Below are positions 1 through 64,000 of a DNA stretch of 64,000 nt, piece after piece (positions within the stretch are counted from its first letter, which is position 1; every line of letters starts with the position of its first letter). The DNA is taken from positions 1,116,001 through 1,180,000 of the forward strand of contig LSRY02000028.1 of assembly GCA_001643675.2 (NCBI GenBank). The letters run 5' to 3'. The notes beneath the pieces are model-generated. The model did no database searches and was not told where the DNA came from. It saw nothing but the letters and a program-made list of their open reading frames with translations. Source of the DNA: Monocercomonoides exilis PA203. Its lineage: Eukaryota > Protista > Preaxostyla. Both the position numbers and the translations under genes were made by a program.

Positions 1-915
1 TTTTCGTTTTTATTTTCATTCATCTTTCTTTCCCGACAACGTTGATAAACTAATTTCAATATCTTCAATCAATTTGGAGCGTTCGCCTTCTTCATCTTTA
101 TCTCTAGAAAAATTGGGATCAATTTTTCAAAAACGCCAACTGGACATAACGACTGAAGAATTGTTCTTCAAAAACGAGTGATAAAAGAAATTTCGTTGGA
201 TGAAACAAGCATTCAACAAATGTTCTTGAGAATGAGGATTGCGAAATGGACGAGTTATTTATCACCGTGATAACTGAAAGATGTTCAGAAATATTCCGTA
301 AGCATTTTCATCGAATGAAGATAATCGCTGGATACTTTTATCACTTAATAGAATATGTTATTTCTCTCTTGGCGCAACGGAAGATTAGGGCCGAATCATT
401 GTTGGAATGAGTGAAATATAATGTGCATAAAGATTCTTCATGAAAGTTTTGATTGTGAATTTATTACTGATTAAAACTTTTTCTTATTGTTGACATACGC
501 ATTACAAAATATTTCGTTTTTTTCAATATCTCATTTAAAATCTGGGAAATAAACTAAAGACATTTTGAAGCTCATTTGATTTTTATTGTTTTTTTAAAAA
601 AATACTGTGCAATTCATCTCTTAATATTAGGAAAAAAATTAACGTATTATATTTCGCTGCGTTTATTAACGTAAATCATAGAAACCTTGCGAAATGAAAC
701 AGTTATATGGTTTATTCATTCATCTTCTTTTGAATCTTTTCTCCTAATTCTAATTCTTTTCTTGTTTCTTTATTAATATCGTTTGCGTCATTCTTTTTCC
801 CATCATCCTTACAGATTGTTCTTCCCCTTGATCCGCTTGAAATAGGTTTCATTTGGGTTTTCCTTTCATATCTACCAACACATTTCGATCTCGAAGTTTT
901 CACTTTTCTCTCTAT

Positions 916-2795
916 CTAATTCTTCGATTCTTCTTTGCTCATATCACATACAGTGAATTTGGTGTTGCTCTCTGAAAAGGAGTTGGCAGGGGCAGATGAG
1001 GCGAATGAGATGCACCCGCCATTGGTGGCAGTCTGTTGGCTGAGCAGTTCTGAGTTGATGTTGGTGATGGTGCAGTTGGCGAGGGAGAGGGAGAGGGCAG
1101 GGGAGGTGGCAGAGGAGAGGACACAGTTGGCTGGAGTGGCTGTGGAGGTGATGTCGGTGATGTTGGAGGAGTTGAGGGTGAGGGGTGCTGTGAGGGAGGT
1201 GAGGTGGAAGATGCTTTGGCTGTTGAGGGCGAGACTGGTGATTGCTGTGTGGTTGAGGGCGAGGGAGCCAGCAGTGAGAAAGAAGAGGGGAGTTGTGATT
1301 GACAATGAAGATGGGGTTGTTCCGGTGATGGTGGTTGTGTTGAGGTTGAGGGAAGGGGAGTTTTCAGAGAGGTGGAAGAGGACGGGAGTGATGGGATTTG
1401 TGGAGTTGTGGGCGATGGCGAGGGCAGAGACTGTGAGGGAACCCTGAGTCTGTTGGAAGAGGGCAGACGAGACAGATGGATCTGGTGAAGAAGATGTTGA
1501 TGTTGATGAGGATGACGATGAAAATGATGAATATGATGATGATGACTGTGATGACTGTGAATGCGAGTTTGGTGGTTGGGGAATGCCACTGGAGGCGATG
1601 GTGGTGGCAGTTGTGCCTTTTCCAGTGATTTTTGTGTCAACCGCGCTGAAGGTGAGTGTTTGAAGAGGAACAAATATTGAGGTGAGGAGCGTGAGGGAGG
1701 CGTCTTGGAGGATAGTGAAGCCATTGAGTGCATATTCGATGGTAGCACATGGTGTCTGTTGGGGTCTGCCACAGGCATCAGCATTAGTTACATTGCTGAA
1801 AACAATTTTGTTCTGTGTGATGAGAGGTAGCCATCCATTGAACACCGCATTGTCAGCTGTATTGTTATTCCACACTCTTTGTGTTATAGTTGTTGTTAAT
1901 CCACAGTGATTGAATGGTGATTGGATGATAGCATTGCCACTGAAAAATACATCATTCCCTCTTCCATTTTCTGCTGTATTTCCATCGAAGAAACAGAATG
2001 TGATGAATTTTTTTCCATTCATCCAAAAATTAGTTCCATCATTATATTCCGGCACCACCCCGTGTGGAAGAAGAAGTTAATTTATTGTTTATGAATTGAC
2101 ACTCATTGATTGAAAACTGACTTGGCTTAGTTCCTGGAGGGTGATTGAATGTGAGAGAACCAACAGAATCACCACCAGAATTTGCGATACACTTGCGTTT
2201 GATGAACAAGAATTGGCCGTTTGAAGAAAAATCACAAATATAGAAATACCATCCAGTTCCACACCAATCTGTTATTGAGCAATTTTCCGCTTTGTTATCA
2301 GAAAACGAATAAACGGAAGATGATTGCCTTCCATCAATATCAATTGCTCCTCCATGAGCAGCTGAACAGTTTATGAAATTTGATTATGCAATTTCAATTT
2401 ATTTGCAAACAGTTACTATATAACGCTCCACCATGATTTGTATTTGAACAATTGAAAAGAAAGCAAGAAGTGATTGTGAGATTTGCATTTGTGTAATTTA
2501 TTTTCGGAGCACCTCCGTATTCATTTCCACTGTTTGAATCATTCCACTCACACCATTCAAGGAGATAGCTGTTCAATTCAGAAAAAGCCAATCTTCCAAG
2601 TTTCGCTCTTTGAGATTCAGATCTGACATCCACCACATCAGCATTAGAAGAAGATCGTACAAGGTGAAAGAAGTTGGTTGCACAAACAAGCAGAAAGAAG
2701 GAATGCAGTGATGTGGAGGTTGAAAAATATACGGAGTAGAAGATGAAAAATACATTGAAAAAGCTTATCTTTAAGAAAATACAAAGAATATTCAA
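916..2795 (-). pseudogene. Disrupted beta-helix / polymorphic-membrane-protein-like surface protein (GGA(I/L) + FxxN/C repeats)
   Basis: Three pieces in different frames: ORF 2394-2795 (hydrophobic N-terminus, YGGAPK, LFNCSNTNHGGALY), an unlisted middle segment (SNFINCSAAHGGAIDID...QFINNK...RGGAGI*) and ORF 916-2058 (FFDGNTAENGRGNDVFF, PCATIEYAL, NGGCISF). A stop plus frameshift lies near 2385-2400, a second shift near 2045-2058, and the 3' end stops abruptly. Confidence 0.7.
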
Positions 2796-3295
2796 ATGGA
2801 AAATACACTTAGCGTTAACAAAAAACCGTCTGCATTACAGAAATATATGAATGAATAATATCGTTGAAATATTTAAAAAAATCGATTGAAAAATGAAAAA
2901 TGAAAAGAATTTCAAAAGTTTCAAACTGTTGAAGCGATAAATAGCATATATATGTATTACATAAAATAAATGCACAAGAGTAAATTCCACATTATTGCAC
3001 AATCCATGCATAACAAATCTTATTAAAGAACAATTCATTCGAAAAAATTATTTCTGAAATAAATTTATGGGATATGAGAAAAAATCAATTTATGATAAAT
3101 TTAAAATTAAAAAGAACTAATAAAGTTCAAAAAATAAATACTCACACAAAAATAATTATTCACTCCTCAAAAAAAAGAAAAATAAAAAAATAAAAATAAA
3201 ATAAAACAAAAAAAAAAAAAAATAAATAAATAAAAATAACGCTGGAAAATTACTGACGGACGTGAAAATTTTTTTTCGATACGTCAGACAGGTTC

Positions 3296-3526
3296 ACTTT
3301 TCATTGACTTTTTAAGATTAAAAAACACAATAGAAATGGGTCCATTTTTTGACATTCGTGAAATGTTGGAAAACTTTATGTTTTTATTTCAATGATGCCT
3401 GTTTATGGAAATGAAAATCAGATTTGTTTTGAAATCTGAGAAAGTGAAACAAAGTGATGAGTGAAGCAGTTTTATCATGCTTTGTGCATAAAAAGCTTGA
3501 AAGTCCATATTTTCCCCCAAATGAGT
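3296..3526 (+). repeat. Dispersed repeat, copy 1 (231 bp)
   Basis: Ungapped hand alignment to the reverse complement of 50426-50656 gives about 199/231 identities (~86%). Confidence 0.9.
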
Positions 3527-3814
3527 TCAATGAACTTTTTAAAATTCAAAAGATTCAAAAAAATAAATAAAACTGATTTTTGATTTCAAACAATCAAGAC
3601 ATTAAAAATTGTGATTTTTGAACGAATTAAAAAAAACTCATTTATTAACGTATTTATTTCGTAACGAAAAATAAAGGTGAACAACAAAAAAGATGCATTT
3701 ATATTTTTCCCACTTCGTGATATTTTGTTTTTTGAAAAACATAACTGCATTTTTAAGTCGATGTCCAATTTAAAAAATATAAAGGGTTATGATCAAAAAA
3801 GAAAACTGAACTGA

Positions 3815-6158
3815 ATGTCAACGAACACGCAAACAGTAAAATTTTGCACTTTCAAGGAGGGGAACATTTCATTAAATCTGAATTATGATGATTGGATGAA
3901 GGGAGTTTTGCGAGGGCTTGCGGACAAATACGATGTTGATGCGCGAGATTTGTATTTCACTCAAAAGCAAAAGATAGTTTCTGACGATGCAAAAGTGCTA
4001 GATGTTCTTAGAGTATGGCTCACTTCTTTTGTTTACAACTTCTCTTTCTTGTCGTTCTTTTCCTTATTAACAGAATACTGGAGAAACAATTTATTTAGTG
4101 AAGCGAAAACCTTCAGCTGGAGCAGAGGGCACAGCCACTGAAAATGAAAAACTCTTGCCAAGAGTTGAAGAAAATCTTTCTCCAGAGCTGCGCAGCTCAA
4201 AGCCGTTTACTGTTAGCGTGACTGTTTGCAACAACGAAATGAAAGGGAAAGCGGTTGCTGTGGAAAATGTGAAGCCAGATACAGAGATTAACGAGTTCGT
4301 TGCGATGGTGTTTGGGAACTTACATATGCTTGCAGGATATATTTCGATTGTGTCAGAGATGGGTGCAAAGTGTTCAGGAATATGGAGAAGAGGGCGTTTT
4401 GAACATCTTGAAAATTCAGAAGAAAAATATGTATCTAAGCTGACGTACTGTGGACAAAGTGGGCTGTCCTGCTGCATTTATCAGTTGATTATAGCGAATT
4501 GTTTGCAAGAGCAGGCTTCTTCATCGACGCCTTCCTCAGCCACGCCATCCTCCAGCTCAAACCCATCAAATGTTGGAACAGAGGCTGCTGAGCAAAATGG
4601 ATCTCAAACGCTTACGCTGCAGATCGATTATGGTCAAGGAAATAAAATGTTCATTGAAGCAGAAAAGGAGATGCTTGTGGAAGAGCTGAAGAAGGTATTG
4701 GAACCAGCAGTGGGAATAACCTCAAATAAGATGACGCTCGTTGGGGGAGGAACGATAATGGATAATGACAGGAAGATTTCTTCATTCTGCTTTAAAGATA
4801 AAGATAGGCTTTATGCATATGAAAAAAACGAAGGAATGTTTGAAATTTGCATCAGAAAGCTTTCAGGAAAAACACTTAAAATCGATGTTAATTCGGAGAT
4901 GACCGTTAAAGATTTAAAAGAAAGGATATACGAATATGATAACACGCCTCCATATGAGCAGAAGCTGACGTTTAATGGCAAGAATTTGGAGGATGACCGT
5001 ACTCTATCGTCCTATAATATTCAAGAGGATGCAATCATCCCTCTTGTTTTGAGACTGCCTGGAGGGAAGAGCAATGACCTGTTTGTGAAATCGCTCGGTG
5101 GGCAAACATTGAGATTTGGGATGGACACAGCAGTGACAAGAGTGAGAGATGTGAAGCAGATGGTGGCAGAAAGAGAAGGGATTCCGGTAGAGCAGCAGAG
5201 ACTGGTGTGGGGGTTGAAAGAGCTGAGAGACGAGATGGAGCTTAGTGAGTATGGGATCGGGGACAAATGCACAATGCATCTGGTGTTGAAGCTGAGGGGC
5301 GGGTTCAATCTGCGAGTGATGCATTTGGACGGGCAGGCAGTGGATGTGGAGGTGGACGGTGCAGAGTCAGTGGAGGATGTGAAGCGGAAGGTGACGGCAG
5401 TTGAAAGAATGGATGTGAGCAAGATGCGGCTGGTATCTGGAGGAAGGTGGCTGAAAGACTGTCATGTGCTGGAAGATTTTGGGATTGGACCTGAATCAAC
5501 GGTGCATCTGCTTCCAACAAGCAGAGGCGGAATGAGCGGGCCAGGGCTTGCATTTGTGGATGTGACGAAGACTGATGCGTTGGTGGAGATATCGTTCAGC
5601 AACACAGCCCCACCATGGCGTGTTGTGGGAAGTGGTATCAGCGTAGAAGGAATATGCGAGAATGAGGGATGTCCTGCATTCAAGAAACAGGTAATTTGCC
5701 GATGGGGAATGAAGAAATTTGATTTGCATGGGAGCAAGCCTTTCTGCCCGTGCTGTCTGGAACAGATTGTGCCTCTGAAGCCGGGATTCTATGATTGCAG
5801 ATGGCGAGTCAATTGTGTGAAAGAGGATGGGACACGAATGCAAATGCCATGGAAGGAAGCGGGGGATGAAAAATATACGACATACGATGAGAAGGAAGCC
5901 GGAACAGCAAAGTTTCTTTTGCTACAGATTGAGGCATTGCCCAGTGGGAGAGTTGTGAAGCATCCAACACTGCCATATGATGTGGCTGTGCCGGAGGTGT
6001 GTGGAATTTGCCACAAAGGACAGGACAAAAACTCAGTACAAATATACAAATGTGGACACTCGTTCCATCGTAATTGCGGGAGTGACTGGGAAGAGACTGT
6101 TGGAGAGTGCCCAATTTGCCGGATGAAAATGAAGGATCAGCCAGCTCAATCTGCCTGA
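3815..6158 (+). CDS. Multi-ubiquitin-like-domain protein with Cys-rich domain and C-terminal RING-H2 (exons 3815-4012, 4074-6158)
   Basis: A GT..AG intron at 4013-4073 joins ORF 3815 in frame to ORF 4098. Four clear Ubl domains follow, three ending LRLPGG, LKLRGG and TSRGG. Then comes a Cys-rich domain (APPWR..G..EGICxNxxC..CPCC) and a C3H2C3 RING (CGIC..CGHSFH..C..W..CPIC). Confidence 0.9.
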
Positions 6159-6643
6159 TTCGACATCTGAGAATAAATCATGAAAGATTCAAAATTTTGA
6201 TAAAATGATTTTTTTTTCCTGGATGGAAAGCATTCAAACATTGTGGTTTTTATTATTTATTACTGAATGCTTGCTTTCTTTTGTTGATTTTAATAAGATT
6301 ATATTAAATTTGGTTTTGATAAAGTTCAGATTGATTTGTTTTGATTTGATTGAAAGAGAAAATGGTTGTTTCGCTTCTTTCTCTTTCAATAATAGAGAAG
6401 GATAAAGAAATAAATGATTTCTCGATAAATAAAATGCTTGCATTTTTTTTTTAAATTTATTTTTCAATTTTTTTTAAATTTTTTTGTTAAGTTTTATTTG
6501 ATGATTTTCTGTTGTGTTTTCTGTTGTGTTATTTTTATAAATCTATTGCGAATTTTTTATTAACATTCGCTCGCTTGAAAAACTGATAAGAATGGAAGAG
6601 GAGCTTGTTTCTTTTGAGAGAAAACGATAATACTGAAAACTTC

Positions 6644-6644
<1 letters not shown>

Positions 6645-6691
<47 letters not shown>
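6645..6691 (+). repeat. Poly(A) tract, 47 nt
   Basis: Directly visible homopolymer. Confidence 0.9.
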
Positions 6692-6693
<2 letters not shown>

Positions 6694-6783
6694 AATCTTT
6701 ATTATGTCACCAGTGAAAAATGTTATATCATAGAATTATTAAAACATTCAAAGCTTATGTTTGTTAAAAATATAACATCAATT

Positions 6784-6986
6784 GGCTGATCCTTTTTGAA
6801 ATCATTCATTCGTTCGAGTTTTGATCAAAATTTTATCTCAATGGAATTTTGAATAAATGAACTTCAACAGTTAATACATATTGTTCATGATGATATTATT
6901 AAGAAATATTTTTCTCTTATAATCCCATTGAGAACAAAATTTTGATCAAAACTTGAACGAAAGTCTGATTTCAAAAAGGATCAGCC
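6784..6986. mobile_element. Foldback / MITE-like element 1 (203 bp, ~65-bp inverted arms, AATT on both flanks)
   Basis: Left arm ggctgatcctttttgaaatca..cgttcgagttttgatcaaaatttt..ctcaatgg matches the reverse complement of ccattgagaacaaaattttgatcaaaacttgaacg..tgatttcaaaaaggatcagcc. AATT lies at 6780-6783 and 6987-6990. No coding capacity. Confidence 0.8.
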
Positions 6987-7722
6987 AATTATATAAAAAA
7001 AAGTTCCATTATAGAAAAATCCACAAAAAAAACTCAAATTTTCTAAAAATTTGATCATAATCATTTCTTTTGAATGATGAGCCATAATCTTTTGTTCAGT
7101 TTTCATTTAAAGTTACTGAAAAATGCACAAAACAACAATTTGTTATCATTTTGTGTTGATCAAAAAATTGTCCAAAAATTTTTTGCAAAAAGTTAAAGTG
7201 AATTTGAATTAGATTAAGATAATTTAGATAAGTTGAAGGTAATTGAAATGGAGTGAATATATTAAAATTTATTGATTTGAACTAAAATATGTATTGCCCA
7301 TCAAAATGAAATGGGTTTATTTGAATAATAATAACTGAAATATAAATGAAAAAAAACTATTCACAATTCATCTCATAAAAATCAAATATATTCTAAAAAT
7401 TCTTAAAAAAATATGAAACTGTGGGAAAAGAAACTGATTTAATAATAATAATAATAATAATAACGTTTTGATAAATAAAAAGGTCAAGATAAAAATTTTA
7501 CCCTACATTTATTGTAGAGTGAATAGTGAAAATGAACTGCAAACAAGTCCAACGTAATTAATCAAAGGAAAAATGTTAACGTTGTGCAGATTCACTTTTT
7601 CAGTTCTAAATAAATAAAGTGTCCAACTTTAATATTTCCGAAATGCAATCATTCAATGCGAACATTGGCATATTCGTTTTCAATTCAAAAACAACAAATG
7701 ATGGTTTTATCAATCTTATTCG

Positions 7723-9206
7723 TTAAGCAACAAGTTTTTTCAAGACTGGGATTCTCTTCAATATGCATGTAGCAATCCAAGTAACAAGAAACCCGAGTAC
7801 AGCAATTAGAGGGCAAAACCACCGAGGATTCATTTTGAGGAAATCAATTTTCAACTTGATAGGGAATAAATATTCTGTAACAAAAGCATGAATGAAATAT
7901 TCATTAAACAAATATACGCCGAATGTGCAAGAACCAACAGAAGACGTAAAACTCGCTAGAATTTTTTCAGGTCGTGTTGTTGGAGCCCAATTTGACGCAA
8001 ATGAATAGACCATGCAGAAAAATGAAACGTATGATACTGGAATTAAGCTGCTGTACAGTTGATAAAGATTTCCAAAATACGGATTCTTAAAATAGTGCCC
8101 AGATATAATTGTCAATCCAAAATTCAGTAAGCAAGAACTGATAAATATCAAAGCACAAGTAAATCCAGTTTTTGAACTTTGCCAATTTATCCGTTTGATC
8201 GAATGGAAATACCCATCCTCCTCAGCCCATTTCGGATGTGGGCCATGAGGGTTTTTTTGATACTCCATGATTGTCCAGAAATAATGCCCCAACAAGAATG
8301 AGAGATAAACAGAAAAAAAGAAATCATTTCCCGCTAAGCACTTCATCAAAGTTAAAAATGTTTTAACACAATGATGAGTTATCCAGAGTGCAATGATTGA
8401 AAATTCCAAAGTCTTTCTTGTTGTTGCTTGGATTGCCTGCCTCACAAATGGAACGAAAAGAAGAATCCTCATCACAACTTGTAGATACCATAATGTTCCA
8501 GGGGAAATAAAAAACCCTTCGATTATATTTTTTATTCCCAAGAACTTCGTTTTCATTTTCAAACCATCAGTAATTCTTTTTCTGTGATAGGGAATGCTCC
8601 AGAAAACATATTGAATAAGTCTTCGAAATACATATTTCAAAGTACTTGTCTCCGAATCTTTTAATCGTTTTGGAGATAGCATAAGCAATCCAGTTACCAT
8701 CATGAACAAGTGTGTCCCAATTCGTCCAAACGAGCACCAAAAATTCGCCCATCCCCAATATGATAATAATTTTTTTGATCTATAATATCCATATTTATAT
8801 CGTTGCTTCATACAGGCATGGCTCAAGTTAACAGCAAAAGCAGCGCAACATTTAACAAAGTCCAGTGTCCAATTTCTGTTTTTTGTTTTTTTTTCTAAAT
8901 TAATAGACGAATATGATTCAGATGCTGCATTTGGATTTTGTTTGCAATCCATCTTGAAAGTTGAGTCATCTTCATTTGCTCTTTCTGTAATTTGTGACTG
9001 ATCTTGAAAGTTCAAATTTTCAATCTTAAAGCATGTTTTCTGCCCATTGATATTATCTTTTCAATGATTTGTACAATTTGAAAAAAATAAAATAAAATAA
9101 AAAGAAAATTTTCTTTATTAAAGACAATACCTCCAAATGCATCATTTTCACGTTTCTTTTGGCTTCCTCTTTCATTTGCAACTCGAAGGTCGTAACTGCT
9201 TTTCAT
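7723..9206 (-). CDS. Acyltransferase family 3 (OafA/YiaH-like) integral membrane O-acyltransferase (exons 9131-9206, 7723-9056)
   Basis: Motifs RNWTLDFVKCCAAFAVNLSHA, LFMMVTG.LML, RRLIQYVFWSIPY, LWYL and SCTFGVYL, with about 10 hydrophobic segments. A phase-1 GT..AG intron at 9057-9130 links an ATG exon in frame. Confidence 0.85.
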
Positions 9207-9896
9207 AATTTTTTAATCTATTTTGTTAAAAACGAGTTCAACACCCTTTTTCTAAGTTTCCTTTCCAAAAATGGGAATGAATAATAAACAAATTGGGTTG
9301 AATAATCAACTTCATTTGCATATTTGATAAATTAATGTTGCGCATAACTTATTTGATGTTATGAAAAACAACGCAAAAAATAACAAAAAATTCATTTTCT
9401 CATTGTTTAATAAATGAAAGGAATTTCTGCAATTGATGTGAAACAATAATTACGAAATTAAAAAATCATCATAACATATTTATTCTAATCCTTAGAAATT
9501 ATTGAAACAATTGTTTTTTAATATGATAATTTGATTTTATTCTTTGTAATTTATTTGTAAAAAAAAAAAATATTTGAATGCATCAAAATTAAAGAAAGTG
9601 AATGAACTTTAACAAATTCCTTACTTCTCATTGTCAGTAAGCACTAATAAATTCATAACTGTAATGAATTTGAAAATGAAGCTCATGAAACAAAAAGCTC
9701 AATAAAATGAAAAATGAGGAATAAACATTGGAATGGCAAGAACTGAGAAAAAATAGTTTTCGAAAAGCAACAAGCATATAACCCTGTTTTGACCTACATC
9801 TTCAACATTAGTTCATCAAAATGGGGTGCGGGTCTTCCAAACAGAACCTATTACGCAAGCAAGCATGAAATTAACTTAATTTGAATAAATTTTCTT

Positions 9897-10387
9897 TCAT
9901 GTTAAATCTTCCATTAGCACAGTCTCCATTCTTTCTTTATTTTGAGCCTCATCCTTTTTGGTTTTTGAACAGAAGTAACAAAAAACATTTTTAAAGCAAT
10001 CGCACGAAGATCTTGGTTTTTGACTCAGTTTTGTCATTAACTGAACAGTCGAATGCGATTGAAGAATTCCAAAATAAGAAAGTGGTAACGAATCATCTTG
10101 AAGAAGCCTCTTTTTAAATGAAAAGGTTAATTGAGAAATATTTGGTAGCAAAAATTCTATTCAAAATTCAACTGTAGAAAAAAAAACCAAAAAATTTTTT
10201 CATACTTGTATTTCTTCCTAAAAATTGCAAAAAACATTGCTTAAACTCTCCAACTGTACAATTCTCTTTAACATAAAACGAAAAAATCTCATCATTCAGT
10301 GTTGCATCAACAATTATTAACAAATTTTGAGTAATTAATGATACTCCATCGTCTGCATCAATTACGCCACAATTGCTATATGTCTCC
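9897..10387 (-). CDS. Small spliced ubiquitin-like domain protein with Cys-containing tail (start not resolved)
   Basis: Exon ~10206-10387 (..IIVDATLNDEIFSFYVKENCTVGEFKQ..) splices through gtatg..atag to exon 9897-10156 (PNISQLTFSFKKRLLQDDSLPLSYFGI..STVQLM), reconstructing a beta-grasp pattern. There is no C-terminal GG. Confidence 0.6.
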
Positions 10388-10703
10388 TGTTATTTATTGT
10401 TTCAAAACATCCAATTTAAATTATAACATAAAAGATTTTTACCGTAATTAATTATAAATCTATAATAAATTATCAATGCCTTGTTCATTAATTCCTTCGA
10501 TAGCTTTCACTTCGAAAAATTGAAAAATGAATAGAATAGTATCGATCTATCATATTATTATAGAATTCGAATTTTTTAACACCATCTGATATTGTAAATG
10601 AATATTTTAAAAAGTGCTAATTATCAATTTTTTCTCTCAACAATGTTATGAATGTTATTATATAATTTATGATCATTCGACTTTGTTGTTGAAAGTGAGG
10701 CAA

Positions 10704-13700
10704 ATGAAACGAAAAAACTATTTTAAAAAGTGGAATGAATTTTTTCGCTTTATTTTGGTGTTGTGTTATTTGGAAAATAGTTTATTTGCGAATTCAAACA
10801 ACGAGAATTGTAATCAGCAATCTACATCTTCAGTTCGACGTGAAATCGTTCATTTCGCACATTCAAATGGTAATTCAAAATTAGATGATGTAAAGGTTCC
10901 ATGTGCAAGCACGTCTTTTGTTGATTTTTCTTCTTTATCGTCGAAATCTTTTTTACAAGATTTTTCTTTGCCTTATGAACTTCATGATGAAAATGGAGAC
11001 GATTTAGATATATTTTTTGCTGAAGAAAATCATCCTAAAGTTTTTATTACTCTTTCTTTTTTTTCAATGGAAGGAATGGATGATGACATGGTCGATAATA
11101 CAAAACTTGTTGTAAAGCGTGAATTCTTGATTGAACGAGGCGTTGGTATCTTATTTTTGCGTCACATGCGCGCTCAGTTGTGCCACTCTCCTATATTAGT
11201 TATTACAGCTTCTCTAACTTTGGATTCTCAAACATCTTCTTTACTTGGAAGTCCTTTTGTATTTCAACCAATGTTCAGTGATCCTACAAATATTATATCG
11301 TATATACAAACAAAGAAATGTTCATCCCCTCTTTTGTACACGAAAGACTCGCACATTTCTTTACCAGTTGGTGACATAATTCTTGTTCATTTTCGTGTTA
11401 CAATTTCATCTAGCGATTCATCAAATGATACGGTTATCTCAGATCTAACGGGTGTTGATTTATCGTCACTTCAAATTCACATTACTCCACCCCATAAACT
11501 TATTGATGAGCAAAAACCAAGCACAGCAAGAGAGAATGCGGAAGATGAAAACGAAGTTATATTGGATCTTCAGTCAAGAATTCATCAATCAGATGAAACG
11601 TTCGCTGCGCGCCTTGAAGTATGGAGAGCAAACGAAGACGAAAAAGAAAGAGAGGTTGGCTATCGGGCCTTTGAAAATGGAGAGTTCGCAAGAGATGGAA
11701 GCGAGCAGATGAGCACTCATAATAGACAATCCCCAAGCGCATCTGTAGCTGAAGGTTCAGCAGCAAAGGGGAGTTTCTCTCTGAGCAAACAGGAAAAGAA
11801 GGCGCCAAAAGGAGTTCTGCCTTCGAATGCTGCTGAAAGTGCTTGTGAGTTGCCGCTGCTGCGTGCGAATGGCGAGCAAGAAGACGACGAGATTGTTCTG
11901 CTGCTGAGAGTGTGGCGGAACGGAGAGTATCTCATCAAAGCGACAATGAACAGCGGAGTCTCCGACGGAGAGGCTGAGGATGAGCAGGCGAAGGAGGATG
12001 CTGCAGAAGTGAAGCAGATTGAGAGCAAAACAATCTCTCTGGTTGCTTCCACTCAGTCCATATGCCCATCGATGTCTGTTGTCACTCTTCTGCAGGTCAA
12101 TGACTTTGAGGTTACTAACACAAACACAAGTTCTTCTGATGCATCATTGAAATTGTCATCATCATCATCTTCTTCTTCTTCTTCCTCTTCTCTTTCTTCT
12201 TCTTCTTCTTCTCATTTTTCCTTCTCCTCCTCTTTCTCTCCTTCTCTCTTCGATCTTTCTCTTTCTCCTCCTCAAAGTATACTCAGCGCTCCTTCTCAAA
12301 ATTCTCATTCTTCTTCTTCTTCTTCTTCTTCTTCTTCTTCTTCTTCTTCTTCTTCTTCTTCTTCTTCTTCTTCTTCTTCTTCTTCCATTTTAACTCAAAC
12401 AATTCCCATTCATGTTTCTGCTGGTGGATCAGTCGATCTGCTTGTGGAGTTGTTCGATCCATTCTCCAATCCAGTTGCCAACACAACCAGCTCTTTTCAG
12501 AAGGAAAGTGCTTCAGGAGATGAAGCAGCAGAAGACGATGCATTCGACATAAACGATTGGATTGTGGCTCAATTTGCATGTCCGTTTGAATATGCTGAAG
12601 CGAATAATGCGCAAACATCTTCTTCTTCTTCTTCTTCTTCTTCTTCTTCTTCTTCAAATACGAACACAAACCTTCCCCTGAAGCTCCTGTCCTCCACCTT
12701 CAACAAATACACCATCCGTGTGACGCTCCCATCTGCCCGCAGCTGTCCCATCTATCTTTCCCTTCACTCGCCCCGCTGCGACCCAGCTGCCAACAACGAG
12801 GCGTTGAATGGGACGCCTCTGCCGTTTCTTGTCCATCCTGTCTCATTCGACCCCAAAAACACGAAAGTTGAGTGGCCTGGCTTGTCTGTGCTGAAGGTAC
12901 CACGAGAAACAGGCGGAGTTGGATATTTGAAAGGAGCGTCAAATGGAACATCAGAAGGAATATCAGAAGTGCCTTTAAAAGGAGCAGTGAAAGGGTCTCT
13001 TGTGCCAGATGACTCGAAAGGTGTGTCGTTTCTGATCTCAACGAAGGACAAGGTGGGCAGCTCGTGTGTGTTGGACGATGCAGAATTGAACGAATTCACT
13101 CTGAAGGTGATGACAGGGATTGACTTGGAAGACACAGAAGACGATGAAGAAGAAAGAAAGAGACTGATAAAAGAACAGAAAGTGGTGCATATTGAGAAGC
13201 TTGTGTATGTTCCTTCACCATCTTCTTCCTCCTCCTCCTCCAACTCTTCAATAGAAAGTGACAGCACGTCCATTCTGACACGATCTGCATCTGATCCATC
13301 TCTTCTGATAGCGCACTGGATGTACTCTTCACTCTCACCTGGCAAATACTCCATCAACCTCTGCTTGAATGAGGAGAATGTTGGCGACGAGTGGAAAGTC
13401 AAAGTGCAGCCAGGGTATCCTGCTCTGAAGTACACACAACTGCAGCTGGCAACGATGGAGCATGATGTGAGCGATGAGGAAGAGATGAAAAAATTGAAGT
13501 GGGTGACTGTATTTGACGGGTGGGAGAGAGAACACAAGAAAGCATCAAATAGCAATGAAAAAGAAGAAGAAAATGTGGAAGAGCATTACATCAACAGCCA
13601 ATCCAATGGAGGCGATAATGATATGGAAGACCCGCATGACTGGTATGAGTCGTATCTGAGGCATGGCATTATTGATGCAGGGGCTTATCTGTTTGTGCGA

Positions 13701-16700
13701 GTTGTTCTGTCAGACTCAGAGCACAACATCCATTCAACAGACACACAATACATCGAAGATGTCAATGTGAAGCTGGTGGATATCCTGTCTGTCGAAGGAG
13801 AAGTCATCACGTTCAACCAGAAGGTGTTCAAAGACAAGAGCAGAGGAAAAGGAAAAAACAGCAATTTCAATGAAACAGCAACATCTTCTTCTTCTTCTTC
13901 TTCTTCTTCTTCTTCTTCTTCTTCTTCTTCTTCTTCTTCTTCTTCTTCTTCTTCTTCTTCTTCTTCTTCTTCTTCTTCATCCACATCTTCTTCTTCTTCT
14001 TCTTCTTCTTCTTCTTCTTCTTCTTCTTCTTCTTCTTCTTCTTCTTCTTCTTCTTCTTCTTCTTCTTCTTCTTCTTCTTCTTCTTCTTCTTCTTCTTCTT
14101 CTTCTTCTACAATCATTTCATCATCAACACACACACACAATCACAATAACAATGACGATGAAGACGATTCACTGAAATACACATCTGTCTTCTCAGCCAA
14201 ACTAACCAAAAGAGCTAATTATGTTTTTGTACTCACATTTCGTGATCAATACTTGGAGACCATCTCAGCTCCATCACATTCATCTTCATCTTCTTCATCT
14301 TCATTGTCCAATTCCCAATCAAACAAACTGCCTGCCAACTTCAACATCTTTGTGAAGTCTTCTTCTGTCCACACGCCTTCCTCCCTTGTCTTCCCTCTGA
14401 TCTCGCCTGTTGGAGTGAATGAGACAATGCTCATTCCAGTCGCCCTCTTCGACAGCTTCGACAATCAAGTGACACTCTTCTCTGAGCTGAAGAAGCAGAA
14501 CATCGAAGTCAGCATGCGGGTGATATCTGAGATAGAAGACGATCCAAAGACACCTGATGACTATACTGATGATAATGACGATGATGATAAAGAAGATGAA
14601 AAGAAAAAGAGCAGAAGGAATTCAGATGAGAAAGTGAATGGAACAGATGTGAAATACATCAATGGAAAGAAATATGTCCCTGTTCCTCCGCCAAAATGGC
14701 TGTTAGACTATCACAAACAGAATTTGAGACAGAACAATCAATCAACATCTGCAACAACATCTTCTTCCTCTTCTTCTTCTTCTTCTTCTCATTCCAATGA
14801 CCTTGTCCACTGGTTCAGTGTTCCTTTCACAATGCGTCCGATCTTTAAGAACGAGGTGTATCCTGCCTCGCCCCATCCAAAGTGCCACAAGCCGAGTTTT
14901 GAGCTCTCTCTCGACTCGCCCACCAACCACATCGCCCTCGTCGCCCAGTTCCGTCTGAAGATCGGCGACACTTATGTCTCCCCTGAAAGTGATGTTGTCA
15001 GATTTGAGTCTTCGCCTGTTGTAATGTTTGAGAACTCCCTCTTTTCGATGGATTCAAACTTCACCACGAGAAATGAGCCAGCTATTGGATTTCTTTCTCT
15101 CTATGACATGTACAAAAACTCCTTCGACTGCACCACTGCTGTCATGAGTGACATCTCATTCATTTTGTATCAGTTCGAATATGACGACGAAATCAACAAT
15201 TCTTCAAGAGCTGCTAATAACAGCACAGCAAATGGAAAGCCATCGCATTTGGCATCTTTTCAGAGCAAAAAACAATCAACTCGCTTTTCTCCCTCAGAAC
15301 ACACAAACAGCAGAAGCAACGATGAATTTGAGAGAATATGCGACGAGAGCATTCTGATTGACTCGTCTGGAAGGAGAAGACAGCCAGTTGCTGTTCTGAA
15401 GAAGAAATGCCGCGATCCGTTTGATTTGCCATCTCATTCACCAAATCCATTTCCATCTTATTCCTCTTCTTCTTCTTCTTCTTCAAACACATTATTCACC
15501 TATTTCTCTTCTCCATCAACTATAACCTCTCAAGTGGAGTTCAACATGGACATAGCAGAACATGGGTATTATTGCCTTGTGGCCACTCACTCACTCGATA
15601 GAAACGTCAAAATCTTCCAGTCGATCAACGTCTTCCCAACTGAAATAAGCAAAAGATACACTTCTTATTGCTTTTCATCTTCGCCTATCTTTTCTTCTTC
15701 TTCGTCTACTGCCAATTCTCAATCGAATTCTCTTTCGTCATCTTCTTCTACTTTCCATTCTCTCATCCCATCAACATCAACATCAACAGCATCATCATCT
15801 TCCTCTTCCTCTTCAATTCCGAGTGAAGAAGTGTTCACTGCAGGGCAGACGATCTACCTCACTCTGCGTGTGAAGGGAGTGAATGGCGATCCCATCGCAT
15901 GTCATTCGCAGAGACCAGATGAGACCTATTCGCGTGTGCTGGTGTCGATTCCTGCGAGTTGGATGCCCAATTTGAGTGAGATGGAGAGAGAGAAGGAGAA
16001 AGTGAAGGAAAAGATGGAGAAAGAGAGGGAAAGGGAGAAGGAGCACAAGAGGAAAAAGGAGAGAGATTTTGGCTTGTTTGGCTTGGGAGGGCATTTGAAG
16101 AGCAGAAAAGAGGAGGAAGGGATGCTGTTGTGGAGTGGAGGAAATATCAGCTGGATGAGTGCAGCCAGCAACACTACAAAAGAACTGAGGCTGCGCAACT
16201 TCACAAAATCTACTATGAAATGGCAGCTTCCGAAATCATCTTCATCTCATTCATTGTATGTGTGTATGTCCACTTGTGGAAGAGCAGAAGGTGAATTTAT
16301 TGTTCCTCTCCGCTTGACACGTGCTGGAAGAGTGCCATTGACTGTTGATCTTTCTCGTGGCATCATCAAAGACGAGGTGCTTGATCCAGTTGATGATGAT
16401 GATAATGGCAGAAGAGTGAATGAGGAGGTGAGAAAGACAAGAAAGATGGCAAATAGGAATGGAATGGGTGGAAGAGCACTTAAGGCAGAGGAGGCAGAAG
16501 AAGAAGAGATCATCACAAGATATTCTGAGTATCTGCGCAGAAAAGCAGATGCCTCTTCCTCTTCTACTGCTTCTTCTTTTTCAAATTCATCGAACTTCCC
16601 TGATGCATCGATGACACGTGTGGTGTTTGACCCGCTGTGGAATGGAACAGTCTTGATTGTTGCTGGTGAGGTTGATGTTAGCAAGACAGAAGTGCTCTCT

Positions 16701-19700
16701 TCGCTCACAAAAGTGAAGGAGAAAGCGAAGATCTTCCGAAAAATGCCAAAAGTGCTGAAGGAGAAGGATATCAGGAGTGTCTTAGCTGACTCGCCAGATG
16801 TGCAGATGAGCGATATTTTGGATATCCCAACTATTTCTGTGTCGTCGCACATTCAGTTCAACGACAAGTATCTGAATCCAGTGACTTGTTCTGAGCGGCT
16901 GGTAGACAGACTGAAGGTGGAGTTGGTCTTCCAACACACAAACGAGAGTGAAAAATCGAATGAGAAAGACAGAAAGTCAGAAAGTACAACTTCTTTTGCC
17001 ACATCCACAGAAGATTCCCTCATTCAGACTGAGTTGACGTGCAGTGCAGATCCAGCGACTGATCCGTCAGTCCATTTGACACTGAAGAATGTGCCTGAAA
17101 GTGCTCGCTTCCACGCTGTCATCCATTTAGACGATGCTCTCATTCCACTCCACCTCACTTTTGAGCCATCTGCACCGAGCGTGGCATCTTCCTTCATGAA
17201 AGAGCACACACCGGCTGTGCTTTCAATCATCTTCTTCACTTTCTCCTCGTTTCTGCTGTTACTTATCTTCGTCTTCCGCAACAAGCTATCTATTTCTAAG
17301 CGGGAGAGGAGGAAGAAGGAGATGGCAGCCAACGACAAGGCACTTGAAGCATCTCTTCTCGAAGACAAGGAAAGCTCGTGGGACATCGCTGGCTCAAAAG
17401 TGAAGTTTCTGAAGCAAGTTTCGAGAGGCACGACAGGAGAGGTGTTTTTGGCAGACTGGGATGGGCTGATGGTCGCAGTGAAGTGCATCTACAGAAGTGA
17501 TGTGGTGTCTGTCTCGATGACTGCCACTGCCTCTTCTTCATCTGCTTCCTCTGCGCCATCATCATCATCATCCTCTTCTTCTTCTTCTTCTTCTGATTGT
17601 CCTTCTGTTCTGAATGCTGCCAGTCAGAGTGCAAAAGCACAAAGGAAAGGAAATGAAGAGAATGGAGACATTAGCAAAGCTGCGAATGACTCAAAGAAAA
17701 ACCAGATGAATCAATCGATAGTGAAAGCCCACCCATCAAATGAGGCTTCTGCTTCACTAATTTCATTCATCAACCAATTGGAGAATGCTAACAACATTTC
17801 AGCTGGAAATGGGAATGCTTCAAATAATCCTTCACTTTCAAGCACAAATGTCATTCTGAATGGAAAAGCTGTCTCAGAACAAGAGCAATCAAATGGGATG
17901 CAATTGGCAGAAGGAGGGAATGCTCAATGCGAACGACCGAAAACAGTGGAAGAGCTGTTGGAATTGGCAAAGGCTGTTCCTGTGTGGCGAGGGAATGAGA
18001 AGCTAAAGAGCTCTGCCTCATTCAGCATCCCTTCGTTTTCAATTGTGAGGAAGTCGACATCAACCAGCCAAATTCAGACAGAAAAAGATGCTCAAACAAA
18101 GAAAGCTCAATCACAACAAACAGAAGACAGCCAAATTGAAGCTGTTTCTGACACAACTCCGCTGCTTGCAAAGAGCAGCAATCGTTCTTATTCCACTTCA
18201 TCTTCAACACATTCACATTCACATTCACAATCATCTTCCTCCTCTTCCTCATCCACTACAATTTACAGATTGCCCGACAACCTTCTTCGCAAAGCAACAC
18301 TTGTACCTCTTCCAATCACTCCTCTCCCATCCACTTCTTTCTCTCCTTCCATCTTTTCTCCCTCTTGTCTGCTCAACCCATCTCTTCAGATGCCAATGCC
18401 CAGCCCTCCTTCTGCTGCCTTCCCGAATGCCAACTCTTTCACTCAAAATGCATCTGCAAAAGGAAACAATAACGACAGAAACAATTCGATGAATACAAAC
18501 ATTGGATATGGCAGCAGGGCAGATATGAACTCATCATCATCATCCCCGTCTGCTTCTTCTTCTTCTTATCAATCAGCTCAAAGTCTGATGCACTCACAAA
18601 ACAGCACTCGTTCGCATCCACTTTCTTCTTCTTCGACAACTTTGCTCAGCAACAAATCTTCTTCTCATTCGTCTTCTCTCATCTTATCTCCCAACTCCAC
18701 ACTCACACCACCACTCACACCAACACCTTCAACACCCACTACACCATCACATTCTTCTTCTCTTTCTTCTTCTCCTTCTTCCTCTCCATTCTCCTCTCCT
18801 TCCACTTCTTCTCTTGCTCCTCCTTCTCCCTCAGTGACTGCCCTGTATGCTTTGCACATTGCCACTGGTGAGCACATTTATGACTCTGAGCCAGAAATTC
18901 TGAAATGTCTGTCGCATCCCAACATCGTCCCTCTCTTTGGCACCATCACCGATGCCTCGCGGGTGATGATGGTGATGGAGTACATCCCCACCACGCTCCA
19001 CGACATCGTCTATGCAGACCTCTCCAGACAGCGCAAGACTCTCAACGACGGCAACAAAACAGGACGTTCCTTTGGATTATCTTCGTCTGGTGCTTCTGCT
19101 ATGGACTCTGCTGCCAGCAAGATGATTGTTCCTTCTCCACTCCACTCGCTCCTCAATCCGAAGCGGATGTTTTCAGACAGTTTGTCTTCTGCTTCATCAG
19201 CAGACCGAATGCCGTTGCATCCACGTATTGCACTCACCCTCTCTCTGGGCGTGGCGCGTGGGCTGTGCTATCTGCACGACCTGTCTCCGAAGATTGTGCA
19301 TGGCGATCTTTCACTGCGGAATGTGCTGGTTGATTATGAGCTGCGGGTGAAGCTGTGCGACTTTGGGTGTGCGAGGAAGTTGGAGTGGATGGCAGACGGG
19401 GCAACAGCCTATGCGATCAGAAAGAAGATGTATTTGAGAAGAAGAAGAGAGTTGTTGATGAAGAGGAGGCTGATGGGATGGATGGGGAAGGCAAGAACTG
19501 AGTCAAGGAAAGCAGCGCTTGTGTTGGATAGCGATGCATTTGAGATGACGTTGGAGGAAGAGAAGGAAGAAGAAGAAATGTTCCGCAAAGAGATGGAGAG
19601 TAGAGAGATGGGAAGTGAGAGGAATGGGAATGGAAGGATGTTGGAGGAAGAGAAAAGAGAAGCTGACTTGGCTATTAATTCAGGGAAAGAACATGACATT

Positions 19701-20969
19701 TACTGCATTCGCGATGACCTGAATCTGACAATGAATGAAAAAGAGCAGATGCAAATGAATGGAATGGGCAGTGAGCAAAAGAAAGAGAGAAATGAAGATG
19801 GAAGCAGAAAATCAACAGAAGCTTGTTTGACAGCATCTCAGCTTAGTAACTACGAAGAGTGTGAAGAGGATTATTCAATAACATTCCTTCCACCAGCAGA
19901 TGAAGTGAAAGCATGCTCACTTTCAAATTCGTCTTCTTCTTCTTCATCTCCTTCCTCATTGCCATCTGCATCTTCTTCTTCTTCTTCTTCATTCATGCAA
20001 CCTTCTTCTGCTCCTTCGGTGAATGTTACTTCATCCACTTCAGAAAGTCTTCTGCCAAGCAGCTTGTATCCCTCAAATGACATGTTCCTGAAGCAAAATC
20101 CAGACAATTCGCAAATCAGAGACAAAACACGCAAAGATGCATCGCCATTGACAATTCAGCCATCTTCTTTTGCTCGCAAACGGAGTTATGCTCGTCCACA
20201 CCTTCAAACATCTTCCTCATCATCAAACATGTCTTCATCTTCGCTGACTTCATTATCATTGGCCACTTCCACATCGCCTTCCTCTTCTTCTTCATTATCA
20301 TCTGCTTCATCGTCTTCATCGTCTCCCTCGTATGAATTGGAGTGTGGATGTGCCTTCTGCACAGCACTCACCGATCCTCAGCGCCACTCCACTTATTCCC
20401 TCTTTCCTCTGCTGTCGTTCTCTCAGTCTCTTTATGATGCACCTGAAGTTGTGGCTGGCTGCAAGCTGATTGATGAGAAGGCAGATGTCTACTCATTTGG
20501 CATCATCCTCCACGAGACATTCACTGGACACAAGCCATTCCAGGTGGATGAGCTGAATGCACTGAAGCACCCTTCAATGAACATGTGCTCACCTTACTCT
20601 GTCTCTGACTCCCGCATCGAGATGAGCAAGCAGAGGCAGTTTGGCAGTGATGTGATGAGAGAAGGCAGAGGAGGAGAGTGGCAAAGCGAATACAAGAGTG
20701 ATGTGACTGGAAGGATGGGTGGAAATATGAATGTGTTGAATGGCAGCAGCATCAGTAGCAATGGCTCATCTCGCTCGCCTTCTTCTTTTGCTGATGCCTC
20801 TTCTGCAGACTCCGCCCTGAACAGCCGTCTGCTCATTCCTCGCCCTGATTCGGGTGTCCCTCATTTCCTGTCTCAGCTGATGTGTGCATGTTGGCGCCCC
20901 ATTCCGCATCAGCGCCCGACAATGAATGAAATTGTAGATGTGCTGTCAAGTCTGACACAGATGCTTTGA
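10704..20969 (+). CDS. Giant single-pass receptor kinase (TKL/TK-like) with filamin/Ig-like ectodomain repeats
   Basis: One open frame, with a signal-peptide-like segment after ATG 10704. Repeated motifs of the type AG...L.V...D.F.N. TM helix AVLSIIFFTFSSFLLLLIFVF (~17214-17276) followed by basic residues. Kinase motifs in order: SRGTTGEV, VAVK, HPNIV, VMEY, HGDLSLRN, DFG, APE, DVYSFG, CW..RP. Confidence 0.9.
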   Translation: MKRKNYFKKWNEFFRFILVLCYLENSLFANSNNENCNQQSTSSVRREIVHFAHSNGNSKLDDVKVPCASTSFVDFSSLSSKSFLQDFSLPYELHDENGDDLDIFFAEENHPKVFITLSFFSMEGMDDDMVDNTKLVVKREFLIERGVGILFLRHMRAQLCHSPILVITASLTLDSQTSSLLGSPFVFQPMFSDPTNIISYIQTKKCSSPLLYTKDSHISLPVGDIILVHFRVTISSSDSSNDTVISDLTGVDLSSLQIHITPPHKLIDEQKPSTARENAEDENEVILDLQSRIHQSDETFAARLEVWRANEDEKEREVGYRAFENGEFARDGSEQMSTHNRQSPSASVAEGSAAKGSFSLSKQEKKAPKGVLPSNAAESACELPLLRANGEQEDDEIVLLLRVWRNGEYLIKATMNSGVSDGEAEDEQAKEDAAEVKQIESKTISLVASTQSICPSMSVVTLLQVNDFEVTNTNTSSSDASLKLSSSSSSSSSSSSLSSSSSSHFSFSSSFSPSLFDLSLSPPQSILSAPSQNSHSSSSSSSSSSSSSSSSSSSSSSSSSSILTQTIPIHVSAGGSVDLLVELFDPFSNPVANTTSSFQKESASGDEAAEDDAFDINDWIVAQFACPFEYAEANNAQTSSSSSSSSSSSSSNTNTNLPLKLLSSTFNKYTIRVTLPSARSCPIYLSLHSPRCDPAANNEALNGTPLPFLVHPVSFDPKNTKVEWPGLSVLKVPRETGGVGYLKGASNGTSEGISEVPLKGAVKGSLVPDDSKGVSFLISTKDKVGSSCVLDDAELNEFTLKVMTGIDLEDTEDDEEERKRLIKEQKVVHIEKLVYVPSPSSSSSSSNSSIESDSTSILTRSASDPSLLIAHWMYSSLSPGKYSINLCLNEENVGDEWKVKVQPGYPALKYTQLQLATMEHDVSDEEEMKKLKWVTVFDGWEREHKKASNSNEKEEENVEEHYINSQSNGGDNDMEDPHDWYESYLRHGIIDAGAYLFVRVVLSDSEHNIHSTDTQYIEDVNVKLVDILSVEGEVITFNQKVFKDKSRGKGKNSNFNETATSSSSSSSSSSSSSSSSSSSSSSSSSSSSSSSSSTSSSSSSSSSSSSSSSSSSSSSSSSSSSSSSSSSSSSSSSSSTIISSSTHTHNHNNNDDEDDSLKYTSVFSAKLTKRANYVFVLTFRDQYLETISAPSHSSSSSSSSLSNSQSNKLPANFNIFVKSSSVHTPSSLVFPLISPVGVNETMLIPVALFDSFDNQVTLFSELKKQNIEVSMRVISEIEDDPKTPDDYTDDNDDDDKEDEKKKSRRNSDEKVNGTDVKYINGKKYVPVPPPKWLLDYHKQNLRQNNQSTSATTSSSSSSSSSSHSNDLVHWFSVPFTMRPIFKNEVYPASPHPKCHKPSFELSLDSPTNHIALVAQFRLKIGDTYVSPESDVVRFESSPVVMFENSLFSMDSNFTTRNEPAIGFLSLYDMYKNSFDCTTAVMSDISFILYQFEYDDEINNSSRAANNSTANGKPSHLASFQSKKQSTRFSPSEHTNSRSNDEFERICDESILIDSSGRRRQPVAVLKKKCRDPFDLPSHSPNPFPSYSSSSSSSSNTLFTYFSSPSTITSQVEFNMDIAEHGYYCLVATHSLDRNVKIFQSINVFPTEISKRYTSYCFSSSPIFSSSSSTANSQSNSLSSSSSTFHSLIPSTSTSTASSSSSSSSIPSEEVFTAGQTIYLTLRVKGVNGDPIACHSQRPDETYSRVLVSIPASWMPNLSEMEREKEKVKEKMEKEREREKEHKRKKERDFGLFGLGGHLKSRKEEEGMLLWSGGNISWMSAASNTTKELRLRNFTKSTMKWQLPKSSSSHSLYVCMSTCGRAEGEFIVPLRLTRAGRVPLTVDLSRGIIKDEVLDPVDDDDNGRRVNEEVRKTRKMANRNGMGGRALKAEEAEEEEIITRYSEYLRRKADASSSSTASSFSNSSNFPDASMTRVVFDPLWNGTVLIVAGEVDVSKTEVLSSLTKVKEKAKIFRKMPKVLKEKDIRSVLADSPDVQMSDILDIPTISVSSHIQFNDKYLNPVTCSERLVDRLKVELVFQHTNESEKSNEKDRKSESTTSFATSTEDSLIQTELTCSADPATDPSVHLTLKNVPESARFHAVIHLDDALIPLHLTFEPSAPSVASSFMKEHTPAVLSIIFFTFSSFLLLLIFVFRNKLSISKRERRKKEMAANDKALEASLLEDKESSWDIAGSKVKFLKQVSRGTTGEVFLADWDGLMVAVKCIYRSDVVSVSMTATASSSSASSAPSSSSSSSSSSSSDCPSVLNAASQSAKAQRKGNEENGDISKAANDSKKNQMNQSIVKAHPSNEASASLISFINQLENANNISAGNGNASNNPSLSSTNVILNGKAVSEQEQSNGMQLAEGGNAQCERPKTVEELLELAKAVPVWRGNEKLKSSASFSIPSFSIVRKSTSTSQIQTEKDAQTKKAQSQQTEDSQIEAVSDTTPLLAKSSNRSYSTSSSTHSHSHSQSSSSSSSSTTIYRLPDNLLRKATLVPLPITPLPSTSFSPSIFSPSCLLNPSLQMPMPSPPSAAFPNANSFTQNASAKGNNNDRNNSMNTNIGYGSRADMNSSSSSPSASSSSYQSAQSLMHSQNSTRSHPLSSSSTTLLSNKSSSHSSSLILSPNSTLTPPLTPTPSTPTTPSHSSSLSSSPSSSPFSSPSTSSLAPPSPSVTALYALHIATGEHIYDSEPEILKCLSHPNIVPLFGTITDASRVMMVMEYIPTTLHDIVYADLSRQRKTLNDGNKTGRSFGLSSSGASAMDSAASKMIVPSPLHSLLNPKRMFSDSLSSASSADRMPLHPRIALTLSLGVARGLCYLHDLSPKIVHGDLSLRNVLVDYELRVKLCDFGCARKLEWMADGATAYAIRKKMYLRRRRELLMKRRLMGWMGKARTESRKAALVLDSDAFEMTLEEEKEEEEMFRKEMESREMGSERNGNGRMLEEEKREADLAINSGKEHDIYCIRDDLNLTMNEKEQMQMNGMGSEQKKERNEDGSRKSTEACLTASQLSNYEECEEDYSITFLPPADEVKACSLSNSSSSSSSPSSLPSASSSSSSSFMQPSSAPSVNVTSSTSESLLPSSLYPSNDMFLKQNPDNSQIRDKTRKDASPLTIQPSSFARKRSYARPHLQTSSSSSNMSSSSLTSLSLATSTSPSSSSSLSSASSSSSSPSYELECGCAFCTALTDPQRHSTYSLFPLLSFSQSLYDAPEVVAGCKLIDEKADVYSFGIILHETFTGHKPFQVDELNALKHPSMNMCSPYSVSDSRIEMSKQRQFGSDVMREGRGGEWQSEYKSDVTGRMGGNMNVLNGSSISSNGSSRSPSSFADASSADSALNSRLLIPRPDSGVPHFLSQLMCACWRPIPHQRPTMNEIVDVLSSLTQML
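12308..12386 (+). repeat. (TCT)n microsatellite encoding poly-Ser
   Basis: Directly visible, in frame within the kinase ORF. Confidence 0.9.
13884..14108 (+). repeat. (TCT)n microsatellite, ~225 bp, encoding ~75 residues of almost pure Ser
   Basis: Directly visible, with one interruption (tcatccaca) near 13977-13985. Confidence 0.95.
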
Positions 20970-21740
20970 ATGTCGATGAAATATCATCTGAATCATTCAA
21001 TGTGTCGGATGTTGTATAAACTGTTTAGCGCAACATGTTTTCTTTAAATTGTATTTTGTGAGTATTTTTTTAATAAAAAAAAGCAACTTTCATTGGTCTG
21101 TATGTTTGTTCCGAAAGTCAAGTTGTCCATTAGCAGAATTCAAATAACAAATTTGTTTTTATATTTTTCGCATTAAATTGTACCTTCTTATAATTCATTG
21201 AATAATTATGATTATTATTTTTCTGGTTTATCTATTTCATTTGGCTTATCTATTAATGTGAGTTATATTTTATCAAATTTTATAAAATAAAAGATTTGAA
21301 AGCCTGTTTTTTGATACTTATTTTATCTTTTATTTAATCAAAGGAAAAATTGCATTTCCTTTTTCAAGTTTTTAATTATCTTCTCAATTTTTTTTCACTT
21401 CCGAATGATATTCTTTTTCTGTAATATTAACTTAATGATTTGATGATGACGACGCAATGATTTTTTGTTTCTTTATTTGATGTTTCTCCAGGAATACAAA
21501 AAAGCATAAATTATGATGCAATTTCTTTGAGAATTTGGTTACTGATAATTGCTGCAAAAGATGCGTCAAAAATAGAAATAAAGGTACATATATGCTGCGC
21601 ATTTGCAGCCGAGAAAATTGGTAATGCTACATAAAAATTATATACAAAAATCAGTTAAATGAATGGTTTAACTATCAAAAAAAAAAAAATATTATTTCAT
21701 TGAAATACAAAAAAGAAGCAAATCAATGAAAATAAAGGTG

Positions 21741-22681
21741 TTACTTCGATTTCTGCAATTCTTTCTGCAAAGAAAGTGTGAATTCCAGTGAGCGAATGGA
21801 GAAAACAGTTGCGTTTGCTTTCTCTTTCAATGCAGCCAGTTCTGCTTCCAGTGTTGGAATATCAAGGACTTCACGGTTATCAATGATTCGAATAACCTTG
21901 GCAGGATTTCCAACTGCAACCGCATCATCAGGAATGTCGTGAGTAACAACAGAACCTGCACCAATCACACAGCGAGCACCAATGGTAATGCCAGGCTTCA
22001 CAATGCAACCACTCCCAATCCATGTATCATGTTTAATGTGAATTGGCGCACCAATATTGTACATGTGCCCACTTGCACTTTGAATTCGTCTTTCACAAGC
22101 TCTCATGGGATGGCCTATTGTCATCAACTTGACATTTGGTGCAATAAATACATCATCTTCAATTGTAATCCCTCCTCCATCTAAAAATGAACAATTCTTT
22201 TGAATAAATACTCTTTTTCCAATTGAAGTAAAGCAAGAGTAATCGGTGGCAAATGGTGGAAGGAGTGTTGATCCTTCCCCAAATTCCTTAAAGTGCTCAC
22301 GGCAAAGTTGTTCAATTTTAACCCTTTTTTCGGCAGCCTAAATTGATAAATTGTTCAAAATTGCTACAATTATTTTTTCAAAATAATATGTGCCAGAAAG
22401 CATACTGATTTTGTTGGATCTTGCATAACATAACTTAACTGAATTTAATTGAAAATAGAAAGTTATAATGACTTTTAATAATTTCTATTTTAAAAAATGC
22501 ATACAGCAGGGCAAAAACCATAAATGCACTCATCCCTCAACAAACTAAGTTCTGGATCCTCTCTGACAGCAATTAGTTATTATAAGCAAAAGCAATGAAA
22601 CGAAATTTTGATATGTTCAAGAGCAAACCCAAAGGCTTCGAAAAACTCTCCTGACAACATCTTTTCTTTCTCTGTTTTCAT
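21741..22681 (-). CDS. maa: Maltose/galactoside O-acetyltransferase-like protein (hexapeptide-repeat family); exons 22629-22681, 22505-22562, 22406-22438, 21741-22337
   Basis: Spliced translation MKTEKEKMLSGEFFEAFGEDPEL...PPFATDY...IGKRVFIQKNCSFLDGGGITIEDDVFIAPNV..TIGHP...WIGSGCIVKPGITIGARCVIGAGSVVTHDIPDDAVAVGNPAKVIR. All three introns are GT-AG and phase-compatible. Confidence 0.9.
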
Positions 22682-24349
22682 TTTCTAATAATAATAATTG
22701 AATCAAATAATATTGTCAATAATTAACTCAAACTTGCGAAGAGCTTTCTGCCATTTGCCTTATAAAATTATTCAATTACCATAATTACATTTCAGTTGAC
22801 AACGATCATTTTTTTAAAATATATTTCATCCATAAATCAAATAGAAATGAAAATTTCAAAATAAAATAAAAAACTGTATGAAACAAACTGTGTATTTCCT
22901 TTTGGATTTCATCAGAATTTGTATTTCGATTTATAAGATAAAAAATATGTTCTTAAACGCCACTAATATTTCCAAATTGTTGTTCATTATATAATTCATT
23001 TGCTTCATGCATAATAATTGATATGTTATTTTGTCAATGAGATTCAATTCCAGAAAAAGTGTGAATTGAATAGTCAAAAAAAAAGAATGGAATAAATTAT
23101 TCAAAAAAAATTGTTTATCCGTTTTATTTTCATTTTCATGACATGGTTAGAAAACCTTTTCGAAAAACTGCAAACAATCATTTTTCAAAGCTATTTTCAT
23201 GAACAAAATATATATTTGATGTATTCATCCTCAATCGTTTAACTGTTTCAAATCCAAATATTGAAAAAAACGATATAAAAGACAATGGAAACATTTCTGA
23301 ATTTTAAATCTTTCATATGATCACATTTCAATCACAGGCAACATCAGACATAATCGCTTTGAATTTTTAATAACTTTTTGGCAAATGGATCTGATTGTGA
23401 AAAAATGCGATCTCCATTAGCACGAGATTAAAAAAAAATAATTGCAATTAAAATTTCATAACTGATATTTTGGAGAATATTAAAAATATTTGATGAATCG
23501 TTATAAACGCATTTTTCTCAAACAAAAATATTTTTTCACAGAAACTTAGCATTATTACGACTGAGAAAAACATAATAGGATTTAATATGCAAATTTTTGA
23601 AGTTGCTTGGAACTTTCTTTAAATGTATTTTAGTTTTTAAAAAAAACGAAAAGAAAAAACCGTGAGAAAAGAAAGAATTTATAAATAAAAACTCGAGATA
23701 GTTGCAGAAAAAACAAACTATAATTAATGATTATTTCTTTGTAATTTTCAAATATTTTTATTGAACAAAAAATGATGTTATTTTTGTTCTTTTGAAAGAT
23801 ATTGAAATACAACAAAACATTTCACTGACTGATGTTTCAAAACAGACTATTGTGGATTTTTATTCCATTGGAAGAATATGCATGGTATATTGTGGAAGAC
23901 ATCTTTTGAAAAGTTTAGTGATCTTTTTTTTACTACCAAAATAGATGAAACAGTTCCACTAAAAAGAAAATCATGAAAATGTTAAAGAAAGAAATAGATT
24001 TGCATATTTGGAAGAATGGAATGAAAGCACGTTGGAAAGAAAATAAAAAGGTTGAATGAAAGAGTAAAAAATGTGTGATTATTTTTGTAATCAAATCTTT
24101 TTTCGGGGTGTTCATTTTTTGAAGAATGATCGTTTTTTGATAGCTAATATAAATTCAAAAGAGAAAAAGAATTATTGTTGTTTTCAAAACGAAAAGTCTT
24201 GACCGAATCAAAGATAAAAATGTCTTTGATAAGCTTTTCACTTTTCAATGTTCATTGATTTATATTCAAGAGAATATTTTGAACCGAATATTTTGTATGG
24301 GATAATATGATTCCAAAAATTATCATCCAAATCGAAAACAAATTTATTT

Positions 24350-24826
24350 ATGTTTATCATCGAAAGTTACACAATCTTGGAATCAGGCATTTTCTCAGAC
24401 AAATTGAAAGCCAAAAGCACTTTGTTTTCTTTAGGATTTGATAATCACACTGCTTGCCACTATTATAATTTTGTGGATAAAGAAAGCGGAATATGCACAA
24501 ATTTGAAAAAAAGCACTTTGTCAAGTTTTTTTTTAAAAATACTAACTTGAAATGAAATTTGAGATAAATATTTTGATGACTATGTGACAATATTTTTAGA
24601 AAAATGATCAGAGACACTTCATTTCCGATATTTATATGAAAAATTCACTTGTTAAAAACAACATTTAATGTTTTAAAAAGAAATAATTACAACTGAAAAT
24701 GACGAAACTGAAGAAACCGATGAAAATAATGTTCCGACTTTGATTATGAATTACGCAGAAACAAAAGAATATTTTGATTTTTTTATTATAGACTTTGGTG
24801 CAGATGTGTCCAAAATTAAATTGTGA
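24350..24826 (+). pseudogene. Possible decayed coding relic ending in an ankyrin-like motif
   Basis: Broken frames in a gene-free AT-rich stretch. The last piece reads ..TDENNVPTLIMNYAETKEYFDFFIIDFGADVSKIKL*. Confidence 0.25.
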
Positions 24827-26129
24827 TTATTATCTTATTTGTTCAAATTCTTTTTGAACTTTGATTGTTGAAAAAATTTTTTATATATAATGCTTTTTTT
24901 TTTTTTTTTGAACCTGGAGATAACAGCAACAGAAACATGTGTTGAACAACAAAAGATGATATGAAATACATAAACTTCATGAGTTCAGATTGCGGTGTAT
25001 TGTTTCTTTCTGCATTTTTTCAAAAGGTTGATTTATATTTGAATGATCTTTTCACATAAATGTTCCATATGTGATTACGTCAATTTTGCCAAATAGTTAT
25101 ATTCGATTGAAAATGATTGAAAAAAAGATAAAAATGTTTGTATGTTGAAAAAAGGTGATATTGATTTTCGTTTATTATTATCGATGAGATTATATCTTGT
25201 TTTGACAATATTGATTTATGTATTCATTTTTTTCAAATATTTTCCAATAATATCAGGAACAATTTTTTGAAGCAATCGTCAGAATCTGTGCAATTGTTTT
25301 CGATGTGGGTGATTATTATTGAAATCATAACTATTATCGGTGTGTTGTTTTTTCAAAGATTGTTTTCCTTTGGGAAGAAATTTTATTTTCAAATGCTAAT
25401 TTTATCACAACTGTTACCATAATAAATGTTCTAGCTAAAATTGAAAAATGAAGATGTTTTGCATAAGCCTTTTTATTATTTTTGTGTTTTTTTTGTTGAT
25501 ATTCAAAGAAAAATCTCTAGCGAAAATATTTAATTGAAAAAATATAATTTCAAAAATAAACACCCATGCATTCACATATTTTGAAGTTATTATCAAAAAA
25601 TAAAAAACAAACAAATTCGTGTTTTAACATCATTTCTATTTCACATATGAGAAATTGTTTTCTTTTCTGTTTCTGTTCATTTTTTCTTTTTTCTTTTTCT
25701 TCTTTTCTTTTCTTTTCTTTTGTTTATTTCTTTTCAAATATCCATTCTCTCGGTTTCCCTCATTTATTCATATGAAAAATGTTGTAGCAAAACGAATAAA
25801 AAAAAAAAAAAAAACCAATTAATCAACGAAACATAAAATTTTATATTTGCTATTTTAACGAAATTTTCTTTAATCATTATTAATAATAAATTTAAGTTAT
25901 CGAATAATTAAATAGCCACACATAAGACTCGATTTTTCTCATTCGCAAAATTTCAATATTTTGAAAATTTTTTCACAAAATTAACATCGGAAAAAGAAAT
26001 AATCATGATGTAGAGTGAGATGAAATGAAAGTGTTTCAATTAAAATCAGAAGAGAAAATTTGAACAATTAATTCTGATCGAAAATTGCATAACAGATCCA
26101 TAAAATTATTAAACTAGTTATTGACTTCC

Positions 26130-29100
26130 ATGAGCGATTCAGCAAACCCAATTGAATTTAAGCCATCGCTTTCGCCGATGACTGTACTTAATCAGTCTTC
26201 CGTTATGTATAAGACTCGGGAAAGTTTGGAATATTGCAATTATTGTCATAATTTAAAATATTTATTATTTTCTAAAAGGGATTCTTGACACAATGTTCGG
26301 CTCATTGAATGAGAAATACCCAGGACCAAAGATTTTGGTTCTTGACAAAGTTACGACATCAGTGCTTACTGATGCAATTTCCTCACATGAACTTTATCAA
26401 CAATCTCTAATTTGTATTGCACTTAACATAAATCATTGATTACTTTATAAGCAATATTTTCCCCTTTTACATATTATAAATTTAGTGATTGAAAACATTG
26501 AATTGGATAGAAAGCCATTTCCGGAATGTGACGTTGTTTATTTCATCAGTTCAAACTCCCTTGATAAAATGCTGGAAGACTTTACAAATCCACTTCCTGG
26601 TAGCGCTTCCTCTGCTTCAGCTTCAGCTTCGGCTTCGGCTTCATCTTCATCTACAACACCTGAAGTCAATGAAGCTCCAAAGTTTATGTACAGAGCTGCT
26701 CATGTTTTTATTGCTTCGGGAATGACAAATGACCACATTGCAACCATAAAAAGCCACACTAATTTTTCTTCACATTGTTTAACACTTTGCGAAGCTAGCT
26801 TGGACTTCGCTATTGAAGAACCTTTTGTTGCACATTTTGGAGAGGAAAGATATATTCCTGAGGTTGTCAAAAGGGGAACCGGAATCAGTGTATTTTTGCA
26901 ACGTTTTAGATGTCAAGTGTGAAACGCTATTTGATCTTTCGAATTTTAATTTGAACGAAACTTGAAACTCAAATATTTGGATTTTTTTCCCTTCATGTTA
27001 TTTTATTTGAAAAGCTTACATCTCTGCTGATAGCATTGGATGTTGATCCATCAATAAGATTTCAAAGTGGATTTGACCGAACTGTTACATTTGCCAATCA
27101 ACTAAAAGTTAACATTGCAAATGCAAAGCAGATGCTTGGCTGGAAGGTTTGAAGAAAGTTTTGACATAAAAGAGGAAATAAATTAAAAAAAAGATAAGAA
27201 AAATATGGAGGAAAGTGAAATTCAATATATGTCTTGATCAAGCATCGAGAAAGAGAGATGGTTTTCTTTGAGGGCGAAAATGATGTATTTTTGTTGAAAA
27301 ATGAAAATATTTGAAGAATATGTGTTCCGTTGAATAAATTTTTTACTTACAATTTATTTATGTGTTTATTGTTGCAATTAACTTTTATCTTTTTCGAACA
27401 GCCATCTGAAAAAGCAACACTTTTTGTTGTAGACAGAATGTCAGATATTTTGACTCCTCTGGCAATCGACTTCACATACGAAGGACTTGTGATGGACTTT
27501 TTCGAAAGAGGAAAGAAAAAAAGCGACAACTCACTCGAAAACGAAAGACTGTTAGAGTATGCGGAAATAATTGCTGTTGGATTCATTTTTCATTTCACTT
27601 GTGAATAATCGAACACTTCTTTTTTTTTAGTCTCAGCAAGGGATGCTCACAGCAATCTTCTTCTTCTTCATATGCCTCTTCCTCTTCCTCCTCTTCATCT
27701 TCATCATCATCTGCAGACGATGCAGATCAACTTTTGCTAAACGAACACGATCCTATTTGGATTAAATACAGACACTTCTTCATGGCTGAAGCGTTAGAGT
27801 TTGCATCATTTCAATTATGAATGGCTTATTATTTGCCTGTCTTTCTTTGCTTTTCAATTTGCGACTCATTTTTGAAATGCTTATTTTCATTTTGATTTGA
27901 ACTTCTTTCCTTTCAAATGATGTTTGAAACACTTGCTGGCAAACACAGATCCATCACAAAGGAATTCAACATTTGGCAAGGAAGAGATGAATTTGCAGCA
28001 GTCAAAGCGAAAGAAGCTGTTTGTTTAGTTTTTTTATGTTTTTATATTTAACTTTTCTCAACTGTCCAAAATTTCTGATTATTTATTTGTTTAACAATTG
28101 CTTAACAAATATGAAATTCCTAATTTGTGTTGTTGCAGGGACAAAAGATAGACGATCCTACATCATACATTCATGTGCTCCCAGAATTTACAAGAGGAAA
28201 GAAAAAGGTTTGGTTGACTTTTGAAAAATGAATTATTTGAATTCTGTGGTTTATCAAATGATTTATCGCTTTTCTATTTCCCTTTCACTTGAAATGAACC
28301 ATCTGCATTTGATGAACAATGACTGATTCTATTTAGTTCAATCAACACTTGCACTTGCTCGACATTCTGATGGGCGAGCAGAAGAAGAGAGAATTCCGAG
28401 AAGCATCTTCCTTCCAACAGGAAATGCTTCTTTCTCTTTCTTCACATACTTCCACAGACATCACAAAAACACGAATGAAACTTGTGCAATATTTGTCCAA
28501 AACAACATTGCGGTATTCAACAATTCTTTAGTCTTGAAATCAGCACTGACTTTTAAAACATTTCAATATTATTATTTAATTTGCAATTTTTCACATGAAA
28601 TTCAATCGACTTCATTTGATTAAAATTCAGTCCGATTGACAAAGTGCGTTTGTGTGCGGTATATATGATGCTCTGCAACAAAGTGGATGAGGCTACTAAA
28701 TTGGAGCTGAGTCAAGCTGCTGATTTCACTGCAGATGAAAAGGAAGTGCTGAATTCCCTTATTTCACTTGGATTTATCCCTTCTGCGGTTTGCTTAGCTC
28801 TTCACTTTTCACAAATTTTATATCTTTTTATTTTTTGTTTTTTTAATTTGAATTTCGTCTTTTCATAACTCGTTCATTTTGTTGTTTATTGTTGTTATTA
28901 ACATCTTTATCTTTGATAAATGATTGCATTCTTGTGGTTTCGCTTGTATTTTCAGGAGAAAAGTGATATGAAGAGCAGGTTCCCACAGAGAGTGAGGATG
29001 GTCGAAAGAGAAAAGGAAGATGACTTATACGAAAACGATATCTTCCGCCCACTCATTTCAGATATAATTCTTGTGTGAACTTAAAATTTTCTTTATAATT

Positions 29101-29715
29101 ATTATAATTTATGAACATTTTCTATGTGTAATTATAATTATATCCACTATTCATTCATTCATTCACTCAGGACTATTTTGACAGAAAGAACCAAGATGGA
29201 GATTTTCCAGTGGTCAGCGGAACAGAAGAATTGAGCGGCACATCATTCCAGTCACGTGACAGAGGAAGCGGATGGGCCTCTGGAAGATCAAAGGTTTGAT
29301 TGATTGAATGCGAAATTGAAAGAAAAAGAAAGAGAAGAATATTCTTTTTTTGTTATGACTTAGTTTATATAAAAATTGAAATGTTTAATCCATTTCCTTA
29401 TCTCCTTTTTATTTCAATCTTTTATTTAATTTTATTACTCTGTGACTTTATCTCTCCATCACAACAGGGAAGAGGAAGAGCAACAGGAGCATCGAGACCT
29501 CCGCTGATTATATTTGTGATTGGCGGTGTGACAGCATCTGAGGCACGTGCAGCAGAAGAGTTCAGAAGAGAAGACCCAGATGCAAGCCCTGTCTATATTG
29601 GTATGTCTATTATTCCAATAAGATGTTCTATGTTTTTAAAATTTCATTTGTTTTTGTAGTTGGCTCTGAATTCTTGACGCCTTTCACTTTCATCGAGCAT
29701 TTGAAGAAAAAGTAG
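26130..29715 (+). CDS. SEC1: Sec1/Munc18 (syntaxin-binding) family protein, many short exons
   Basis: Exon motifs in order: KILVLDK, IENIELDRKPFP..DVVYFI, MYRAAHVF, LFVVDR..DILTPL..DFTYEGLVMD, LLNEHDPIWIKYRH, PLIIFVIGGVTASEARA. ATG at 26130, TAG ending at 29715. Confidence 0.9.
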
Positions 29716-30116
29716 AAAGATTTTGAAGATTGATAATTGAAGATTCATTTGATTAGGTTTTCAGATGGTTAAATGCTGTTCGATGAAGGAAAGAAGGAAG
29801 AGAATTTTTCATTTGAATGGCACCTTATGCTTCTAAGTGAAAGCACTTTTTTGTTGAATTATAAAGTCTATAAGTTTAAAGAAATATATGTTCAATTTTT
29901 GGATTGGAAAGGTAATTCAGATATTATTTGAGAAGAGTGTTTTTTAGTGAATTCACATCACCTAGTTTCATCATCTTTGTTTTACACATATTTTTGTCCC
30001 GATCTGGGGCTTTTCTCCAGTGTTATTTTTGTTTTTGAGGTCTCCTCATTCATTTTTTAATTTTATTCCCGGATCGTTCTTATCTCCCAATTTATATTTT
30101 TTAGTATTCAAAAGAA

Positions 30117-33100
30117 ATGTCTAATGATTTACAACGTTCAAAAAGTAAAATACCAGCACCACTTGGAGGGACAGAACAACATTTATATAGTTATGACGAT
30201 TCAGAGGAATCATCGCTTGATGAATCAAACTCGCGTTTGTCAACGTGCTTTTTTTGAAAAATTCAGTTTTCAAAACTACCAACAAATAAAAACGATTTAC
30301 TTGCACAGAAACACTCAAAGAGTTTCAAAGAAAGCAAGCAGAACTTATTGAAGAAACGAGAAAGCACGAGCAATTAAAAATGGCGTGCATTTGAAAATTT
30401 TTATTGTTTTAACACTTTCTTTATGCAGTTGGGACTTCAATCATCTAAAAAGCAGAGCTCCGAAAAAAAGAAAAAATCAGATAATCCAGTGGTTTATCAA
30501 TACCATTTTTTAATAAAAAACATTGAAAAATTGAAAATTTGAATATTTATACTTTTTGAAGCCATCTATGGATGAAATTGATGATTTGAGACAAGAAATT
30601 GACGAGCTTAGGCAGCAGCAGCAGATATCATTTAACTCAAGATCATTATATTCTTCTGGAATAACCCCGACTTTAATACCAATCGCAAATCCTGTTTGTT
30701 GTTATTTCAATTGTAATTTTATAATATTTTATTAATGCAGACAATTGGAAGGATTGGTCCAGGCCCTCAGAACGAGATAGAACAGGCATGAAAAATTTAG
30801 TGTAAAAATCGTAATTTATGTTTTTATGATATTAACATTGTTTTGTTTATGTAATCTCAAACAATAGTTGAAGTCAATTGTTTCACAAAAAACTGAAGAA
30901 ATAAAACGAATTGATCGAAAGCTGTCTGAGCAAAAACGTGAAATCAAAATGCAACTTCAAGAAACAAACAGAGTTGTTAGCGAAAACGAGCAGTTGAAAC
31001 GTACAATTGGGGAAGTGTGCATTTATTTTTCTTGAAACTTTATCGCTATACTGGAATGATTAATATGCTTGGAAAATGCTTTACAAAAACCAGTTGAGAT
31101 TAACTATCTCACAGCTCCAAGGGCAATTGGCAGAAGCGCAAAAAGAAAAGGAAGAAGCGAAAGACGAAATACTTCGTCTCCACTCAACTTCTGGTGAAGG
31201 AAGAGCTGTCGTTGAGCAATTTGTGGCAGGATACAAAGCGAAACTTGAAAAGGAAGTCAGAATGGTATGCATTCATTTAAAATTAATTCCATAAATTTCA
31301 AGTTATATTGTTAATGAAAATATCCAAATACAAACACTTAATTCAGCTAAAAACAGAAATAAAAAGATTGAATGAAATTAATGCCACACAAAAAAATGAC
31401 TTATCACAACTGAAAGGATGGGTGAAAACTCTTCAAGGTTTATCTAATTATTTGAACATTGCTTTTGAAGGAAAGCTTTTCATTCATTTTTTTTTCTTTT
31501 AATTAACTTAATCAAACGATTCTTTTCATCTATTTCCATTCACTCTGTTTCCCCTCATATTTCTTTCTGTGTATTTGTTTTCCATTCAGATGAGGCGGAG
31601 GCTGTCACCGAAGAAAATACAGCTCAAAAAAAAGAATGTCACGATCTCAAAAATCAGTTGAAGAAAGCCGATAAAAAAATCCAGCTTTTGCTGAAAGCGA
31701 ACGAAGCATTGCAAATGCGGTGCTCAGCAGCACAAGAAGGAAGCACATCCATTCCGCCGCTGCTGCTGGCATACAAAGATCAGATTTTGGCGCTGCCGCA
31801 GAAAAGCGGGCAGCAGATGTTGGAGCACGCCCTACTGATTGTGAAGAAGTGGATGTGCACTGCAGGAGAGGAGATGGATGAAATGACGGCAGATGAACAC
31901 AAAGCAAGATTAGACAAACTCATGAAGCTTATTGAAGGGAAAGGAACAGTATGACATTGACAAATAGCTAAATGATTAACCAATTGTGAAAAATGACTTT
32001 TTTGTTTTTTAACTAAATTTGACTCTTTCATATTTGATAATTCTTTCTTTCTTTCAAACTCAAATATTTAGCCTGGCGCAGCAGCAATTGCAAAGCTCAA
32101 AAAAGAGATACAGGCGCTAAGGGAAGAAAACGAGCAGCTGAAACGGAACATAGAAAGGCTGAAACGCGAACATTCAGGCACTTCGTCTGACAAAGAAGCG
32201 TTGATTGCTCAAGTGGAACAGGCAAACGAAGAAATTGTTTGAACACACCAATTTTTCAACATATTATTTTTATTCTTTTCAATCATCATTTTTTTTATTC
32301 TCCATCTCAGAGAAAACTAAATTGTGAGGCTGACTTTTTGACTCAAAGGATTGAGTCTCATCAACTCTATCAAATTCATCCATCTCTTGATGATCATACA
32401 CTTCAACATGGTATTAATTCTTCAATAAGATTCTATACATTTTTTTGACATTTTCTCATATACTGACAATTATTTGTTATTACTTTTGAATGATTCTATT
32501 TTTAGGTGAGAATGTGATTGCAGTCCACATCAAATCAGCTAAATTAAATCCATCTTTTTTTGCACAATTCTTCGCTTCAACTTCTTCTCCATTTTCTTCC
32601 AGTTCGTCTGCTTCTTCCTCTTCTTCAATCATCCCAACAACATTTCTTCTTGCAGACTTCTTTCTTTTTGATTCGCAACAAACTCCTGTTGCTGATGGCT
32701 TCGATCCTCACTACGACTTCATCGCAAGGTGTGAATCGATTCATTTTGAATGATTATTTTTGAAGCATTTTTTATTTTCGTTCACAATTCTTATCAAACT
32801 GTATGTTATGATTTCTTTTCCTTTCATTTTTTAGATATTGCACAGAAAATTCACTTTTCTTTGAGCATTTTTTGATGAAGCATCAAGTTCAGTTCGAGTT
32901 GTATTCAGTGAAAGTTGTTGCTTCTTGTGTAGCCAAAGGGTTTGAATAATGAAAATATTTTGCTGTAAATAAGCATTGTTATATTCTTTATATGTTTTTG
33001 AATTTAATTCAACCATTGAAAATCGATAAAGTTCTTTGAGTTTTGCCGGTCTTCTGGATGACTGCAATGAGCAGCAACTGACTCTGTCTCTTTTCTCTGA

Positions 33101-33448
33101 AACTCAACCTGTGTGTTCTTATATTGCATAGTTCTTTTTATAAAAGCCAATTTCTTCTTCTTTTTTTTTTTTTTTGAATTTTTTTTTAATTTTTTTACAA
33201 ATCTGTGTTTGCTTAATAAATATTTACAGAAGCAAATTGTTGGAACTGTAGATGTGTCAATTCAGGCATTGCTTCCATTTCACCGTTCAACTTCATATCC
33301 TCAATCTGCTTCTTCAGATGATGAAGCTTCTTCTTCTTCACCACCCAAGTCTCCATTTCATTCTATTGAAAACATATTTTGCCCATTATGTCCTCAAGAG
33401 GAATGCTCAACTTCCAACGAGGAATCTGAAGCAGAAGGAATTGATTGA
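30117..33448 (+). CDS. RPGRIP1L: RPGRIP1/RPGRIP1L (MKS5)-like ciliary transition-zone protein: coiled coil + C2 domain, multi-exon
   Basis: Coiled-coil exons at ~30309-32240, then GENVIAVHIKSAKL...PTTFLLADFFLFDSQQTPVADGFDPHYDF...IVGTVDVSI, which resembles the first C2 domain of RPGRIP1-family proteins. Confidence 0.7.
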
Positions 33449-33736
33449 AAATAATGTTTTGAATTCATCGATTTACTTTAAAGATTTGAAGCACAGAAGT
33501 TCAATTGTCGCTTTTTTACGTTAATTTATTTTATGACATTGGTTTTTTTTAAATATTTCTTTGTTATTGCTTCTTGTTTACGTTTTGATACATTATTTCA
33601 AATAATTAAGGGTAATTTTTCGTTTGATTCTTAAGCAACATTATTTCATTGAATTTTTCATCATACTCTTACAAAGCGTTTTTGTATTGAAGATAAATTG
33701 TAATCGGCCTTTTTGATTGCTTGTTAAAGTTGAAAA

Positions 33737-36700
33737 ATGAAACATAGAAGTTTTGCACAATTGGACTTGTCCACGCTTGAATCCCCTTTTCTTTCACTGA
33801 TACGAAAATACAGTTCTATCGGAAGTATTTCTCCTTCATCGAGCTTTATTACTGAGGACATTCTCGCTGCAATTATCTCTTTAGCAATAAAAGCATTTCC
33901 TGATCAAAATGTGAAGCGCTTACTTGTCATAGCAGAAAACATAAGTCGAACAATAGAAGCATGGTCGGCCACAAATGGGATTAGCCTTCCCTCTCTTCCT
34001 GTAGTTACAAGTGCACAGAGTTTTCACAAATTTTCAATGTATCCAGCAGCATATCTGCAACCTGAAACTTTAAATCCACTCATCATTCATATCTGCGGAA
34101 TGAAAAAGGATCAAGAATTGAAAGAAGTACTGAGAACATTAATCCGTGAACTCAATCAATTAAAATTGAACAAAAAGTTGATCCGTTCAAAACAAATTGC
34201 ATCTCAACTAATGCTTCAAGCAATTGCAAGAGCAAAACCGCATGCAATATCACTACTGTTTGAACAACATTTTTATGAAATATTTTCATTGAATCCATCA
34301 GAAATAGTTACTTTGATGAGCACAAAGAAGACAACAAAAAGGGTTTTGAAAAAGAATGATTCAAAAAAAGAATCAAATGAAGACGAAATCAATGATGAAG
34401 CCAATCAACTTGAGAGTGAAAGTTCATCAGAAGAGGTACAAGAAGAACCAGTTGCTATCCAATACACGAGAAAAGAATTTGAAGAGGAAGAAAAAGCTCT
34501 GAACGAAACGTGCCTTCGCTCACAACAAAATTCAACTTCATCTTTCGGATTTTGGGATTTGTTTCTAACGCACTCTGAGCGAATGGGCATTTTCCTTTTT
34601 TCTCAACTGTGCATCGCTTCCAATTCACCTGATATGCCACAAAAATCATCTTCTTCAGCTTCGTTGTCTTCAGATGAATCAAACACGTCCATTAATTCCA
34701 CTTCAGTTTTTCAGCGAAAACAACTGGCAACGAAGCTCTTCATGAAGTATCTGCTGCCTCTCTGCTGTTCTCCTCACGCAACTCCGCGATGGCGCCTTTC
34801 GTTTGCCTTTGTTGCATCGTCTCTTGCTGTTGCTGCTGCGCCTGGTGGAATTCTCTCAGAGACACAAAAGAGTGGACTGGCAAGCACTTCAGAGTCTGCT
34901 TCATCATCATCGTCGTCGTCTACTGCTGACCCGCTTTCGCTTATTATTTCTTTGCTGTGTCCATCAAGTGATGATTTGCTGTGTGCTTTCAGAAGTCTAT
35001 CGGGTGAATGCCCTCCTCTGTCTACCACTCCTTCTCAATCATCATCTCCGTCTTCTCCTTCTCCTTCTCCTCCCTCTTCTTTAATTTTTTCATCAACTCA
35101 ATCTTCAATTGATCATATCACGAAATTCCATCTATCTACAGAAACAACCGAAGAGTCATCGCAAAGAATATCTCTTCTTCCCTTTTCTTTCACCGGCATT
35201 CCTCCATCACTTGACTGTGCCCTTGTTTCGTCTTCTGATTATCAGCGTCTTTCATCTTATTCATCGTCACATCATTCCCACTACCCAACAATCTCGTCTT
35301 CTCCTCCCTCGCCTTCTCTGAGAATGATGCTGAGCATTCTTCACTTCTGCTGCGTTTCTCTCATCAGAAATCGGCAGCCATCTCATTCGGCGTTTGCTCT
35401 GATTCATCTGTGCGCCTTGTGGCTTTCTTTGGTGAAGCAAAAGAGAATCGTCTCTGCCTCTTATTTGTGGGAGCTGGAAGATGCACACGAAGCCCGGAAA
35501 GAAGCGAAGCGGAAGAGCAAAGAAAAAGAATTAAAAGTGAAATTGCAGAAGAAACCTTCGAAAGAGCACAAGTCAGCAGCAGACAGGAGCGAATGTGGGC
35601 GAATGGAAAGAGTTGTTTTGGAGTGGATGCTGATGATGGCTGAGCGAAGTGACGTTGAAGGCGTTCGGCTGCTCGCAAAGCGAATTGAAGACGAATTTAG
35701 AAAGTTCCGTCCAAAAACTGTTGGAAAGGGAAATTTGACACAATTCAGCGGAGCTCCAAATGCGGAACTTCAGACACAAAAGAGTAAAAACTTGTTTACA
35801 GCATCCAGTTTTGAATCATCGATTATTTCATCTTCTCCATCTCCATTGTCAACTTTGCCTTTGCCTCTGATTGCAGAGCCTTTCCAACGAGCGCAAACAA
35901 ACACATCTCCTCTGTCGCTTATTGGGAATTCTCCTCCTTCGCTCCCATCTCTTTTACAGCTCGTTCACATCCTCTTGTCTTTTGTTATATTTCGCTCATA
36001 TCAAACATCCTCTTCTTTCTTGTCCATTAGACAATCATCATCATCATCATCTTCTTCTTCTTCCTCGTCATCATCTTCCATACCTTCATCTTCCCATCAT
36101 CCACCTTGTTTAGCCTCCTCTTTTCTCACTCGGCACGGTGCTGAATGGTTTGAGTTCAGCAGGCGAATGCGTCATCACATTTCATCACTCACAAAATTGC
36201 GGAGAAAAGCAGCGAAGCAGAAAGAGAGGAGACTGAAAGAGTTTGAGCGAAAAGGAAGAAAGATTAAGTGGGAAGAAACAGAAGAAGAGAGGAAGGCAAG
36301 GGAAGCAGAAGAGTGCAGTTTGGCAGAGAATGTTCTACAAGCAGCAGGATGGCTGATGGATGTATCGTCTGCATTTGCACAGGAGACTCGAAGGATGAAA
36401 ATGAAGAAAAGGAAAAACGGAGCAGAGAAAGAGAAAGATGACGAAGAAGATCTGCTGAGGAAGAAAGGGGCTGACAGCGATGATGATGAAGTTGAGTATG
36501 ATGAAGAGTGGTCAGACACAGATGTTCCTCTTCTTTCTGAAAGCTGTGAGGAGAGTGACAGCTCATTCGAAGAGGCAGATTCTGCTCTCAGATGGGCAAA
36601 GAGAAAACCGAAAAAAGAGAAAGGAGAAATCATCGAAAACAAAGCAAATGAACAACAAAAAGAAAGAAAGTTGCACATCTTCTTGCTTATCGTATTTTTG

Positions 36701-36808
36701 TTTTTGTGTCTTTTGATTGTTGTTATCTTCATTTATTGCATGATTCAAAAAGCTAAAAGTGTGAATCTGTCTGATAACAATAACAATGTGGAAATGAACA
36801 GAAGATGA
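33737..36808 (+). CDS. Hypothetical 1023-aa protein, helical and Ser-rich, with a single C-terminal TM (tail-anchored type)
   Basis: Uninterrupted ATG..TGA ORF with no N-terminal signal. Hydrophobic stretch IFLLIVFLFLCLLIVVIFIYCMI lies about 20 aa from the end. Confidence 0.8.
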   Translation: MKHRSFAQLDLSTLESPFLSLIRKYSSIGSISPSSSFITEDILAAIISLAIKAFPDQNVKRLLVIAENISRTIEAWSATNGISLPSLPVVTSAQSFHKFSMYPAAYLQPETLNPLIIHICGMKKDQELKEVLRTLIRELNQLKLNKKLIRSKQIASQLMLQAIARAKPHAISLLFEQHFYEIFSLNPSEIVTLMSTKKTTKRVLKKNDSKKESNEDEINDEANQLESESSSEEVQEEPVAIQYTRKEFEEEEKALNETCLRSQQNSTSSFGFWDLFLTHSERMGIFLFSQLCIASNSPDMPQKSSSSASLSSDESNTSINSTSVFQRKQLATKLFMKYLLPLCCSPHATPRWRLSFAFVASSLAVAAAPGGILSETQKSGLASTSESASSSSSSSTADPLSLIISLLCPSSDDLLCAFRSLSGECPPLSTTPSQSSSPSSPSPSPPSSLIFSSTQSSIDHITKFHLSTETTEESSQRISLLPFSFTGIPPSLDCALVSSSDYQRLSSYSSSHHSHYPTISSSPPSPSLRMMLSILHFCCVSLIRNRQPSHSAFALIHLCALWLSLVKQKRIVSASYLWELEDAHEARKEAKRKSKEKELKVKLQKKPSKEHKSAADRSECGRMERVVLEWMLMMAERSDVEGVRLLAKRIEDEFRKFRPKTVGKGNLTQFSGAPNAELQTQKSKNLFTASSFESSIISSSPSPLSTLPLPLIAEPFQRAQTNTSPLSLIGNSPPSLPSLLQLVHILLSFVIFRSYQTSSSFLSIRQSSSSSSSSSSSSSSSIPSSSHHPPCLASSFLTRHGAEWFEFSRRMRHHISSLTKLRRKAAKQKERRLKEFERKGRKIKWEETEEERKAREAEECSLAENVLQAAGWLMDVSSAFAQETRRMKMKKRKNGAEKEKDDEEDLLRKKGADSDDDEVEYDEEWSDTDVPLLSESCEESDSSFEEADSALRWAKRKPKKEKGEIIENKANEQQKERKLHIFLLIVFLFLCLLIVVIFIYCMIQKAKSVNLSDNNNNVEMNRR

Positions 36809-37039
36809 TATCTTCTCCATTTCATCCAGTCAATATTCATCTCAAAATCCTCTTTTATCAAAATATTATTTTTGTAGTTCCGAAATTGTTAGCTGAAATG
36901 ACATATTATATTTCTTGTATTTTGGTTGAATTTATTTGTTTAATATTTTTTCTTTTGAAAAACACCATTTTATTTTGGAAAAAAAAAGACAGATGCTTCG
37001 AATATAAATAGGAAACCCTAAACAGTCTTTTTACAATAA

Positions 37040-37232
37040 ATCTCTTTTAAAATATAAAAGAGATGAGAACTCACAGCATTAAAAAAAGATGTCGATGAAC
37101 GCAAAACGTTCATCGTTAATGCTTTCTACATGCAAAAAAAGTTGATACATTATAAAATCTTACAATAATTGGGTCAAAAAATCAAAATAAAAAAATAGAC
37201 TGATAATTATAAATTATCAGTTTATAAAACTG
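37040..37232. other. Cluster of strong hairpins between convergent genes
   Basis: atctctttta/taaaagagat (37040-37064); agcattaa..cgatgaacg-caaaa-cgttcatcg-ttaatgct (37075-37123); actgataatt/aattatcagt (37199-37221). Confidence 0.6.
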
Positions 37233-37398
37233 CTAAGAAAAATAAAAATATAAATTAAAAAATAATATCCATAAAGGATTAAAATAAAACCTGATTTTTA
37301 TGAAATCAACAATATGTGTAATGCTATACTTATCAAATTTCTCATTCTACATAAATGACATTATATTAATATGTCCTCTAACGCAAAGATCTGCATAA

Positions 37399-39102
37399 TT
37401 ACAGCTTTTCGTAGATGTCAAACAGCTCCTTTCTCACAGCCTTTGACGACCACTTCCAGAAGACATATTCCTTTTCCTCTCCCCAGCTGCACCAGTCTGT
37501 GCAATCACGAATCTGCACATGCCCCACAAACTTTGCAGAGAATGGCGTTGTATAACTTGATGCTTTGACACCAACTTGGCACTTGCCGATAGACAAATAA
37601 GCAGTCGGATCGATCTTCTCAGAAACGTTTGCTGACATCATAATGCCTCCCCTTGCGAGAAGAATAGATGCAGACACATCTGCAAATAATGACACCGTAA
37701 CTGAAGGAATAAAAGACACAGAGGCTTCCCATGTCGCCAAGCACATCTCATAAGGAATCTCAGCCTCAAACTGTAATTGAGCACCAACTTTGAAAGTGAC
37801 TGGGAGAATTGTAACATAAACAGTATACTTCATTGAAAATGTCTTCTTCATAGGCTTAATAACCTTGGACTTTTGGATGCAAGGGAGGTCAGGGAAGGTC
37901 TTATTATAAACAGATCGATTGAACAACAAAATATCGACGCCATTGCTCTGCACGCTACCATCAACATATGAATATTCCGCACGTGCATCTAACAACGAGA
38001 TCTTATGATCCAATACATATAAATTGAGGTTAGCATATGCACCAAGAAGCAAATCTCTACTTTCTTTTTCGCACCCTTTGTTTGTTCCAGTAACGATCGA
38101 ACCATCTAATTCAACTCCGCAAGAGCTGTTGCCTATCCAATATGATAGACCATATGACTTGCATAATTCGAATCCTTCGGGGCAATCCTTCTTAACAACA
38201 CTTTGATCTAAATGAACAGCTTTATCAGGACGCTCTGCATAAAATGAATCATCCAGGAATGAAACAGGTTTCAAGTCATGATAATTGCTTGCAATTGCTG
38301 CTGCAGCACTTGTTGCAACAAATGGTTCTGCGTTTGAGGCAGCCACTTTGTTTAATGTCAACATTGATGATCCTTCAGATGTCATCATAACGCTTGCGAA
38401 ATCTGTGGAATCCATAAAAAGATCGGGTGGAGAATTAAATGACACATAAGTACTTTGCACAGAATCTTTCACCAATCCGTCGGATAGTCTTGTTGTTTGC
38501 TCGCCACTTAAAAAGATATCATCTTCCGTTATTTTTGGATCACGGAAATAGAAAAAGTCTTTCTCGGAAAAGTATCCGGAAATTTCTGTTTCGTCTTCTG
38601 CATCAGTAATTTCGTAATGACTCTCATGAACTCCTTGAGTATCAACTTCAACTTTTGTTGCATCTTGTTGATCGCTTGCATGAGTCCGTAAAGAATTAAT
38701 AATTGTTGTTTTAATGTTTACAATTTCTTCTGAATCTTCGGAAGATGCCTTCACGTTTGATATCTCTCCGGCTTCATTCAAAGTGAAAATAACAGGTCTT
38801 GCAAAAATGCTTTCCAACTTTGATTTTTTTCCAGAAAGAACAGAGTAATCTCCATCGATATTTTGCGAAATCCTAACATTCTTTGCGGTCATTTCGAAAA
38901 GAAATTCACCAGCACCAGCATACATGCACATAAAGTTTGCAGTGCAAGTCATCGCAAACTGTTGAACACGTGTATCTTGCTCAGAATTCATTGCTTCAAT
39001 TCTTGCAGCCGAATGAAAATCGTATGTGTACAAATTTCCTGCTTCATAGAAAATCTTTGACGCTGAAAGAATTCTAAATAATGAAATAATTACGCTAAAC
39101 AT
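37399..39102 (-). CDS. Secreted protein with an N-terminal vitellogenin-N / large lipid transfer (LLT)-like beta domain and a Cys-containing beta-rich C-terminal half
   Basis: Signal peptide, then YEAGNLYTYDF, RPVIFTLNEAGEISNV..DSEEIVNIKTTIINSL and EVDTQGVHESHY, which recall the NIKRG..S.L and E.DV.G.C...Y motifs of vitellogenin/MTP/apoB. Intronless. Confidence 0.65.
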   Translation of the reverse strand: MFSVIISLFRILSASKIFYEAGNLYTYDFHSAARIEAMNSEQDTRVQQFAMTCTANFMCMYAGAGEFLFEMTAKNVRISQNIDGDYSVLSGKKSKLESIFARPVIFTLNEAGEISNVKASSEDSEEIVNIKTTIINSLRTHASDQQDATKVEVDTQGVHESHYEITDAEDETEISGYFSEKDFFYFRDPKITEDDIFLSGEQTTRLSDGLVKDSVQSTYVSFNSPPDLFMDSTDFASVMMTSEGSSMLTLNKVAASNAEPFVATSAAAAIASNYHDLKPVSFLDDSFYAERPDKAVHLDQSVVKKDCPEGFELCKSYGLSYWIGNSSCGVELDGSIVTGTNKGCEKESRDLLLGAYANLNLYVLDHKISLLDARAEYSYVDGSVQSNGVDILLFNRSVYNKTFPDLPCIQKSKVIKPMKKTFSMKYTVYVTILPVTFKVGAQLQFEAEIPYEMCLATWEASVSFIPSVTVSLFADVSASILLARGGIMMSANVSEKIDPTAYLSIGKCQVGVKASSYTTPFSAKFVGHVQIRDCTDWCSWGEEKEYVFWKWSSKAVRKELFDIYEKL

Positions 39103-39579
39103 CTCTCAATAAATTTTTCAATTCAACCATAAAAAGCACATTCTGATCACTACATCAAATTGAATTATGTTCTAAACAACAAAGATGAATAATTATTTCT
39201 TGTTAATGAACACTTTTGAATCAGATATGATGTGAACCTTAACTTGATTTTATTCATATTTAATTAATTTCTTCATTTTTTAATTCAATCAACATTTTCT
39301 TCAATATTTTTGTTATCAGTTTTTATTTTCAATCGTTTATTTAAATGACAAAAGCAAAAATACAGTTCAGTGAAGCCAATTTTCTTTCTTTTCAAGTAAA
39401 TATCTACCTCGTTGCCTAATTTCGCTCGTAAAAAAATTCTTTTGATTGTACTTATTGTACTCATTGCTGCGTGTGCATATGCCTCACAGATAACCCACAT
39501 TAGCATAGAAATTCATTTCTCCGAATTTTCGTGAAAATAAATATGGATTCGATCAATATCGTGTCAAGTTTATTGCAAA

Positions 39580-40642
39580 ATGGCAACACCAATTCCAATG
39601 TCAACACTCAAATCAGGGGCTAAAATTCCATGTGTAGGGTTGGGAACATGGGAAGCACCAAAGGGCGAGGTTGGAAAGTGTGTTTTTTTCATTCATTTAA
39701 TAATAATAAAAATTCCGTTTTGAATGTCATTTGAATTTAAAGCGGAATAAAATCAGCAATTGAAGCTGGATATCGTCATTTTGATCTTGCGGCTGTTTAT
39801 GGAAACGAAAAAGAATGCGGAGAAGGTATTTCTTTTTGAATATATTCAGAATATCATTTAACCTTTTTTTAATTATAATAACAGCTTTTGCTGAAATCTT
39901 TAAATCAGGAATCGTTAAAAGAGAGGATTTATGGATCACCTCGAAATTGTGGAACTCTGAGCATCGTCCTGAGAGAGTTCTTGCAGCGTGTCAGAAAACA
40001 CTTGCAGACTTGCAACTTACATATTTGGATTTATATCTCATTCATTGGCCAGTTGCGCATGTCCCAAAAGATGAACCAGAGCAAACCGATTCGCGTGGGT
40101 TTACAAAAATTGATCATGTTCCAATCGCTGCAACATGGGCCGCGATGGAGGAATTGGTTGCAAAAGGATTAGTGAAACATATTGGAGTGTCGAATTTCAC
40201 AGTTGCTTTGTTGAATGATTTGCTTAATAGTTGTAAAATTCAGCCAGAGGTTAACCAAATTGAAATGCATCCATATAATCAGCAGTGGGATCTTGTTGAA
40301 TACTGTCAACGCCAAGGAATTCATTGCACAGCTTACTCTCCTCTTGTTCGTGTTGGAACCGTTCATGGTCTTCCTGTTAATGTTATGACTGATCCAGTTA
40401 TTGGAAAAATTGCTGAAAAGCACAAAAAAACACCTGCCCAAATCGCCATCCGTTGGCAATTTCAGAGAATGCCAAATATCTCAGTTATTCCAAAGTCAAC
40501 AAAGAAGGAAAGAGTCATTGAAAACTTCAATGTCTTTGATTTTGCTTTGGATGATGAGGATTTGAAAGAAATCAGAGCACTGGATCGTGGATTCCGCGTG
40601 TGTCAACCTATTGATTTCTTTGGGTTGCCAGTCTTTGCGTAA
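39580..40642 (+). CDS. Aldo-keto reductase (3 exons)
   Basis: IPCVGLGTW, AIEAGYRHFDLAAVYGNEKE, REDLWITSKLWN, YLDLYLIHWP, IGVSNF, NQIEMHPY, AYSPL, VIPKS. The catalytic D/Y/K/H tetrad is present. Confidence 0.95.
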
Positions 40643-40761
40643 AGTCTATTGAAATGATATTTTCTAAAAGAGATTTTGCTATTCGGAGAGAATTACATTA
40701 TTTTCGTTTAAATAAACTAGTGTTTTTGTAAATCAATAAAATCACCCATATTTGATGTTCT

Positions 40762-43700
40762 ATGTCTGTGCTTTATAAAACATTGCTTGATTATGCAAAA
40801 ATAAATGAGTTACTCCATTCAGATCCAAGGTTAAAATAAAACTATGATTATTCAAAAAATTTTTTTCATTTTATTGCTTTGATTGGTTAAATATTAACAT
40901 TTCAAAGATTATCTCTTGTATTGTGTGAGATAGCAACAGGACTTGAACAAGATACAATTTCAAATGCATTAATACAGCTTCTTCGTGGGTCTCCTGTGTT
41001 AGTTCCGATTGTTCGCCTTTTGTTGGAAAAAGAATTTAAATCTATTTCACAAATAACGACAATGCTTAGAGCAAACAATATGACATCAAAAATACTTGCT
41101 CTTTTTGCTAGATCAGTTGGCTTTCGATATTTGCAAACATCACTTCTTCCATCTGTGCTTTCAATAATCAACGACAGGCATTTAAATTTGACTTTTGATT
41201 TTTCATATATTACGGATCCTGAACAAAAAAAGCAAGCTGTTAATAAAGGTCTTTCGGTATGTCACTTTGTTCTATAATAATAATTATTATTTATACAAAA
41301 ATATCATTTCGACGCATTCATTTTATAGGATTTCGAAAAATATGCATCAATGATTCTGGATAATTTGGAGAATCCAGTTAATTTCAAAGAAATACCTCGT
41401 GAAATAAGGCTTGTTTTTATACGTTTAGTGAATACTTTTAATATTTATTCTGAAACATTTAGAGGACTTTCATCATTTTTATATTATCTTGCAAATCAAA
41501 AAGTGATTGATGATAGCGATGAAAATAACAAGACGTTTTTGGAAAACAGAAAAGATGCCAAAAGTCAAAAATGCGTTGAGGATAATAAAGCGAATGAAAT
41601 AACATCTGGCACTGAAATTGAACATCAACCAAAGGATGAATCATTTGGCTTAAAAAATGAAACTCAACAAGAAAGCAATAAGACTTCTGAAAACATTGAA
41701 CAGCCATCCACTCAGACAGAAGCGAGCAGCACAAGTTGCTCTCCTCAATTGTCTGCAGGCGCATCAGTTCAACTGCAGTCTCATTCACCTGAGGAAGTGC
41801 AGTCTCCATCATCATCCTCATCCTCATCTTCACAGCAATCTGTCCACCCTTCAATTGCAGAAGAGGATCAGAACACTCAAAAGACAGTGAATTTGGAATC
41901 TTCTCCTTCTCCTTCCTCTTCCTCTTCCTCTTCCTCTTCCTCTTCTTCCACCCTTTTCACTCCTCTTTCGCTTGTCAGTGGCCTGTTTTTCCTCCGTTTC
42001 GTGTGCCCCACAATATTCTCACCTCAAAGTTTGCATCTTTTTCCTCTGTCAATTCTCCTCCCAACACACACAACTTCTTCCTCTTCTTCCTCTTCCTCCA
42101 CACTTCACTCAAACACTTCAATGATTTCTTCTTCTTCTTCCTCTTCCTCTTCCTCCTCTTCCACACCTTCATTTGCCTCGTCGCTTCCCCAGCGCAATCT
42201 CATCACTGTCACAAAATGCATTCAGCAGCTGGCAAATGACGTGGAGTTCGGCAAAAAGGAACCAAAAATGGCTGTTCTGAATGAATGGATCAGAAAGACA
42301 AGAGCAAAGAAAGATGCACTTTTGATGAAGCTGGTGACTGAAGATGAAGATTCCTCTCCATCCAACAAAAGTTCACCTTCTTTTATGGACAGCCCCTCTG
42401 CTCATCTCGATGGAAGCTATTTGTTTGCTGCATCTTCTTCTTCTTCTTCTTTTGCATTTAGTTCTATTTGCCAACAGAATTCTTCATCTGCTGAACAGAC
42501 AGACCATCCAAACATCCCCTTTGCCGATGTGCTGTTTCCACACATTCCAATTCCCTCTCGTTTTCTGTCTTCTTCTTCTGACTCAAAGAAAGAATACAAC
42601 AGCTCATCTTCCACATCCACAAATACATCCAATCAAAATGACGACATCCAACTTCTCAGTCGCTATCTGCCTGACTCCTCCACACTCTCTTTGTTTCAGT
42701 CACTCCACTCCTTCTTCTGTGCCCACCGCAATGCCATCGTCCAGAAAGTGTGCCAGTTCTCTCTCCAAACACCAGACAGCCCAAACAGCAACAGCAATAA
42801 TACCTTTAATACCTTTAATACCATTAATACTATTAATGGCAGTCATAGTCTAAATAGCAATCATACTTTCAATAGCATCAATAGTTATCATTCAATGAAG
42901 CCATTTTCTTCCTCATCCACTCTCTCCTCTGCCCATCGCTTTCTTCGAATGAAAAGCGATGTGGCCGAGGTGAAAATGGCACAAGAATTCGTCTCGCTCA
43001 TTTTGGGCCTTCCTCCTCCGATGTTTGCGATGGCACAGGGCGAATCTGCTGGAAGAAAGGAAAGTGTGAATGGCTCTATTTCATCAATAAAAGTGATAAT
43101 ATTATTTCTTTTTTATTGTATTATTGTTATTATTATTATTCATTTATCCTTTTATTTGATCTAACTATTTGAATGATATGTATATTTATTTATGTTCTAT
43201 TCAGTTATGCACTACATTCAGCTGCGTCATAAGGTCTCTCTTGTTGTTCCGCCTGTTCTGAAGTTCTATTCATTCAACACAATGTCACCCTCCTCCCCTC
43301 AACAAGACTGCAATTCTCCTTCCAAACAAAACAACTCTTCCACAATCATCTCATCTTCCTCTTCCTCTTCATCATCATCATCATCTTCTTCTTCTTCTTC
43401 TTCTTTCCGTCCCAATGTCTTCCTCTCCTCCATTCCCATCCAATCTTTCCTCATTTCTCGTGTTCCTTCTGCCGACTGGAAACTTCTCTCTGATCTCCAA
43501 TTTCTTGTTGTGTGTGGCATTCCTTGTTCCTCTTCCTCCTCCTCCTCTTCTTCTTCTTCTGCGATTCAGTCTGCTTCTGGTTCAACTCCTTCAATTTCAT
43601 CCTCTTCTTCTTCACCTTCCTCCTCCTCCTCCTCTTCTTCTTCTTCTTCTTCTTCTTCTCCCTCTTCTTTTCCTTCCTCTTCTTTCCAGCAATTCACTGC

Positions 43701-46700
43701 ATCGTCTGCTTTTCTGTTGTTTCTGCCTGGCCGTCTGTTGCATCCAAAAGTCGTCACAAAAATGAATCCTCACTCCATTCACCACTTCTGCGCTAAAGTT
43801 TGAGACTTTTTCTTATTTTTTATTTATTTATTTGTTTGTTTATTATTCTTTCATCATTTGCTGTTTTATTTATTGGAATTAATTAAACATTCCCAATCTC
43901 CCTCACAAACATCAGGTGCTGTTTTCTCTGCCCACACTCGATGTCACTCTTGTTGTCGATATGGCCTCTCTTCCTCCTTCTTTCTATCTTCCTCGCCCTC
44001 CTTCTGCCTCCTCCTCTTCCCTCTCCACACATTCATCTCAGCCAGCCAGCCACCTCATCTACTCCTTCCACACCCTTCTCCTTCAGCTCTTGCTCGCCTT
44101 CAATGGCTGGGTAGAAGACAAACAAAGAGACGACCTCATACAAAATGCACAGAAAAACAAGAATATCCTTCTTCAGACACAAAAAGAGCAGGCAATACAA
44201 CAAAAGCCATCACTCGCACGTTCTCCTCGCCTCTCAGCCAGTCTGCCTGCTGTCGACATCACAAAAACAGAACAATCCAAAGAAAAAGAAGAGAAAACAG
44301 ACAATTCACAGGCTGCTTCTGTTGCTTCTTCTCCTTCATCATCCAATTCATCAACAGCTTCCTCTCCAAAAATGGAGTTTTCTTCGCTTTTCTCTTCTTC
44401 TCTCTCATTCACCCCCACTCACACAGACAACAACGCAACACACACACAATTGACAACACATGAGAAGAATCAGCCAGCCAGTTCACCAAAAGCATCTTCT
44501 CCTCCTCCTCTTTCATCATCATCATCATCTACTACTACAACTACTTCTTCTTCTTCTTCCCCTTCTTCTTCTTCTTCTTCTTCTTCTCTTTCGTCTTCTC
44601 CCTCTCAAACTATTCTGACTAATACCCCCAACACATCCAGTGCCAATACCCTTCCTCTTCCTCCTTCCCACAAAAAGCCACAAAAGCTTCTTCCTCTTCC
44701 CTTCACACGCCCAAAGGCATCGTGGCGGAGAGTGGAAATAACAGGCTCCAAGCGCTTCAACTCCTTCTTCACTCAAAACGACGCGAAGATTCTGTTGAAA
44801 GAGATGAAAGACGCGTCAATTGGAGGAAAAGAGCCGAAAGCTGTCCAAACACAGACAGAAAAAGACTCCTCTTCTGAAGGCACTTCAAAAGAAGACAAGA
44901 AAACTGGCTTGTCAAACAACTCTTCAACATCCTCCAAACTTGCTTCATCTGAATCTTCGCAAAATACAACACTTGTTGTTTCCTCTGCCCATCCATCGCC
45001 TCTTTCATCTCCTATTCCATCGTCATCTCCTCAAATTCATTCAAAACAGCATCAAACAAACTCTTCTGCTGCTTCTCCTTCTGACTCCTATCAAACACTC
45101 CCTGCTTCTCTTACAAAGACCCCTCCTCCGATTCAGCAGCAGCAGTCAACAGAAAGTTTTGTCTCCCACACTCTTCCTCTTCCTTCCTCTTCCTCTTCTC
45201 CTCCTCCTTTCCTTTCTCCAAATGCTCATGCTGTCACATCCTCTTCAAACAGACACACAGAAATCCCTCGTCTTCGCCGCCTTGTCTTCTACAGGCCATC
45301 CATCAACACGCCATTCTTAGCCATGTTCCTCACTTCTCTCTGCCCGTCCATCTGCTACAATCTTCCAACACATTCATCCAACTTTACTCTTTCTTCAAGC
45401 TCATCTTATTCCCCTGCTTCAACAACAATCACTCCTACTTCTCCAACATCACCTTGTTCCTCCTCTTCCTCTTCCTCTTCCTCATCTTCTTCTTTTTCTT
45501 CTTCTTCTTCCTTCACCACCTCTCCCACCCACTACACCCAGCCACCCGAACAGCCAGCTCTTCCTCTCTTCTCCTGCGACTTCATCAGCTCTGATGAAGC
45601 ACTCTGCCGTGTCGTGTCTGCCAAGTCTATTGCATCTTCTCTCTTGAAACCTTCCACCCGCCCCAAAACTTCCCAAGCGCCGTCTGTCCTCTCCACCTTC
45701 GACGTGCCCAGCTCCTCTTCTTCTGCCTCCTTCTCCTCTCAAAGCACCAACAGCACTTCCACATTCCCTCCTCTCCCTCCGCCTCTTCCTCTCTCCTCGT
45801 CTGCCCTCATCTTCCCCTGCCAGCGCGAGTCGAGATACAAAACAAGACTCGGAAGATATCTTCTGTTCACTCTGTCTTCGGTGATTGTGCTCGATGAGAA
45901 GTCGCTGATTGTCAAGGAAGAGCTGCCGCTGGCGATGCTTGTGGCATTCCACTACAGCGAAAAGGACAGAGAGAAGGCAAAGGCGAAGGAGCTGCAGAGG
46001 CAGAAAGAGGCAGAAATCGAAATGGAGCGAAGGAAAGAGAAGATAAGGAGGAAGATGATGGGCTCAGAAGAATGGAGCAAAGGTGACTCGGCTGGTGTGT
46101 ATGATGAATATGATGAAAATGGAGACAATTCTGTTGGCTCTTCTTCTTTTCGCAGAGCTACTTCTCGTTCGCCTGTTAATTCTTCATACTCTTCAGAAGC
46201 ACGTGTTTCAGTGGCTGACAAAGTGGCAATGTACAACAGAAGAGCAACTGAATCATCATCATCATCATCTTCTTCTTCTTCTTCTTCTTCTTCTTCTTCT
46301 TCCAAACAGACAGAATCCACATCAGACAAAGCAGATGCTGTCACACAACCAAAGTCTCCTCTGCCGACATCGCCGAGTGCATCTGACGAGACGAATGATT
46401 TGATGGCCCAGTCTCCTTCTCCATTTCAGTCAGCCACAGCAGCCCCTACATCGACAAGAGGAATATCTCCTCTGCCTCAAATGAACAGCTCTGCCACAAG
46501 TCCCTCACATGACGCATCTCAACAGGCACTGAATGGCATTTCTGACTCGTCTGCTGAGCAGAAAGAGCGAACTGTGTCGACTTCTGAACCAGACAGCGAG
46601 TCAGAAAAAGACGAAGTTGAAGAGCCAGAAAAGGAGAGTGAAGACAGACGTAATGCGCTCTTCTTGTACTTCCAGTGGAGACCAAAGACATCGTCTCCTG

Positions 46701-48679
46701 AATGTTATGCTCAGCCTTCCTTTTCACAGACCATCCCATCTCCACCAGCAGATGTGTCTTCTTTGTCATCTTCTGTTGCTCGCCCATCATCAACGCTCCT
46801 TCTGCCAGAGCAGCTGAAGGAGCCCTTCAAAGAATACAGTCGCATCTTCTTCTTCCCTTCGCATGCTGTCAGAGAGTCCTTTGTGGAGTGCTTGCTGTCA
46901 CTCACACAGCAGCTGATGGTTAGAGACGCTGAATTCTCGAAGATGAGAGAGAAAGCAGCTGAACTCGAAGAAAAAGTGAATGCAAATGCAAATACGAATG
47001 AAAAAGAAAAAGAAAGAGAAAAATGTGAGCAAAAACAGACTCTTCCAACTGCAATGAAACATGGAATGAGCGAAGAAGAAGCAGCTGAATGGGAACTTTA
47101 TGATCCTCTTTGTGAAACAGCTAATCCTCTTTCTTCTCCTTCGACACTTTCCTATTCATCCGCCTCTCTCTCATTTGTAATCTCAGATTTCACATCATCT
47201 CTATCCTCTTCCTCCTCTTCCTCTTCCTCTTCCTCTTCATCCACTTCACCAAAGAACCCCAAAAATACTTCTTCCACACTTCCGCTGGCTGCATCGCGCA
47301 GAAAGTCCACCGCTGGCTTCCATCGCGATGCCATCTCTCCGTTTGGACAGGCACTGGAGGCTCTTCTGGCGACACCTCACTCTTCACGCCGCATTCTGAA
47401 AGTGACACCGACTTCTGTTCTGGTGCTGTCAATCGAAAAGGAAGCGAAATCTGACAACAAAATCGGGAGGAGTGCTGTTGTGTGTTCAGATATACCGTTT
47501 CTGTCGCTGCAACTGGCGTCGCTTATGCCTGGTTGTGACTACAAGTTCCGAATAAAAGACAGACGAGACATCACATCACATACATTCATCTGGGACTGCA
47601 GAATGGACAATGCATCACCCCCAGTCATTCAGCACACGAAGACAGAAACAGAAGAGAAGAAGGAGAAGAATGGGATGAAAGCTGCTCAGAATGCAAGCGG
47701 AATAACAAGCTCTTCTCTTCAAGCAGACAAAGCTATTCATCCATCGTCTCAGATTTCAGAAGACCCGCAATCAGCACAAGAGCCTTCATCGACTGTGTTT
47801 GTGGCGTATGCGAAGTGGATCGTTGCACAGATTCAGCACGAAACACGGCGGTACTTCAGCAGTCTGTTTGACTCGTTTCTGTATCTCCGCCAGACATCGC
47901 CTCCGCTCCTCCATTCTGAGCTGTCTCTCCTCCGCCCTTGCCACGAAGAGGTCACCTCTTGTCTTGCCAGCAGCACACACCCTGCTCTCCTCCTCTCCCA
48001 CTTCAAGGCGCTCTTTCCAGTCGCCTTCGAGAAGTCGCTCCTGGCTTCCTCTGAAACTTATTTCGGTTCTCATTTTCTATCAGCTTCTATGCATAATTAT
48101 GCCTCTAATTCTTTTGCTCCTTCTTCGTCACCATCTTCTTCGGAATCAAAAACACGTTTTTCAACTTTGACACCATCTTGTTCTGTTTCTCCATTGCAGC
48201 CAACATCATCTTCTCCTTCTCATCAACATATGCCTTTGCCTTCTTATTCACCAACTTCTTCTCCTCCACCCGCATCCTCTCCTCCGTCTAACATTCATCT
48301 CACTCTCTCTTCTAAACAGCCACTTTCACTCAGCTCGCAAACTCTCCCTCATCCAACTGCATCCCCACCAAGCAAAAAGCTTTCCCTTCGGCCAATATTT
48401 ATATTCACATCAAAGACACCGCAGGTACACCCACAAGATGGTAGTCAGCTGTTTTCTCCTTCCAGAAACTCATTTGATCACTTTGTTACTCCGCTGTCTC
48501 CACTCTCAAGCGCTGAACAAATACACACAGAAAGACCAGATGGAGAAGGTAATGGCACCATTCAACAGAATGCGTGTCAGAACACTGAAAAATCCTTACC
48601 TTCGTCTGTTCCTAGCAATCATGTTCATCACAAATCTTCATCGTTTTCGTTTTCGTTAGACTTTCTTCCTCATTGTTAA
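40762..48679 (+). CDS. Neurofibromin-like RasGAP with degenerate Sec14-like and PH-like segments, multi-exon, expanded by Ser-rich inserts
   Basis: TTMLRANNMTSKI (arginine-finger region), FLRFVCPTIFSP (RasGAP signature), RNLITVTKCIQQLAN..FGKKEPKMAVLNEWI. Later segments LVVDMA, LRRLVFYRPS and RYLLFTLSSVIVLD. ORFs 40921, 41350, 43192 and 43916 are linked by short introns. Confidence 0.8.
42799..42840 (+). repeat. Short 9-bp tandem repeat (AATACCTTT-like) encoding NTF/NTI
   Basis: aataccttt aataccttt aataccatt aatactatt aat. Confidence 0.7.
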
Positions 48680-50048
48680 ACGGTTTCTTTAAGAAGTTAG
48701 TTCAGAGAGTATTTTTTTTTTTTACACTTTTTTGTTTTCTTTATTTGACATTAAAAATATTGTTTTGTTCATTTGTGAATTTTGAAAAGGTAAATTTTAA
48801 TTATTATTATAACTTAAAGTGTGGGTTTTAATTATTTTTCTTGAAAAATACCCAAGATTATAAATGGTTTGCGCATTTTTTTATTTGTTTATTAACAAAA
48901 TTGTGTGACCAGTTTGGAAACTCGTAGTTTATTCTTTCTTATTTCTTTTAATTATTCGTTTTTTATTCATTAAAAAAAATATTTTATTTTTTCACAAAAA
49001 AGAAAGAGCGCTAAACAATTATAAAAAATTATAAGTGGATTTTTTTCATTTTAAAATGACAAATTGCCAAAACTTCTGAATGCACCGCACACATTAATTT
49101 ATCCGTTTTGCAAAAAGAAAGAAATGACAATTCATAAAAACAATTTTTTCTGTCAATCACAACAAATATGTTTTTCTTTATATTTGATGAAGTTCTTATA
49201 AATGATTAGTTGGTGGAAAAAATATTCATAAAAACTTTTCTTGCACAAAGAGCGTTTGCATTGCAATTCTCAAAAACTGTGTCGAACTTTATCAGATTAC
49301 GAAATAAATAGAATTTTCACATTTATGAATTTGTATCATTGATATAACAGCCTAATTTTGTGTGTCACAACTTGATAACGAAAAAATAAACCAATCACAT
49401 TAAAATATTTTGATCACAAAATATTCATCAACAGTTCTTTATAATTTTCATGGAAATGAGTGAAGTGTTTTTCTTCATGACTTAATGACTATTATTTAAT
49501 AACGATAAAGAAAAAAGAATTAAAAAAATGAACTTGTTTTTTTTTTTATAATTCATCAGCCTTTTTTTCAAAAGGAATGCGAGAATGAAAGAGAGTTTTT
49601 TTTTCCACCAAAAAAAAAAGAAAGAAAGAAAAGATAAAATAAAAGAAAAAAAAAAGAAAAAGAAAAAAAAAATAAAATACAAATTTTCTAGAGCCTTGCC
49701 AAATATTTCAAATTTGCACAAATTATTCGATGTGTTTTCATATGTTTCTTTTTTTTCTGGTTTTATTCATTAAATCAAAAATAAATTGTGTGATTATTTT
49801 TGATACACAATTTTTCCATTCAGTAATTTCGTTTTTAAAATTTCCCTTGAATAATTACAAAAGAACTATGCAAAATTAAAATGCCTATTGGTAACATCTT
49901 CGTCTTTTTTGAGCAAAAATATTTGTTTTTGAAACAGTTGATATTAATAGATATATTGAATACAAAATTTCTCCCATTGACAAGAAACCTTAGAAAAAGT
50001 CTATTTACATAAAAAAGTTCTGGTTTCAAAAATAATCACCAATAATAT

Positions 50049-50288
50049 GGGTAATTCTTTTTGAAAAGTCGCAAATGTTTAATTTTCAAATTAATCAAAA
50101 ATATCATATTTTGCTCATATTTCTGTTTTCACTCACGAATCTTCTTTGGAACGAATGAAATAGCATTATCAAGAAATATATTCCATATTGGTGAAGTTTG
50201 GTTTGTGAAAACAGAAATATGAGCAACATATGATATTTTTGATTTATTTGAAAATTAAACATTAGCGACTTTTCAAAAAGAATTACCC
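50049..50288. mobile_element. Foldback / MITE-like element 2 (240 bp, ~84-bp inverted arms, ATAT on both flanks)
   Basis: gggtaattctttttgaaaagtcgc..ttgctcatatttctgttttcac pairs with gtgaaaacagaaatatgagcaa..gcgacttttcaaaaagaattaccc with about 3 mismatches. ATAT lies at 50045-50048 and 50289-50292. Confidence 0.85.
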
Positions 50289-50425
50289 ATATGTATTATT
50301 CTTTATGAAAAGTTGCACATTTTTAACATCGGGGTTAAAAATTGAACCTTCTTTGATAATTTTAGGTGATGAATTCAACAAATTTCTCCACTGTGAACAC
50401 ATTCTCACTTTAAATAGGTTAGAAT

Positions 50426-50656
50426 ATTCATATGGGGAAAAATACGGTCTTTCAAGCTTTTTATGCACAAAGCATGAAAAAATTGTTTCACTCATAACTT
50501 TGTTTCGCTTTCTCAGATTTCAAAACAAATATGATATTCATCTCTATAAACAGGCATCTTTGAAATCAAAACATGAGGAATAGAAAAATTTATTGAATTT
50601 CAAAAAATGGACCCATTTTTATTGTTATTTTTAATCTCAAAAAGTCAATGAAAAGT
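50426..50656 (-). repeat. Dispersed repeat, copy 2 (inverted relative to 3296-3526)
   Basis: Same hand alignment as copy 1. Contains the palindrome aaaaatgg-ac-ccattttt. Confidence 0.9.
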
Positions 50657-51127
50657 TCATAATTTTTCAATGAAAATGCCTGAAGTGAAATATTCTTCCC
50701 CATTTAAAAAAAATGATAAAAAATGATAAATCTGTAACAAAAAAGTGATCATTTAATGTTCAATTTAAGAAAACTCAGATTGTTAACATTTGTGGCTTCA
50801 CAAAAAGAATAAACCAAATATTTGTCTTAACTGTTTTCCATTTTTGAAGATTGAATATCTATAGAATTGAAATCTTTATACAATGTTCGTTAATGAAAAT
50901 TAATCTTTTCAATTAAAGATGTTGTAATAATCAATTCTTTCTTTGTTTGTTGACAGTTTCTGAAATAATTTTTGTTTGGTATATTTTTATTTGTTGAAAA
51001 CAATGAGTTTCACCACAATTATAAAAGTTTTAACATTTCAATTCGAAAAACAATACAATTCAAAAAATTATGGTTAATATTGATCAAGATAGTTTAAATT
51101 TTTATTCAAAATATTTTTTGATTTTCG

Positions 51128-53405
51128 ATGCAGTGGTCTGTGAATCAACCAAATTCACAAGCAAGACAGCCGGGGACGACTCATTCTCGAACCCCAAAGG
51201 CTGTAACTGTGCGTCCGTTTCAGACAGGTCCAATAACAATTCGTTCAATTCCAACTGCCCAAACTACTCCGTTACCACAACCTCAAATAGAAGCTGATCA
51301 AGAAGATTCAGAAGTTTTCACACAGAAATTTATTTCAAATCTACAGGGGCAAATTCATTTGTTGGAATTGGAGTCAAAACTATTAAAAGAAAGACTTTCT
51401 GGGGATCAGGAGAAAAAAGGTCCTGACTTGGACGAAGTTGATACATCAGATGTTGATCCAGCATTGCGAGAACTCAGAAAAATGTATCATGAATTGGAGC
51501 AAGAGGGGAAAAATGAAAAGGAGGTATTGAGATTATTCTTTTTTTCTTTTTTTTTTATTTATTCATTTATTATTTGAAGAGACTTCTTGATCTGATTAAT
51601 AAATTGCTAAATGATCGAGCAATTCTTCTTTCAGCGCAAGAGCGCTTGACAAATGAGGCTCAGGAAGCCAAAAATGAAACACAAAAAGTGATGGAAGAGA
51701 CTGAATCCATGAAAAAACCATTTTCGAAACAGATTGCAGCACTTAAACAACAAATACAAGCAACCGATGAAGAACTTAAGAGAGCTTCCGATGAGAAAGA
51801 TCGCCTGAAAGAAGAGTTGGAATTTGCTGTTACTAGATCGAGCCAATTAAAGAACTTAATAGATGATCAAAAAAAATCGTTAAGAGATAAAGACGTTTGT
51901 GATGATAGTTATATTTTTATATAAAGATGCTAACATAATTCTTCTACGTGTTATTTTAAAAATCTTATGAAATTACAATTTCACAAAAGTCGCAATTAGC
52001 ACCTTTGAAAGACTTAGTTGCAGAACTTGCCGAAGAAGAAGAACGGCTCCGTGCCCAGTTGAATGAATGCAAAGAAGGAAGAAAAGAAGACGAAGATATA
52101 ATCCGTGATGCAAAGGAGAAATTATCTCAGCTTCAACATATAGATGGAGAAGGAGTAGCTGCAGTGAGACAAAAAGAGATGGAAGCGGAATCGCTTCGTA
52201 CAACAAAGGACAGAATAGACGAGGAGAATAGAAAGATAATGGTTTGATTGCGAAAAAAAAAAAAAAAAGAAAGATAAGCATTTTTTTGTAGAATAAATAA
52301 TGAAAATTAATAAAGAGGGAATAAGAAAAGAGATAATAATATTTTCAAAAAAAACTTCATTTTTCTTGAAAATTTGATTGAATTATTTGCAAATTACAAT
52401 TTTACAATTCATTTGTTTTCCAATGTTTATTTTTTCTTTCAGAAGGAAAATGGAGACCTGCGAAGAGAAATTGCTGTGGCGAAGGAAAATATTGCTTCAT
52501 TAAGTGCAGAAACAGCGCAGATGAAAAAGCAAACAGCACAATTGGAAGCAAACGGAGCAACAGAAGAAAAAGAAGCCAGACAAGAGTCAGAAAAGGCAAA
52601 CGAATGCAGAAACAAAGCAGCAGCTATTGAAAGAGAATGTGGAGTGCTCCGTTCAAAGATTGATGCAATCCATCGAGATATTGATAATACAAAAGATAAG
52701 GTTTGTATTTATTACTTCTTCTTTGTCAAAACAAAATTCTTTGATATGCCATTTTTAAATGAAATTGCATTGATTGAAATTGTTTCGCTATTTATTAATG
52801 TTTTTTAATTTCCAACAAATCTTTTCTTTTCTACATTTCATGACAATTTCCTCATTTAAAATCAATAGATTGACGATTTGCTTTCCGATGATGAATCAAA
52901 GCAAGCTGAAATGGCTCATCTCACTGCGACTGTGCGCCTTCAAAAAAGTGACCTTGATGCTCTTCAACGGTCTGCGTCTTCACTTCGCGAACAGCTGGCA
53001 GCAATGGTGGACGACAACACGATGCTGCAGAAGGAGAATGATCGTCTAGCTAAACGTGCTGCATTCCTTGCTTCACTTGAACTTGGCAAAGCGCCGGAGC
53101 TTGTTGAGCTGCGCGAGACAAATCAGAAGATGGAGCGAACGTTGGCAGCTTTGAAAAAGAAGATTGCAGAAGGCGAAGAAGAGAGAGATGCGGAAGAGCA
53201 GATGCTGACAATGAATGGAGGACGAGGTTCAGACACAGGCGGGAAAAGCATATCTCCTGGAACTCGCAGCTATTTGAGCTCGTTCACAAGTGCAACTATG
53301 AAGTCTCCACTGAGCGTGGGAGAACAAAGAAAAAAGAGAAACGAAGAACTGAAGAAAAAAATTCAGTCAAAGCAATCAGAAGAGGGAACAAAATCAAGGG
53401 GATGA
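51128..53405 (+). CDS. Long coiled-coil protein, about 5 exons (possibly cytoskeletal or flagellar)
   Basis: ORFs 51128, 51574, 52005, 52374 and 52878 contain heptad-rich E/K/Q/L segments bounded by GT..AG introns. TGA ends at 53405. Confidence 0.8.
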
Positions 53406-54020
53406 GTTTTTTATTTTGCATCTTATATTTCTCGTACATTTGCCATTTCACATTTTTCTTGCTGTGTTAATTGTTTTTTTAGTTTCACTTCATCTTTTGT
53501 AACGATCAATTTTCGTTTTTGGTGATTGTTAACCATTTCATTTTTTTTTAGAATTAACAAATAGATGAATTTCATGCTGTTTTCCGTTCAATTAATTTTT
53601 ATGTATTGACAAAAAATTGGATTCATCGATACATAGCGCTATCAGTTATTTGTGTTCTTATTTTTCAATTTCCGTTTCTTCAAATAAGATGAAGCTTTTC
53701 CAAAAAAGAAAAAAAAAAACAATATTTGGATTTTAATTTCACGAAATGAAACGTAATAAGGAATATTATCTTTTTTCGAAATCAAACATATATTTCTTCC
53801 ATGCACAATTACACAATAAGTGATAATCAAACTTTCGATATAATCCAAAAACAAAAATTCCCATTTGTGATTCAAAAATTTCATGTCAATAGAATATTTT
53901 ATTTTTCAGTTGATAAATATCATATTTGTGGAAATACTATGTCTATATCAGATTTCATAAATCGTTCAATGTCATTGCAAATATTGAAATCACCATCTCA
54001 AATTACAAATAATTGATTCT

Positions 54021-57000
54021 TCACATCTCAGTATCAATAATTTTCTCCGAAATATGAATAATCTGATCAAACGAATTCATCAATGATTCTACAACGCAAC
54101 AATTTGAAGACGAAGACTGAGATGCAGAGGAAGGAAGTGTACGTATCAAAGCTAGAGCATTTTCCAGGCAATCAAACAGACATAAAACTATTGATAATAA
54201 TTAGACCGATAAGCGTTTCATCGTTTTTTTTGAAATAGAAAGTTTTTTGAAAGTTTATTTTTAAAAATATCAATGGAAAAAAATAATTCAAAGAATTACA
54301 CACCGATTGCACCAAGATGATTCCAGCATTTTCCAGTTGAAGGAGGCTTCGGAGGAGGAGGACGGCCGCCAGGTGGCTCTGGAAGACCTTTTGCTTGCCG
54401 ATCCGCAACTTCTAAATTATATCTGATGGGTTAATCATTGCAAGTTTATTCACAGGAAATAAGAAAAAAAAGAGAAATACAAAATTGAAACAATGTGTAT
54501 TTTTTTAAAAAAAAATTATTCAAGAATTAAAATATCTAAACACACTTCTTTCGAGATGTCTCTTCAATATTCGTTAGCATTGCGTCAAATCTCTGCAATT
54601 GGTTAGAAATTAACAACTGCGTTCTTTTCAGGCCAACCGCAGCAGTTTCCACATTTCTCGGAGAAAGCGCTTCTTCCATCAGTGCTACCAGTGTTGACAC
54701 TTCATTCACATGCTTTGGCATCAACTTTTGAGGAAAGGCATCCTTTGAATTTGCATCGCTTTGCGAAGAAGAACTCGATGAAACAGCAGAAAGCGGAGAC
54801 GACGAAATCCCACCAAATTTTATTGGGGACATTGTCAGACCAAGATTCGCTGGCTTTAATGGAGTGTTTTGTCTTGCAATACAGTTTTGATTGGACGAAG
54901 GAGATGCTGTTGAATTTACTGCTTCCTTTTTCATTTGGCGAACAGAAGTCGTGTGATGATGTAATCTTCTTGTCAACACGAGCAAAAACTCTGCATTTGC
55001 TTGATCACAAGGAGTTGAAATTCTAAGTGTTTGAATGCACCGAGATCGTCTTTTTATTCCAGGGAGTGGAGTCTCAGTCACAACAACCATCCGAACAACA
55101 GGCGGATCTGGAGGCTCGATATGCTCGTCTCCTTTTGTCTTTCCAACAAGTTGTTCGAATTCCTTTACTCTGCGCATCACATACTCGCGCTCTGTTTGAT
55201 GATCTGTTCTCTCGTAAAAATAGAACATTGATGTTTCAGCTGCTTGCGATGATAGAGGTTGCGTTGCTAAATCCCACATTTTTGGCTGAGGAGACAGATG
55301 AGAACGGGAAGTTGATGAAGTTGAGCTTCCCATTCGAGAATATGATGCATCTAACGGACAGGCAATGAACTCTGAGCACGAAAAAGCTGGAAAGCATATT
55401 TTATTACGCATATAGTATTTTCAACACACACAAAAAAATGCAAGTGCTTAAAACAAAAATTTAAGGCTCAAACCTTGTACCAGCCTGATCGCAGCCCCAG
55501 GAAAAGTTCGTGGCAACTCGTCTGATGGGAAAAACACCGCAACACCCGGATGCCACACGGCTAGCTTCCTTCTGAATGAGTCCAATGTATCGTCTGGTTC
55601 TCCTATGTATATGAACCGCTCAGACTGTTCTTGAGGTCCGTATTTTTCTCCACAGAACTGAACCATAAAGAAAGTCTGCGGAGGAAGCGTGGTAACAGAG
55701 TCGTTCGAAAGGCCTGTAACTTGTAATGCTCTGTTTGTCAATGCGCTCAAAAGAGGTTGAATGACATTGGTTGGAATGTTCTTTGTAATTGTGAAGCACG
55801 AAGAGAGAAGCCATTGACTCCTGCATTTAATACATCATTCAAAAGAAATATTTATTAATGTAGAGCACCCAGCAAGAAACAAGAAGGAAACATTTATGTA
55901 TAAGCACAATTAAGAACATTTAACAAAAATGAAATGAAATAGAAAAAAGCAAACCTATTCCAAAGACCAGCTTCGCAGAATAATTCAGATGCTGCAACAA
56001 GAAGCTTCACCAACTCAAAATATGTAAGTCCATTTCCAGGAGGCGTCATTTCATTTGCAGGAGAGAAAGGAACGATCCCTTCCATTTCTGAGATGTTAGA
56101 AATTGGAGAAGTTGGTGAGGATAACATTGGCAAAGTATGAGGAGAGGAAGAATCTTCAAAGTGCATTGCTGTCTGAAACGGAATCAATGGGTCCGTATCG
56201 ACCGACCCCAGAAGCTCTGGAGGTAGAACAAGAACCGTGTAACCTTTTCTCTCAAGCGTCTTTGCCCAACTCATAGCATCAGATGATTTTTCGAACCAAC
56301 CATCCCTCCAATCAGCTTCGCAATTCTCTTCCCACATCCACATAGTTGTTTGCTTTTCACTGTCACTTTGCTCTTTGTGCATCACAAGCTGTGCCTCATC
56401 ATTTGACAACGCTGAATTATAAGCTGATAATAACGAAAAAGGTGAATTCGGATGAATGTCTGATGATTTTGTCCATCTTCCAAAACGTTGAATTAAATCA
56501 ATCCTTTTCAGCATAGTAAAAGCAGCCTCTTTGACACGCTTTTTTTTCCGATAAAAGTAAAGCAAAGCTGACGAATACGGAACGCATCTACGATCTTTGA
56601 TGTGCGTAGCATAGACAATGAGAGTCCAGATGGCTTCGACGATACTGTCTTCGTTTGTGGTGAGCATATTTTCTGCAGATGGCTGTGAAAGAAGTGTTGC
56701 AAAGCTTTGTGAAACAGTTTCAAATGAGCGATTGATTTCAAAGCACTCATTCAGAAACGAGGAATCTCCGATGAGAGAAAAGGGAAGCAAAGGCAAAGGC
56801 TGCGTTTGCAAACATCCATTTCCATTATCAACTATTTCTTCAAAAGTTTTATCTGATGACTTTTTCCGACTCATTCTCGAACTGTGCGCCGATTGTAATT
56901 TTTCTGAATGAGGTGAAGAAAACAATGGCTGGCCTTCATCATCTGCTTGAATTGCATCATCGTTGTATTCCCCTTCTTCTCCATTTCCATCAGTGTCGAT

Positions 57001-60000
57001 GCTGTCATACTCATCATCTTCTGTGTCTGATTTCGTCAGAGTGTAATCACTTGCATCATTGCCATCTTCATCTTCATCACTGCCAGAGACATCAATATAC
57101 AAATCACCATAATCCGTTTGACTGTCCTGTTCAGTAGATGAAGTACTTTGTTCACTTGAATTATCATCAGTCGAAGAACTTTCGCTACCCTCTTCAAAGC
57201 CAGATGTTTTTAATGTCATTATTGTATTTCTCCGCAAACCGAACGGCTTCTCTGCCTGCTCTTCATTCAAAAGAGGAGCTGGTGCAATTTCTGCAAATCC
57301 CATTAATTCACCTTCAGCATCAGAATCAAAATCGCCTTGCTGATCATCCAAATCAGCCACGTTCTCTTTCGCCTTTGAACTCCAATGAGAATTCTTCGAT
57401 GGAGTTCTGCTGTGCCTTGCAGTTCCAGTATCTGTTCTAATCCCAGATCGTTTTGCTCTTGTTATCCATTTATTTCTTGGATGATTTGCGCACATTATGT
57501 TTTTGTTACTTTGTGACTGCTGCTGGGCGTATCCTCGCTGCAACTCAGGAATAACCGAAAGATAAGCAGACAAGTGAACGAGAACTCTGGAAATTGTGCG
57601 TGTCATTTCTCGCAGCGCTGCCACACCGCTTGTCATTGCAACGTGCGAAGCAAGCGAAAACAGATCTCTTTCAGAACGTAGACAGCTACCAAAGCTGCGA
57701 TGCTCCACAAGAAGTGCAATACAAAGACACTCAGATAGTCGTTCAGTGTGGCGCTTGTCTGTTTCGTGAATCAAAAGTTGGAGCAAAGGTGATACTACAA
57801 GGCGTGCAGCAGCTGTTGTGGCTGGAGCTGTGTTTAGGATTATTATCTTCAGAAAGCGTATGGCTTGCACTTGAATTAAACTGTCGTTCTCAGCAACAAG
57901 CAGAGCACGAATGAATGGCGTGGATCCTTGCGAAGAAAAAGAGGAAGGGAATTGCGCAGAATTCGATGTGAGACGACCAGCAGAAGTGGAAGAATGAGGT
58001 GGCTGAAGTGTCGATTGCTTTGAATGATGAGATCCAGGAAGAAAAGATGAATTCTGCAAAGTACTCGAAGACGGTTGCGCATCTGAGGACATAACAAATG
58101 TTGGCACAAGAGTTGTGTCGAATTCTTCTTCTTTTTTGTCTTCCTTAGCTGAGAGTTGTTGCGTTCTCGATGAAATGAAGCGACTGTTGCTTATACTTCG
58201 CCCTCCTCTCTGAACTGTTTTTCCCTTCTGTTGATTAGCTGAAGAAGCAGCAGTTGAAGAAGACGATGCAGAATAAGAAGAAGTTGTAAGAGAGGAACTG
58301 TTGTATTTCCCTTGTTTTGGTGAAGAAGTCTCTGAAATTGATGCACTAGCAATGACTCCAGACATCGATGATGAGTGGTTCGAGTGCTGAGATTGCTTGA
58401 CGCTCAATGGTTTTGAAGGAGACAATGCTTCCTTTTGCCCGTGGATCATCAATGCGCTCACAGCCAGTGAAGTTGCCGAAGCCCAAAGAGTGTTGAACTT
58501 CTCGGCATTGCGAAACACATCGCCAATCAGAGTTGTCAGCTGACACGATGTGTCAAGAAGGCTTTTCACAATGCGGAGTGTCAAGCTGCGTGATTGGCGC
58601 CAAAGTGAATGGGAATGTACAACAATAAGACGGAATGTGTCGAATATTTGTGTGACAAGATGCACAAGACGATCAGTGGTGGGTGCAAAAGTGCGAAGAA
58701 TACTTGCAAATATCGAAATATCTGAGCAAATTCCAGTGAAGAAGCTGCCCAGACATAAAAGAGAGGGAAAAGGAACCAAAGACGGGCTGTCACGAAAGAG
58801 GCGAAGAACGAAGTTGATTAGAGTAAACAGCCAGCACCCAATCCGATGAATGAACGACTGCTGCATCCCACGAGACAGAAGAAGTCCCTGGTTGTGCATA
58901 ATCAATGGAGGATATGAAGCAAACAAAGAGAACAGCAGCTGCTGCACATCGAACGATCGCAGTGCTGATATAGAGTATTCGTTAAACGCACGCCTAATTA
59001 GCAAGCATGTTGCTGGGAACACACTTGTCTGTACAACTGTATGTTTGAGAGGCGTCTGGCTCTGCTGAAATACAAGAGACGCAAAACGAGCACCAGGTGC
59101 GATTAGGCAACTGTGCTGGGAACATATGCCAATGATCCAAGCGATTGAAAGCTTAAAACGCTTTCTGTGGAAATGTACAGACTCAGCAGCAGGATACAAC
59201 ACAGTCAGCGAATGAATTATCGACTGTAAAAGCATCCGTCCATCAGCACAACGGTAAAGCCAGTCTGTTGCAAGAGCGCGACAAAGAGCCGAGAGGAAGC
59301 GGAGTGAAAGAAGGATCCATGGATTGGGAAGTGCAGATGAAGTGGATTGAGGAGAAGTGGAAACAGCTGAGCGAAGTGGTGATGAGTGCTGAAGCGAAAG
59401 AGGAGGAACAGAGCGAACACCAAGACGAACATTTTGGAGGAAAGGCGATGAAGAAGGATCTGGAGATGAAGAAGACGATGAAGTGTAGGAAAACAGGTGG
59501 CGGTGTTGAGCAAGGACAGAAGATGAGGTGTGCGTGAGTGATGAAGTGAGAGAGACATTTCGTGCATGTTGTGCATCGAGTGTCACGCGCTGAGTCTCCT
59601 TTAGTGATTGAGGTGCCTTTTCGCTTTGTCTGAAGTGGAGGGCAGCCGCTGACAAACAAATTGAAACAATGCCTGCACTTGCTGGCACGTAAAGCAATGC
59701 AAGTTCACTCATGTTTGAGCAGCCATCTTCGATATCTGCAATGCATTTCTCTACCAATCCTTCAACAAACACTGCTGGAAGAGAGGCAAGTGAATGTCTA
59801 AAGGGAATTGAGAAGACAGGATCGATGTAGCATTCGAAGTGGATGTTGAAGAGTGCAGCAAGAAGCAACAAAAAGCAGTCGCGAATGGTTCTGCCGCTCT
59901 CGTCGCACAATTCGAGAAGCAAAGAAGGATTATGAAGTGTTTCGTTGTGAATTGATAGCATTCTATTGATCAGCTCAGCAGAGAAGCAGTACAACTGCCT

Positions 60001-63000
60001 CCTGAGAGATGGCTCAAATGAATGAGAGATGATGTAGTTGAGTGAAGGCATAAGCCGATCGAGAGGGCAATCTGCTGAGATGAAATCTTTAAGAACAGCA
60101 TCTGTGAAGATTTCAGAGCTGACACATCGGAATGAAATCGGAAGAGAAACATCAGAGAATGGCAGTGAAGATCGATCAGAAACAGGCGAACGGGAAAGAT
60201 AAGACGGAAGTGCTGAAGAAGTGCTGATATCAAATTCTGAACTTGACACTGAAGAAGACGGAAGTATTTTGTACTTATTTAGCTGAACAAGTTTTGATGG
60301 GAATGACTTTGATTCATCATCAGCATTTTCGCCATGTTTGCATATTGCTTTATTATTCAATATGATTTCATTAGTCGAATCAGTTTGCCTCTGAAGAGAA
60401 AAAATAGAGTGTGCAATTTCTGATTCAATTGAATTGCTATTGCTCTGTTCAATAAGAGTTAAAACAGAAATGTTTTCTTCAGATTTTGCTGAATTTGATT
60501 CAAATTCCACAGAAAATGGAAAAGCATCTGATTCGAAACATGCTTTCGTATGATTCTTAAGTTTGTCTTTTAGCAATCTTTCACATGAAGGTGTGAGGTC
60601 TTTCCTCATTCCACTCAATTGAACCTCTTTCAGTGCCATAATAGAAGATGGAGAAGTTTCTGTAAAAGCCGGAGAGTTGAGATTTTGGCCAGAAGAAGAA
60701 GAAGAGGATAATTGGGGAGATTTTTGTCGAATGCTTGCCTGTTTTGTTTGAGAGAAAGAGAGAGATTCTGGAGGATTAATGAAAGAAGGTATGCTTTGGT
60801 GCATTGGAGGTGGCGGAGGGCCAGGATAGATCAGAAGTTTGTAGTTACCATCAGGTCTAAGCAGCTGAGGTTGAGAGTGGAGAATGAAAAATGAATGAGC
60901 AAACGCTCTCGAAGGAGAAGGAATGCTTCGATCCGAAGAGCCCAAAGAAGAACCTCCAGCCGGAGAAGTGTTGGAGAAGGGACAGTGAGAAGGAAGATGC
61001 GAATGAAAGCAGAAGAGGATGTGTATGCTATTGTCGTGAAGAGTGGAAGAGGAAAGTGAGATGCGCCTAATTTGTGCAGAAAGATCAGAAATAGCAGATG
61101 AAATGCAGACAAATGAAGATGATTCGTGAGCTAAGTCCATCGAAGGCTCAGATGTTGACTCAAAAAGAAGAGAGTGGGTTGAAGAAGAAAAAAGATTAGT
61201 ACCTGATCGTAATGCGTCACGTGCAGAAATCTCTTCAAAAGTTGAAGATTCAAATGGAGAAGAAGAAGAAGCCGTCGAAGAAGAAGATGATGTGGATGAA
61301 GACGAAGATTGAGAGGATGAAAAATGTTCAGCTGGTGTTAAAAGAGGTGAATGATGAAAAGATGACGGAGAAAGGAGCGAAGCTTCAGGAGAAATAGGAG
61401 CAGAAGATGAGGAAGAATTTGGAGAAGTTCCAACAACATTCGAACTGGGGGTCTTATTTGAAGCTGAAGAAACAACAGAATGTGCCATAAGGTGTGACTC
61501 AGCACCTGTGGAAAAGCATTGGTGGCTACACACAACCACCGAAGAAGAGCCTGAAAGTGGCACTCCATCTTCACTCACAACATGCATGCAAACAACAAAC
61601 GGTTCTGAAAAACGAGATTTTATGTCAGAAGACCCAAGACGCTGAAAGCTTTCATTTCCTTTTTTCGAGTCGTCATTCTTTGAACCTGCTGAATAACAGT
61701 TTAACGAGGCGAATATTGACTGCTTCAGTGCTCGAGAATCGACAGATACACAAACATCATTTCGCGTAGAGAGACCAGGAATTGTGTGAGAAACAGATGC
61801 AGTGGCGAAGTCAAGAGACGATAGTACAACAGGACCTGCTATGTGCAATTGAGAAAGAGGTGCAATTAACGATGTCTGCTGATGAGTGTGAAGTTGAGGC
61901 ACAGCACCGTGTTGCCTCATCGAAGTACCAAGTTGGCGTTGGGTAGAAAGGCGAGGCTGAGCAACAAAAGATAGTGACTGTTGAAGTGTAGGCGTTTGCA
62001 ATGGAAGTGAAGGCAAAGCCCATGGAGGAATGAATGGTGAACTGTCATGTGGCTTAGCTTGCGGCTGAGCTGTTGTCGGAACAAGTGAACGAGAAATAAT
62101 TGAAGGAAAAGAAGAAGATTGCAGAATAGGAATAGGAATTTTCCTGTGAATGGAAAAAATCAATGGCAGGAAGTCCAAGCACTCTGGTATGGCGTTGAGA
62201 GTCATAGACGATGGCAAAGGCTGGCACGAACCATCAGCTAAAGAAGATGAAGATGAGTGCTGTGTAGGGATTTGCGATTCCATACGAGAAAGAGGAGTCG
62301 CGTTGAAAAATGGAGGTACTGCTTTATGAGGCTGAGAAAGCGAACGCTGCTTTTTCAGTTGAGGGCGAGGTGCAATTGGAACAGTTGTAGCAGCAGACGA
62401 AAGTGTTGCATGAGCCTTCACTGATTCAAACCCTCTATCTGTTGTTGATTTCAAGCGATGAGAAGAGTTCTGTTGCGGTTGCTGTCTTGCTTCGTTTGAT
62501 GAGTTGTTGCGATTCAATTGTGTTGTAAATCCACAAAACACTGGACATGTAATTCTGTGTGATTCACCAACACACGTTGGAAATGGAGTTTGAATGTATT
62601 GTGGCATAAAGTACTTCCACTTAGTGCTATCATGAAAAGGAAACAAGCTCGGGGTTAATGGAAGTTGATGAATCTTTGGAGGGCCTTGGCATCTTGAATG
62701 ATCCTCATCCATTCCAATTACTACAAAAGGAAAACTCCCCACAGCAAGTGGACAATCACATTCCAAAGAAGACGATTTAAAAGATACAACGATGCAAAGT
62801 GTTTTTTGCTCCATTTCTTTTAAAATTTCATCTTCATTTTTGAATTTGGAATTTGAAATATCAACAGAAAACTGTTCCAACATAAGTTCAATAAAAATTA
62901 AAGTTCGAGGTTGTGAATGACCCATTCCTTTTTTTAAAGAATATGTTATAACATTTGATATCGGACTGTTGTTATGCCAGATTGAAACAGAAACAGATAA

Positions 63001-63309
63001 TTTTGAAATAAATGGATGCAAAGTCCAAATTGGGGAAGATACATCTGGATCATAGATTTGACAAATTAAACAAGACGTATTATTGCGTGTGAATGAAACA
63101 GCTTGTTTTGGATTTTTCTCCAATGAATAGTCCAACCATCGAGGAGGATTATCAAACGTAAATTCCTTGTAATATGTGAGCCATGAATCGTATCCGATTG
63201 CTGTATCAGGAGGATTAACTAAATTTTCGAAAATGTCGTCTTCGGGAATCCATGTTCTATCTTCATCTGTTATGAAATCTTGTGGTTTAAATCTGTGTGA
63301 GATACTCAT
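54021..63309 (-). CDS. DOCK-family (DHR-1/C2 + DHR-2) Rho GEF-like protein, divergent
   Basis: DHR-1-like pieces: RNDVCVSV, HILFCFHSH, FAHSFFIL...LRPDGNYKLLIY. DHR-2-like pieces: KEAAFTML, LVKLLVAASELFCEAGLW, FFMVQFCG...FIY.....LDSFRRKL, VTETPLPGIKRR. One 7.3-kb exon is followed by four short exons, the last ending ..IIDTEM* at 54021. Confidence 0.75.
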
Positions 63310-63551
63310 TTTTTATAATGGGTTGAAAATACAAAAAAAAAAAAAAAAAAAAAAAAGAATGAGTTAAATGAACAAAAAAAGTGGTTTTTGAATTGTTAAT
63401 AAAAGTTTTATCCAACCTTTCATCACTTTATATTTTTAATTACAAAGAATCACAACTTTTTTAAAAATATTGAAAAATAATGTTTTTCTCAAAAATGTTA
63501 ATTAAACCTAAAACAGAAATTTTCATTATTATTATAAAACAATTGAAATTT

Positions 63552-64000
63552 TTATTCTCTAATCCACAATGCAAAACGTTTATCATCTGCAGTGACAATA
63601 GTCCTTCCATCATTTGACCAAGCTGTTCCCAGAATATTTCGTCCCATTCCGTGCTCTCGTGTGGGAAAGAACATAATTTGATTGTCTGTAATATCTCCAA
63701 TCACCATTCCTCCATTTTTCGACCCTACACACACAAATTTGGGGGTTGGACTGACGCTTCCTTCTGTTGGACTGCAAAGAACAAAAACACAAAAATGTTT
63801 GGAATGATTCAATGGAGGAAATTGATCAACCAAAAAAAAGGCTTATTCAAAACAAACCTCCAACAACCAGTTGTATTCTGAGTCGACGGCATAAATGACC
63901 CAAACTTCCATTTGCACATCGGAGTGAGCATTCGAAAGTCAGCCACAGATAAAGACCCGTCTCTTGCAACAGACAAGAGATATCTGTCATCAGGAGAGAC
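63552..64000 (-). CDS. 3' end of a WD40-repeat protein, ATG16L/TipD-like (runs off the window)
   Basis: VSPDDRYLLSVARDGSLSVADFR..GCW|SP..FVCVGSKNG..ILGTAWSNDGRTIVTADDKRFALW. One GT-AG intron at about 63774-63859. Confidence 0.65.

Follow-up and report, generated by a model that had tools for sequence, protein, structure and literature searches.

In the window analysed here, a stretch of 64,000 nucleotides from Monocercomonoides exilis, we identified a gene whose product joins an array of ubiquitin-like (Ubl) units to a Cys-rich domain and a RING-H2 domain, and which is a member of a widespread and undescribed family of RING-H2 ligases made as fusions with ubiquitin or Ubls. We give an even chance to the reading that these precursors are cut at the last Gly-Gly (GG) of the upstream part. 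The upstream half is a beta-grasp array whose last unit ends in a ubiquitin-type GG a few residues before the Cys-rich domain, here named FVDV, and the ligase half consists of the FVDV zinc/beta domain packed against the RING-H2. A ubiquitin-type C-terminal hydrolase would cut between SRGG and Met (5526-5531/5532), as in the ubiquitin-ribosomal protein fusions. Two products would result, the FVDV-RING ligase of 208 aa and an N-terminal fragment of several Ubls whose GG end is free. The internal sites LRLPGG-K and LKLRGG-F, which may be cut or left intact, are peculiar to Monocercomonoides.

Gene structure and domain organization

The spliced gene encodes 760 aa (66 + 694) on the plus strand (Table 1). 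Exons 1 and 2 were searched separately and whole-protein coordinates were taken from P0001, a database protein that has the length of the spliced product and is 100% identical to exon 2 at 100% coverage. The N-terminus encoded by exon 1 agrees with the NCBI models of paralogs, and the NCBI model annotated as 'putative polyubiquitin' of M. exilis is the same protein as the one described here. The spliced gene, the four Ubls, the di-Gly coordinates, the Cys-rich domain and the RING-H2 of the original prediction, which had been made from the letters of the DNA, were confirmed.

Table 1. Features of the M. exilis gene (positions in the window)
Feature	Positions	Strand	Description
Exon 1	3815..4012	+	66 codons; ATG at 3815, ORF reads into GT donor 4013
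N-terminal unit 1, most of (possible degenerate beta-grasp)	within exon 1, 3815..4012	+	Ubl likeness unconfirmed
Intron	4013..4073	+	61 nt, GT at 4013, AG at 4072-4073; +1 frame shift, frame restored
Exon 2	4074..6158	+	694 codons and TGA
N-terminal 'X' module, residues 106-208	4191..4499	+	ends G-x-SGLSC
Ser/Pro/Thr-rich linker	4500..4601	+	from translation
Ubl1	4602..4841	+	most diverged; no GG, ends ...YEKNEG
Ubl2	4842..5066	+	strongest Pfam ubiquitin stretch; ends LRLPGG (5049-5066), GG 5061-5066
Ubl3 with Lys-Ser lead-in	5067..5303	+	ends LKLRGG (5286-5303), GG 5298-5303
Ubl4	5304..5531	+	Phe start; ends PTSRGG (TSRGG 5517-5531), GG 5526-5531; family-conserved junction
Linker MSGPGLA, between last GG and FVDV domain	5532..5552	+	GG 7 residues before FVDV
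FVDV domain	5553..5972	+	about 140 aa, Cys-rich, beta-rich, one Cys4 zinc site
RING-H2 (C3H2C3)	6000..6122	+	ligands 6000-6119

The Pfam ubiquitin family (PF00240) matched the protein in four stretches with 174.5 bits (cut-off 25.4); Ubl1 scanned by itself reached 22.6 bits, which is under the cut-off. Compared with the organism's own ubiquitin, Ubl1 to Ubl4 are identical at 15, 34, 34 and 26 of 76 residues, and they are thus four non-identical units as had been claimed. The three di-Gly motifs sit exactly where they had been placed; those of Ubl2, Ubl3 and Ubl4 align to ubiquitin positions 75-76, where Ubl1 has none, and the residues that follow them are Lys, Phe and, at 5532, Met. This degree of identity and these three following residues rule out a canonical polyubiquitin, and the true polyubiquitin genes of M. 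exilis are separate loci (L013-L018). The Ubl4 tail lacks equivalents of Arg72 and Leu73, the ubiquitin residues used by ubiquitin hydrolases and E1, and the position of Arg72 is taken by Lys in Ubl3 and by Thr in Ubl4.

Upstream of the four Ubls, the proposal of one or two degenerate Ubl-like units proved to be the weakest of the domain assignments. No Pfam family was found in the N-terminal region. With hhalign, residues 1-80 matched Ubl profiles at a probability of 2.9%, and residues 106-208, the X module, showed a weak similarity to the Ubl profile (18.7% probability, E 0.0013). Homologs from Streblomastix strix and from metagenomes have N-termini to which the X module can be aligned. For residues 1-210 the neighbours by language model and by Atlas structure were all ubiquitin-family clusters (scores 0.86-0.90, TM 0.34-0.48), among the structural ones a Ubiquitin D family cluster and a parkin-like cluster; we take these as leads only.

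The FVDV domain and the RING-H2

Four cysteines of the FVDV domain form the Cys4 site (C35, C40, C65 and C68, numbered from the Phe of FVDV), and an A-P-x-W-R motif (A19, P20, W22, R23) is nearly invariant. Both sets of columns are conserved in alignments of 75 and of 101 sequences, the window protein included. An AlphaFold2 model of FVDV plus RING built from 75 diverse homologs reached a pLDDT of 95.5 and a pTM of 0.86; an earlier model of the Cys-rich domain from only nine paralog sequences (pLDDT 45) was unusable. No Pfam family covers the domain in the window protein or in ten scanned relatives, and neither a profile search nor Foldseek against the PDB returned a solved relative. Since both Foldseek against the PDB and a wide VIA-align search with FVDV plus RING were filled by RING matches, we restrict the claim to the lack of a solved relative and do not claim a new fold. 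The best non-RING structural hit, the Umb1 toxin particle, aligned with an rmsd of 8.9 and was not counted as a match. An identity as ZnF-UBP or IBR was dropped in view of the Pfam result, as was an autoproteolytic domain, because the conserved cysteines form the Cys4 site and there is no conserved His partner. Literature searches found no study describing the domain or its family, which speaks against the refuting case of an already characterised family.

The RING follows the pattern C-x2-C-x14-C-x-H-x2-H-x2-C-x10-C-x2-C with all eight C3H2C3 zinc ligands present and matched Pfam zf-RING_2 (PF13639; 35.1 bits, cut-off 27.3) at exon-2 residues 643-683. Ile follows the first Cys, Trp the sixth ligand and Pro the seventh, while the last Cys is followed by Arg. 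The predicted fold of the RING matches solved RING-H2 domains (RNF165, RNF38, HRD1 and gp78) with an rmsd of 1.7-2.6 A in Foldseek and VIA-align. As no zinc ligand is missing and the residues that usually contact E2 are present, the RING most likely recruits E2~ubiquitin, and E3 activity would be expected from known RING-E2 contacts. The Pfam scan of this protein showed a single RING and no IBR/RBR or SRA family.

Distribution of the family and conservation of the last junction

An FVDV profile built from the paralogs retrieved 1450 representative proteins at E ≤ 1e-3 and 538 at E ≤ 1e-10. The matches span other oxymonads, a diatom, rotifers, Mucoromycota and giant viruses, and a complete MMETSP transcript is among the homologs. 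In the ten relatives scanned with Pfam, ubiquitin lies upstream and a RING downstream of the FVDV domain. The combination of ubiquitin or Ubl, Cys-rich domain and RING, which had been predicted to be lineage-specific, is thus widely shared. A word-based homolog search with the family profile gave just 10 matches with no informative names, two cluster look-ups returned mostly unnamed metagenome proteins, and one pattern scan of viral contigs yielded no confirmed relative.

Junctions were counted in 127 representatives with pairwise identity of at most 50%. A GG lies no more than 16 residues upstream of the FVDV domain in 112 of them, and the linker that separates GG and the FVDV Phe has a median length of 5 residues across the family. 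The commonest tail is LRLRGG (43 cases). Cellular deubiquitinases cut ubiquitin-X fusions after Gly76 unless X is Pro, and Pro was the residue next to GG just once. A RING was found downstream by strict pattern in 85/127, and most of the remainder have variant RINGs. In most family members the unit fused to FVDV is a near-canonical ubiquitin with LRLRGG, and such an end is cut by cellular deubiquitinases. Outside the fold itself, the putative cutting site is the best-kept feature of the family. The invariant G76 in one of our alignments (A8) is circular, because GG-bearing sequences were chosen for it.

Where several Ubls precede the domain, GG is present at the last junction in 14/16 cases but at internal junctions in only 2/26. 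A member from S. strix with nine Ubls has no GG at seven of its eight internal junctions. As a control, the unit boundaries read in two further Ubl arrays of the M. exilis genome, each with 9-10 diverged units, carried no GG. A GG that recurs at the last junction, is rare at internal ones and is absent from other arrays suggests that the precursor is probably processed at this last junction, which on these sequence comparisons would probably release the ligase half. The expectation that the GG motifs are conserved in homologs held for this junction, whereas internal cleavage sites did not prove to be a general feature of the family.

The same counts bear on an alternative that we regard as possible but doubtful, in which the protein remains a single 760-aa chain, an uncleaved multi-Ubl RING ligase whose GGs are leftovers of captured ubiquitin. 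The array would be a docking or regulatory module that contacts the proteasome, shuttle factors or ubiquitin-binding domains, or that acts by a Parkin-like autoinhibition. The low identity of the Ubls to ubiquitin, the non-canonical tail of Ubl4 and the GG-poor array of S. strix fit this alternative, and cuts at the internal sites would create the new N-termini Lys and Phe, which are destabilising by the N-degron rule. Leftover motifs, however, leave the retention of GG at one junction in highly diverged representatives hard to explain, as well as its absence from the other M. exilis Ubl arrays; uncleaved Ubl-E3s are not known to retain a di-Gly tail, and most family members carry a fused ubiquitin of the kind that cells cut.

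Two groups of relatives deserve mention. In 10/127 representatives GG is missing although more than 20 residues precede the FVDV domain, and this, together with the divergence of Ubl4 and its non-canonical tail, was counted against cleavage. Some members begin directly at the FVDV domain, from which we conclude that the domain works without ubiquitin.

Paralogs and selection in M. exilis

At least 11 dispersed copies of the gene exist in M. exilis, and contig 17 holds five of these loci. They come in two size forms of 605 and 760 aa. Ten paralog proteins share the RGG before the FVDV domain (R550-G551-G552) without exception, and 10 of 11 paralogs keep their GGs although the residue in front varies (P, R, C or M); the Ubl2 end, for example, reads LRL[P/R/C]GG. 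The 605-aa paralogs have LRLRGG-GSCPSH at the junction to the partner. In comparisons with the diverged paralogs L009, L010 and L011, dN/dS was 0.1-0.5 in every region. The dS of Ubl4 against L009 and L010 was low (0.33-0.50) and that of the FVDV domain was 1.3-2.2. The low value for Ubl4 indicates gene conversion, so the conservation of the Ubl3 and Ubl4 junctions among paralogs is not independent evidence for processing; that conversion can account for part of the paralog conservation fits the uncleaved chain.

In the paralog L011 none of the three GGs is left (RAQTGV, RKKGW, SRCGW). Its frame is nevertheless open, still encodes four Ubls, the FVDV domain and the RING, and evolves under purifying selection. 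That the architecture stays constrained without any GG favours the uncleaved chain, and it was likewise counted against cleavage. The joint loss of all three motifs is also what would be expected if they served one common function, as they would in the full model of the original prediction. There, three cuts would produce a tandem modifier ending in LRLPGG and free Ubl3 and Ubl4, all of them conjugated, with the FVDV-RING part as dedicated E3. We consider this model distinctly unlikely. The three GG ends kept in 10/11 paralogs and the purifying selection on every Ubl unit against three diverged paralogs agree with it, but internal GGs do not characterise the family, both Ubl3 and Ubl4 are altered at the Arg72 position, which ubiquitin E1 requires, the freed units would begin with Lys and Phe, and no standalone copy of either was identified. 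What survives from that interpretation is the GG before the Cys-rich domain, whose conservation in the family and in 10 paralogs fits release of a ligase; its self-contained conjugation cassette does not, as the gene includes neither E1 nor E2.

A decaying or transposon-carried repeat gene with no cellular function is very improbable: several traits point that way, namely the dispersed copies, a clear pseudogene (L012), stop codons in L003 and L007 and DDE-transposase-like ORFs beside two copies, but the frame of the window copy is intact over 760 codons and no transposase lies near this copy, so that transposon cargo was dropped for it, all regions are under constraint, and homologs occur across eukaryotes, one of them the complete MMETSP transcript.

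Relation to known ubiquitin fusions and Ubl ligases

Natural ubiquitin fusions are usually seen as two ribosomal proteins and scattered curiosities, and Ubl-bearing E3s are usually regarded as uncleaved. The family described here is a large one with an E3 ligase as fusion partner, present as 1450 representative clusters in several eukaryotic supergroups and giant viruses, and it brings with it a confidently modelled, unnamed zinc/beta domain.

The gene most likely works like the ubiquitin-ribosomal protein fusions. In UBA52 (Ub-L40) and RPS27A (Ub-S27a) an N-terminal ubiquitin-type unit ending in RGG is likewise joined directly to a zinc-binding partner, which is a ribosomal protein there and the FVDV plus RING-H2 ligase here. 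Measured against these fusions, the window gene differs in its adjoining unit, with 26/76 residues identical to ubiquitin and the tail PTSRGG, and in five more beta-grasp-like units upstream. Polyubiquitin precursors of the UBB/UBC type are also head-to-tail arrays of ubiquitin-family units; in them Met always follows GG, whereas in the M. exilis protein three of the non-identical units end in GG, Lys, Phe and Met follow, and the chain ends in a ligase.

Parkin, UHRF1 and HOIL-1L also carry one or more Ubl domains on the N-terminal side of a RING-type E3 within a single polypeptide. They have no di-Gly tail and carry other middle domains (RBR, SRA), in contrast to the conserved GG of the present family and the lack of such modules in the M. 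exilis protein. A Parkin-type RBR ligase was ruled out by Pfam, there being no RING1-IBR-RING2 module. ISG15 and FAT10 are tandem diverged Ubls with a C-terminal GG, and a cut at the last site only would yield a similar fragment; they have no ligase fusion and their conjugation enzymes are known, whereas conjugation is hypothetical here. The broadest proposal, which we consider unlikely, is that natural ubiquitin-fusion precursors include a further, new class, shared by diverse protists, rotifers, fungi and giant viruses, in which a ligase and its own modifier come from one translation product. In this class the N-terminal fragment would act as an ISG15/FAT10-like modifier, Ubl3 and Ubl4 would be freed in M. 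exilis, and FVDV-RING would be the dedicated E3.

Sibbald et al. (2019; PMC6332867) list 'Ubiquitin-zinc ring finger' fusions of Guillardia theta and Bigelowiella natans. They combine one or two N-terminal ubiquitins with a RING finger and are expressed according to RNA-seq, but they are tabulated only and, at 145-273 aa, too short for two ubiquitins, FVDV and RING. Counterparts were also found in giant viruses: the 'RING and ubiquitin domain' proteins of Barrevirus (A0A3G4ZQ93) and Pandoravirus salinus (S4W648) have the same FVDV plus RING fold (Foldseek against BFVD, E 1.9e-19 and 1.7e-18, TM by query 0.78 and 0.67, 30-32% identity), and their names indicate a ubiquitin fusion. These proteins are viral and uncharacterised and differ in length from the M. 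exilis protein. If the cut is real, ligases would be produced in a fixed ratio with ubiquitin or Ubl, and the occurrence of such ligases in giant viruses would suggest that they take part in conflicts between host and virus. In M. exilis the expanded family supplies natural variants for tests of this, with both size forms and one GG-less paralog.

Domain architecture of the gene product

The gene comprises two exons, and its product amounts to 66 + 694 = 760 residues. The exons were searched separately and whole-protein numbering was taken from the NCBI protein P0001, 'putative polyubiquitin [Monocercomonoides exilis]', which also has 760 residues and is matched by exon 2 at 100% identity and coverage. 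The gene, the ubiquitin-like units (Ubls), the di-Gly motifs, the Cys-rich domain and the RING of the original prediction are all present, and the three di-Gly motifs lie exactly where they had been placed. Pfam recognized four ubiquitin-family stretches (174.5 bits) and a RING-H2 domain (zf-RING_2, 35.1 bits, cut-off 27.3).

Features of the gene and of related loci (identity: residues shared with M. exilis ubiquitin)
Feature	Position	Strand	Description
Exon 1	3815-4012	+	66 residues
Intron	4013-4073	+	61 nt, GT...AG
Exon 2	4074-6158	+	694 residues, TGA at end
Ubl1			identity 15/76, tail without GG
Ubl2			identity 34/76, tail LRLPGG
LRLPGG	5049-5066	+	di-Gly motif
Ubl3			identity 34/76, tail LKLRGG
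LKLRGG	5286-5303	+	di-Gly motif
Ubl4	5304-5531	+	identity 26/76, tail PTSRGG
TSRGG	5517-5531	+	di-Gly motif
Met	5532	+	follows last GG
FVDV domain	5553-5972	+	Cys-rich, about 140 aa, no Pfam family
Long ORF	10614-20969	+	3451 codons
Ubl array L019	G000:C1:1992400-1995400		control
Ubl array L020	G000:C10:1705000-1708300		control
Transposase-like ORF	L009:2616-3371	-	DDE type, adjoins paralog
Transposase-like ORF	L012:368-712	+	DDE type, adjoins pseudogene

While the four Ubls were thus borne out, the one or two degenerate units proposed at the N-terminus are leads only. They had no Pfam match, and alignment with a Ubl profile (hhalign) gave 2.9% for the first and 18.7% for the second. For residues 1-210, every language-model and Atlas-structure neighbour was a ubiquitin-family cluster, with all scores below threshold. 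Homologs from other organisms have N-termini that align with the second unit, which marks it as a conserved module regardless of fold.

By reading of the sequence, the RING has all eight ligands, plus Ile, Trp, Pro, and an Arg following the last Cys. Ile, Trp and Pro are E2-contact residues in solved RING-H2 ligases. The predicted fold superposes on the RINGs of RNF165, RNF38, HRD1 and gp78.

The FVDV domain and its distribution

An AlphaFold2 model of the FVDV domain and RING, computed with 75 diverse homologs, reached a pLDDT of 95.5 and a pTM of 0.86. The FVDV domain is beta-rich in this model and its link to the RING is well ordered. Conserved residues include one Cys4 site (C35, C40, C65 and C68, numbered from the FVDV Phe), C82, an F-x-D at the extreme start, A-P-x-W-R and E-G. 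Profile comparison revealed no related solved structure for the domain, and a Foldseek search of the PDB with FVDV domain and RING as joint query returned RING matches only.

The architecture had been thought lineage-specific, a view that did not hold, as the FVDV domain was found across eukaryotes and giant viruses. A profile of the domain from nine M. exilis paralog copies, including the one studied here, was run against 1.84 billion representative proteins and matched 1450 with E <= 1e-3, 538 of them with E <= 1e-10. Among the members are two Streblomastix strix proteins, a 'ring and ubiquitin domain containing protein' and a 'polyubiquitin' with nine Ubls, a protein of the diatom Fragilaria crotonensis, a complete MMETSP transcript and Atlas clusters from Rotifera, Mucoromycota and Euglenozoa. 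Proteins of Barrevirus (Foldseek E 1.9e-19, TM 0.78) and Pandoravirus salinus (E 1.7e-18, TM 0.67) were recognized by fold. All ten members scanned have ubiquitin upstream, a RING downstream and a middle domain without a Pfam family; some other members start straight at the FVDV domain. In three metagenome homologs (P0096, P0128 and P0144), ubiquitin and FVDV domain are followed not by a RING but by a tail whose end, CCCLL or CILL, resembles a CaaX lipidation box. This suggests that the FVDV domain is able to work at membranes with no ligase attached. A Rotifera Atlas cluster of NAD(P)+-arginine ADP-ribosyltransferases matched FVDV model residues 16-133 with a TM of 0.48; fusion of the domain to such an enzyme may occur as well.

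Our literature search found no paper on the Ubl-FVDV-RING family. The closest published reference is a tabulation of 'ubiquitin-zinc ring finger' fusions from Guillardia and Bigelowiella (PMC6332867), and a 2007 beta-grasp survey made the general points that Ubls occur in combination with RING ligases and that cleaved Ubls may still await discovery (PMC1949818).

Conservation of the Gly-Gly junction

The junction between Ubl and FVDV domain was assessed in 127 representatives with a fully matched domain start, mutually <=50% identical. Mean column identity of the FVDV-domain alignment is 34%. A GG lies within 16 residues upstream of the FVDV domain in 112 of the 127, at a median spacing of five residues from the FVDV Phe. 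LRLRGG is the most frequent tail (43 cases), and GG is followed by Gly in 79 cases and by Pro in one. In members with several Ubls, GG occurs at 14/16 last junctions versus 2/26 internal ones. Two other M. exilis loci, L019 and L020, encode arrays of 678 and 942 aa with 9-10 diverged ubiquitin-like units, whose Pfam scores equal or exceed those of the units studied here; none of the unit boundaries read in them carries GG. Both controls show that the presence of a Ubl does not by itself bring a GG with it. Fusions of ubiquitin to a partner X are cleaved after Gly76 except where X is Pro. Taken with the junction pattern, this favours a cut at the last junction as the most economical interpretation for the family.

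Paralogs and selection

The M. exilis genome (82.3 Mb in 101 contigs, an ONT assembly of this amitochondriate oxymonad; PMC8767320) holds at least 11 copies with FVDV domain and RING, plus one pseudogene. In 605-aa paralogs, Ubl2 with a canonical LRLRGG is joined directly to the FVDV domain, and the 760-aa forms have two additional units. R-G-G before the FVDV domain is invariant in 10/10 M. exilis database proteins. The M. exilis entries P0024 and P0172 (1285-1291 aa), annotated as 'putative scavenger receptor class B member 1', end in four Ubls, FVDV domain and RING and are probably merged models of a neighbour and a paralog. Diverged paralogs retain GG while the preceding residue varies (LRLCGG and LKLMGG in L010). 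The most diverged one, L011, has lost all three (RAQTGV, RKKGW and SRCGW) and keeps an open frame with four Ubls, FVDV domain and RING. Such joint loss would be expected if the sites share a function; it is a single event.

Comparison of the gene with L009, L010 and L011 (Nei-Gojobori) gave a dN/dS of 0.1-0.5 in all regions with estimable dS, so the chain is functional throughout. Against L009 and L010, dS is 0.33-0.50 in Ubl4 versus 1.3-2.2 in the flanking FVDV domain, which indicates gene conversion among the paralogs, confined to Ubl4. Taken alone, conservation of the Ubl3/Ubl4 junctions among paralogs therefore counts for little. DDE-type transposase-like ORFs adjoin paralog L009 and pseudogene L012; none was found near the copy studied here.

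Fate of the fusion protein

The best explanation, at about even odds, is that a ubiquitin-type hydrolase cuts this protein at SRGG|M, which would release a 208-aa FVDV-RING E3 and leave an N-terminal piece of several Ubls ending in a free GG. Against cleavage in this particular gene stand the low identity of Ubl4 to ubiquitin, the absence of Arg72/Leu73 equivalents from its tail and the persistence of L011 without any GG. The main rival, a multi-Ubl ligase that stays uncleaved, is possible but less probable. The model first put forward, in which three separate conjugatable modifiers are made along with their own E3, is conceivable but improbable and found little support: the internal GGs are restricted to M. 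exilis, residue 72 of Ubl3 is Lys and that of Ubl4 is Thr, and free Ubl3 and Ubl4 would start with Lys and Phe, both destabilizing under the N-degron rule. That interpretation is thus supported in part: the conserved last GG fits a release of the ligase half, and 'self-contained' was an overstatement, no E1 or E2 being involved.

The gene is neither a canonical polyubiquitin nor an RBR/Parkin-type ligase. UBA52/RPS27A-type fusions are the closest working likeness, the partner here being an E3. The mechanism would be of a familiar kind; what appears new is that a natural ubiquitin fusion has as its partner a ligase carrying an undescribed domain. The Ubl-FVDV-RING family is a real one, large and so far unstudied, with a junction that lends itself to a clear and cheap experiment. 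Elsewhere in the window, the long ORF encodes many Ser runs and a protein-kinase-like C-terminal part.
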